Positions 1 through 64,000 of a DNA stretch of 64,000 bases are shown here, in pieces. The notes under the pieces were generated by a model, which made no database searches, was not told where the DNA came from, and was given only the letters and a program-made list of their open reading frames with translations. The stretch is from positions 310,001 to 374,000 of the forward strand of contig JAHLWZ010000004.1 of the NCBI GenBank assembly GCA_020536535.1, in the 5' to 3' direction. The DNA is from Pelomyxa schiedti (lineage: Eukaryota > Protista > Evosea). Each line of letters starts with the position of its first letter. Within the stretch, counting starts at the first letter, position 1. The position numbers and the translations under genes were made by a program.

Positions 1-964
1 AGGAGTCATGGCGCTAATTAATTTTTGTTATTCAAGACAGTTTCAGTTATTGTAATAAGATATACCCAGAGCTTTCCCAGACAATATTGTGCCCCGCATA
101 AGCAAAAGTATGCTCCGTATACAACTGTAACTGATTCATTTTGAAACTAATTTTATTAACAAAGATTACAGATTCGCATTAACCTTGCTAGAAGCTCAAC
201 AAGCTGTTGGAGTGTCTCCAATTTGGGGACTTTATCCCGTGATATATCAAGAAGTAAACCCCTAACAGCATTTTGCGTGATGAGAACACATGACTAGGGG
301 AAGAACTACCTTGTGGCCAAAGAAGGAAAATCCATGACACAGATTGGAGGAATAAACAAGTGAGGGTAGAGGCGGCACACATGAATAATTTGCAATAAAG
401 TGAGGAGGCCATAGAACAGTCCTTTTCAAGTCAAAAGGCAAATTGGAGAACTAAAAGAGCATTTCCCACAGCGTGGAGTGTAATCTGAATACCAGAATCG
501 GTCCTTGATATCAAAGAAACATCCTTCCCAGTCTTGATCATCATGACATAGCCCTGGTCATGAATCAAAGCCTTCGAGTAGTCCAATCCCAGGGGCGAAT
601 CACTAGTCTCAGAGCTAGAATCGCGTAACAAATCCGCTGTTACGCGAACCGCCCCATCACAACCGCATTGATGAACGTCGCTGGTGTTCCCTTCTCCCAT
701 CATCGGCTCCTCTGCAGTCGCGGAGGTGGTGTATTTCGCAAAGCATTCAAGGCCAAACCGACGACCGTGGAGTCTCGCGGCGTGGGCAAATCTACTGGAG
801 CAACAACTGTCACCCACAATGATGGCAATAGCCGGACTGGAGCGCAGCACTGCGCCGACGTCATTTGTAGGCGACGTAGCGTAAGTGTTCGACAGTGGCA
901 CAATGGACTTTGGTAAGGGCAGTAGGTTGTCCCCCAACACGCCAGCCCACGTAACCGACGTCAT
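1..964 (-). CDS. Beta-N-acetylhexosaminidase, GH20 family, bacterial-type; 5' part only, runs off the left edge
   Basis: Manual splicing (first intron gtattc...gaaaag) gives GH20 domain-2 'LISRTDSGLFYGLLTLLQII', then the catalytic-domain start 'RGLLLDISRDKVPKLETLQQLVELLASFKMNQLQLYTEHTFAYAGH'. At least four GT-AG introns. Confidence 0.88.
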
Positions 965-1033
965 TTCTAAATAATTAAATCAAACGATCTTTTGATTGTT
1001 TCTGGGAAAAAACACAACAAGGAGAAAATGTTC

Positions 1034-3748
1034 TCATTCACACCAGCTATCGTCGGAGCCAGTGCCACTATCACCATTGCTGCTGGCACTGTCACTACAA
1101 GATTCACTATCACTATCAATCGAATCAGGCTCATTCGACTCGTCATCACTGTCAGGGAGGGAAGGAGGCGGAGCAGCAGAAGAAGGATCCGGAGGAGCAG
1201 CGTGCTTGGAAGCCCAACGAATGGCCACCAGGCCACAGGCGCCAGGCCCCCCGACGTGGATAGCATCAATGGGCCCCTCATCCCCTCGCGCCGGCTTGCC
1301 GCCGTCGCCTACCACAATTGCCAGCTTCTGGCGGCTGGCCACCGCGTAGTTCTCCACGGCGGAGTACCCGCCGCCTCCCCCGCCGCAGGACAGCGAGCCC
1401 CCGCCTCCTCCGCCGTATCTCCACCCCGGCGCCCCCCCCTTGCTCTTCTTTGCCACGGGCATGCGGGCGCCCTTGCCCGACACCGGGTGCTGGTCCGCCC
1501 AGCTCCTCGCCTCTGCCCCCCCGCGCCCGCCGCACCCCGCGTACTTCAGCCTGCCTGCGCCATCCTTGCGCCACCGCCCTTCCCCGGCAGCGCCGCCGCC
1601 CCCGTGGGAGCCCTTGGTGCCGTCCTCGGGGGAGTGGCCGCCGTCGCCCCCGTTTGCTTTTGTCCCGGTCCCTCCTTGGCTGCCCCCGGGCTCGGAGCTG
1701 CCTGCTTTCCCCCCGCCGGCTGTTACAATCCCTTCGATCATTGAGTCACCTCCATCTGTTCCCTTGAGTGGCTTCAGTTTGCCCCAGGAGCCCCCTGCTC
1801 CTCCCCCACCAATCGCAATTGCATTGATTGATGTCACGCCTGATGGAACTTTGAAAGTGAATTTGCCTGGTGTGGAGAAGACTTTGCAGGGCTGTGTTAT
1901 GAAACTGGTCCCAATCCAGCCAGTAGAGTGTTGTGGCTGTTTAGCCAGAAGCTTGGGACCCCCAACCGTTGCTCTGACTTGCACAACATATTTAGTGTCC
2001 AGCGAAAGATCTTCCAGAATGTAAGTGTTCCTTTTGGTATTCCACTCGTGTAGGACTTTAGTTCCACGCAGTAGTTCACCCTGATATGAATAGGCCAGTT
2101 TTGGCTTCGGTATTGACACATCTGTTGTTGTCTCTTTCAGTTTGATTGTAGCAGTTGTGCCTTGCACCCTGCACTTCAATTCCAAAAAAGGAAATAGGTA
2201 CAGCCCACACTGTGAGAGTACCTTTTCTAGCATGCCGGAGTCAGCCACAAATGTCAGCTTCCCCAGTTGCAGTGGCTCTGGAAGGCAAATATCGTCAGCT
2301 TCAAGAAAATCGTCCACCAGGGGTTGTGTATCTTCATCATTTTGGAGGAGGGTCAGAGTCTGCAATACCGAGAAGTTATTAGGGCATTCTCTCAAGTGCT
2401 GAATTGCGTCTTTGATTTGGTGAAGTTTGTCACGTTCAAGCAGTATTTTCTCTGTTGGTTTGTAAGAAAAATGGAAGGTGATGGGGGAACAACTTGTAGA
2501 TTCAGTAAGTGCATGTGACAGTTCTGCCTCCATTGCATCCAGTTGTGAAAGGAAAAGGGTCTTTTGTTTGTCCACAGCCTGATGAAAGGAGGAAAATACG
2601 GTTTCTATGGTATCTCGTGTTCCTCTCACATCAGCCTTCAGCCGTCTTCGTTCTGTGTCTTCTCCAACCTTGGGGTCGGAGACTGAATTTAACGTCGTCT
2701 TAATTTTCCTTGATGTTCTGAGAAGTGTGTCAAGTACTTCGTCGTGAGCAGTATCACGAATTGTGGCATCATCTCCGTCCTCTTCTTTGCAGAGAAGGCA
2801 GCACAATTTCTATTGATGTTCAGAGGGGCAATTTAACTGAACTGAAATCACAGTGACTGCACACCTTGTGATCAACAGACCACATATCAAGGCCTTTATT
2901 TGGGTGCCGCGGGCACTTTGCCTCAGTCAAGACTTGCTTAGGTTTTAGTGCAAGTGAAATCCTCTTATGCGATTCATTTACTTTAAGCTTGTGCACCAAG
3001 CTATCACACTGAGCACACAAAGCAATTTCTTCGTTTGGACACCAGACTGTTGCCTCATTTGCAGTGCACTCTGCACACCGCAACGTGTTATGTCCTCCCT
3101 TATCATTTTCAGACGTGGCACTCAGGCCGAAACCGGCATCCTCCATAACCGCAAGCAATCCCATGGTAGTGAGATTCTTCTCCCATGCAGCAACTTCAAC
3201 TCTACAAATGGGGCACAGGTGTCTGGCATCACTCTGCGCAGTGGTCCAGCATACAGAGCACACTGTGTGCCCGCATGGTGACAGCAGAATAGGGTGGATT
3301 TCCGAGGCAGAGTATTTCTGCCTGCACAGCCCGCAACTGGCTGTCAAGTGACGAGAACTCCCTCTTTTTTTCCCCTCATGTGCCCCACCTAGAACATTGT
3401 ATATAAGTTTAGCCGAAAGAAGCCTTAGAGAGTTCTACTTTTAGGGACTCCAAGCTTCAGTGGTGATGCACCGGAAGCGGAACTAGCACTAGAACTCGAA
3501 CTAGCGGTAGAACTAGGGCTAGGGCTAGAGCTAGAAGCAGAACTGGCATTTGAATTCGAACTCGAAGCTGAGCTGGAGCTAGACATCACGGGAGCTGCAC
3601 TTGCAAGCGATGGCGCGCTCTTTTGACTCAACGGCAAAGGGGACGCAGGTTTATTCAGGGGGAGGGTATCGGGGCGCGATCTTTTGTTGGGAGGCTCGGA
3701 GGCCGCAGTTGACGCTGAAGTCGAGGCTGAGGCCGACGCCGACGACAT
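1034..3748 (-). CDS. TRIM-like protein: Ser-rich N-terminus, RING, two B-boxes, coiled coil, FN3-like region, glycine-rich C-terminal domain
   Basis: Exons 3748-3439, 3388-2865 and 2809-1034 join in frame. RING: CGLC...CGHTVCSVC...CPIC. B-box: CAEC...C...CAQCD...H...H. Second B-box: CPRH...LCCLLC. FN3-like YVVQVRA. Gly-rich FKVPSGVTSINAIAIGGGGAGG. Confidence 0.85.
3480..3580. repeat. Degenerate hexamer repeat (CTAGAA/CTAGAG/CTAGGG) encoding the poly-Ser tract of the TRIM-like protein
   Basis: Visible in sequence; lies in exon 1 on the minus strand. Confidence 0.7.
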
Positions 3749-3970
3749 ACTACAACGACAGAATCCAACAAATGATGGAGTATTTGGTGGTGTTTCGTGG
3801 AAAACAATTCTGGTGGCTCTTGAAAGAGTTGTGTGAATCCCAAAGACAACGAACGAATCATTTTGGTGTTAAGAATTCAATGAGCGTTTTCTTTTCTTTC
3901 CTTGCTCAGAGGTGAAGGTCTGGAAGTGGGAAAAACTTGAGTAAGAAACTTGGTGGGTTTTGAGGGTGGT

Positions 3971-6041
3971 TCATACTTCAAGAAGAACAAGGTCTCTTCC
4001 ACACAGTACAGCCAAGCAGTCACTTCCAGCCATGCACATGAAAGAGGGTGTGCCAGGTTGGTACACGAATATGTGAACCAATTCGCGGTTGAATATATTG
4101 TACACCTTTGTAGACAGAGTAAGAATAGGGTTGTTAAATTCGGTTATAGGACATACAAAAATTTTCTGCTGCCGAGCAATAAAAAGGAATGGGGTATCCA
4201 GTAGGGAACTGCTGAAATTCATCAAACTTTCTGGAAGTGTGCACAGCTCTTTGCAACTTCTGGTGTCATAAACGGAAATAGAATACCCTACACTGGATTA
4301 AAACGGGCTTGCGAGGATAGAAGCCGGCGTACCACATAAGGCAAGGCATCCATGAGACACAAAGGCTTCTTGAATTGGAAATTTCGGCGTGATCACAGTT
4401 AATGGGGTGTTACTTTCCAGAGAGGCTACCCAAGCAGACTCGGCACCAATAATAACAAAGCGTCGTGAATCCTTATCTATCTCCAACTTGTACACAGGGT
4501 GACCAACATCATACTCCTAGTACGAGTTGCGTTTGCTGGTTATGAATGGAGAGTAAGCTTTCGGGTTGAGAGATTGTGCCAATGCGAACAGATAAAGAGA
4601 TAAAACGAACGAAGGTACAAACCATTTCACAATGGTAGTGTCCACTTCCACGTTTCCATACTTTCACATTGCCGTCGTTTGAGACAGAAATGATAGTTGT
4701 TAGAAAGGGGAAATCTGATGGCTTGACAGAGGCGAGTGCACAAACAGATTTTTTGTGTGCTTGCCACCAAGAGAAGTCCGAATTATTGGAATGCGTACCG
4801 GTTGTATTTGTATGAAGTTGCCATAGTCTGTGCTAGTTTTAATACATTTCATTGTGAAAGCAAAGTCCTAGAATACCTTATCTTTCCATTTGTGTAACCA
4901 GCAACAACCTCGCGGGAGTAAGAGTCATAAAGTATACTTGAGACGCGGTCTCTGTGGTCAGAAGTTCGCATTGTTGTGACATGCACTCCAGAACGAATAT
5001 CATACACCTCCACTAAGGCCTGCATCTCACTCGCAAAGATAAAAATGTGCTTAGAGAGGTCCGTGAAGACTATTCTATGCGGTATAATACTGATTTGAGG
5101 CATTGAATATAACCCACTCAAATCAAGGGACACAACATTGCTGGGAGGCAGTAGATGCCCACAAACGTGTGCTGGCAAGTCAACATCATTCACTGAGGTG
5201 TACAACCTCGCCTTAAGATGCTCATTTGCTTGCCTGATTTCTTTAACGATTCTCGAGGAAATGGGCAGGACAGTGGTGACAACCTGAGGAAAAGGTGGAA
5301 GTAGAGCGGGGATAGGCGGAGGCAAATGAATTGGAGGCAGTGGAATAAAGCTCAGGCGTGCCATGTCTGTTATAGTTTCTTGTCTTACTGTATGCTCAGT
5401 TCCTAATCGTACACATAGTGCATCAATGCACTCATGAACTCCGTCATGCTTGCACACAAGAATGTTGCTAGAATCCCATGCAAGAATACTAGTAGACTCA
5501 GCATAGGAACGAAAGCTATACTAAGGACAATGAGTATTTTGGGAGTTTTTGTGAAAAGTGAGAGCACACAGGAGCAGCACCACAAATGAATTCTTGTTTA
5601 GCATATGAGGTCTTAAAGAACTGCTTCCAGGAAGAAGGTTTCCCCTTGCATAGGGGTGGTGGTGACTGTGGCAGACAAAATCTGCCAGAACACATGCTTC
5701 TCCAAACCTCTTCATCATTAGACATCATATTAAACTGCCTTTTTTTCACGGTTAGTAAACTCAACAGTCAGTGGAAAAAGCCCACAGCACAAAAACAGTT
5801 TATTTTTTGTGTGACAAAGAAGGAACCTATTAACCAAGGAGACAGAGCACAAGTCCTTCAAATTCAAGAACATGAAAATCCTCACCAGTGCATCCCTGTT
5901 AAGTCTCGAGACGAAATTGAACCCACCGGTGTCCAGGAACCCATCCAACAAATCCTCATTCTCCTCATCGTCAACCTCGCCTCCATCACCATCAATCTTC
6001 TTCTCTTGGTGCACGTCACCCCCAGGATTGGGCACGTCCAT
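3971..6041 (-). CDS. F-box protein with a probable beta-propeller-like C-terminus, multi-exon
   Basis: F-box-like 'VSRLNRDALVRIFMFLNLKDLCSVSLVNR...NDEEVWRSMC', followed by collinear minus-strand ORFs 4849-5457, 4298-4495 and 3971-4225 with beta-strand-rich segments. Confidence 0.65.
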
Positions 6042-6296
6042 CCCTGCTGTTCCTCTGGTTTTTTCTTTCTCTTTATCTTTTGGGAAAAAAAAAAAGGGAA
6101 AATTCCCTGTGGGGCATGACCTCCTGAGGCTTCAACAATCTGATGTGGCAGCACCGGAAGGTACGGAAGCCGCCACTTCCATTCCCTTGGGAATCCTCCA
6201 GAAAGATGTTCCACAATTCCCGAAAACCAATCGTTGTGTGTTTCCCAACGAACTGTACATTGTACATTACAAGAAACAAAACACACCATCGCCACC

Positions 6297-8746
6297 ATGG
6301 CATCCGCAGCCACTGCAGGCTCGTCGGATGTGAGTGAGGCCACCAGGCACGTCGTGAGCGTGTCCTACGTGATCTGGAACGTAGTAGTGCCCGTGGCCAT
6401 TGTTCCCGGCACGAGAGGGAGCGCGAAAGCGAGGGCCAGCGGGAGCGAGAGGCAGGACGGCGAGGGACCGGCGGCGGGGGGTCGCCTGAGAATGGGGCCA
6501 AAGGGGCAGGTGGTCCACTTCCCACAAGTGATTTTTGAGGACGACCTGGTTGTGAGCTGCGTGGATTTGCTGGTGCTGGCTGAGGCTCTGTTCCCATTGG
6601 TGCGGTGTGCCCTGATAATGTGTTGCTTACTAGCTGAGAGAGACTTGGATGAAATAGACTCTAACCGCGTTCGTTTCCGTAGGTGGCCTTATCTTGCAAA
6701 CAAGTTGTGAAAATATGCCCAGCTAGAAGACCCGACATTTCTCTCTGCATATGCGCAAAGGCTGGAGCCTATTCTTGTGCCAAGTGGTTGTGCAATCACG
6801 GGGTGGTTTGTGCGGCAGACAACCCCGGTATCTGTGCCCAGGCTCTGCAGTATGCCTGCGCTGAAGGTCACTTTAAGACAGCACAGCTGATTCGCAATAT
6901 TGGTCTGTTTCATAGAGAGGCTGTAGTACCAATTTTCACTCACGTATGCACCTGTGGAAACCTTAGCATCGCGAGATGGCTGGCCACCGAGTTCCAACTA
7001 GGTCCCGACAACATACCTAGTACTTCACAAAGGGCAACACTGGAATCGGTTTGCCAGAAAGGTCTCAAAGAGATTGTGCAATACCTTACAGATCTGTTTG
7101 AGGTGACCGGGCCCGAGGCTAGGTCTTGGTCTCTTCTTAACAGCGCATGCTCAGGTGGCCATTTAGAACTTGCTTCATGGTTGGTGGACAGATTCGACTT
7201 GACGGCTGATGACGCAATTTTTGCTCTCGAAGATTGCTGTAAACGAAATCACTTTGACATGGCCAGGTGGCTGGCAGATAGATTTGGGCTATATGATTAC
7301 GATCAACGTATTAAGGAGGCATTATGCGGTGCCTGTAAATGCGGGAACCTAGCTTTGGCTAAATGGCTTGTAAGTACCTTTGCATTGGACATGACAGATA
7401 TCCTCAGTAACCGGTGCTTGGCGCTACAGACTGCCTACTCCGAGGGACACATTGATATTGCAGACTGGTTATTGACAGAGTACCCTTCAGCAAAGGAAGC
7501 TTTCCGAGATTGCGTTGTTTCCTTTTGTTCTTTCTCCATCGAATCTGTGTGCAGAAGCGGAAATTTGGCACATCTTAAGAACATTGCGTCTGCGTTCTCT
7601 ATCACAGCCCAAGACTTTAAGCACTGTGATGCCCGTGGAAATGCTATCAGAAGTGAGAATGTGGAGCTTATTCAGTGGCTTGCTGAGGAATTCTCTCTAG
7701 CCGAGGACTTCCTTGAGGCTGGATCATCTGTATGTGCCACACGGAACATAAACTTCTCCAAGTGGTTCATCACCCATTTCGAGGTACCCCGAGAAAATAT
7801 TATCAACCAGTGCCTCACGCAGTGCGCCGTTCATGGGAACTGTGAACTTGCCAAGTGGATGCTATGCACCTTCTCCATCACCCCGGAAGAGTTCCGCGAA
7901 GCATCCGGGGCGATTTCGCTCTTCTGCTCCAAGGGCTCTTTGGAGTTCGTGCAGTGGATGGTAGAGACATATTCCGTGAAGCGAGACGAGATACTGAACG
8001 AAGAAAACAGCGGATTCGAAGCAGCCTTCGAAAGCCGGAACTTCGGCGTCGCGTCGTGGCTGATCCAGCACTTCTCCATCACCCGCGACGACATCCAAAA
8101 CGACGACATATACGCGAAGTGCAACGACTTTGAAGACGCCGAGTGGGTGCACCGGTCACTATTCCGCGGCGGCGCCGAGGAGGCCAACGGGCTGTTCCAG
8201 ATCGTCTCTCGGAACCACGACATCGACTTTGGCGACTGGCTGGTGAAGAACATGGTACGCCGCGCGCGGCCCAAGCACTTCCACAACGTGCGAGCTCTCG
8301 TCGCGGCCTGCGAGGGCGACGACGTGTGCCTCGCCAAGTGGTTCGCGAGCACGTTCGAGCTCAACGCGCGGGACATCAGGGCCAGCGACGCCATGGAACT
8401 GGCGTGCGCGGCCGGAGCACTGCACGTCGCGAAGTGGCTGCGGCAGGCTCATGGGATGGCGCCGCCCGACGTAGTCAGGGTGTTCAGGCTCAGCTGCGTG
8501 AGCGGGAACCTGTCGACGGCCGAGTGGCTTCACCGGGAATTCAATGTGACCGCTGACGACGTGAGGTCCGCGTCGTATGTGGCCGTCACGTCGGCTTGCC
8601 ATAATGGCCATTTGGATGTGGCAAAGTGGCTGGTGCAGTGCTTCTCACTTACTGACCTTGAAATGGCCGCGCACAGCAAGACCCTGCTCAAGAACTGCAG
8701 CTGCGAACCCAGAGTAGTCTCCTGGCTCAAGCACTTCATCCACTAG
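6297..8746 (+). CDS. Ankyrin-like repeat protein with a lineage-specific N-terminal header
   Basis: ATG in GCCACCATGG. Exon 6297-6599, an 83-nt intron (CTAAC branch, ccgtag acceptor), then exon 6683-8746, restoring 'AEALFPL|VALSCK'. Many ~36-aa repeats of type ACxxGHLxxAxWLxxxFxLT. Confidence 0.85.
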
Positions 8747-9246
8747 TTAAATACCACCATACATAAACATTCTCCTAACTGTGCCAAGTGATCGTTCAAA
8801 AGAAAAAACCCAAGTTGATTGTACCCAAGCTTGTTTGGTGTCGCGTTTCTGGTGCAAGGATGGCCGAACACCTAAAAAATCGAAGGACACCTTCGTAAAC
8901 GAAGGTTGGTTCGAATCACACCTTCGATTCGACTTTAGAAATAGAATAGACATTTCTTGTTTTCTTATTGTGGTTACTGTGTTACAATGGAAGTTCCTTT
9001 CTGTCCGGAACATTTTCATGCAAGAAGTACTTGTGGCACATCCTATATGAGAAAGGAATGGGTGCTCCGCCTCATATTCATCTCCCTACACGGCTGAATA
9101 AAATAATCAACGGACCGGAACGCTGTCCCGTTGCTATGGACCAACTTAATAATTTTACAAGAGAAAAAATAAAAATCATGAAAATGAATGAAAATTGTGT
9201 ATTTGTATATTTTTTGTATTTTTTTTGTATGAGGTGAACTCACGCA

Positions 9247-9996
9247 TCACCCACGTGAACATACACAGCCATAGGAAACAGCAACAGATGGCCATTTCTC
9301 CAGTATAAGTACTACTCCGGGATGAGCAGATACTGCCGAAAACAGCAACCTTCTGCTCACATCTTACTATCCTCAATACAAAAGGGATCAACGCACCCTT
9401 GGCCTGGAAAACGCCTGGGGAGCTCCAGGATAGTGAACGACATTGCTAGTAATGCACGCGGTACACCAAGTGCTGGCTCACTGCAACAAGGGCGTTCACC
9501 TAAAACGGTGTCTGTTTTTACCAAAAAAAATTTCTCTAGTTTCCAGTCAATTAATTTATGAGTGGCCAGAGTTGGTGGTGGCGTTGGAAACATCTTGGAG
9601 GGCGCGTAACAAGGCGTCAATGAGCTCGTGGCCGTGCTGAATTGAAGTAGTCTGGGCCCTCCTGGTCTCCCTCTGCGTGGTCTCGATGCCGTCGACCTTC
9701 TGTTGCAGCTGCAGCAGCATCTCGTTGTATCCCTCGAACTCCCGCCTAGCCGCCGCCGCCGCGTCCGCCACCCTCTTCATCAGCCCGGCCAGCTCCCCCT
9801 GCGTCCTCGACAGTGCCGCGTCGCTGCTTGTTGTTGCGCCCTGCACGCACGTGTGTCACTTTACTCACCAAAACGTGGTAGCACATACAGACGCTCCCGG
9901 AGGGTCTCTGATTCTCTCCGTGCCACACATGTCACACGCGGTGTACGAGATCGGGTTCTCATATGTGCACACAGGACAAGCCCACTGCATTTGCAT
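9247..9996 (-). CDS. RanBP2/NZF-type zinc finger protein with a coiled coil
   Basis: 'WACPVCTYENPISYTACDMCGT' matches W-x-C-x2-C-x3-N-x6-C-x2-C. The next exon is helical. The 3' end is approximate. Confidence 0.7.
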
Positions 9997-10183
9997 GGTA
10001 ACAGTTTTTTTTTGTTTATTGTTCTTTGTGACGGCCGGAAAAAGGGGGCACCTCAAAATACGTAAAGTTTCCCAAGCCTTTTCAAACTTGGGAGTAACAC
10101 GAGAAAAGAGCTCGATAAGAAACAGAACACTAAATCAGAACACTAAATTTATTGCTCAGCAAAGCATTTTATTGATAAACACT

Positions 10184-10935
10184 TCAGCTTCTGGCAATGG
10201 TGACCTCAACTTCTACTCCGGGCTCGATTGGAATGGAGGTCTGAGAATTTCGGTGAGAAATTAAGAGTGACAAAAGAGTGAGATTGGGTAAGCACTAGGC
10301 AGAAAAAGAGGTGGTGCCCGGTAGTTTGTGGTAGGTTTTAAATGTTATTGAGGAGAAAAACATACGATCTCTTTGACAACTTCGGAGGGGCTGTGGAGGT
10401 CAATAACACGCTTGTAAATTCTCATTTGGAACCGGTCCCACGTTTTGGAACCTGGGATTATTCAAAAAAGAAGCCGGGAAGTGCGTCAGGAGTACCTTCA
10501 CCACAAGGTGTCCTTCTTGTGGTAATTCGCAAAATCTTGGTTGGCATTCTCAGTGGTCCGCGTACGTGAAGGTTTTTGTTTTTTGCTCCCCTGATGAGGT
10601 CCCTGCACACTGCACCTCGTTAAGAGAAGCACGCACGAAAAACTATGCAGTGTCGCACGACATGTATGTGCGTTAAACTACAAAACATAGAAAGCGAAAT
10701 CGATGCATATTAAACCAGCACAAAATAAAAACCACAAAATAACCAAAAGGGTAGACGGGGAAAAAAGCGGCATACCCTTCTCCACATTTCGCTTGTTGCG
10801 GCTTGTTAAAGTGATTCTAATGCGATGGCGTGGGTTCTCTACATCAGCGACTTTCTTTGTGACGGGGGGATGCACGGCTGCTGGTGCGGGTGCCACTGGT
10901 TGTGGTGGGTTTGTTGCGGTTGCGGTTGTCGCCAT
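10184..10935 (-). CDS. RPS20: 40S ribosomal protein uS10 (S20) with a Thr/Pro/Ala-rich N-terminal extension
   Basis: Four exons give '[27 protein letters not shown]...[66 protein letters not shown]'. Confidence 0.97.
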
Positions 10936-11192
10936 TTTCTACGTGAGATCTGTCGTGTTTTGTCGCAGGACCGGTAACGTGTCTCGTGCGAGACGATGGC
11001 GCGATTGTGTGATGTCCGAAAAGCGAAGAACGGGAAAAAAATTTAATTTAATTTTTTTCCCTTCATTTATTGAGGCACGTCACTCCTTTGGCTGCAATTG
11101 CGAATTTTCTTAGGGACTGTTCTAACCCTCTATTTCTTATCTCTTAGGCGAAAGTGCAGAAAAAAAAACAAGTCCGACTACAACGACTACTC

Positions 11193-12398
11193 TTAGTAGT
11201 GCCGGAAAAGCAGGATTGATGAGAGATACATTTGGATGGCTGCTTCACCTTGGTTGGCTGACAGAAGGCACCATTTGCGGGCCTCTCTGAGGTCTTTGCC
11301 TGAAATCATTGAAGCGTACTTGAACTGACCCTCAGGGTGCAACATGCACGCACAGTTGTGCCAGTATACGAGGGCCCGTTCATCATTGTGCTGTATTTCA
11401 CTGTAGCACCTCGCTAGATTGCGGATAGCAAGGGGGTGGTTCTGTGCCGCCCCCTGTTCAAAGAGCGAGAGTGCGAGTGTGTAATTTCCCGAGGCACGTG
11501 GAGCCCAGAGTGCAGTATATCCCTGAAAGCTGAGGGAAGGAGCGAATCCGACCTTTGACCCCACGGCAAAGCGCTCTGTGGCGACCTCATAATTTTCAGA
11601 TGCATATGCAGACTCCCCCCATAGGAAGCCAATTATATTCTTCACTGTCTTAGAAAAGCAAGTCTCTGATACGGTGGCATCAGGCAGCACATGACTCGAA
11701 CCCGTTTCTGCTGCTTTTATAGCGTCGCTAGTTCCTGTAGAGGATTCACAGGATGCCAAACGCCGGCAGTGACTACATTTGTGGCAAGCACAGGAGTAGA
11801 GATACAGCTCATTCCCGCCCACATGCACAGGAGCGATTGCATCCTCACTCACACAGTCACACTGCACCATCTTCCACCCCCTCCCTGTTCCACTGCAACA
11901 ACTCCCACCGCTGCCACCGCAAATAACCCTCTCAGCATTGTTCCTCGCATACTCGCAGAAGTCGTCGCACTCGGCATGCATGGTGGCAATCAGCCTCCAC
12001 AAGCCACTAGGGGCCTCGGCCAGCCACCTCGCGTCTTCCTCCTCCTCCTCCGCCTCCTCCGCCTCCTTATTGTCCCCGCGGCGCCGCGGCGGGCCCATGC
12101 GGAACCAGCGAAGCAGCTTCTCGGGGGCAAAGCGGCCGCCGGTGAACAGCCACCGGTGGCGCTCGCCTGGCATCGAGTTGGCCATCAGCCGGGCCACGAA
12201 CAGGTGCGCGCCCGACGCGGCGACGCCAGCCCCGGCGACGTGGTCCATGGCCGCGCGGTAGTGGGCGTAGCGGCGCCCCATTGCCCGCCGCCTCGCCTCC
12301 GCCAGGCTCGCCGCGGGCCCCCACGGCACGGGCGTGCACAGCGCCGCCGCGCAGTGTCCCACAGCCAGCAGCAATTGCCACCGCTGTTCATCGTCCAT
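11193..12398 (-). CDS. Sel1-like repeat protein with a lineage-specific N-terminus
   Basis: Single long ORF; C-terminal 'ALSLFEQGAAQNHPLAIRNLARCY...ALVYWHNCACMLHPEGQFKYA...ARKWCLLSANQG'. Confidence 0.75.
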   Translation of the reverse strand: MDDEQRWQLLLAVGHCAAALCTPVPWGPAASLAEARRRAMGRRYAHYRAAMDHVAGAGVAASGAHLFVARLMANSMPGERHRWLFTGGRFAPEKLLRWFRMGPPRRRGDNKEAEEAEEEEEDARWLAEAPSGLWRLIATMHAECDDFCEYARNNAERVICGGSGGSCCSGTGRGWKMVQCDCVSEDAIAPVHVGGNELYLYSCACHKCSHCRRLASCESSTGTSDAIKAAETGSSHVLPDATVSETCFSKTVKNIIGFLWGESAYASENYEVATERFAVGSKVGFAPSLSFQGYTALWAPRASGNYTLALSLFEQGAAQNHPLAIRNLARCYSEIQHNDERALVYWHNCACMLHPEGQFKYASMISGKDLREARKWCLLSANQGEAAIQMYLSSILLFRHY

Positions 12399-12493
12399 CT
12401 GTCGCTTATGGGAAAACAAAAAGAAATCGGTATCTACTTGAATTTCATTGAATGACATTGAAAGCTATGAGACGGTGCTGGGGATGAACTCAC

Positions 12494-15400
12494 TTAGTCA
12501 CGTTGTTGTCTCTTGCGTTGGGCTTGTGTGCGGGTGGTGGCCAGAGGATCATTTCTTCTCCTCTTGGGATTGGGAGGGTTTAATTGCTGTGTGGTGGGAG
12601 CAGTGTACTGTATGGTGGCAGGCATCATTGCCTCTCTCTGCATCAGTGCTATGCTCTCGGCCTGGGACATTGGGCGCTGTTGTTGCTGTGGCTGCTGCTG
12701 CTGCTGTGGTGGTGAAACCAAGTCCGGTGGTGGTTGTTCCTGTGGTTTTTGCTGGACCTGCGGTTGTGGTTGCCGAATTAGTTGCTGTTGTTGCACTGGT
12801 GGGGCTGGAGCCGCCTGGTGGTATCTGGGATGGGGCGGTGCTTGATTCGGTTGTGCTGCGTTCGGCGGTGTGGGATGTGGCGGTGCAGGTATGTCGGAAT
12901 TGGCGAGGGATACTGCCGTTTGCCGTTCCTTCTCGCGGGCAAGCTCCTCCTCGCGGCGGTAGGCGGAGGCGGCCTCGAGAACGGCGGCTGTATCTTCTTG
13001 TGCGTTGGACCCTGTTGCCGACGAGTGAGCTGGAAGCTCCTCTGGCGACTCGGCGATGTGATTGCTTTCACCGGGGTGCGCTTGTTTGCCTCGGATTGGT
13101 TCAGGCCAAAGGCTTTCCATGTGTCTTAGCATCCCTTGGTGGTAGGTTGTTGTGTCACTGTTATCACACTTTGTTATGAACAGATAAACCTACCGTGAGA
13201 TTAAAATTAATTAGTAAAAGAACTACAGGGGGAAAACCTCGGCCCATAGCTTATAAAAGGCGTCTCTACGTGCAGTTTGTGCGGTTCGTAAGTGGGGAAA
13301 CAACTTTGACTCATTATTTTTGGCATGTTGAAACAGTCTTCAGGGATATTAAAAAGAAATGTATGGGAAGTGGCACGAAACCTGGTGATAAGTTCCCGTG
13401 TGGATTCTGCTTCACTCTCCTGAAGGGTTGCTCGAAGAATTGCACATTTTAAGGGATCCAACAACTTTTTAAGTTCTTCATGCTGGTCTGCTCCAAAGAG
13501 AATGGTATCTGCAAGCAGCCAAGGCCAATACCTAGGTTCCTTGATTAAAAACCCAAAGGAAGATAGTGGATTACCTTGTGGATCTCTCAACATTCAACGG
13601 TGTGGACGTGTATGCATTGGCTCCCCCACTGGTTTTTATCTTCGAAAGTGGGTCCACTTTCTTATCGCCACTTGAAGCATGGCACAACATATTAGAATCG
13701 ATCAATTCTAAAAATTCCCTGACTCGGTACCTGTACAGTGGTCAATAGTCGGTAATACTACCTCTATGAAAGAGCATACAAGTTTGGTTGTAGTGTGTAT
13801 GAAGGCAGAGAAACAGCGGAGAAGGTATCTTGCGGTATTGCACTCAAACAGTGTAGGCAAATAACACCCGAGTTACCAATAAGTGCATGGGTAGCCTAGT
13901 GTACTTTAAACCATAAACACCTTCAAAGGGGTGGGGTGTAGGCTAGAAGGAATACAGGAACTGCTTCGCGGGTCTCACTCCTATTTTTTAACAGCAAAGC
14001 CTTCCCACTGTTGAAGATAGAGCCTCTTACGAAAGGAACTTGGAGAAAATGACTACCTTAGCACATGAGATACAATACTCACAGCTTCTTGGGACCAGAC
14101 GTGACAGGGTGTTATCCTATGAATACAGCTAGACCCCAAGGAATTCGGGAGTATTTTCCTTCCTAGAGGGACAAATTGCAGCTCTAGGGATCTAAAATTG
14201 CTCGTAACAAATTTCCGAAAGTGCGCATACCCTTGCGCCAGATCTAGGTGCGGAAACGAATGGTACAGAAGTTTTACTGGAGGAAGTGTCTTTGTCTCCG
14301 GTTTTCTTTCACTGGTAGGAACTTGAGTAATAGTTGCAACTTCAAGGCCATAATTCTCAATAGCCCTCTGTTCAATAAAGTGGTGGAGGTCTGCTTTAGT
14401 AACACTGAACATAACACAGGTAACATGACTCGTTGATGGTAGTTTGCATGGGGGACTTGACCCCCGCTTGCTTACTCTAATGATGTCTGTCGAATGTAAG
14501 GACAGTTCACTGTAGTGGGAGGGTGGGAACCAAGGTTGATCTTATGTGAAGTGCCGTGTGTGCTACTATGTGAGTGAAGCCGAGACATTTCCTTCTCGGC
14601 GTGTGTTACAATTTTTTCCCATTGCTCTTCCATGTTGATCTGCTCTGGGAGCAAGACGACAATACGTGATTGACGGAATTTCATTTCGGTGCAAGGTCCT
14701 TTCCTGTGACTCCAAGAATTGTCCGTACTAGAATTGTGATCAACAGCCATACAATCAGACATTGATCCCCCACGGCCAGAGTAATATGAAGAATGGCATT
14801 CCTCGCACTGTGAAGATTCACAAGCTTCTGCCTTAGTGGATGCAGCATCCTCGGCCAGTGCAGAGACTGAAATTGTAATAGCCTCGTAAATGGAGCCTGG
14901 TGGGGGATCCGCAGGAGGAATATTTGCCCATAATTCGGTCAGTTTTGATATCGACTGATTCTGGGTCTTCCAGTCCAGGGTCCAAGTAGCTCCCTTCTGA
15001 TAAACGGTCACCACAGCCACCTGTGTTGAGTGACATCAACCACAAGGAAGAAGAAGAAGAAGAATTTGTTTTTGCCCGCGCATGCCCATACACACCTTAT
15101 GGGATGGCGGAGGAAAAAGGTCCCACGCAATTCTGCAATACTCCAGGGCGGCCTGGGCTATGCACGTGGTGACAGACATCCCCGCCACGACGGCGCCCGC
15201 CCCGCGGTCGTCCTCCCCGCCTTCGGCCCCCCCGTCGCCCTCCTCCCGCTCCCGCTCGCTGTCCCCGCCGTCGCCGCCCCCCTCCGACTCTCCCTCTGCC
15301 CCGCCCTCCTGCTCCTGCTGCCTCTGCTGCTGCTGCGGCCGCCGCCTCGCGGCGCTCTCCTGCCGCCCCCCGTGGCCGGGCCTCCCTCCCCGCAGCAGGC

Positions 15401-15581
15401 TGTTTCCCCCGCCCTCCTCGTGCCCGCTCCCTCGGACCACAACCACGACGCTGCGGGCGCACGGGAACCTGACCACGGCCCCGGCCCCTGCCCCCGCCGC
15501 GCTCCCTCTCTCTGCCGCGCCGCTGGTGCTTGTAGTAGTCGAAGTGCTTGTCGTTGGGCCAGTAACCGGGGGTCCACTCAT
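12494..15581 (-). CDS. Hypothetical multi-exon protein with low-complexity N-terminus and Gln/Pro-rich C-terminus
   Basis: ORF 15581-15036 splices (AAG|gtgtgt...acacag|GTG) into 15020-14472, followed by ORFs 14412-14053, 13593-13207 and 13132-12494. Middle exons are not fully resolved and no domain was recognised. Confidence 0.5.
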
Positions 15582-15602
15582 TTAATTTGTTTTTACATTC
15601 GT

Positions 15603-18261
15603 TTACTCGTTGATGGGTGTTACTGGTGAAGTTGATGTTGTTACAGGGGGCGTGGTAGGGGCGAGGCTGTCAGAAGTTCCTGCAGCGACCATCCCAGACA
15701 CTACAGGCGTGGCCTCGATGTCGGCCTTGGAGCTGCCGGCGTAGGGTCTGAGCATCTTCATCCGGCACCAAGAGAACACTCTCCAGGGCCGGTACAGCAC
15801 GAGCATGCCGGCTGTCAAGACGGCGATGATGGGCCCGACGCTGGCCAGCGCGAGTATTCCGAATCCTTCTGTGGCGTCAACGACGTTGCCAAATGAAACC
15901 CCAAGTGCCAGAATGAGGGGGACAGTTACGGGTCCCGTCGTTACACCGGCAGAGTCCCTGGTTGCTCGTTAACAAAGCAAAAGCGAGTGCTATTGGGAGC
16001 TGAAAGAAACACTTACCAACCAACATTGACGTATTCCTCTGTAGGCAATGATGAGGCTTTAAATTTTTAAATACAGTGTTTTAATACCTGGAGCAAATAT
16101 CGACAGTGTACACGCAATAAAGTAACCCCCAAGTAAAAAGGGGACCAGCTGTAATTGGAAGTAGATTTTAATCAGTCCGCAAGCAATGCCACTAGCAACT
16201 CCCAAAGAGACCTAACGCAAGTATTAGAGCTGGTTGTACATAAAACCCGAAACCATTATAAGCAAAAGCCACTTGGAAAATCTTCCTTGTGAAAGTGTTT
16301 GAGCTTGTTCTCCAAGAACCAGCAGTGCCGGTTCTGCAAGGGTTGCTCCTATGCAGAGTGAATGAAAGATTATGTAGATAGGTTCAACCTATTCCCAGAA
16401 CAAAAGCAAAGAGAATTGCAATAAATAGTCCCAGTCCAGTTCCAAACAAAGGAGATGTTGGGTATCCTTCTACTTCCGAAAAAAGAATAGGAATGACTCT
16501 TCCTGTCTGACTGCCCAAAGCAGCTAAGCCGTAAGACATTCCAATATTAAATATTGTCATCCCAATAACAGTGAGAATAAGACCAATCCATAAAAGATCT
16601 ATGAAGCAGGGTAATTTGCATGCCTACCAGCAATTCTCTTACTGAATTTTGCAACAGCTTTATCCCTAGTTTGCTCTTCCTCTAGAGCAACATTCTCAGT
16701 TGGAGGTAGAACTATGTCCCGCATTCTGACCTGTGGAAGCCTTGCACGGAGAACTAGCTTTATCACAATCAAAAGGAAAAGTATGAGTGGCACTGTAGCT
16801 CGAACTGCGAGGATAATTTCATTGACAGGTGAGGCATTCCACCTGGCATACAAATGTTATCAATGCCGTGATGTTGGAAGTAATACCATTTAGTGTCATT
16901 AGAAGCAGAAGCATCTGCGTGTGCTTTATCAATAACTTTATCTATGTCCAAAAATGCCATGGTCAATAGTGACAAGCACAAAACACAGAAAATTGGAATG
17001 ATGGACGCCAGAGTCACTATCCCAAACCCTGAGGAGGCATGAGAACAGTGAGTTTAAAAAGATACAACATGCCTGAAAGGGGATTTCCTTTCCCTTCAAT
17101 TCCTTTTTTCTTTGTGACTGAGGAGGCTACCCCGATTCCAAGTGATAAAACCTGGTGAGTTTGAGTATAAGGTCGGCTTTTTATTTATAACTATAAAGTC
17201 GTATACTGAAGAGTAATGACAACACCAAGGGAACAGTGACTGGCCCAGTCGTAACAGCGCCACAATCCCAAGCCAGGCCAAGTATTTCCCTGACTTTGGG
17301 GCACCAAAGCTATAGTGGAAAGGATAAGGCATTGGAAGAAGCAATATGTTTCGCACCTCAATAATTCCACTAAGAGCGAGCGTAGGAATCAAAGTAATAA
17401 AGATAAGCCACTTCAACTTCCAGTTGTAAAGGTTACGTAGTACTCCCAGAACTGCTGCAAGTCCAACCCCAACTGACACAGCCAACACCAAATATATGGA
17501 AAGGCTATTGAGAAGGGCATACAGGTAGCTGCTGGAAATTATTCAAAGAAAGGAAGTTGTAGGACATACGGAGTTTTGTCAACTTGAACTAAAACTCCAA
17601 TTAACTGTAATGCAACTAGAGCTGGCTCAGCGAAAGTAACAGCAATTCCAAGAAGGCAAGCTATAATAAGAACAACCCATAGCCTACTCTTCATTCCAAG
17701 CTCCTTTCCTAAGGTATCACCAAGTTGCATCAGACCAGTTTTCAAACCTTAAAAATGTCAGGGGTAAACCTAGTTTAGAGAAGAAAACCCTCTATAAAGA
17801 ATAGCAGCCCCACCATCACAGCACAAAGTCCGGCGCATATAAGACCAAGCCCCATAATTGAAATACGTAAAACAGCTATTTGGAAGAGAACCAGATACGC
17901 AGCAATAGGCACCACAGACCTTATCTAAAAGTGACCGTGTCAGGTTCACATTTAAAGTAAACGAGGATCAAACGGTAGGAAAAAACAAAAGAAAACCAAA
18001 AAAAAAAGGGGGAAATGCCAGTTCCCACAAACAACCCACCTTGTCCATCACTTGGGATCCATAGTACAGCGCGATGACCTTTGGCCAGCCCTTCGCCCTT
18101 ATGCAGCACACCTTGAGCTCTATGACAGACTCCTGCTTCGACTCGATGCTCTCCTTCACGACAGCGCGATACGCGTCCCATCCCTCGGTCTTCTCCTTCT
18201 CCGCGGCTGCCGGAAATGCGCCCAGTGGCATCATCTCCAAACTGTCTCGTGGGTCCGCCAT
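15603..18261 (-). CDS. DUF1538-family polytopic membrane protein with two tandem domains
   Basis: Multi-exon, many TM segments. Duplicated signatures 'TFAEPAL' / 'LAEPAL' and 'TTGPVTVPL...GFGI'. 'DSAGVTTGPVTVPLILALG...EGFGILALASVGPIIAVL' is typical of DUF1538. Confidence 0.8.
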
Positions 18262-18484
18262 CGCGCGTGTGGTTGTGCTTTTTTTTTTTCCTTCTTTTTT
18301 GTGTTTGTTCCCGTTGCTCCTTAATTTTGCAGCGCAGATCGTGCAACTCTGTTGAACATTGATCCCCGATACACAAAATTGGACGAGGGAAAAGAGAAAA
18401 AGCAAAGTGGCAGTGGCATGTTTGTTGTGCCCACAAGTGTGGGGGAAAAACAAAGTTTTTACTCACCTGCATAAGGGGGAAGAA

Positions 18485-19879
18485 TTAGGGATCGTGGTGC
18501 CCATAGTTGTGGTGGCTGCTACCGGCTCCGCTGCCTCCGCCACCGCCGCCGCCATGATGGGAGGATGACGACGAGCGCCTGTCCCTGTCCCTATCTCGGT
18601 CGCGGTCGCCTCTGTCCTTGTCCCTGCTGTGGCTTCGGCTCCTATCTCTGTCCCTATCCCTGTCCCTGTCGCGGTCCCTGTCTCTGTCTCTATCCCTGTC
18701 CCGGTCGTGGTCGTGGTCGTGCTCTCCTCCGCTGTGGCTCCTGTCCCTACTCCTGCTTCTACTCCTGTCTTCGCGTCGGTTGTGGTGCCTCCTGTTTGGG
18801 ATTTAGAATAGGGCTGTGGCTATTGGTTATGAGTTTGGGTTATGAGATAGGGAGTGCAAGGGCTGTTGGATCAGATAACCTGCCAAAGAGATCACGTTGG
18901 AGGGACCTACTAATGTGCTTAAGGTGCATAAAGTTACAAAAGCCGCCTCGGGTGCACTCTCCCATATCAAACTGACGACACCTAGCCTGGAGGGAATGAG
19001 AAAACAATGGTGTCACGAGAGGGAACTAACCTCACGGAAATCTGTAACAGGGGAGAACTCGGCTAAAACTGGCCTACCTACAAAGAGTCATACCCGGAAC
19101 CTGATGTAGGTACATACCAGCGTAAAAGCGCCCATTTAAAGCAGTGAGAGCATTAGACGCAGCTTCCTCTTCAATGTATTTCACATAAACGTTTCCAACC
19201 AGGTGATCACAAAGGTTATCACAGACATTGAGTTCATCAACTTCTCCAAACTTACTAAGCTCATTGTACACATCCTGAATGCAATAAGAAATGATAGTAG
19301 TAACAGAACCTTACCTCATAGAAGTTCTCAAATGTGGCCTGTAGTTCGTCAGGGTTAATTAGAGCAGCAGCCTCTGGGGGAAGACCTGCGACAGGATTTG
19401 GATACCTTGTATCTTAATTAGTTGTGGAAAAGAGGAAGCGTCGTTACATGTGACAAAGTAAAAGGGTCTGTGACATGGTTGGACGATGGTGAATACGGCA
19501 ACATTTATCACCGTGCCTGCATGCCCCTATCTTGAAGAAGAACGGGCAGTTGACTCTTCATTTGGGAATCCATCGGAAGGAAGTGAAAAGAATTATGTGA
19601 GAAAAAAAAACAGGGGGTGTGTTTGGAAATAAGCTGTTAAGGCTCACTCAAAAACCTACCCTAAAGAGAAGAAAGAAGGGAGAACAGCAAGAGAGACAGT
19701 GAAGAAGAAAAAGAAAACTTAGAGAGTGTAACCATTGAACACTCCTTCTAACATACATTCAACGCAATCGCGCACAAAGAGAAACAAAAGAAATAAAGAA
19801 AAAAGATCGCTCGTTCTGAACATAAAAGGTGATACTTGTCTTTTTCTGTCCCGAAGATCTGGGCTAAGTTATCAGCCAT
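18485..19879 (-). CDS. U2AF1: Splicing factor U2AF small subunit
   Basis: '[37 protein letters not shown]', UHM '[29 protein letters not shown]', and an RS/RD-rich tail. Confidence 0.97.
18580..18790. repeat. Hexamer-type repeats (GACAGG/GATAGA/GACCGC on the minus strand) encoding the RD/RS domain of U2AF1
   Basis: Visible in sequence; coding. Confidence 0.8.
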
Positions 19880-20135
19880 CGCGTGCGCTGTCTTGTTGAC
19901 ACCAGATTTTTTTTTTCTGTTTATTTTTTTTTCCTTCATCAAAAATAAATAGTGAAGCTCCTGCAATTGAAAATTCCGAAGAATTTTACTTGGGTCTCAG
20001 CACCTCGACCTCGAAATGATGGCTAAACCACGAAACCAACCCTTATTGCGTGTTTTTTGGTGTGGCTGTTTGATCCTAAGGTTTGACAAAATATTACGTC
20101 CCAATTTGACATTATAGGAAAAAAATATAGGGGAA

Positions 20136-20724
20136 CTAATGGTTTTCTACAAGATCTGGGTCACAAACGATGTTGAGCAGCATGTTCATAACCTTGTCCC
20201 CGTTTTTGGCTGTGTCATCCTTGATAAGAGCGACTTGTTTGGCTGTTCGATCTCGCATCTGGGCGGTGTATTGTTCTGCGTCTCCTGTATGCTGTTTTGT
20301 GTTTGTTTTTGTTAACGATGGAGAACTAGTGTGGGCGACATTTTCATTAGTGACATGTGTGAATGTTATGATGGGTGTGACCTATTATATACATTCCAAA
20401 ATAATTTCACTTTGTTTGCGTTGGCTTTATTCACACAACAATGTACTCGTATTTAAGAGTGGAGAGTGACCTGGGCACAGAACTCCTGAAAGATGTGATC
20501 TCTCTCAGCTTTGTATGCCACGAGTTCTTCTTTGGCCTCGTCACGTGCAGACTTGAGCAGAGCAACCCTCTCTCTTTTAGCCTTGTTCACAATTTCTTGT
20601 GCCTACATCGAAGAAAGAGAGGAAGAAGGGACGACGGTCAAAAACTCTGGGTTTTTTTCCCTCGTGTCGTTTGGCAAACCTGTTTTTCTGCCTCCATCAA
20701 CTGCGCAACAGCCTGAGATGCCAT
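20136..20724 (-). CDS. ATP6V1G: V-type proton ATPase subunit G
   Basis: 'MASQAVAQLMEAEKQAQEIVNKAKRERVALLKSARDEAKEELVAYKAERDHIFQEFCAQHTGD...VMNMLLNIVCD'; two introns. Confidence 0.93.
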
Positions 20725-21033
20725 TTTTCCGTCTGCTCACAAAGAAACCAAAGAAAAAAAGAGGTGCCGATGACGGCAATGCCCTGCGGTGGATGGTTTG
20801 TTGTTTGATTTAAAATTACCTTTGATGCATTATTTTTCCTTCTTCGAATCTGCGCTGCAACTGCTAGAACCGGGTTCCTTTCTCGAAGGCAATTCGAGGG
20901 TCCTCTTCCGGGATCTTTTTTTCTTGCACCATCACCAGTTGGCTTCAGGATTGAAAGCCCTGCAAGGGCATCTTTCTCTGGCGCCCAGATCTTTTTCATT
21001 TTATTTTAATAAACGCCGTCTCAAATTGCCTGT

Positions 21034-23825
21034 ATGGGGGACACTGTCAAGCAGACTGGGAAGTACATCCACCTTTTGCAACCTTTACGGTGACCTCTTA
21101 GCCGTTGTTTTCGCCTTCTTGCGAACGTAGTTTGTTAAACCAACGTTCAGTGAACTTGCCGACAACTGGTCCATTGACATAGCACATGAACTGGAAGAAT
21201 ACTTGGAAGAATTGGAAACTATCACTTTCACCTTTGAGGGAGGGACTGAGGTCTTCAATTTTGCAGAAGGTTTCACTCATTTAATCTCAAGCCTGTCTCA
21301 CTTTTGAAGCTGCCCTTGTGATCCAAAATTCTGCCTCTGTATACAGCAAGAAAGTGGAGTCCCTTATGGAGCTCGTGGTGCAAGCTTTGAGTTGCATTCA
21401 AAAGTAAATTCAGCTCTTATTGTGCAAATCTCATTCACTTCCGTCAAGAAAGCCAAAAGCTGCACATAAGAAAGAAGAAGAGGAGGTTGAGGAAGAAACC
21501 CAATTTTTGAGTCTTGATGACATTCCTGGTTTGTTTTCATGTAACCTCCAGAGACTACTTGGTCGGTTAAAACATGACAGAGGCTACAAACATTGATCTT
21601 AAGGATAGCGACGATAACTTAAATGATCCCTCTCAAGCATCAGTCATCCGAAATCCTATTTTGTTGCATCTCAAATTATGTACTGGCACTTCTGCTGTCT
21701 CGGGAAGGACAGAAGATGCTGCTGGTGGAAGCAACCTTGGTGATTTCCAAATGTGTGGCCTAATGATGCACCAGACAGGAGCTCTTGTGCTTGATGATAC
21801 ATGGGCTCCAAAAGGTATTGCGGAGAAGTAAAACAAAAGAACAAGCCTTAAACTACCACAGAAATGCAAGCTCCTTACTCGGTTAGAAAGCCACCACCGC
21901 TGTCACGTCTGGTCCTGGATTCGGACAAACCAAGTCAAATTCCTTCTGAAGCACCAGCATCGCCTTCTGTTTTACCATCATCTGACCCATTTTCTACTGA
22001 TGGCGGTGACATTAGTGACGACGACAATCCCCCAGAGATACAACCTGCTACTCCAACTGAACTAAATGCTGTGGAGGTGCCTAACAATCCGTCTGTTGAA
22101 CCAGAAAAGAACTCTATCAAAGAAGCTGAACCTATGAAATCTGATGCTGTTATGAATTTGTCAAATAGTTTTGTGTGCACTGATGAAAACAAACGTTGGA
22201 ATAACCTCCCTCAAGGACGCCTCAATTGCCATTCCCCCAGCTATTCCTCCGTTGGCAGGCTCCAATGTGGAGACCTTCGAAAGTCACAAAGCACAGGAGA
22301 AAGAGACAGCCACAAGAAAGGCACAAGAACAAGCGTTTCGTCATACCATCTATATGAAAACCACTCATTTCTCTTCCTCAGGCAATCAAGAAGAGAGATG
22401 GTAAAACTGAAAAAGTTGATGCACAAAGAGGATTTTGTCTGTGAGGAATGGGACTTGTTGGATCCATACGACGACTCTGGAGCTTCTGCCAATAAGCCCT
22501 TCGTAAAAGGTGCATATCCTTTTTCTATCCTATCTTCCCACCCACCATTCAGATTGAACTCCAATATTCCGAATAGGGATCACATATAGAATTCCTCCGT
22601 GCCTCTCCAAGAAGAAGGGACGTGGCACAGCTTCGGCAGCATCCACTGCTAGAAGAGAAAACGTTGGAATAGGCAGTGGAAAAGGACGCACAACAAAACA
22701 AGGGACATTCTTCAGTGAATTTGAGTACCTCTACAAAGCTGCTCTGAAAAGAAGGAACCAGAAGAGACGTGGTGCAAAACCTATCTCTGAAAGCAATCTA
22801 GTGTGTGAAGAAAAATCATGTAATGATGAACTACTAAGCCACCGGGAAGGTAATAAGTACCGAGGAAAGTAACCCTGATGGCGATTTATCTGGTGCAGAG
22901 GTTTGACACTTGAGCCTACTAGACGTATCTAAATATCCTCCAGCTCGATTCTAGTGTCAATGCAGAAAATGCGGAGCAAGGGGAGCCACCATCAGTATCC
23001 GTCACTGTTACGGACAGTGGTGGTGTTATCATTTCGCAAGCACCTGGGAGACCTGAAACGGACCCAGACGAGGACGATTTTGACAATAATAACGGAATTG
23101 ACGAAGCACCTTCACCTGAAAATACCTCTGACCCACCCCTCACTGAAATCCCTGAAGCTGATCCAGGTACATTGATGGTTGATAACTTCTACCAGTCCTA
23201 TGAACAGTTGGCCAAAGAACGGCTTGTATGTGGTAACTCAATAAAACTTATTTCACACTTCATCCAGGGGCGAGTTCTTGATACAGCACAGCAGGAGGCA
23301 GAGTTGAGAAAAAGAGTGAACGATTGGCAGGACTACCTTCTTCCTATTCTTGAAATGCAGGTTACTGCTTTCAATTGTAGAATATCAACAGTAACGAACC
23401 AAACAGGCCAAACGAGAGGATTACAACATTCACACGTACTGCAAAAGGTTACTTGATACTTTTTTGGAGTGTGGTGGCTCCATTGGAGGACCAAGTCTCT
23501 CCTTCCAATCACTTTGCAATGCCACTTCGTCAGAAGGTATTGCTGAACAGTGGCAAGTGACACGTCTATTCTTGAGCATGTTAATGCTGGTATCACCTAT
23601 TTTATAGTAGTACAAAAACCCAAGTAACAACGCTACGTCATTATTTAGTTGAAGAGTGAAAACTTTAAGATGACCAACAAAGGGAGCCTGGAACTCTCTC
23701 TTCTTTCCCTGGAACCACTCTACGAGATCGAGAAGAAGGAGGAAGAAACCACAACACCTGAACCCCCCAGACAAAAACAAACCAAGCCAAGAAAGCGCAA
23801 AGGCAAGAAAGATCAAGACTCTTGA
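21034..23825 (+). CDS. NCAPH2: Condensin II kleisin subunit H2
   Basis: N-terminus '[30 protein letters not shown]...FNFAEAALVIQNSASVYSKKVE'; C-terminal 'QEAELRKRVNDWQDYLLPILE' and 'RLFLSMLMLV'. Confidence 0.9.
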
Positions 23826-23898
23826 TACGCACATTCCAACCCTACCAATTGTAACAAGAGGATTTTAAAAAACGGTTCTAGGGAACAAACAGGTGTTA

Positions 23899-25569
23899 TT
23901 ATGTCACAAGGATCACAAACAGAGAACACAACAAAAGGGTGATTGTAGAGAGCACCTGGCCATGAGAGTACGAGAGAGATGGATGGGTATCAGAGGAAGA
24001 GGGGCTAGAGCAGACAGTAGAAGCCGGTGTTTTTGTGGTTATACTGAAGGCGACTGGGGACTGGGTTCCGGGCTGAATAGTGTATGTGGAGGCACCAGGT
24101 CTATGTTTTAGTACTATGTCTAGGGAGGTGATTAGCGGAAGAAATGGAAGCAATGGGCAGGATACCTCCTGAAGCTAGGTAAGTGCCAGTGTAGTTTCTG
24201 TCTGGATCCCCCATTTCCGTCAAAAAGACTGTAGACGTTGATACAAGCCTAGTTAAGGTTGATGCGGAGGGGTGCCCATAGGTATTTCCAAGCTACAAAG
24301 TATGTCAGGTTTACAAGGAGGTACAAGTTGTTGTGATACCCCAACAGAGATAATTGATGCAGTTGGAAGAATTGAATCCAAAAATTCCTGGTAGAAATCA
24401 CGTTCTGAAGAATTGGAGAAGGCTTACTTACAGACGATGAAGCACTGCTTGAGCCATGATGACTGACATGGTATACATCAACATTCCCAACTCTTTGGGC
24501 AACAACTTGCTCCTCCTCTGGCTTGCGTTTCATTAAAAGGATTTGGCTGACAAACTACTATCAGGTACCATTATATGTGTAGCAACTCGGTGCTGAGCCA
24601 CTTGTGGAATAAACACCTGAAGTGTCACCAATGGAGAAATAAGAGAAGTCCCCAAGCTGAAGTAAAATGCCAATAGAATAGTCATTCTCACTTGGTGGAC
24701 ACCTATCGAAATATGAGCTTCTTTCTTTGTACAGGGTGACACACTCCAAGCCAGAAAGGTTTGCATGAAGGGATTCGCCTGTTTTTGTGAAGGCACCAGC
24801 ACCGTCAGCTGAAATAATGGTTACCGTGGCATCTCTATTGGTGAACTTTAACGCAATGCTTTCTGTCATAGCAGTGCTGGCAACTTACGCATCAGGAGGG
24901 TTTATTTGTGTGCTGCTGCATAAAGAGGCAGTTTCTCTGACCGAATTCACTGACGTAGAAGGATCTTGCATGTAGCACAGCCAGTAGTCCATCGAGTCAA
25001 CAACTTTGCCCACGTTCTGCCATGACACCTCAGAGAAGTCACAGTAGTCATCACCGTCCGCATCTTCATTTCGGAAAGCATAAAAAGAGTTGAAGGGCAG
25101 TGTCCAAAATACCACTCCATGTTCCAGCATCTCGGTCAATGAACTGGCGAAAAGATATCCCTTCCACCTCCATCAGATACCACATTCCACCTTTATTTAC
25201 TGATCCAATGTGGTCGGTGTGTAGATGTGTCACAATAGCGGTGTCGACCACAGATGAGCCAGTAATGCTGTTTGCTTGAGTACAAACAACAAAAACCAAA
25301 ACAAAAGAAGAGTATACTTTCGTATGCGTGAGGCAACGTATATGGCGTTCGTGTGTGAGTTTACTGACTCCTCGCCCACGTCAATTAAAATGCTGTACCC
25401 TGACGGAAACACTATCAACTGGCTGTCACCCTTTGATCCTTTAAGAAAAAGGTCACTCTCGATGGGAATGTTGTAGAACCTGGCCGACGTCAAAAACGTG
25501 AATAACAAGGTCATTGGTGGCAACCACAACGCAAGCTAAGTAACCCAAGATCGCCAATGCAACACACAT
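23899..25569 (-). CDS. Secreted or surface-anchored ComEC/Rec2-type metallo-beta-lactamase-fold hydrolase
   Basis: Signal peptide MCVALAILGYLACVVVA; 'LVIHVFDVGQGDSQLIVFPSGYSILIDVG'; THLHTDH; 'ENDYSIG...FSIGD'; 'DVYHVSHHGS'; Ser/Thr spacer and hydrophobic C-terminus; multiple introns. Confidence 0.85.
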
Positions 25570-25799
25570 TGGTCGCGACACGAGCATGGCAACCGTTTAC
25601 GACGAGAACTCTCTTCTCGTAAAGATTTTTTTCTAGGGCTGGAGTTTTGACGAGGAACGGATTTATGGCTCCATGGACTGCCACACCGGGCAATCCACTG
25701 GACCCACCTCTCGAAAGGTTTATATAGGCTGGGTGCAGGAAATGTGTGGGATGAGGTGTAAAAGGTCTTTATTGCGAACTTGTTCGCAGTGGTGCTTTG

Positions 25800-26240
25800 G
25801 CGTCTTTCAAGAGATGTTCTTTGAAACACGAGGCGGTCATTTCCGGGAACACACGCAATAGCATCAACGTGGGCAAACTTATTGCCTTCCTGCCCAAAAT
25901 CTTTTGCTGCGAATCATTTAGTCCGAGATAGTTGTGAAAGCTGGCTGCAAAAGCAATTTGAAACTTTTATAATACACACCTCATCCAATGTCACATGGAA
26001 CTCATGGATTAACCACTCGGCACATCCTGTTTTGTTACTCACAAATAGTGCGTGCAGCAGCTGGTTTTGTTGGTCTTGACGACTTCTTCAGGCACATGGT
26101 ATTGGTTGATAGCCACCGCACAGTTTTTGCAGAATAGATGACGAGGGTATTTCCCAAACCTTGTGAAATGTCCTCCTGAATAGAGAATTCACCACGTGAG
26201 AGGATGAATTTTGCCTGAGAAACCCCAGCATATTGCAACG
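25800..26240 (-). pseudogene. Possible degenerate fragment of the ankyrin-like family, or part of an unresolved gene
   Basis: Short segments 'KTVRWLSTNTM' and 'CAEWLIHEFHVTLDE' resemble the repeats of 6297-8746 ('AEWLHREFNVTADD'). No complete gene model could be built. Confidence 0.3.
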
Positions 26241-26841
26241 CTTATATAATGGCACTACTTGTCACTGATGCTGTGCAGGGTAATATGTGAGAGGAACCGC
26301 CGGTCTTGCTTTTGCTTGGGGTTCTGTAGTGATTATATTAGTCAATGGAATGGTGGTCAATATACGCCATATTAGAGTGCTGGCTGGGGCAGCCCTGTAG
26401 GCGCCAAAAGACGCCACAGCAGGACTCCAAAGTACAGGGAGAGCCGAGCCTGAGAAGGCTCCCCCTGAGGTGTGACACCCTCCAAAACCAAACCTCAGCG
26501 ACCACCCCACCAGCAGCCCTCTCCCACGAGAGAGGCTTGGCAAAATGGCTGAGAGGCGGGGCTTTGGCAATGTGACTCAATCCAATCACGATCACGACCC
26601 CAATTCAGCAATCAACGATGCACCGCACTCCACACTTCATGTGTCAGGGTAATAAGAGCGAGCCCAAGCCACCAGCAAGCACCCACCAGCCACCCGACCT
26701 GCAGATCCACCCAGCAAAAGACAACACGCAGATCCAACCGCAAAAGAGCGTCACATGCGGAAAAGCGTAATCGCCAGTCACCACCGCGCTCTTTTTATTT
26801 TTTTTATTCTTTGTTTTTTGACTTTTTTGTTTTTTTTTTTG

Positions 26842-29800
26842 CTATTTAAATCTTGAAGTTTTTTCCCAGGTGTCTTCCAGAGATGGTCTTGACCTTCCTG
26901 CAGACAAGTTCGTTCAAAGTGGGGGAGATCTTTAGAATCGTCGAAGACAATTCGCCCAAGGCTCAGGGGTCCAGTTTGGAAAGAGATGTTACTTTGTTCT
27001 TAGCTACGTTGAACCACTTACTGTGCACTGTTCTAAGGAGCACATGCAACTTACAGTGTTACGAATAGAAACGAACTGCCCCAGAAAAAGGAGTTTCGAG
27101 GACAAAGGTTTTTTGGGCAAAATTTTGTTTCGGTGTTGCAGGTTTATCCATGTGAACTGTTGTCTGATCGAGGTGATTGTTGAGGAAGAGTGGGTGCTGC
27201 AGAGGGAAGGGGTGGAGGTGGTGATGAGGAACCAGGTACCACACTGTATACTGCCACTGTGCGCTCTAGCTAGTGCTTCTTCCATGTGGCTTCTTGTAGT
27301 GTGAGGCTGATGATGAACCCGGCGTCATTGCTGACGCCGAAGTTTTGTTGTGTGATGACGGTGTTGTGGGGAGCAGGACCGCGCTGCGGGCGAGCTGCTG
27401 GTGCCCAGCGTGGGCGTGGCCGCCGTGCTGCCCGTGCTGGTGGTTGCTGCCCCCGCTGCCGCTCCCGCTCCCGCTGCTGTGGGGAGTCGCCGCGGGCCGC
27501 GGAGTCGGGGTGCACGGCACGGCGGTGCTCGCGGGCGTGGTTCTGGGCGGGGAGGGTGTGCGGGACCTGGAGTGGGTGTGGGGCAACCGCGAGTGCATGT
27601 GTGAGGAAAAGAGGCGGAGGGGGCTCGGGGGACCGGGGACGGAGAGAGGCGGGGGTGAAGAGGTGCGAAGCGGGGATCCTGGGAGCGGCGGAGGTGGGAT
27701 TCCCTCTCCCTCTAAGAAGGAAAGTACATCGGGAATCTCTGTAATATCTGTTTGGGATTCAAATTAGTGAATAAAGAGGGCCTGGTGACAATGGCACTTA
27801 CAATTGGCCTGGTGCTTCGCTGGGTCGGAGTTATCTCTTGAAGAACCCTCCTTTGATCTGTAGTGACCTTTGGGTTTTTTCTCTTTCCGATGATGTCTTC
27901 TATTGGCAGCATATTGCATAGCAACCATAACGGACTCCGCAGTAAAAGCGGAAATTCTCTTCAAATCCTCAGAAATAGCTTTCTTTCTCTCTGGTACTGT
28001 CTCAGATGTAAGAAGGCGAGCAAGCCTATATTAGTTAGATACGACTATAACTAAAGCACGGGGAATCGCACCTCAAAACAGGAAGACAGTTGGCACTTGT
28101 CATCTCTTCTACTATATTCACAACATTTTTTCCCTCCGAGTTTGGTACCGTTACAGATGCTCCCGCCTTTAATTGGAATGATTGGCCCAAGTAACATATC
28201 ATAAAACGAAAGTAGTTCATGGCAACGAAAAAAAAGTGAGAAAGCACCTGAGAAGAGCTAAAGTTTCTGCTTTTCTATCACGTATTACTGCATAATGAAG
28301 TCGTGTGCCAGAAGCATCCAGCTTACATGTAAATATTAGCTTCGAGTGATTTATTGACGATACACACATATCAATGGGGCAGCCACAAACCAGAAGCAGG
28401 CTAAGGCACGCATGGGAGTGGTACTGCAATGCCATGTGCAGAAGGGACCTACAAATGTACTTCAGAAGTCCCTTTCAAAAGAGTTGTTGCAGTAAATTGA
28501 CCTTATATCAGGGGGAAATGTGGTGATCAAATCGAGCCCATGGGCAATACTAAAGAGTAATTTCTTCACACTTCCGTACTTTAAAGACTGATGTACAAAC
28601 TGAAAACAAATAAGTTCATAGAGTTAGCCTAAGGGATGGTGGGTTGTGACCTCATTCAAGTCACTTGGAGGTGGGCCTATAAAGCATTTTTTTATCATAT
28701 TTGGAGACAATCCAATTTCGACGAGAAACACTGAAAGAAAACCAATAAATAAACAATAAAGAAAAGTTCAACATACTTGTCAGCATCAGCTTGTATATGT
28801 TGAATATCTGGGGGGATTGCATTTTCCCACACTGTTGGCTTTTTCATTTCCGAGTGCAGCCAACATCTTGTTGAGAATGTGTTATTTATAACATCCAATT
28901 CATTTTTGCACAACGCACCAGATAAATATCTGGCTCGATGTGATCTAATTTGAGACTTCGCACTTTGCTTATGTGTACCAAGTTGTCTGTGAACACCCTC
29001 AAGGATAAGAAATCCAAAAACCCAAAGATGCACTTTACCTGAGCAATTAACACAAACAATAATTCCCAGATTGATGGAGACCCAGTCTGGATCTTCTTAA
29101 AAGGGAAGAAAGTGAACAAAAGGATAGACCTGGTGCCCCACAATCAGCACATGCCAAGTTAGTTTAAATTTGGGTTATCTACAGTGGCAGGTTTTTCTTT
29201 TGTACAGAAGAATTAGAAGAATATCCATCACGCAATTCTATTTCAAGACAACCTTCATTTTTTTGCATGAGATTTGCTCTGGAGTTATTAATTGTAGAGA
29301 TCCACGAATTCATTTGGTCTTGAGATTCTGCCTGAAACAAAAGTAAAAAGGAATATTCCTCAGGTTTTCTATGGCAACCTGCAGAAGAAACGAATTTGCT
29401 GGAGGAGTGATAATCTCAAAACAGAATCGTCTGTCAAGGTCACTAAACATGGAGGGTGGTCAGTATTATGTCTGTTACTCTGGCCTTGGATGCATCCTAG
29501 TTAGATCTTTTAGCTGGGTAGATGGGAGATGATGTCTACTTTGCCATCTTTGTAGTAAAAAAACTTCTCATTCTCAATTTTGAAGTACCTTCGCTGCCAG
29601 CTCTTGCCAAAACTAGTCGTTCTCTTGAATAAATACCTGAAGTCAAGTAAAAAGCAATCTTTCACTCTTTAATGCTACGAACCCTTCCATCTCCAAAATT
29701 GTGGTGGGTGCAGCTTGAATCGAAGGCAGATTTGGTAAACCTCCTTTCTAAAGTAAAAGTGAGTAACAAAGGCACAATAAAGAGGTAGATGCGGTACAGA

Positions 29801-30885
29801 GACTAAGGCCACTTTGGGCTCTGCCTCTTGTCGTTTTTTTTGCTGTTACATCTGCTTTATTTTCATCAAGTACCGACTCCAGAACTCTGAAGAATTGTTC
29901 ATGGACTTGGTTGGTTTGAGTGATTTGACAGAAAAAAACTTGGTGCTGCTGAAGCATTCCCTTGATTCCCTCCAATAAAACAATCCGAAATTGACTCTGG
30001 TGGTGAAATAAGCCGTAATTTGGGAAGAATTTCGGCACACAGTCGCCTGATTAAGGCTACAAGCAAGCTCCAGTATTGCCTCCTGTTGACCTCTTTTTGC
30101 AATGACAAGGTCTTCACTGATCTACACATAATATCAGGCTTTTTCTTTATGATTTTGGGGTATTTTATGGTTGTTGAACACACCTCAATCAAGTCAGAGC
30201 CTTTTTTTACCCGCGAGTACTTGGCTGCCATTGCATCAAGTTGTTCTGATCTCTTATTAAATTCTTTGGCTTTACCTTAACTGCAAATTAAAAATTCTCC
30301 AACCATCACAAATAAATATCAATAGAGGAAAGCTACTTGGTATAAGTATCTTGATACAACAGAAAACTCGGGAAAAGTACAAATTTGCTTCTTTCTTCAA
30401 TGGAAAGTCAAGGATTAGAGGCAGACTCCAAACTTGTTTCTAGAAAGTGAATGTAAGGAAAATGTGCAAAGGGGTGTCAAGGAAGCTACGAAGAAACTGG
30501 TCCCCTGGTGTGGCTTTCAAGCAGGTTGCCAGTTCCTGGCACCTCAATCTATAATCTGTAAATAAACTGAGGGTTTGATCTCACAATGTGCCAATGCACT
30601 ACCGTACTTGCAGCCATCAGAGCCTTATGGCATTTGATCACATCTTTCGCCCTCCCAGAGTCATCAATGACAGTCTCCAGAGAAATTCCACAGGCCCCAG
30701 GGAAGTCGCAGCAGCCGAGGTCGTAGCGTAAGCCGTAGTTGGTGCAAATGCAAAAGGGCGAGAAAGAGGCATCAAATGGGACGACGACACTGAGGCCGTG
30801 AGCAGTCGAGGAAGATGGGGCCACGACGTGGTCCCACAATCCGAGATATCCTCATCAGCTCCCCAACAGCTCCCCCAGTGTCCAT
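26842..30885 (-). CDS. ACAP/centaurin-beta-like ArfGAP (BAR-PH-ArfGAP-ankyrin) with a probable Pro/Ser/His-rich tail
   Basis: PH 'YLFKRTTSFGKSWQRRYFKIENEKFFYYKDGK'; ArfGAP 'PDWVSIN...GVHRQLG...SKVRSLKLD'; ankyrin 'LHYAVIRDRKAETLALL'; helical BAR-like exons at 29750-30650. The start and the last exons are tentative. Confidence 0.8.
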
Positions 30886-31030
30886 CAGTTCCTTGTTTTG
30901 TTTGTGCGATCAGTGCACGGTATTTCCGTTCGGCCTTTTTGATGATTTCTTCAAAAAGGGCATTTCCAGTAACCGCAATTTATAAATCATCAAGTGTTTA
31001 CGCCAGCAAACCACCCACCCATCATCCAGA

Positions 31031-34000
31031 ATGAGCACCTCCCTCTCGGATGAAGTGCCCATTATCATGCAACTTCCTTGTTCCCCCAATGCCAACGCCG
31101 TCCCCAAGCCACCCACAGGCTCCTCGCCCGGCACTGCAACCACCCCCACCACCACGACCCCCTCCCCTGCTCCCTCGCCCGTGGCCCAGAGCGAGGGAGG
31201 CGGGGGCTCCGCGGCCCAGCAGCAGCGGGGCCCCGGGGGCGGCGGCGCCCCGGCCACCAGCGGCAAGGCCGAGCCCGAGTGGGTGATGACTCAGAAGAAA
31301 GTGTTCACCAAGTGGATGAACGCCCACGTGTCGCGGGACCCAGGAGGGGCTAATAATAGCACCACAACCGGGGCCACGCCGTCCCCCTCGGCACCTGGGG
31401 GTGGGAGGACTATTGGAGTCCCACAATTTGTGCCAATTACGCAGTTGGAAATGGAACTTTTTAATGGGTTGACTCTGATCAGGGTGTGTTTATTGTGTAT
31501 AATGTTGTGAAAGGTTTGTTGGGTCATTGACTTACTTTTTTTTTTGGCCTTAGGCTGCTCATGTGCTATTTGGGGTCCCTCTTACAAAGTACACTGCTAA
31601 TCCAAAGAATCAATTCAGCTATTTGGATAATATTTCAGTGGCATTTCGCATGTTAGAAACAGCAGAGATAAACGTAACCATTAAACCAATGCGTGTGTGG
31701 TATCTGTTAGTTCCCTGCCTACTTCTCATACAATAAAACAAAAGAGTTGATTGACCACGACCTGAAAATGATTCTTGGTCTTGTATGGCTACTTATCCAG
31801 CAGTACAACTTGAAGAAGATAGCAGGAGGAGGTTTCTATTTTCTCTACTTGGTCTTTCCTTACTGGAGTATGAGACATGACTGCAAAAGAAGGACTCTTA
31901 ACATGGTGCAGAGATTGTGTATGCATTCCAGGAATGAAGATAGAAAATTTTACTACTAGGTAGTGTTTTTCTACAAAGTAACATGCATTTACAACCAAAT
32001 CTCTAGCTGGGCTGATGGGCTTGCATTCATTGGTCTTATATACAAATTTAGACCTACCCTTATTGATATTTCCAAATACTCCAAGGTGTGCCAAACAAGC
32101 TCTTCAATTTTAATTCAAATTAGGAAACAAAACGCAAAAATCTTGAAGATTCTTTTGCCATTGGTGAAAGTGAACTAGGTTTTTCCCTTCCTACATTTTT
32201 AAGGTTGATGCAATACAGGGATTCCCCCACTTCTCGATGTCGATGATTTTTTCACTGTCACCACACTTGACGAACTTTCTGTCATGGCCTATGTGTGCCT
32301 ATTACTCACTTGGTTTTTATAGTAACCTTGACTTCAGGTTTCAGAATTCTATCATGCCCTAGGGGTAGGTACCAAAGTATTTATTAGTTTAATAATTATC
32401 AATAGCCTTCAGAAAGCGCACCTGTAAGTGAACCTGTTCTGTTGCCCCAACCTCAGGTGAATTTCTCTAGAAAGAAATATAAGATATTTAGAATCTAAAG
32501 TTAATTTCTATCAGACAAATCTCGAAACACAAAGACTTGAGGCTGAGAATTGCCAATTAAGGAAGCAGATTGATATCCTTAACCAGGGGAGACAAAATGA
32601 TGTATGTTCTAGTACAAGACTCACCTGATCACTTTACAGGGTGATGAAATATCTTCTTTGAAACGACAGCTAGAAGAACAAGCAGGGAAAATAAAAACAA
32701 TCACTGATCAAGTCAACTCACAGAGGCAACAACAAGCCAATACTTTGAACCAAGTGGCGTGCTTGGAACAAAAACTCCAAGATAAAGAGCTGGAGGTTTA
32801 AACCTATGTCTCAAAGTTTAACAATCTAATTTTTCCCAATAAGCTAAAAAAGGTATCCCGGAAACTACAAATGGAAAGGAATCATAACTCTCACTTATGT
32901 AGGTAACTGAGGCAATGCACCTTCAATTTCAGGCACAGTGCTCTTCTTTCCAATCGGAAATTCAAAATCTCAGCCAGGAATTATTAAATAAGACTTCACA
33001 ATTGAGAACACAACAAGTACATTAGACCTCCCTTCCATTTCTCATTTTTTTTCCAGCTTAATACCGAGCAAGAGCTTAATTTGTCAGCAAAAAAAGAATT
33101 AGAATGGCAGCAACAAATCCTTGCTCTCAAAGAAGAAGTGGCACATTTGCAAGTTGATTACAATTAAATATGTTCTTCCCCATTAAAAAGCCTAAGGTTG
33201 AAGTAAATAAGAGAGATCAATGGAAAACAGTGCAAGAAACTGAATCCAGGAACAAACTAGATGAGCTCCATGCTGTTCAGGTAAAAGTTATTTCTTCCTT
33301 ACTTCAACTCACCAAGATCAGACTGAATGTGACCAAAAGATGAAGGATCTCCTAAAACGAGTATCTGAACTAGAAGAGGAATTATCTATGAGAAAGGTTG
33401 TAATGATGTGAGCCCACAAATTTACAATCCTTTAGCGGGAGCTTGCGCACAAATCCACACTGGTATCCAATCTGGAACAAATGGAAACACATCTACAAGG
33501 CCGCATATCTGCACTACAAAACGAATTAGCAACATTCCAAGTAGGCTTGTTCCTTAAGGATTTCCAAGTGACCTCCCTTGCAGCTTAGTAGTGATCAAAA
33601 GGCTTCTGCGATTGCAATTTTTCGACAGCAAGAGCTTGATATGAACAGTAAGCTTCATTCATTGCAAGAGCAACTTGTGCAGTCCAAAGTTGAAAGCACC
33701 TACTGTAACTTCTTCATTAATCCTTCTTTCTGTAGAAAAATCACGAAAACTGTGCTGAAATACTATCTCAAATGGAGGTAAAACTTGTGGCAATGCAAGA
33801 GCAAGCTACCAAATTCAAGGTACCGACACATCCATTTCCTTCCAAAAATCACTCACCACTAAATTTAAGCTTGAAAGAAATGAGCAAGAGAGTATGCGAG
33901 TGCAACAGGAAAGTGATTGGAGAAATCAGCTTAGTATCATTCAAGACCAACTGAGTAAAATAAAGGTATGTTGAAAAGTATTTCTGTACTTGTAGTTTTT

Positions 34001-37000
34001 TGACTGTTTGAAGGGAGATAATGATAGGCAAAAGTCCCTTCTTGAGCAGCAGGACCAAAATTGGAAAGTGAAAGTTTCTGAACTGCAAGCTCAAATATCC
34101 CAATTGAAAGTTGGCTTTATGACAGTTTGTAAATCAATAATATGTTGTCAAGGAAGAATCAGACAAGAAAGATAGTATGTTAGGGGAATGGAAAACAAAA
34201 TATTCTGCACAACAAGAACAAATGGTTCGATTGCAGGTCACGTGTATGTGAATTGGGGAGCAGTGGGGATTAACATTGCAATAGAGTGGTTTCACAGAAA
34301 AAGAGTTGCTACTTACTCAAATGGAACGGGATTTAAAGGTTAGATTGTCTGCAATGCAGCTAGAGCTCAGTAATACACGGGTCTTCATTCCCAGTGAGTT
34401 TGACAATCTCACCATCTTAGGTTCAACTTGATGAAAAAACGGCAGCTTCAAACCTTTTAGCACAGAAAGAAGCAGACTGGAAGTCACTTGAGTCTGCCCT
34501 CCAACTTCAATTACAAGAATTGGAAGTATGCAGGAGGAGTCAGAATATAATAAATTTGACCATTGCCGTAGGTATCACAAGTACAGAAAGATGCCCTTTT
34601 GAATCAAAGAAGTACTGAAATTAAGCAATTACAACAACAAACTGCCGTTCTTCAAGTATCACTATCTTATATCGTCCACAGTTTCCAATATTTCTTGTAG
34701 GCAGCCGTAGAGGGGAAAGAGGCTCGTCTTATTCAATGCGAACTTGACTGCAAAGCCCAACTTTCAGCTCTTCACGAACAACTAACATTTGCTGAGGTAA
34801 AGTTCTCACCAAGACCTACAGGCTTAACACTTTACAAGTCCAACATGGAAAAGTATAAATCTATCACCAGTCAATATGAAAATGCAAGTGAGAACCAAAT
34901 TCCATTTCTTAGAGAACAACTCACCACTTTGCAAGTGGGTGCAAGCTATCGCATTTCATTTTGGCTAACCCCATTTTAGGCAGAACTGAATAAAAAAGTG
35001 GAGTTTTTTGCCCAAAAACAAAAAGAATGGAATTTGCAGCTTAGCCTTTTGCAGGTATTTCACAAACATTCTTCTGATTGGTCACCATAAACATAGTCAC
35101 AACTTGCGGAACAATCTGCTCTAGCCTCAGCTCAGCAAAGTGAATTCAAAGAAAAAGCTCTCTCTTTGACCAACGAAAATACGCACCTGAAGGTTAATCA
35201 ACTACAGTTGAACTCCTTGACTTTTACATTCTAACCGAATTTAGGAAAAAATTAAGGCCAAGGAAGCACAATGGGACATACACATGAGAGAATTGCAAAG
35301 TAAATTAAGCATGTACGAAGTGAGTTCCCTTTTTGTCTTGAAAAAATGAGTCACTTTTTTGTAGGTTGAATTGGAAACAAAATCCAAAGCCATAGCCAGT
35401 CATCAAAAATCAGAGGAGGACACCTCACTGAAAATGGGGGAACTCTCTAGAAGTGAAGCTTCCTTGCAGAGTCAACTGGAATCCTCTCTTAATCAAACTC
35501 AAAAAGCACAGGTCTTTCCTTGCAACTTACACCATGCCTAAACTCCGTCAGAGTGAATTAGAACAGATGGTAAAAAATGTAGCTTCTCTTATTGACGAAA
35601 GATCAGGATTGAACCAACAACTTGCCCAATCGGAGGTATCTCCAAGATCTGAATTTTTTACTCTATTAATCTAACAATCCCCAGGAAAGTCGTAAAGAAA
35701 AGCAAGAGACAATTAACCAGCTGGAAAGTCAGTTGTTAGTTCTCCAATCCCAAATGGCCTCTTCTACTGTGTGTGGAATCTATTGGTATTCCTACTAACT
35801 CAACTTTAGCAAGCATGTAAACAAATGGAAGCAACACGGGCCGAACAGACAAATGGCTGGAAGTTACGTTACACTCACCTTGAGCAGCAATACAATACTC
35901 TTTTGAAACAAGTTTCCGAACTTAGGAATTCCCACAAACATGTCAGCACACTAAATACCAAGTTTATGTTAAAGAATGTCCTTCTAGTCCTTTAATGTCG
36001 ACTTTGTACGAGAGTCCGAGACATCCATCCAGTCAACCACACATACTGATTCCCAGGTGAGCTATCTTGTATAATCTTCCCGCCTGACAGCTACAGATCG
36101 ACAGCCCTAGTACAGACAATGACATCCAGTGGAGGGAATGTGCAGAACAAAGAAAGTTGGACCTGGAAAGAATACAAGTGAGACACCTATATTTCAATTT
36201 TAGTGTAAGAGAAAAAGTTAGAAAATGAGAGGTGTCTCTCGCAGCTGCAAGCAGTTAGTAAAAGTAATGAGGAGTTGTCTCAACAAATCGCTACTAAAAA
36301 GGACTCCGATGTATTGGTAATGTAACCCAATGGTTACCTTCCCTAGTAACTCAGCCCAGGCAATTTCACTTTTAGAAACTGAGTACAAAAGTAAACTGGA
36401 TAGGGTGAATGATAATTTATTACGAACCCAGGTATCCCCTTTTGGTTTTTCCACTATCTTATTGATACAGCATGCGTTGGAAGAAAAGAGTACTTCTTTG
36501 CTGGCTTCTTCACATCGCCTTGAAGAAATGCAAAACAAACTATCACAAACAGAGGTGTGATTTTTCCCCCCAAAAGGAAAATTGATTCCCACTCCAGAGA
36601 ACTGTTCAAACTTTGACAGATGCGAATGAAGCTCTCATCCACAAAAGTTCCCAAAGGGAACTTGAATTGAAAGAAGAAATTTCGACCCTAAAAGAAACCC
36701 TTCAACAGATGCAGGTCTGGGTTATAACCCCAGTGTACCAATATTCATCTTCACAGTTAAGACAGTCCAGTGAATCTTCCACTGAACATGGAAATGGGTT
36801 ACTGCAACCAAATAACCAAAACCACGAACAACTACTTGTAACTATCGTTTTCATCCAATGGAACACTGAAATCTTTAGGCAGAGCAAAAACAATGTATGG
36901 ATAGATTGTCCCAAATTATACAGTCCATTCTTGGTTCTTTGAGCACTCTTAACTCCTTGGAGGTTGTTAGTTTTTTTTTCCCCCCAAACTGTCTTATTCA

Positions 37001-39456
37001 CTGATAGATTGGTAGTACGGATTCCTCTGAGGGTACAATAGGAATACAGCAAAAACTTCCTCTCACCTCTTTAAGTGATCAACTAAGCCAAGCCCATGTC
37101 TAATGCCCTCTTCACACACCTTTGTAATTTTTCAACAGGCAGATTTACAGACTTATACAAACAAACTGGCTGCATGGTCTGTGTGCAATACAGGTCTACC
37201 ACAATTGTCAGTAAGCCAAACACATTTGAAGCAAAGTGTCCTTACCCAATTTCAGGGTGACAGTTATACCGGGTCTTTATCAAGCAAATCGAATCAAAGC
37301 TTCCCACCTAATTCTATACAGGTTTCAATTTTGGGTGCAACAAAACCCTCAATAACATCATCCTCAGCCTTTTACTGGAAGCAAGGCAAACAGTGAAGCA
37401 ATTAGTGCTTTCACGCAGCAACTGCACTCCCTACTTGAAAACTTCTCTCGAATGAAAGCACAGGTTGAAGTAATCCGAATACCAAAAAAAAAATCACTCT
37501 CTCTAGCTTGAAAATCAGACCAACTCGGATCTCAGCTTAACAAAACGAAATGAACAACTGTGGGAACAAATTGCCTCTCTGTGGGATGCTCTACTAAAGC
37601 TTCAGGTTTGAGTTCTAAGGCTTTTTTTTTTTTTTTGGGTGATTTTTAAAGTTCCGGAGCCAACAAATTTTTGGGCAACTTTCCAGTTCACTTGGTGAAA
37701 AATCGAACACAGTTCAGGTTCTTTCTCAATTACATGACACCTTTTCATTTCACCAACTTAGGCCGAGGATGAACTCAACACCCCTAATCCACCATTAGAA
37801 GCCAAAATATCCAAGTTAGAGGCCACTCTAAATCAAGTGCAGGTTTTCCATTTCTTTCATATACTTTTTTTCATTTTCCCAGGGTGAGAAGGAAGTCATC
37901 ACCATGAATCTCGCAAAGGCAGCAGCTAGAGAAAATGAACTTCAGACACAACAGCAGATTAACTTGGAAACATTACATAAATATCAGGTTTGTGTGAACG
38001 CTACAGTTCAGTGAATGATTTAGCTCCACAGCTTGACAAAGAACAACTCTCAGCTAGGCTTGTCTCTGGTCAGAACCGAGAAAAGGAATTGCAAAACAAA
38101 GTGGCAACATTAGAGGTGCCTAGAACAGTTGGGGTAAGTCTCACGCCACTTAGGCACGTATAAGTACCGCGGATGTATCTCCTCCAGAACTAGCAAACGT
38201 CAAGGCACAACTTTTGGCAACACAAGTTGGTTCAATTCTACAGCATAGCACTCACCTCCAACAGAGTGAAAATAAGCAACAAGCGGAAGCGCTTCAAATG
38301 CTGAACAAGTCGCAAACAGGCCTCAACAAACAGTTATCCACCATACAAACCAAATTATCCCTTTCTCAGGTTCCACTGTCTTAGCAACAACTCCAAGTAA
38401 AAATTTGTAAAGGCATCATTGAAGCAGCAGACCTCTCGTATCAGGGATCTCAACAGTGTTGTGGAAGATCTTCGAGCACAACTGGCTGCAGCAACAGTAC
38501 GTTTCACAAATTGTCCCGTTTATCATCTCTACAGAGTGAAGTGGAGAGGCAAAGGGCTACCGCTTCCACTTTTATGAAAAAAGAGGCAGATTGTCAACTG
38601 AAACTCAATCATCTCCAAGAGCAGCTGAATTTTGCCAATGTAACAATACAAATAAAGAATCTTCAATCTCAATCAGCTGCCAGAAACAAGTTTCCTTAGG
38701 GCAACAGTCATTCTTCCAAACAGAATCAAAACTACAAACCAAAATTTCCAACCTGGAAGCGGAGCTTTCTCATTTGATGTTTGAAATTCAGGTCTGCTTC
38801 TTTTCTAAACGTGCAAAGAATTAATTTGGATTCTCCTCAATGTAAGCACCTAAGGCAAGCTCTACAGTTCCAACCTGCAAGTGTCCCGTCTCCTCCTGTA
38901 CTTTCTCCTGCTCCAGTAAATACAAAACCTGTTAGCAGAGCCCCGCCAAGAAAATCCCGATACCTTGAAGTTCCGTGTGTCCCAGCCTCCAAATTGCTAA
39001 AGGAATTTACAGTTTCATAGGGCCACCCCAGTGCACCACAGATCACCTTCCCCACCCCGAACCACCCCATCACCACACCCCAAAACAACCCTAAAGGCCA
39101 GAACTTGTTCTACATCCCCCACTTCCAGACAACGAAGTGAATTTCTTATACCACAGTCGAAGTTACCATACCGCCTTGAATCCTTCAAGGCGTCCTCATT
39201 TGACCCCCGTAACAAGAAGCTGAAGAAAGTATTCCAGGCACTTCTAGAGCAATTCCAAGGAACAGAAGAGAACAGTGTTTCTATTGATGCACAAACTATC
39301 AAATCCGTGATGCAGGAGCAAGGGTATGATTTGAGCACGCAACAAGCAAGGCACTTACTCATTCAAATGGATCCCACACAGACTGGGGTATTGCTTTTAT
39401 TTGCCCTTCTCACTGAATTAATATTATACAAAGATTTTTTGGGAGCCATTCCATGA
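31031..39456 (+). CDS. Giant actin-binding protein: tandem calponin-homology domains, very long coiled coil, C-terminal EF-hand-like pair (interaptin/alpha-actinin superfamily-like)
   Basis: 'WVMTQKKVFTKWMNAHV', 'LIDHDLKMILGLVWLLIQQY', 'NFTTSWADGLAFIGLIYKFRP'; about 40 short phase-0 heptad exons; 'IKSVMQEQGYDLSTQQARHLLIQMDPTQTG'. Confidence 0.88.
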
Positions 39457-39637
39457 TACTCTTGCAGACTATATCACGTCACACAAGCCAAATTACTTCC
39501 CAAAGTTGACCACAAAACCGGGTTATATGAGCTAAGTGAGGTTGTGTTTGTAATCGGTTCTGTATGAATCATGTACAACTGAGTGTAAACAAGAATTTAA
39601 TCACAGTTTCCTTTTTTTTTCGAAAAAAAAACAAAAT

Positions 39638-41428
39638 TCAGTGCCATAAGGTTAAAACGACAAAAGTTGTGCAGCAAACACAAACACCCAGAGCAATGGG
39701 AATGATAATCCACAGTAGCAAATGGGGAAGAGTTGAACCCCTGGCAGCACTATGCACAAGAGGGTGATCAATTTGTTGATGTTGTTGTGAGCCTGTTGTT
39801 GTGGATGGGTGTGTTGATAAGGACTCAAATTTGTCCTCTGTGAAAAAAGCCTTTTCCGCAAACATTTCCTCAAATTGGTGATGTGGTATTGCACACTTTC
39901 TGTGCCTCATTGATGAGTCCACATAACGGTGGGGGCTAGAAGAACCCCCTTGTTTTTCCTGCTGTTGTTGGTTGCTTGATTCTGTGTTTGTGTCGCTCAA
40001 GGGGCTTTGATTCTCACTATTTGTTGTTGATTCCTTTGTTGTGGATTTTGTGCTTTGTGTGGATGATGTAGTTGATGTGTGGATTCGTGAGTGGCAGCTG
40101 TTATGCTGTGATTCAGATGGAAGAACTTCTTTGTGGTCCTGACATAGCAGCACAGGCCTGGATTTGGGCTGGTACGCACATAAGGGAGTGGGTGAACTGC
40201 CGGTGGTTGAGGAGTAACTGCTGGATGATGTGTAGACTGTGGACTTGGGTGCTTTAGATTTTGCCTTTCTGCTTGTGCTGGTTGTTTTTTTGCTTGTTTG
40301 AGTCAGCTGGAAGATATTTGCCGGTAGCTCCACAACCCATTTTTCGCCTTGTTGCGGAATTGTAGGGGTTGTTGTGTGTGTGACACCAGTTTGGATGGTG
40401 GCAGAATTTGATGCATCGGCCGCACAGGGTGAGGGTTCAAAATTTGTGCAAGGCAACGACGATGGGAGTGGGTACGGTTGTGAGTGTGAGTGTGAATGCG
40501 GAGGTGAGGATGGAGAACAGACCTGGTACTCGGCCTCGTCAGAGAGAAGTTTTTCAGCTGCCTCCTCCAGTGGTGGTGTTTCCGTGATTGTCGGTGATAT
40601 CTCGCCAGAATGTCCCGCAGACAAGGACGAGGACACGCGCTCATCTGCCGAAGAATCGGATTCCCCAGTGTGAGAACCCAGAGACTGTGACGAAGACGAT
40701 GACGCCAAAGAGCCCTCGGAAGCCTCACTGTGCTCACCCGATTCCGCGCCATCCTCGCCATTCGGCTCACTGTCCCCAGACCCATAATTCTCCCTCCCTC
40801 CCTCCAGTTCCTCGCTGCCCTGGTCCTGGTGATGATCGTGGAAGGAGCTAGCACCCGGACGGTGACGCGATGGAGGAGAGGAAGAAGGCGAGGGAGAAGG
40901 AGAAGGCGCAGGGGAAGGGGCCGGGGCCGGGGCCGCGGCGCGGAGCCAGGCCTCCACGGCCCCCTCCACCTCCCCGCGCTCCCAGTCGCCAATCACGCCG
41001 TCCCGCACCCCCGCCCCGCACACCCACCTGGTCAGCATCCCCAGCTTCAGCCCGTACTCCCCCCCTCCCTCTCCCCCGCATTCTCCTTCCCCGTCTGCTT
41101 CTGCTTCCCACTCGCCCTCCCCCTCCCCTTCCCCTTCCCCTTGCACGCGTCGGTGCGGGGACAGCGCGGGGGAGTTCATGTGGGCGCTGACGAACTGGGC
41201 CAGGGTCCCGTGCACCAGCCACTGCTGGCACAGGGCCTGCCTCAGCTCCGCGGTGGTCCTGGGGCTGGGGTCAGTCCTGGCCCCCGTGCGCTCCCTGCCT
41301 GCACTCGTGCTTGCCGTGCGCATCCGCGTGGCCGACGCCGCTGTGGCACAATTATGGGTGCTGCTCATCCCTCTTGCCCTGCTGCTTGGTGTGTCCTTGG
41401 CGCCACGACGCGGGCCGTGGTCAGTCAT
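39638..41428 (-). CDS. Hypothetical low-complexity protein with a C-terminal TM helix (tail-anchored candidate)
   Basis: Single uninterrupted ORF; (GE)n, (PA/PS)n and Ser/Thr tracts; ends 'LLLWIIIPIALGVCVCCTTFVVLTLWH'. Confidence 0.65.
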   Translation of the reverse strand: MTDHGPRRGAKDTPSSRARGMSSTHNCATAASATRMRTASTSAGRERTGARTDPSPRTTAELRQALCQQWLVHGTLAQFVSAHMNSPALSPHRRVQGEGEGEGEGEWEAEADGEGECGGEGGGEYGLKLGMLTRWVCGAGVRDGVIGDWERGEVEGAVEAWLRAAAPAPAPSPAPSPSPSPSSSPPSRHRPGASSFHDHHQDQGSEELEGGRENYGSGDSEPNGEDGAESGEHSEASEGSLASSSSSQSLGSHTGESDSSADERVSSSLSAGHSGEISPTITETPPLEEAAEKLLSDEAEYQVCSPSSPPHSHSHSQPYPLPSSLPCTNFEPSPCAADASNSATIQTGVTHTTTPTIPQQGEKWVVELPANIFQLTQTSKKTTSTSRKAKSKAPKSTVYTSSSSYSSTTGSSPTPLCAYQPKSRPVLLCQDHKEVLPSESQHNSCHSRIHTSTTSSTQSTKSTTKESTTNSENQSPLSDTNTESSNQQQQEKQGGSSSPHRYVDSSMRHRKCAIPHHQFEEMFAEKAFFTEDKFESLSTHPSTTTGSQQHQQIDHPLVHSAARGSTLPHLLLWIIIPIALGVCVCCTTFVVLTLWH

Positions 41429-41548
41429 GGTTCGTTTTCGTCGGTGTTGTTGTTCGCGCGAACGGGTACCAAAAAGAAGGTGAAATTCAGCAGTTTTGTT
41501 GATGTTCATGGAGTGGTGGGTGAATTGTTTGAGTGGGAACAAGATGCA

Positions 41549-43861
41549 TTATGGACTATGTAGCATATTGGCTTGGTGGAGGTGCCTGATGCGGAGAACT
41601 CCCGGCTGTTGGACAAAGGGTTCTCCATCAACTTGGCAGGGAAGGGGCCCCTCCTTGATAAATGTTATCTTCAACTCACGGCCTTGCATGAGTTTGGGTG
41701 GTAGAATAATTCCAGCAGAGACTTGTCCCTGTTGGGAACGTTAGAGAACTCACTCAAAGGGGAGCGAAGGGAAGAAAAAACAGTTAACAAATAACAACCA
41801 GCTCAAAAGCACTTTTAAGTGTAAGCAACTCAAACAGGTGGTCGTCATAGGTAATTGGAGCAAGGCCACGGGCAACCTAATAGAAATTAAAATTAGTGGT
41901 AATACGTAACAAGATACCTCAGCAGCGGTAGGAGTTCCCCACAGGTTTTTACCACCATAACAGCTAGGAAGATTAAGCATTATTAAGCCAACGTTCAATG
42001 GCACTGTAGCTGCGTGACCATCCACCTCCACTGTGAAAAAGGTGTTCAAGTCTTCTATAGACTCAAACAGTGCACTGGCACCAAGTTTGACATACCTGAA
42101 ACGTGTCAGAATAAAACTTACTGGTTGAAATAACTTACACAAATTTGTTTCCAACTCTACTCTTGAAGGCATCAGGGTTGGCCTCACGTTTTGTATGGAA
42201 CTCATAGGCAATGGCAGCGTCCAGTCCTAGAGAAGTTAGAAGAAAACCAAAAAACTGTAGAAATGTACCTATAGAGAAGTAGTTATTGATTACGTGAGTG
42301 GTAGAGAAGGCCCCAACTTCACCAGTTGCAAAATTGATTGGGGCATACTCCAAGGTCCACCTGGATGGTGGTAAATCTGGGTTTTTGTTTATTTAGTGGT
42401 TGTAACCTATCCAGAAGTACTGTTGTAGATTTGGCAACACGTAGCAGTATGTCACTTAACTCCTCACCAGTGTAGCCACCACCCCAGCCAAGAGAACGAG
42501 CTAAATCATTACCTTCAAGGAGTGTGAGGAGTGAATTTTTTGGGGAAATGAATTACCTGTGCCAAGAGGCAAGATTGCAACCCCCTGTAAGAGATGAGCT
42601 CAGAACTAAAAATTTTAATTTTACCTCAGGGTTGACACCCCTCTTACGGATTGATTCCAGAACCCACCCAATAGTCCCATCACCTCCACACGCAAGAACA
42701 CGGAATCGAGGGTTTGCAGACATGAAATCCAATCTTTTTCCCACTTAGGTACAGTGGTAAAATTTGAAACGGTCCTCACCCTGGGTCTGGTCCACCTTTT
42801 CCCAAGTCAAATACTTGGCGGGGATTTAATAGACGGCTGTTGCAGGTAAGTTTGAGCTTGTAGTTTGAGGGGATACTAAAAAACAGCAAGAACTCCTGCT
42901 CCCTGTTGCCCTCCACTCTTCTTGTTAACAAAAACAAGAAGTGGACTTGTAGTTGGGGATGGTATCAACTGGATTGGGAAGAAGGTCAATAAAGAGAAGC
43001 GAAGTTAAAGAATGATACAGTGGCTTCACCATGATTCAATGTCAGTTGATTAGGTGCAAGAAGTAATGACTTAAATGGTCCAAGATCACATTCAGGTGCC
43101 CGGTCAAGACAGGCACTATGGCACTTGAAGAAAAGGAAAAGTCAAGAGTGATTAAAGGAGCAACAATGTTAAACCGGTTGCAGACAGGTAGCACATCGGA
43201 AATCAACTAGAGAAGATAGGGATCCGCATGTCTTGTGGCAAACAACGCAGTCATAGCCCTACAAACTATAAACCAAGAATTATGTCATTTTTTGGACAAT
43301 CATACTCCTTCCTTATTGACATGAAGATTCCCTTCAACCCAGTGGTGTTGAATCTGAAATAAAAAGGGGGTAAGGTTCTCTATTTTTAGAACCTAGTGAG
43401 GAACATACGGGTCCAGGAGGTTGTGTGGTTGCAACACATGAACAACTTACGAAGTTGAGACATTTTTCATGTGAGACATATCGGCAGCCTTTGGGTACAG
43501 TCATTGTGGGTGCGGAAGTAAAAAAGAAACGCATACGCAAGCAAATAAAGGCTTGTTTCCCGAGACCATAAAGAAAGTCTCTGCAGTAGTTGCAAAAAGA
43601 AAATTTTTTGAAGTGGTGCTTGTAGAACAAATGGCACCCTTCCACCTGTCCATTATCAGTACAAATTTTAACAGTTGAGATGTTTTGGTTTGGTGGTGTT
43701 TTTTTGATAGTAAATAGAAATAAGAAATAAGAGGGGCACAACGCACAAATGGGTGCTCCACAGTTTCAAACTTCGACTCTGCTTTAAATATGACAGGGGT
43801 CTAAGATCCAATGTAAAAGAAACCAAAAATACGGGGAAAAAACCGGTGGCGTTGCGGCCAT
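41549..43861 (-). CDS. DGK: Diacylglycerol kinase (C1-C1-DAGKc-DAGKa)
   Basis: C1 '[31 protein letters not shown]'; catalytic '[15 protein letters not shown]'; '[14 protein letters not shown]'; '[22 protein letters not shown]'; '[10 protein letters not shown]'. Confidence 0.92.
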
Positions 43862-44095
43862 TCTATCGTCGTGTTATGGGAAAACAAAAGGTAAGATGGT
43901 CCGAGCTGCAACAGGACAACCTGTGGATCCCTCCCTATCTATGTTCCTCAGGCCTCAGTCTCAGTCCATGGGATATCCGTCGTGACTCCAGAACTTTTCA
44001 GGGCTCTGAGAAACTCGCCACAACTTGAGAGAACTCGGCGGAAGAAAAGGAGGAGATTTGATTTCAATTCAATTGAAGACCATTATCGCCCCAAA

Positions 44096-46542
44096 ATGAG
44101 CAACAGTGATCTGCCGGCCGATGTACTGGAAGCGGTGAACAACTTGGTCGGCGACAGGGACATGGACGTGTCTTTCCTGCCAGCATTATGGGATATGGCG
44201 TGCCACGACAAAGCCACGCTTTTGAATTTTGTTGTATGTTTTTTTTTGTTTGTCGTCTCTTTGGGTTGGTGCATTTTCCACCGTATTTATCGCTCACAAC
44301 AACAGAGGCAACAACTCCCCGACGACAACGAGGCGACTACTAGCCCTCCCGAGATTCCTCCCACAATCACGCCGCCGACACCCGCCGCTCCACAATATCC
44401 TACCTCCCTCGGTGGCTCTGTCGTTTCGAACTCCGCGTTTTCCGGAGTCAGGTCCCCGATGCGTTCCTTCAATCAACAAACAGCCAGGGTCGCCACGCCG
44501 ACGAAAAGCAGCAGCCCAACTGTTGCGTGCTCTACTTTCACCGAACCTCCGCCGAAATCTCTGGAACAGCAGATTGATGAACTGGGGGAGCACATACTGA
44601 AGAATCACGTGACTGGGGAGCTGGGTGATTTCGATTCTCGACTGGACAAAGTTCTCATTGGCCCGAAAGTTACCGCTTCAACTACCCAGACCGTGAAGAT
44701 AAACACGCTTGGAAACAGTCATATGTCTTTGCTTGGATTTGCAGTGATCAGGAGTGATGAGATTCTCATAGAACGCCTGGTGAAAAGGGGTGCCAAAGTC
44801 GATTCCAATGTGCTAAACTTCCCCCTTATTTTCCTTCCAATCAAATTTGGTAAGTCCTGTCCTCATTCTTTTCTTACCGACTTATCATTCACGCAGCCGG
44901 GAATACACAAATTCAGGAATACACTTTCTCATGTATGTGCTTAACAGCAAAGCAGAGAGAAAAGATTGTGGTTAGGTCAAGGATAAATGCACCTTTGATG
45001 CTGAGGTATACCGAATTGCTAATTTCCCGCCTGGGTAACCAAATATCAGGCTATTACTGAGATTGGGAGCTTCCCCTGAAGTTGTGGATGAAGAGAATGT
45101 ACCCGTAATGCATCGCGTAAAGGATTCCTTCCAAATGTGCTATTGGGTGCAGCGTTCTCTCGATAAACAAATGTGGTTAAAATTACACTCCAACTCTTGT
45201 TACTGATACAAACCAGTCACTCCCCAAAAATGACCAAGTACTATGTTGAGGCACGTGCTCCTGAACTTGGTAGTATATTCTTCTCGCTCGTTGGGCAGCA
45301 GATTGCTGTTGACTTTTTGGAGAAGAAAATTATGTACAAGCTTGTTACAAACCCTCGTTGGATACGGAAGCCACTGGTTGCATTCTTAGCTGGCCCACCT
45401 GGAGCGGGCAAGAGTCAATTGGCAGAAGATGTTGCAAAAGCTGTTTCACCAGGTCATTGGTTTAAAGACGTGTTCTCAAGTGTTGATGGGGGCATGGTTC
45501 ACTCTCACTTGTTTGGTGCCGAGAGAGGATATATTGGAAGTGACAGTGCGCCACCTCTTGCAAAGTTCATACGGGAACACAATGGACAGAGAGCAGTGGT
45601 TGTTTTGGAAGAATTTGAGAAGCTAGATACTGAGGCCTTGAGAGCTCTGCTGGTACCATTTGAAACTGGAGAGTGGCCAGTGCACTCTACAGGAGGACGG
45701 AGTGGTGAGGAAGGCTCACATATGGATGTATCCAAATTCGTGTTCCTATTGACCTCGAATTTGAGGAATTCTGATATCATTGACTGGTGCGCGAGATCAG
45801 ATGTTCTACGAGTACGATTTACGCAGTAACTTTCTGTCATTGACAGCTCTAATAGTTGTACAATGATGCCATTGAGCTTGAAGAAAGACAGAGAATGATG
45901 AAGAAGGTTGCTTCGAGTGTCTTCGATATTATCAGTGAGCATTACAAGCGGACGTCAGTCAAAGAATTCACTCGCAGAATTGATATTGTACTCCACACTC
46001 TCTCAATTTCTCAACTTACTAGAAGTGCAGGTTGTCCCATTTCTGACACTAAGTGACACAGAGAAAGTAGTATTAGTGGAGCATTTGCAAACGTTGCGAG
46101 CAGCCAGGTAATCCAATTAAAAACAAAAAAGATGCACTCAACCAAAACAACAGATTCCTGGAGGAACCAAGGGGTGATCAACTTTGGGGAGATGTAGAGA
46201 TAAACTACACCCCACAATTTACGCAGTGGGTCATCAACAAATATGATCAACTGGATGGTGCAAGCTCATTCCTCAGAGTTTTAGATGACTCCATGTCCGA
46301 TGTACCTCCCGTTACATCCCAAAACAAAACTTAGATAGCGATTCCCGCGAAATCACTCAAAAAACACCCAGGTATTTGACCAGATACGCTCATCCCAAGT
46401 ACCTCCTCCACAAGTGTGGTTGCATACAGTGGATGGTGTACAGTGCTGCTACAAACACCCGCCTCCTCCTGATGACCCTCCCCCATCTGAATGTACTACT
46501 CAGTCATCATCTCCACATGATACTGATAATACTAATTCATAG
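44096..46542 (+). CDS. Ankyrin-repeat plus single ClpB-type AAA+ ATPase (Skd3/CLPB-like architecture)
   Basis: Ankyrin-like 'LLGFAVIRSDEILIERLVKRGAKVD'; Walker A GPPGAGKS; 'LFGAERGYIGSD'; Walker B variant VVVLEEFEK; 'FVFLLTSN'; 'KEFTRRID'; 'KYDQLDGA'. Confidence 0.8.
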
Positions 46543-46665
46543 CGGACTACCCCTATATAGCTTCACACCTCTCTTTTGAAAAAACCCAATCCACTTTGCA
46601 AAGAGCAAAGTGCCAAACACAAAGGAAAAGAGAAGAAAAATTTTGTTTTTTTGGCAACTTGTGTG

Positions 46666-47809
46666 TTATAGAAGGCGCTCGAGGTCGGCAACACCATCAA
46701 CAAAAGTAACAACTAAGAGGAAATAAGAGTGGTGATTTGAGAAGGAGGATTTACAATGTAGGATTTCAGGTTCCACTGCGAGAGTCTCCATTAAGTTCTG
46801 CATAATTTTTTCCCATGGGTCTCTCCACACAAAAATTCGGGGTGGTGTGCTATTGTTACTTCTAGATAGATGTGCTTCATTCCACACTGTCACCAATTCC
46901 TGCAAGGTTCCAAGACTACCTGGATTTATGCTTCTATTATTTGTAGCCAAAAAGAGGGTATGGCAACACACCAGGGAGTACAACAAAGGTAGCAGAGGAG
47001 GAAACAAGCTTCTCAATGCGGGAAATCAACGAGGGGGTGTCAATAACACCGGTTAGAGATGAGTTGGCCCCGCCCATCTTGTGTCTCTGTAAAAATAGAC
47101 TGGGAACAACAATGCCTTTTTGTGGTATTTATTGTAGCGTCAAAAAAAGTACAAACACGAAAGGAAATTCTTACCAAAAGAAGAACCTCCAACGGCCTTT
47201 GCACCAATAGCCGTCGCTTCCATAGAGCCCATGTATCCTCCATTAACGACAGCAAAACCCTTGTTGGCAATGACCTTTCCAACAGCAATATCCTCATCCC
47301 ATATTGGCGTGCCTACGCGGTGCCCAGATCTGTGCACATCGTAATTACGAGTGAACGGACGGGAGATCTACGGTGATAACAACAAACTAGTGTGTCTACA
47401 CACCCTCCAAAAACGGTCACGCAACGAGATCTCTTAATAACGTAAGGGAACCAATGAATAGAGTGCAACCAACCTCGGGCATAGTCGGTGGTGTAGACAT
47501 GGTGCTGGCCTGTTGGTACCGAACGAGAATCGAATTGATTTTGACGAATGATGGTTTCCTGAGGCAGAATGCCTTGGCAGGAATGATGGTCTCCGAGAGA
47601 GCCATTTCACTGCGAGTTCTACTGAGAGGTTCTCAATAACAGGTTCGGCTCTTTGACTGGAATTGATCGCTTCCAAAACTTGGAATGAGTGCCTCCACCA
47701 GCAAGGCGGTGTCTAGAAAGACGCCTATGAAAGCAGGGAAATCTGCTTTTGCTAGGAAAGAGGAGAGGGCTGCCAAACTCAAGTCGTTTGCAGGGGAGGC
47801 TGTTTCCAT
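46666..47809 (-). CDS. Hypothetical multi-exon protein
   Basis: Collinear minus-strand ORFs (47809 ATG 'METASPANDLSLAALSSFL', 47434-47676, 47040-47297, 46666-47016). No domain recognised. Confidence 0.4.
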
Positions 47810-47892
47810 GTGCGCTCTCAAGGTGATGAACCGCGTCCTTGTTGTTTTGAACGTTCAAGTTTCTTTTTTTCCCCTTTCTCTCTTTTGCTGAT

Positions 47893-48830
47893 ATGGGCGC
47901 GCAGTGCTTTCGCTATTTTGAAATGTACGCTCGAGGAAAAGAGGAAGTGATTGTTTTTGTTAAGGGGAGTCCATCCAGGTAAGTGCTGAAACTTTCAGAC
48001 GATGGCATCTTGATCTTATATAAATGCTTTAAGGTTGCCATTAACAAAAGTTCAAGACCCTATTCTTATTCTTCCTCCAGAGACCCCTATTACCAGCGAA
48101 CCCACACATGTAAGTGTAATTTCCTACTGGTAATAGTAACCTGGAGCTTTAGATCACGCAGAGCTCTGACAGAGTAACTTTTTTGATTGGTTCTTATTCG
48201 AATCATGAATTGCCATATGTTTGGGTGTGCCTGCACTTTCCCTTTGATTGCTCTACTTTTCCTCCATTGAACTCAATTTATTTTTTCTTTTCCAATTCCG
48301 CACACCACAAATTCTCTAGGTAATACTGCAGCTAACAAATGTCAGTGTAGGAGCTCTGTGGGGGATTTTGTGGGGGATGACACACCTATAGAGTTAGGAA
48401 CTATCGAAGACTGGGATTGTGAAGGCATTCCTGAACGGCGTTGCAGCCGAAAATGACTAACATGTGAACTAGATATATATGTTGTGGACGTCATTGAAGA
48501 ACTTGTAACACTTGTATACTCAACACCCCACACCAACGCGCTTATTAGTTCAAATGTATACATACCACCACCACCGGAAAATGTCTTTGAGGTTGACATT
48601 GATGCACTCAAACAACTTCCAAAGAAAGAGCAACTTTTGATATCTGGTGCTCTTCTGCACTTCCTAAAAGACCTCTACCTCGAGACTCTCTCCAAAGGTT
48701 GTAAACCCACCCACCCAATCACAAGTGTTAACATACAAAAGAAGTGCTGCCACTTATTCAAAATGACATTGCTGCTTTGAGTGAGTTGCATTTCACTTTA
48801 CTAGGGCAGGTCTTTGCTGAAGGTGAGTAG
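47893..48830 (+). CDS. Hypothetical multi-exon protein
   Basis: ATG at 47893 and consensus GTAAGT donors link in-frame exons into ORF 48484-48780. The 3' end is uncertain. Confidence 0.45.
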
Positions 48831-49003
48831 ACAAAACCATGGCTGTATCACCCGGGCCTAAGTAGTAATGAACTTCCTGTTATGGCTTCCACACAAATAA
48901 TTTTACCCTTGCCTCGTTTGTGTCTGAAAACACCTTTGCATCGTTGGTAAAAAGAACAATACAACAATTCAATTTTGTGGAAAAAAGGGGAGGCACATTG
49001 GCA

Positions 49004-49204
49004 TGAGTAAATAATTCAATTTGCTGACACTTCATCGTCTGGAAAACCCTCATGATGTGAGGTCCCACGGTTACTGTGTTCATTGGGAATGTGCCCACCT
49101 CGTTGAGTGTAGATCACTCTACAAGATGCACAGACGAGATCCCAGAACCAGTAGGTCCTTCTTGAAAACCCCCTTTCGAACCAGATAATTGAATTATTTA
49201 CTCA
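49004..49204. mobile_element. Candidate MITE-like segment bounded by 18-bp perfect inverted repeats
   Basis: TGAGTAAATAATTCAATT (49004-49021) and its reverse complement (49187-49204) enclose a 201-bp non-coding segment. Only a 2-bp CA flanking duplication. Confidence 0.35.
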
Positions 49205-49498
49205 CAGGCAGAAGGGGACATTGGCAACAACATGGTTTTTTTCTTTGTCAAACGGTCTTTCTAAGAAAAAAACTGAATTGTTTTCTGAAAACCCCTTCAA
49301 TAGGCAGCTCAACGATGATGAGCATGTCCGGCTCGGAGACTTAAACCAGTAACTAGAAGAAGATTAAAAAGAGGTCACGTAAACTCGTTGCACAATTTAG
49401 AGTCTACGCCACCGACAAGGGTGCAGTTTACTCTCTATTTTTTTTTTTTCGTACAGCATTTTAAAAATACAGATAGAATACGGCACGCAATCTCGACA

Positions 49499-51707
49499 AT
49501 GTCTAGTAGCCAAACGTCATCATCATCGTCAGGAATAACTACGTCGACTACTTCTACGACTACAACAACTACTACAACACGACGCGAAAAAACACATCGA
49601 CCGACGCATCAAAAGTTGACCAAAAAGGCTGATAGCGCGCGTGAAGAGGCTGTAAGTTCAAGTCACAGCTCACGCCGCAGCTCCAAGCAAATCCAAGATT
49701 CCAGTTCTAGGTCAATTGCGCTGGAAGCTTCTCTTTCTCTAACGTAGCTCTAGTGTTGGCTCCAGTGGTGATCAGAATCCACCAGCAACAAAGCTTGGCC
49801 TTAGACTATGGGAGAAAAAACAAGAAAAGAAAGCAGAAAAGAAAAAAGCACAGGTCAGCCAGGAGGGTGGCCCAGTCAGTTGCATTATCCAATCAGCACC
49901 CACAAATGATACCACTGCAGCACTCACAGCACAGCAGTCAGCAGAGTGTGGCCTCGCCGCCTCCATACCTGTCAATAGCGCTTCAACAATACAACAGGGA
50001 GTCCACCAGCTACTGAGCTTATTAGGAACTGATCGGGTGATGTTTAACGATGTAGTCAATAGCCTGATTGATGCGGCTAGAGAACAAGGAGAACCACCTC
50101 CACTCCATCCCCTTCCACCTCCTATTGATCCACGTACATCATCTGCTACAACTTCAGCAATTCTAAAAACCCTCAAGTCAAAAACCTTTCCACCTTCTGG
50201 GTTTGCCAAAAAAGCCTCCCATCTGCCAGAGGGTTTACATGCGCATTTCCCAGCAACCAAAACAGACCTCACTGTACATCTATATACAGACGTTTTTTAC
50301 AGCTTCATGCAAAAACCTACATTGTCACGGGAAGGTCCACATATGCACTGCCTACTTAGTGATAACTTTTTTTAGACTACGAATTTACTTCCCTCATGAT
50401 TGAAGCGATGTCTATGCCCCATCAGTCCGAATCTTCCCGAAGAGATACATTCAATCTCCTTCTGTCAAAGTTCTTGAAGCGCACCTGTGCTCCAAAAAAG
50501 ATCGGCGAACACTCTTCTTCATCAACTGACGGCTCATTTTCTACATCCTGTCATGGCAAAGAGACATTTTTACTCATACAGGAATCTAAAAAAGATAAAG
50601 GACATGGTGAGAGTCAACAAATTAGCAAAATTTACAACCTTTTCAGGAGGTGCCAACAGCCTACTTGAAGTCATTGCATATTATATCCAAAACCTGGATT
50701 CAGACCTATGTGAAAACTCATGTTGCCCTTGCCTTTTACTAGAGGTTTTTGGAGCGACGCTGTTTATCAGTGGAGCCTGCTTTGGTGAATGTTTGTATCC
50801 ATTCTTTTGTGGCGATCAATATTGATGCTATCTTTTAGATGGAGTCATTGTTGATCCACTGTGTTCCCCTATAAACATGGTCTTCATGCAAAGCAAAAAT
50901 ATGATGATGGAGGTGGCCAATGCTTTTGTAGCTCTCCGTACTTGTACTTTGGCACTGGAGCAACATTATTTGCGATTGGAAACTCCCCACTTCAACCTTG
51001 TTCAACCTCGATTTCCTTTCATAAATTCCTTTGAGGATCTTGACACACACAAACAGGTTTTTTCCTATTTTAAAATTTTCTCCAACACACAACCAGTTCG
51101 CTGTCACATATTTGAAGCGCTTATACCCAGGAAAGGCAAAACCAATTTTTTTGGTGCAGAAAACGTCAGAAAGAACCAAATTGATAATCAAGTTTGCAGA
51201 GAGATATTGTTTAGAGGCACACAGGTGTGAGATTCCTACAACTGGCACATAAATAAACCCTTCCACAGGGATTTGGCTGCGAGTGGAGCAGCACCAAAAG
51301 TGCTGGCTTTTGCTGAGATAAATCCTGTATGGAAGGTTATTGTCATGGAGTACCTTGAGATGCAACCAATCAGCAACAAAGCTGTATGTACCACAATCAA
51401 CAATCTTTTTTTTTTAATTGCTAATTGGAGACAGCAAGCAAAAGAACAACTGTTGGTTGCAATGACCAACTTTCACAAGCACTTTGTTCATGGGGACTTG
51501 CGGGAAGCAAATATTCTTCCCTGTGGCACCAAATATGCCGTTATGGATTTTGATTGGGCTGGCCCACAAGGAGTGGCAAACTACCCCCCTTTTATGAACC
51601 ACAATAGTATATCCTGGCCCACAGGTGCTGAAGAAGGCAAGCCGATAACAATGGAACACGACCATTTCTGGCTAGCTGCGCTTTTTGCCACCCACTGTTG
51701 CACCTAG
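49499..51707 (+). CDS. Restriction-endonuclease-fold plus protein kinase fusion (Crinkler/fungal-type kinase family-like)
   Basis: Low-complexity N-terminus; 'FPPSGFAK'; PD-(D/E)xK-like 'STDGS...LLIQESK'; kinase 'VIVMEYL', 'FVHGDLREANIL', 'MDFDWAG...YP'. Confidence 0.8.
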
Positions 51708-51897
51708 AGGGTTCTGGGCAAAGAGTCAAACAAAAATCCCTACTAGTTCTCTGGCATAGTACAAAAAAGGGTTTGTGGAACTTGAGAATTCGTGATTCAA
51801 CAACAAGAACGCCGTAAACGGAGTTCGTTTGTGTGGCTAATACGAAAAAAAAAAAAAAGAAGTTGAAACTTGAAACAGGTCGTTGTGTGACATCCCA

Positions 51898-54351
51898 ATG
51901 TCCCTTGTATATTATCCGGTGAGTCCGAAACAGTTAGAGATCCTCAGGATCGTCTCTATCTCACGAGTCCTGTGGCAGCACGTCATCCCCCGCGCCCTCG
52001 CGCCCCCTCCCATAATCAGCAAAACTCCCCCACGGCTGCTCGTCCCCACCCTGATCTACCCCGCGATCGCGGATGCGGCCTCCCCCAGCGCCGCCGCCGC
52101 GCAAGTTGCCGCCGCCGCAAACAACACCGAGTGCGGGTGCGTGTCCCCGCACGCCGGAGATTGCCAGCCGTCGACATGCGACCCAAGCCCCGCGCTGGAC
52201 GCGTACCACCGCGTCCTCGTGTGCGCCGGCGAGGCCCTGTTCCCGCTGCGAACCGTGTGCCTCCGCGCGCTATTGGACGTCCTGTCTCGCGAGAACTTCT
52301 TCCCGCACGAGCAGGCGTTGATGTCTTTCGCGAGGAACGGGGCGCTGGCGATGGCCAAGGCGCTGATGGCGGAGTGGTACAGGTTGGCCCCCCCGCCTTC
52401 GCTTGCTCCTTCTTCGGTGAGAGTGTGCTCCGCCGCGGCTGCTGCTAGTGCTTGCGGCGATGCTAACGCCGACACTATTGTGCTTATGCCGGCGCCGCCG
52501 CCGTGGTGCTATTCCTTTGGTGTCACGCCGTCGGTTGCAAAGGCTTTCGTTGTTAACTTGCTTGCGGCAAGTTGCCAAGCTGGGAGCGTTCCGTTTTCTG
52601 AATGGGTCATGTCCCTTCATGCAGATATGATTCCTCGCGCTGACCTTGTACAAATATTTAAGACTGCTGTTGCCTACCCAGAAATTTTGGATCTGTTGTG
52701 GGAGGAATTTTCCCCCTCATTGACATTGAAAGAAACTTTTGGAAACGCTGGGGCAGCAGGCACAGTTCTTCTGCAAAATATTGCAATCACACGAATTAAT
52801 ACTGTAAAATGGCTGTTATCTCATTTTGACATACCACTGCTCGAGATCCGCAAAGATCCTTCTTTCTCTTCGTATTTCACTCAATGTGCCCCTAGGCCGG
52901 ATAGTGCCGCGTCCCTGCATTGGCTGATTGCCACATTCTGCACTAACCGCGATGTCGATGAATCAAACCTTCTGTCAGAAGCTTTGAAATGCGCTTGTCG
53001 TGGTGGAAATGTAACTTCTACAGAGATTATTATGTCTTTTCTATCAGCTGAAGCTGTACGTAAACTACCAAAACACGACTGGGATGCAAAGTGCATTATC
53101 TGGGTATGTGAAAAAATCGGAGAGCCACTCCCCAGATCCGTTTTTGAGAAAAGCTGCTTGTTGGATAATGTTCCACTTGTTCAATCACTAGCAGTGATGC
53201 TGGCTATAACACCGCTGGAAGTAAGAGCAGAGAGACATCGGTTACTTATGTTAGTCCTTGGTTCAAAGAAATTCCAGGTAGCTCAGTGGCTGCTTGATTA
53301 CTATGGTATCATGAGAGGACAAGCGCCCTACGTACTGCGCCTAGTCTGCGGGGCGGGGAACGTCGATTTTGCACAGTGGGTGACTACAAGGTTTAACTTC
53401 TCACGACGCGTGGTGCAGAACAACAAAAACCGTATCCTGCGGGCGTGTTGCCGTGACGGCCTTGCACCTATGGTTAAGTGGCTCGTTGTTCAATTTGCAC
53501 TTACCATTCAAGATGCCCGAAGCTGTGACAATGGAGCCTTCAGGGCATGCATCGAAAGTGGACAGCTTCCTTTAGTGCAATGGTTAACAGACCACTTTAA
53601 CCTAACGCCTGATGACGCGAGGAGCCGAAATAACTATGCCCTCTGGGTGGCCTCCTGGTGGAACCGCCTTGATATTGTCAAGTGGCTTGTGGAGCGCTTC
53701 AATCTCACGGCAGAGGATGTCACTCAGTGCAAGAGTGGGCGTTCTGCTTTGTACAGTGTCCCGATTGATACCTGGCTGCAAGAAAAACTCAACATGGCTT
53801 CGGGCGCGCAAGTAGCAGCCGACTATTCCTTAGCTTTTCCAACTGCCGTTCAAGTGGCTGGGGCCCAATGGGCCGAAATCAGCAACTCGCTACTGACGAA
53901 CTCCGGCAAGATGGGAGACGCCCAGCTGAGCGCGCTCCTAAACGGAGGTTACCGCCCATCAGTCGTCAAGTGGCTGATTCAAAGGACCGGCCTTGTAGAG
54001 CGATTCGCCGCCGCTACCGGCGAATTCCAGCCCGTTACGCAGCTAATACTCACTTCGTGGCACCCAAGCCTCGACCAACCGCGCTGGCTTGTTCTGCGGC
54101 TAGGAATTCAGCCCGGAGACCCGCGGATACCCGTTCCGACGTTACTCCGCGGCGCGGTTGGCAACAACAACTGGGGCGCTATGAAGTGGCTATGCGAGTG
54201 GTTCACTGTCCCTGTGGAGCAGGTGCAGGCTGCCATTGACCAGCACGCGAGGCAGTTCGGGTCCTGGAATTCCAAGGAACGCCAGGAGTTCCAACAATGG
54301 TACTACCAGAAAATGGGCGTCTCTCCACCCTCAAAGTGTTGTTTGCAATAG
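51898..54351 (+). CDS. Intronless ankyrin-like repeat protein with a lineage-specific header
   Basis: Single ORF of about 817 aa; header 'IVSISRVLWQHVIP...GEALFPL'; repeats such as 'AFRACIESGQLPLVQWLTDHFNLTPDDAR'. Confidence 0.88.
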   Translation: MSLVYYPVSPKQLEILRIVSISRVLWQHVIPRALAPPPIISKTPPRLLVPTLIYPAIADAASPSAAAAQVAAAANNTECGCVSPHAGDCQPSTCDPSPALDAYHRVLVCAGEALFPLRTVCLRALLDVLSRENFFPHEQALMSFARNGALAMAKALMAEWYRLAPPPSLAPSSVRVCSAAAAASACGDANADTIVLMPAPPPWCYSFGVTPSVAKAFVVNLLAASCQAGSVPFSEWVMSLHADMIPRADLVQIFKTAVAYPEILDLLWEEFSPSLTLKETFGNAGAAGTVLLQNIAITRINTVKWLLSHFDIPLLEIRKDPSFSSYFTQCAPRPDSAASLHWLIATFCTNRDVDESNLLSEALKCACRGGNVTSTEIIMSFLSAEAVRKLPKHDWDAKCIIWVCEKIGEPLPRSVFEKSCLLDNVPLVQSLAVMLAITPLEVRAERHRLLMLVLGSKKFQVAQWLLDYYGIMRGQAPYVLRLVCGAGNVDFAQWVTTRFNFSRRVVQNNKNRILRACCRDGLAPMVKWLVVQFALTIQDARSCDNGAFRACIESGQLPLVQWLTDHFNLTPDDARSRNNYALWVASWWNRLDIVKWLVERFNLTAEDVTQCKSGRSALYSVPIDTWLQEKLNMASGAQVAADYSLAFPTAVQVAGAQWAEISNSLLTNSGKMGDAQLSALLNGGYRPSVVKWLIQRTGLVERFAAATGEFQPVTQLILTSWHPSLDQPRWLVLRLGIQPGDPRIPVPTLLRGAVGNNNWGAMKWLCEWFTVPVEQVQAAIDQHARQFGSWNSKERQEFQQWYYQKMGVSPPSKCCLQ

Positions 54352-54423
54352 AAATAAATAAAAAAACCAGGACAGTGTTCGCGGAACGCATAAGATTCCA
54401 TCAAAAAGAACATAAACCCAACA

Positions 54424-56717
54424 ATGGCACAAGTTGGCGCTTTGACGGGAGCTATTCCGTTGGCCCTGTTGGTGCGACGTGTAGATGGTGGGTCGATTTG
54501 CTAACCAATAGAACAAACAACGATCCCTAATGTTGGTTGGAAATTAGAACTGTGTGCTGCAGGCTGTAACATCGTTGTGGTGTCAATTGCTCCAACTGGT
54601 ACAGATGAGTCCAGGCACCCATTGGTCCAGTCTGTGACACTGGTGGGTCAGGTTCTGAGTGATCTCGGGCAAGTTGCTAAGGCTCGGCGGGCGTATTTGT
54701 GCCTGTCATTCGACGAAATCAGTGGGTATTCCACTACCAGAGGTAATTTTTGTGACATTCTATCTTTGCCCTTTGTATGTTTTTTTACATAAAACAGTGT
54801 TACCTAAGAGCTGTGTGATATTGGGACCATCTGGAGCTGTTTGTGCACATAGGATTCTCAGCACAAATGTATGTCTATTAATACTATTTGACCGTCAGTG
54901 GATTTTATCAACATAATTACTTTCACAGACAGAGTTTGGAGGTGAACGACTCAAAAAAGATTTCATAGACACAGAGTATGGGCGTATTGCTATAGCAGCT
55001 CACTGTGATCTTCTAGAGGTGGATGCAACATATGATCATCTTGGAGTGTGGCTCGTTCTCGCGCCCGTGCAGTACAGTCGGTCTGACCCAGGTCATTCAA
55101 ATTACATCCTCGCGAGCTTACTAAATCCTGTGATGAAGAGGAATCAAATTTGTATGAAGAACACTTGCGCAATTCCTTGTCATCCCAAGGGTTCTTTGTT
55201 GTGGAAGCAAATTCGGGGGGGTCGACTACTGTTTACAATCCCGGAGGGACGATTCTCACCAGCTTAAATGACAAGAACTTTATTACAACAGTTAACTCGT
55301 CATCCATTAGTCGTATTCATGACTTAAACAGATACCAGCAGCCACAGTACACAAATCTCACTATCTCTCTGGTTTTCGCCTTCCGAAAATTACAAATTCG
55401 CAGGTAATGGCCAACTTCCTGAAAGATGTGAGTCATTACTTTAGGAACCTCACTCTGTTAAAGTGGCGGCAATTCAAGTTTCTTCTGACCTTGCTAACAC
55501 CCCAAAAAATATTGAGAAAATTGTTCCTCTTTGTGAAGAAGCAGCTGCAAACGGTTCTCCAAATATATCTAAGCTTTTTTTTTTATGAGATATCAAGGTG
55601 CCAAGTTCATTGTGCTGCCAGAATGTGCTCTGACGGGATACTTGAGCCAAGATTTGAAGATAAACTGGCACCTCCCAGGCAGATCTTTACACTCGTACTT
55701 TCAAGATTCTTCTTTGCTGTTAGAATACTTATGAATCTAGCAAATTTACTGGACTCAATCCTGAGCCACATGCCTTAAGAGTGAGCAGCCCCGAAGTAAA
55801 AAGCTTTGGGCCCCTTGCCAAAAGAATTGGAAGTTATATTTCTGTACCTTTCGTAGAATTCTGTACTACTTCAGGAAATTACTATAATACCATATGCCTT
55901 GTCTCTCCTCATACAGGAGGAGTGGTAGCAACATATCGGAAGATGAACCCATGGTATTCACATTTTTTGGTGGATTAATAAGTACTTATACACTTTCAGG
56001 CCGCATCCAGAGGTGTCGTGGGCAACAGCAGGTCTCTACATTTGATACTCCTACAAATAACACACTCTAGGGCTCGCACCTGTGTGCTATCAAACCGAGT
56101 ATGGCAAGGTTGGTCTTGCTGTATGCTTTGGTATATCTTCCCCTTGCACCCTTCTTTTCTGAAGAAGTCATTTACAGATATACATTCTGTCCTCCCGTTG
56201 TACAAAACTGAAGGAATTTGGACTCTCTTGTATTCTATAGCATGGGTACAAAACTATACACATAACTGGCCACTAAATCCAATAAGGTTGACGGAGAACC
56301 ACTTGCAAGATGGTTCCACAATCTTCTACCAGAAAGGTATTTGATTTCTCTGACACTCTCCACAATAACACCCAAAGAGATTGCGGACTTATGACTTTAA
56401 CGTAGTTGGTGCCAACTGGGCAGTGGACCACTACCAAGTAATTTCCACCCCTTTGCTTCAAGGAATTGCTCACTCTCACATAGCCTTGGTTTGGATATGG
56501 GTCAAGTACCATTTTCCGGTCACATGGAGAAGTTGTCAGCACTGCAAGTAACTCCTATGGCTCGGAGATAGTATATGCCACGCTTCCTTCTCAGCCTCAG
56601 GGTCGTACTACCAACAATTCACGTCCTTCACCCAAATTCTCTACTGCCACCCGGGTTTGTCTTCTCAGTTTTTCTCTCCTTTTAGCCGTACTATTCCTCT
56701 ACCACTTATGCACCTAA
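54424..56717 (+). CDS. Tandem carbon-nitrogen hydrolase (nitrilase superfamily); second domain has an intact Glu-Lys-Cys triad; C-terminal TM
   Basis: 'KVAAIQ...FIVLPECALTGY', 'YYNTICLV...YRKMNPWPHPE', 'TEYGKVGLAVCFDIH'. The upstream domain has 'DTEYGRIAIAAHCD'. Many introns. Confidence 0.85.
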
Positions 56718-56860
56718 GCACACTATAACACATCCAGAACAAGCAAAAAAAAATGTGAATTGGCCAAATTCTATAGACAAAATGTTCTATTGACACTGTA
56801 GACAATAAGGTCACCTTTTGTATGTCTATATGAGGGTCTGTATGAGGAGGTTTGCATTTC

Positions 56861-58646
<1,786 letters not shown>

Positions 58647-58924
58647 CTATCCTTTGTGTTGTTGGTTGGTTGCTATTTATTGTTTTGTGGTGGTTATGCT
58701 TTTTTTTTGTATTTGTATGATTTGCTTATTGGAGACAACAAAATTTGCGCTTATAAGTCATTACTAATCTTGAATTCTATTGTTTCCCAATCGATTTATT
58801 TTCCTCATCGGGATTTTTTCCGATTCCCGTTTCTTAGAGCATAACACAATCTTAGGGTTTATTTTTGCTGAAGGGAGCCGTTGTGTTGTTTTGCTTCACG
58901 TTGTTGTGGAAATGTCTTGGGAAG

Positions 58925-60894
58925 TTACAAGTGCTGCAGAACTTCGAAACTGCGCTTGACTCCTCCTCTTTGGGCAGCAGGGAAGCAGGTATCACATACA
59001 CGAACTGTGAAATACATATATTAGTAGAGTGTTTGTTTGTGGTGAGGGGGATAATACCGGCATTGGTATATTTAAGGTTGGCGATAGGGGTTTTTCTCGC
59101 TGCGCACTTATTGCAAAAAATCTAGGGTTGTTTGTTAGAAGAAGGAGAATAGAGAAACAGAACAACCATGGCACAATGTCTGCAGTGGTGCTTACGTGTA
59201 AGAACTGAAAAATGTAAGCCGCATTGATTGCAGCCTGTGGCTTGACTATCCGGCTGCCAAGAGGGTCGTTCCCGTATTTCCGGGGGAATGGGTGTTGATG
59301 GGGCCTGTGTTACTCCGGTAGAGACGGGACTCACTGCGAGGCCACTTTGATTTCCTAGCGAGGATAGTGCTTGTTGCATTGGTATTGAGGGGCGGCCAAA
59401 CATAAAATGAGGGGCAAGAAGAGTGAATGCAATTGGGATTGAGTTACCTGTGTTGAATTAGGATGTGTTATTTTATTTCGGAGGCTTGTACCAGGTACTT
59501 CTAATTCTACAATAAGTTCGTATGATGATTTGATGTGTTTAGACTTGGTGGATGGCTGCAAAGTTGTTGGGAGGGAAAACGGAATATACCTTTTATTTAT
59601 TGATTTCTAGGAAGTTATTAATGAAGACTACGGTTATTACCTAGTGCCAAGATAACATGGCTCGAAAGGGGGGTGATGTTGTATGCCACCGGCAACTTTG
59701 GTTCGTAGTTGTTTAGTATGTGCCATGGCACCATCCCCAACACACATGTCAAGTGTGTGGTCGACATGAACATTAATGCTGGAGGTAGGCTTGGTGACTG
59801 AACTGTTTACATTCAGCTTTACAAGAATTCGTTCCCCTGTAATATTGTGAGAGATGCAGTATAATTATAGCCTATGTCTTACCAGGGAAATATGTGTGGT
59901 TATCTAAGCTAGCAGTCATACTTAGTTCCCCTTTGTGGAATGGCCGTGTGCTTGTACAAGTATTGATCATTTTTACTCTGTCTAAATGCTCATTGACTAC
60001 TAAGCGCACACGGTGTTGCAGAAGAGCAATTTTAGGAGCAGTGGTTGTAGTAGGTCGTATTTGGAGAGTAGCAGATCGAAGAGATGCTCCTCCTGCTAGT
60101 TGAGGGGATATACCAGCCAGAATTGCTTTCACTTTGAAAGAAACCTTGCCTCGATGAGCCAACCCCTTTAATCAATAGCTGAAAAAAAGGAAATACCATA
60201 GCCTTGAATCCTGTACCAATTTTCCAATCTCCTCCATTGAATTTGCATGTGCAAGGAAGATTGGGGGGCAGAGGAATCCTATCCAGTGTTAGGTCTCAGG
60301 AATATTATGGGGAGTTTTACATGAAAGGGATAATGTATCGCCCTGCTGACATTGGTCCATGTATTTCCATTAACATTTTCCGCTGTTGGGGTCATTAATT
60401 GAGCTTTTCGTTGGATAGGGTGGTACATTAGAAAACAGAGTGTTTTTTATTTGCTGCGTTTTGATTGGACCAGGGTCATCTCCCTCTGATGTAGAGGAAG
60501 ATTGGGACTGTGACCTGTAGAATTCACAGGAGTTTAAGAATTGAAACCCAGTCAAGATTACAGTCAAAATAAACAACGATGCAATAGGAAGAAACGAAAC
60601 TGTTTTTCTTGAAACATGACCCTCTCTGCCCCAGATAGAACAATAACAAGATCATTGACAGCTGGAAACTCCTCACCCAGTTGTATAATTACATTCCCTG
60701 CAGTTGCAAATCAACCAAGAGTGCACAACGCATAAACAGAAACAGAATGACAATTGTGGGATATTGGTTGCTTTACCACTGACCATGTCGCCACCAAGGA
60801 ACGAAGGTGAAAAAACATCCACGTGCATTTCATTTATCCCTGTTGTTGTGTCACAAACCAAACTCGGAGCAGGGGAACATGTCACACCCGGCAT
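58925..60894 (-). CDS. Arrestin-domain protein with C-terminal FYVE finger (AdcA-like architecture)
   Basis: Arrestin N 'FSPSFLGGDMVSG', arrestin C 'GELSMTASLDNHTYFPG'; FYVE motifs WQPD, RKHHCR and RVC. Confidence 0.85.
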
Positions 60895-61307
60895 TGTGTG
60901 ATCGTCGAATGATGAGCCGTGAGGTATTTTGGGTCAAATAGGCAAAGAATCGTCTTCATATTGGAAGACCACAGAGCACTGTGGCATGGCACTCTGGGAC
61001 GCCAGTAGTTTTTACAGTTAGCTGAGACGGGCTGCATATCTGAGATCTACTGCAAGGAAATGTCAAGGTAGTTTCTCTGAAGTTCGGAGCTTCCATCAAA
61101 TTGCACGACGATACGCAGATAGGCAGGACTGTCTTTCTGCCGATTTATTTTTTTGGTGGTACAAAGTTATCCACAACTCAAAAAAAAATTACAAAAAAAA
61201 CCTTTCAAGGCTTGTAATGGTGTCGTTAGTTTGCACAAACACAAAACATAATTTCTCCCCACTTGTTGCACTTTTACCGGGTGTCGTTGCTTTACTTATT
61301 GCTGTTA

Positions 61308-62954
61308 ATGCAGAAGAAGCAGTCACGCAACCAACCCAAGGAGGGATCTAGCACGCCTGCTACTGAGGCGAAAGATGCAACAAAAAGCGTTGATGCACGC
61401 TCCTCCAAGATTGATGGGGCCCGTAACCTGGTGTTCGTTTTGGGGCTCAATTACTTGATCACAACTTTCACTCTAAACTACCTCGCTGGGAGGAGAATCA
61501 TTGATACAAGGCTACTGGTCACTGGCTTTTTGTCTGTGGATTTCCTAATACTGGTTGGTACTTCGAAACAAAAACTGCTCACAATCATAACACAAAAAAA
61601 AATCATCTGTTTAACGAAAATTCAAGGTTTGCTGGTTTTTGTTAGTGGAAATCTTCCTTTCATTCACTGCATGGGGTTTGATTGCTATTTTTCAAATCCA
61701 CAAGTTGCCCAAGTTTTGGTCAGGATTAATACACTACGGTCACTTGTCCATCCTCTTTGGAAGGTTTTTCCCCATATAACAATGTTATTATTCATTGTTT
61801 TAGTACAATGTACGTGTGTCTCTGCTGGAAGCTCGCATTTACCCCTCGTACTGCCGGATTTGTAGAAATGCTTGTTCTTTGCCTCAAAATGCACTCCTTT
61901 GTACACTATCACAGACACACGGTCCCCACTCCGTCCCCTCCTACTTTCTGGCAGTACTTCGAATATCTACTGTTTCCAACCCTCATTTATCAGCCGTCTT
62001 ACCCAAGAACGAGCCACATTGACTGGCGCTATATGATACAGCAACTAGTTTTGTGCGTTGGCACTCTTACAGTTGAGTTGTGACTCTCTTCATTTTCTTG
62101 CTCACATTCACGAAGGTACTGTATGTGCTGACAACCGAAGTGATTGCGCCAGTGCTCGAACAAGCAATTGTAAGTCCTCCTTTGGAGAGTGTGATGAAAT
62201 TGTTGATTCCATTCCTTCTTGGGTACTTGCTGATGTGGTTCATGGTTTTTGACATTATTTTAACTGGTATGCTTGAAGCCTTTTCTTGTTCTTTCCCACA
62301 AGTCACAGGGTTTGCTGAAATTTCCCGATTCAAACCAAGAGAGTTCTATCTCGATTGGTGGAATAGCACTACCTTCTCAGAGTATAATCGCAGATGGAAC
62401 AAGCCAGTCCACGAATGGCTCACCAAATACGTCTACATTGAAGTAAGTTGACGCATGCCTGTAAAAACCCATCTTAATCCATCTCTCAGGTACAAAACAG
62501 TTGGGGTTGCTCCAAAATTGTGGCTGGGCTGTGCACTTTCTTTGTATCTGCTATTGCACATGAATTGTTCTTCATTGTCACTTTTCGTATTGTGAGAATG
62601 TACTGGTTGACTGTAAGCGTTTCAGCTAAAGTGTGAATTGTCTTATTTCCCAAAGCTTATGATGCTGCAAATGCCACTGTATATTCTGGGAGAAGGCCTC
62701 CGGGACACAAAGCTTGGGAACTTTGTATGTTGCTTTTCTCCAAGAATGCTTCCGACTCAACAATATTGCAGATTTTCTGGCAAGGCATTGTGATAGGTAT
62801 TCCCATGCAAGTCGTTATGTACGCCCGTGAAGCATTTGGCGGCTATTCCATGTTTTGGACTCTTCAATTCCCATGCATTTGCATTGCTAGTTCAGCCGCT
62901 TTACTGGGAGGAGTTTTGATGCTGTTCTCAAACAACCACAAAAAACGAGTGTAA
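61308..62954 (+). CDS. MBOAT acyltransferase of the sterol O-acyltransferase/DGAT1 family
   Basis: '[15 protein letters not shown]', '[28 protein letters not shown]', 'FFVSAIAHE'. Confidence 0.92.
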
Positions 62955-63160
62955 GCAAATAGTAAAAGAATTCAAAAAAAAAAAAACTCAAAATTTTTGT
63001 TTCCAAATATTTGTATCGAGGTCTGTCTCTTTTTGTCCAGGGGATTGGCCTCACAATCATGTCTCACTCTCCACCATAAACCACCCATTTGATTGGACCC
63101 ACAGTAATTCCTTTGAACTGCAAAGAAAGGAGATGACTGACAGGTACAAGGTAAATGGGG

Positions 63161-63247
63161 GTATCTCTGCCTATCTGATACATCAGCCACAACGCGAACT
63201 GCTAAAGTGCATTTATAGCGCCGTGCGTCACACAGAAAGCAGAGTAC
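63161..63247 (-). promoter_or_regulatory. SECIS element (type II) in the 3' UTR of selenophosphate synthetase
   Basis: Minus strand GTACTCTGCTTTCTGT-GTGAC-GCACGGCGCTAT-AAA-TGCACTTTAGCA-GTTCGCGTTGTGGC-TGAT-GTATCAGATAGGCAGAGATAC. It has a GUGA/UGAU quartet, 12-nt helix II arm, AAA bulge, apical mini-stem and a helix I of about 14 bp. Confidence 0.88.
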
Positions 63248-63311
63248 AGTCGATAGTGACCCAATCATGCTTGGCAAAGGCTGTGACTATGGAGACAGCT
63301 TGATTCTACCA

Positions 63312-64000
63312 TTAGGACACTTCAACAATGGTAACATTTGTCCTGATTGTTGCGCGAGGGACAGCGGAGGAAACGACCTGTTGGAGAGAAAGTGAGTACT
63401 TGAGGGACAATCACTGAACCATCTAGTACCTCTCCGACAATCCAGGCAGGATAGCCATCTATTGCCTGTAACTCCGAGCACATGGCTTGCGCTGCTGCAA
63501 GCGACGGTAGGCAAACGAGAAGTCCTCCAGAGGTCTCTGCTGATACTCCAACAAGGAGCCCAAAGTCGTAGGCATCATTTACGCGAGCCATGCCAGCTAT
63601 CACAGGTAGCGTGTGGATTTCAATGGAACAGGGAGTGGTCTGCTCCTTAGCCTTCCATTTTGTTAGTTTTTAGTTGGTATGGAGGAGGAAGCACACGAGA
63701 TTTTGAGAATGGCCAAGTATGCCAAACCCTGTCACATCTGTTGCTGCATGAGCTCCTGAAATTCGTTAGATGCAGCAATTGGTGGTGTCCCTACCATATT
63801 TGTGCATTAGCTCTGCGCCTGTCTTATTCAATCTAGACATGTTGGCTGCAGCAAGATTGTAAGCTCGTGTCACCTCTTCGGGAGTGATGATCCCTTTGAT
63901 CTCGTCCCACATTCCAGGAGTATTTGGCTTCTGTGCACACATCCATTGATGTGCGTTAACTGCTAACTGCGTACCCAGAGGTTTTGTGAGAATAACGATG
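63312..64000 (-). CDS. SEPHS2: Selenophosphate synthetase (eukaryotic SEPHS type), 3' part; the N-terminus is beyond the window
   Basis: 'ILTKPLGTQLAVNAHQW', '[35 protein letters not shown]', 'AETSGGLLVCL', 'AWIVGEVV'. The SPS2 (Sec-type) assignment is inferred from the SECIS. Confidence 0.93.

Follow-up and report, generated by a model that had tools for sequence, protein, structure and literature searches.

A Predicted GUGA-Core SECIS Element in the 3′ Untranslated Region of a Protist Selenophosphate Synthetase mRNA

Does the hairpin that follows the selenophosphate synthetase (SPS) gene at the right end of this window, the whole 64-kb stretch of DNA that was analysed, serve to recode UGA as selenocysteine (Sec)? 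An SPS2 protein that contains Sec and whose mRNA carries a SECIS element in its 3′ untranslated region (UTR) is a textbook arrangement, known from several protist groups. We propose that the hairpin (63247–63161, minus strand), which lies in the 3′ UTR of an SPS2 mRNA and has a GUGA core, works as a eukaryotic SECIS element of type II, and we assign this reading, in which function is predicted, a probability of roughly 0.9. Neither the pairing of SPS2 and SECIS described here nor its mechanism is new; the lineage in which it occurs is poorly sampled, its nearest SPS relatives being only 54–59% identical.

The gene and its mRNA

What gene precedes the hairpin? The right end of the window falls inside a minus-strand gene, and translation of the part that lies within the window yields 183 residues, the C-terminal portion of an SPS of eukaryotic type. 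The frame read from 63999 opens with IVILTKPLGTQ, passes through SAETSGGLL and PAWIVGE, and closes with VTIVEVS followed by a TAA stop codon at 63314–63312. The coding exon that is cut by the window edge occupies 63795–64000, its junction being given by RNA contigs, and it is followed by a 39-nt intron (63756–63794), an exon supported by RNA contigs and by alignment to relatives (63697–63755), a 45-nt intron that was located with RNA contigs (63652–63696), the third exon (63430–63651), a 52-nt intron (63378–63429), and the final exon (63312–63377), which contains the C-terminus and the stop codon and was delimited by translation and alignment. The three short introns all have GT..AG boundaries; they were first predicted from the reading frame and later compared with RNA contigs.

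The third exon encodes 74 residues, including SAETSGGLL, and is supported both by RNA contigs and by its matches in the PDB to the Leishmania protein (5l16) and human SPS1 (3fd5), each with an E-value of about 1e-12. When this exon was used to search a library of 1.84 billion proteins, 186 representatives were recovered, the best of them 57–59% identical. Similarly, BLAST shows that the spliced 183 residues are 54–59% identical to eukaryotic SPS2 proteins containing the PF00586 (AIRS) and PF02769 (AIRS_C) domains, including those of Balamuthia mandrillaris and Vannella robusta, and the top relative among 5.8 billion protein clusters is 59% identical. Pfam searches with the individual exons gave no assignment, the exons being too short when taken singly. 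The SPS profile used for the protein search combined a relative with the window exons, minus the exon-3a and exon-4 fragments, which MAFFT had misplaced. Judged from its translation, the minus-strand gene is a eukaryotic-type SPS (SelD), as originally predicted, because of the PDB matches and the 54–59% identity to SPS proteins that bear AIRS and AIRS_C domains.

Is the gene an SPS2 or an SPS1? The window gene belongs to the same protein family as animal SPS1, which comprises Thr, Arg, Gly and Leu forms as well as UGA forms that lack a SECIS. However, these non-Sec/Cys forms arose by gene duplication only within metazoans and have no SECIS (Mariotti et al. 2015, PMC4561486), whereas the window gene has one. 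We have therefore classed it as SPS2.

Is the hairpin part of the SPS2 mRNA? The RNA evidence consists of contigs from three runs: X3 and X7, both single-cell RNA-seq libraries, and X4, whose type is not on record. The intron at 63756–63794 is skipped in the X3 and X4 contigs, and the intron at 63378–63429 is skipped in X3, X4 and X7. Since exactly the three predicted introns are missing, these contigs derive from RNA. The longest view of the transcript is given by X3 record 3 (1170 nt), which begins 296 nt past the window edge and runs through all of the exons, the stop codon and the hairpin to 62991; it is continuous from 63375 to 62991 and joined to the upstream exons. The X4 contig extends to 63061 and the X7 contig to 63069, and both include the hairpin. 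The SPS2 3′ UTR is thus at least 321 nt long (62991–63311, minus strand), as read from the spliced X3 contig, and the hairpin occupies nucleotides 65–151 of it. The hairpin is part of the mature, spliced SPS2 mRNA. Polyadenylation upstream of the hairpin, the outcome that had been named beforehand as speaking against the original prediction, is ruled out by the spliced X3 contig that reaches 62991, and the X4 and X7 contigs likewise read through the hairpin. A 15.9-kb genomic contig from run X1 matches the window letter for letter and reaches 1133 nt past its edge; it may be the source of the window, and it consequently offers no independent support.

The RNA contigs also bear on the surroundings of the transcript. 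In the SPS 3′ UTR, downstream of the hairpin, the X4 contig has one extra T after 63107, and X3 shows two base differences from the window within 63794–64000; these are probably strain differences between the samples. A convergent gene of the MBOAT family (DGAT1/ACAT-like, with an FYxDWWN motif; Pfam MBOAT E-value 1.7e-15) lies at 62080–62968 on the plus strand, and its GT..AG introns at 62613–62655 and 62725–62771 are borne out by RNA contigs. The contigs of the MBOAT gene end at 62932 and 62968, short of the hairpin. The convergent transcript ends (SPS at 62991, MBOAT at 62968) are separated by a 13-nt A/T homopolymer at 62974–62986, and given this homopolymer the ends of both sets of contigs may be assembly breaks or products of internal priming and not true poly(A) sites. 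Farther from the SPS gene, the open reading frame of the last EF-1 alpha exon (56861–57403, minus strand) continues for about 55 residues beyond the usual ...KVTKAA.KAQ end with a sequence rich in Ala, Thr, Pro and Gly, and then reaches a TGA; this tail either belongs to the protein as a genuine C-terminal extension or results from an unrecognised intron or stop. An uninterrupted open reading frame of 822 codons with repeated ...VKWL.../...QWL... units lies at 51883–54351 on the plus strand and is absent from the recorded called genes. Scans of the window for bacterial-type promoters and terminators, which are not relevant here, were empty.

Anatomy of the hairpin

What are the parts of the hairpin, and how do they compare with those of a type II SECIS? 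The entire element spans 63161–63247 on the minus strand and was delimited by Rfam alignment, folding, pattern scanning and shuffling. The 5′ arm of helix I, GTACTCTGCTTTCTG (63233–63247), begins 64 nt past the stop codon and pairs with the 3′ arm, CAGATAGGCAGAGATAC (63161–63177), which was located by the fold and the scan. Drawn by hand, helix I contains 15 pairs with two single-base bulges, and it closes the internal loop. The 5′ side of the core is GUGAC (63227–63231), consisting of GUGA at 63231–63228 plus a C, and aligns to the AUGA of the Rfam SECIS_1 model. The 3′ side is UGAU (63182–63185), which aligns to the CUGAU of SECIS_1 and whose GA is drawn in tandem G·A pairs with the UGA of the 5′ side. 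With the core drawn in this way, the 5′ arm of helix II, GCACGGCGC (63218–63226), forms nine pairs with the 3′ arm at 63186–63195, which was likewise found by the fold and the scan, and a single G (G63188) is bulged. The unpaired AAA motif (63212–63214) follows 13 nt after the core UGA, aligns to the AAA of SECIS_1, and is unpaired in the minimum free energy (MFE) fold. Finally, the apex (63200–63211) is a mini-stem in which UGC (63211–63209) pairs with GCA (63202–63200) around a 6-nt loop; this feature of type II elements is present in both the MFE and the centroid folds.

The MFE and centroid structures that ViennaRNA computed for 63155–63255 both have this architecture (−31.7 kcal/mol; z-score −1.8), and helix II and the apex folded alone gave −14.1 kcal/mol. 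The type II shape that the original prediction had drawn from the letters of the sequence was therefore recovered by computation, and the positions that it had given for the stop codon, both arms of helix I, both sides of the core, the AAA motif and the mini-stem are all correct on the minus strand.

The window hairpin resembles the Rfam type II family (SECIS_1, RF00031) in its 3′ UTR site, its helix I, its internal loop, its kink-turn core with UGA opposite GA, its helix II of about 9–12 positions, its unpaired AAA and its apical mini-stem. It departs from the family model in several respects. The window core starts with G and not A, one additional base precedes the AAA, and the internal loop is very short, since helix I reaches nearly to the core. 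The score of the window hairpin against the model is 18 bits, under the 35-bit gathering score.

The catalytic codon and competing readings

Where is the codon that the hairpin would serve? In alignments to relatives, the first Met downstream of Sec lies about 25–30 residues after it, and the IVILTKPLG sequence at the window edge follows about 128 residues after that Met. These distances place the catalytic codon of the K-G-U-G-C-K motif outside the window, by the alignment some 480 or more coding nt past 64000, introns not counted. The in-frame TGA had been expected just beyond the right edge, and in this respect the original prediction is corrected.

What occupies this position in other SPS genes? 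DNA was examined for six relatives, namely the Balamuthia genome (L002), a Vannella transcript (L003), and transcripts or contigs L005–L008. All six contain an in-frame TGA at the position of U in K-G-U-G-C-K, and the called proteins of all six begin at a Met downstream of it. For example, the Balamuthia mandrillaris protein annotated as ‘Selenide, water dikinase 1’ (GCA_031835245.2; 311 aa) starts at a Met that follows the TGA (…AELKG, TGA, G, intron, CKVPQ…; L002:2300–2500). Our own scan found a SECIS-like hairpin about 240 nt past the stop codon of this gene (L002:3980–4041), comprising AUGA, an 11-bp helix II, AAA and UGA, and the GenBank entry looks like a mis-annotated selenoprotein. The expectation that annotators would truncate such genes is thus borne out by the GenBank Balamuthia protein and by the other called relatives.

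The Balamuthia and Vannella genes are 54–55% identical to the 183 residues of the window gene, and each shares with the other a UGA at KG-U-GCK, a SECIS-like hairpin in the 3′ region, and a called protein that starts after the UGA. The cores of their hairpins are AUGA, whereas the window core is GUGA, and the Balamuthia hairpin stands about 240 nt past its stop codon as compared with 64 nt in the window gene. The identity of the window SPS to these two proteins is no higher than its identity to animal SPS, and so no specific kinship is shown. Three large protein searches, made with a full-length relative, with exon 3 alone and with a mixed profile, and checked by BLAST, returned no protein of the window's organism. 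Likewise, exact-product look-ups of window open reading frames (SPS exon 3, EF1A exon 1, an 817-aa product and a UTR antisense product) returned no recorded match, a search of JGI metagenome contigs for a 41-mer taken from the window edge gave no exact match, and a scan of the 64-kb window for tRNA genes found none.

The window SPS is expected to carry Sec because the non-Sec/Cys forms are restricted to metazoans and because the SECIS in its UTR is intact. Given the well-formed hairpin in its 3′ UTR, this gene almost certainly encodes a selenoprotein, with a predicted UGA of its own, and automatic annotation would truncate it. Could the hairpin instead be a relic, left intact and unused after a recent change of the Sec codon to Cys? 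Such changes have occurred repeatedly in the evolution of SPS2 and other selenoproteins (PMC4561486), and the catalytic codon of the window gene falls outside the 64-kb window. Against this reading, every core feature of the hairpin is intact, which is unexpected in an unconstrained element, and the UGA is kept in each of the six relatives. We consider a relic quite unlikely, and favor a SECIS that is in use.

Could the hairpin be a UTR stem-loop that resembles a SECIS by chance or that serves some other function, such as mRNA stability or localisation? UTR hairpins of such length are common, and the z-score of the fold is only −1.8. The Rfam score also falls short of the gathering threshold, and a scan of the whole 64-kb window at gathering thresholds found no match to any Rfam family. 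Nevertheless, SECIS_1 is the top match in 62800–63400, and the alignment covers the full length of the model; the E-value is 1.3 when counted across 4227 families and about 3e-4 for SECIS_1 alone. When the 3′ regions of all six UGA-containing relatives were searched with SECIS_1, there was no match at E ≤ 10, with the UTRs of L005 and L006 possibly incomplete. We conclude from this result that SECIS_1 detects such protist elements poorly, and the 18 bits of the window hairpin are accordingly not evidence against it.

A second line of evidence comes from a consensus scan of our own, which demands [AG]UGA, GA, a helix II with 9 bp or more, an unpaired AA 10–14 nt on, and a helix I with 10 bp or more. 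Across both strands of the window (128 kb) its sole match is the hairpin at 63161–63247, and dinucleotide shuffles of the window contain a mean of 0.225 sites per 128 kb. For the 321-nt UTR, 3 of 5000 dinucleotide shuffles attain the thresholds (about 6e-4). These thresholds were set with the site already seen, and the p-values are somewhat optimistic; the true p is somewhat larger yet still small. The core, the spacing, the AAA and both helices would therefore seldom coincide by chance in the UTR, and they do so on the right strand, within the mRNA, and in exactly the gene family that is expected to carry a SECIS. The hairpin is more than chance would yield, and we regard a look-alike stem-loop as very unlikely, slightly more so than a relic.

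A relaxed form of the pattern matches four sites in the window, including the real one, where 1.5 are expected. We attribute the other three (4690–4726, 26138–26179 and 27301–27334, all plus strand) to chance, there being no selenoprotein-like gene upstream. The site at 26138 adjoins a minus-strand gene that is metallo-beta-lactamase-like.

Finally, the long, near-perfect inverted repeat formed by helix I might suggest that a mobile element or MITE has inserted into the UTR, a reading that we reject as extremely improbable, since the 27-nt 5′ part of the hairpin occurs once in the window even when up to 3 mismatches are allowed, flanking repeat features are absent, and the internal part contains motifs specific to SECIS elements.

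The GUGA core and selenocysteine use in this lineage

How would the SPS2 hairpin act? Following the established eukaryotic pathway, we propose that SBP2 would bind the kink-turn core of the hairpin, in which GUGA lies opposite GA. Second, the bound SBP2 would recruit eEFSec with Sec-tRNA(Sec). The UGA predicted at the N-terminal K-G-U-G-C-K, a position past the window edge and about 1.1 kb 5′ of the hairpin in the mRNA, would then be read as selenocysteine and not as a stop.

Is a GUGA core compatible with such a role? The original prediction had treated GUGA as a known variant of the core. In Chlamydomonas, Ostreococcus and the sponge Amphimedon it is the GUGA_AA form of the SECIS that predominates, and the sponge genes concerned include SPS (PMC3473315). 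The window SECIS shares the GUGA...AA primary pattern with the elements of these three organisms, although they are unrelated to the organism of the window. The type of core tends to follow the organism and not the gene family (PMC3473315). The window's organism may use GUGA-core type II elements throughout its genome, as the green algae and the sponge do, a proposition to which we give even odds. If true, it would suggest that SBP2 and the SECIS core have evolved together in this lineage, and that its selenoproteome is sizeable and has yet to be annotated.

What does the element mean for the biology of the organism? SPS2 with a SECIS is an accepted marker of Sec use in eukaryotes, and among protists SPS2 has a scattered distribution that takes in Amoebozoa (PMC4561486). 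By this marker the organism would recode UGA. In practical terms, standard gene callers will truncate or split its SPS2 and other selenoprotein genes, and its SECIS elements will escape searches that are tuned to AUGA or that apply the Rfam gathering score. The SPS2 gene and hairpin described here add one more record to what is a patchy picture of where the Sec trait occurs in protists.
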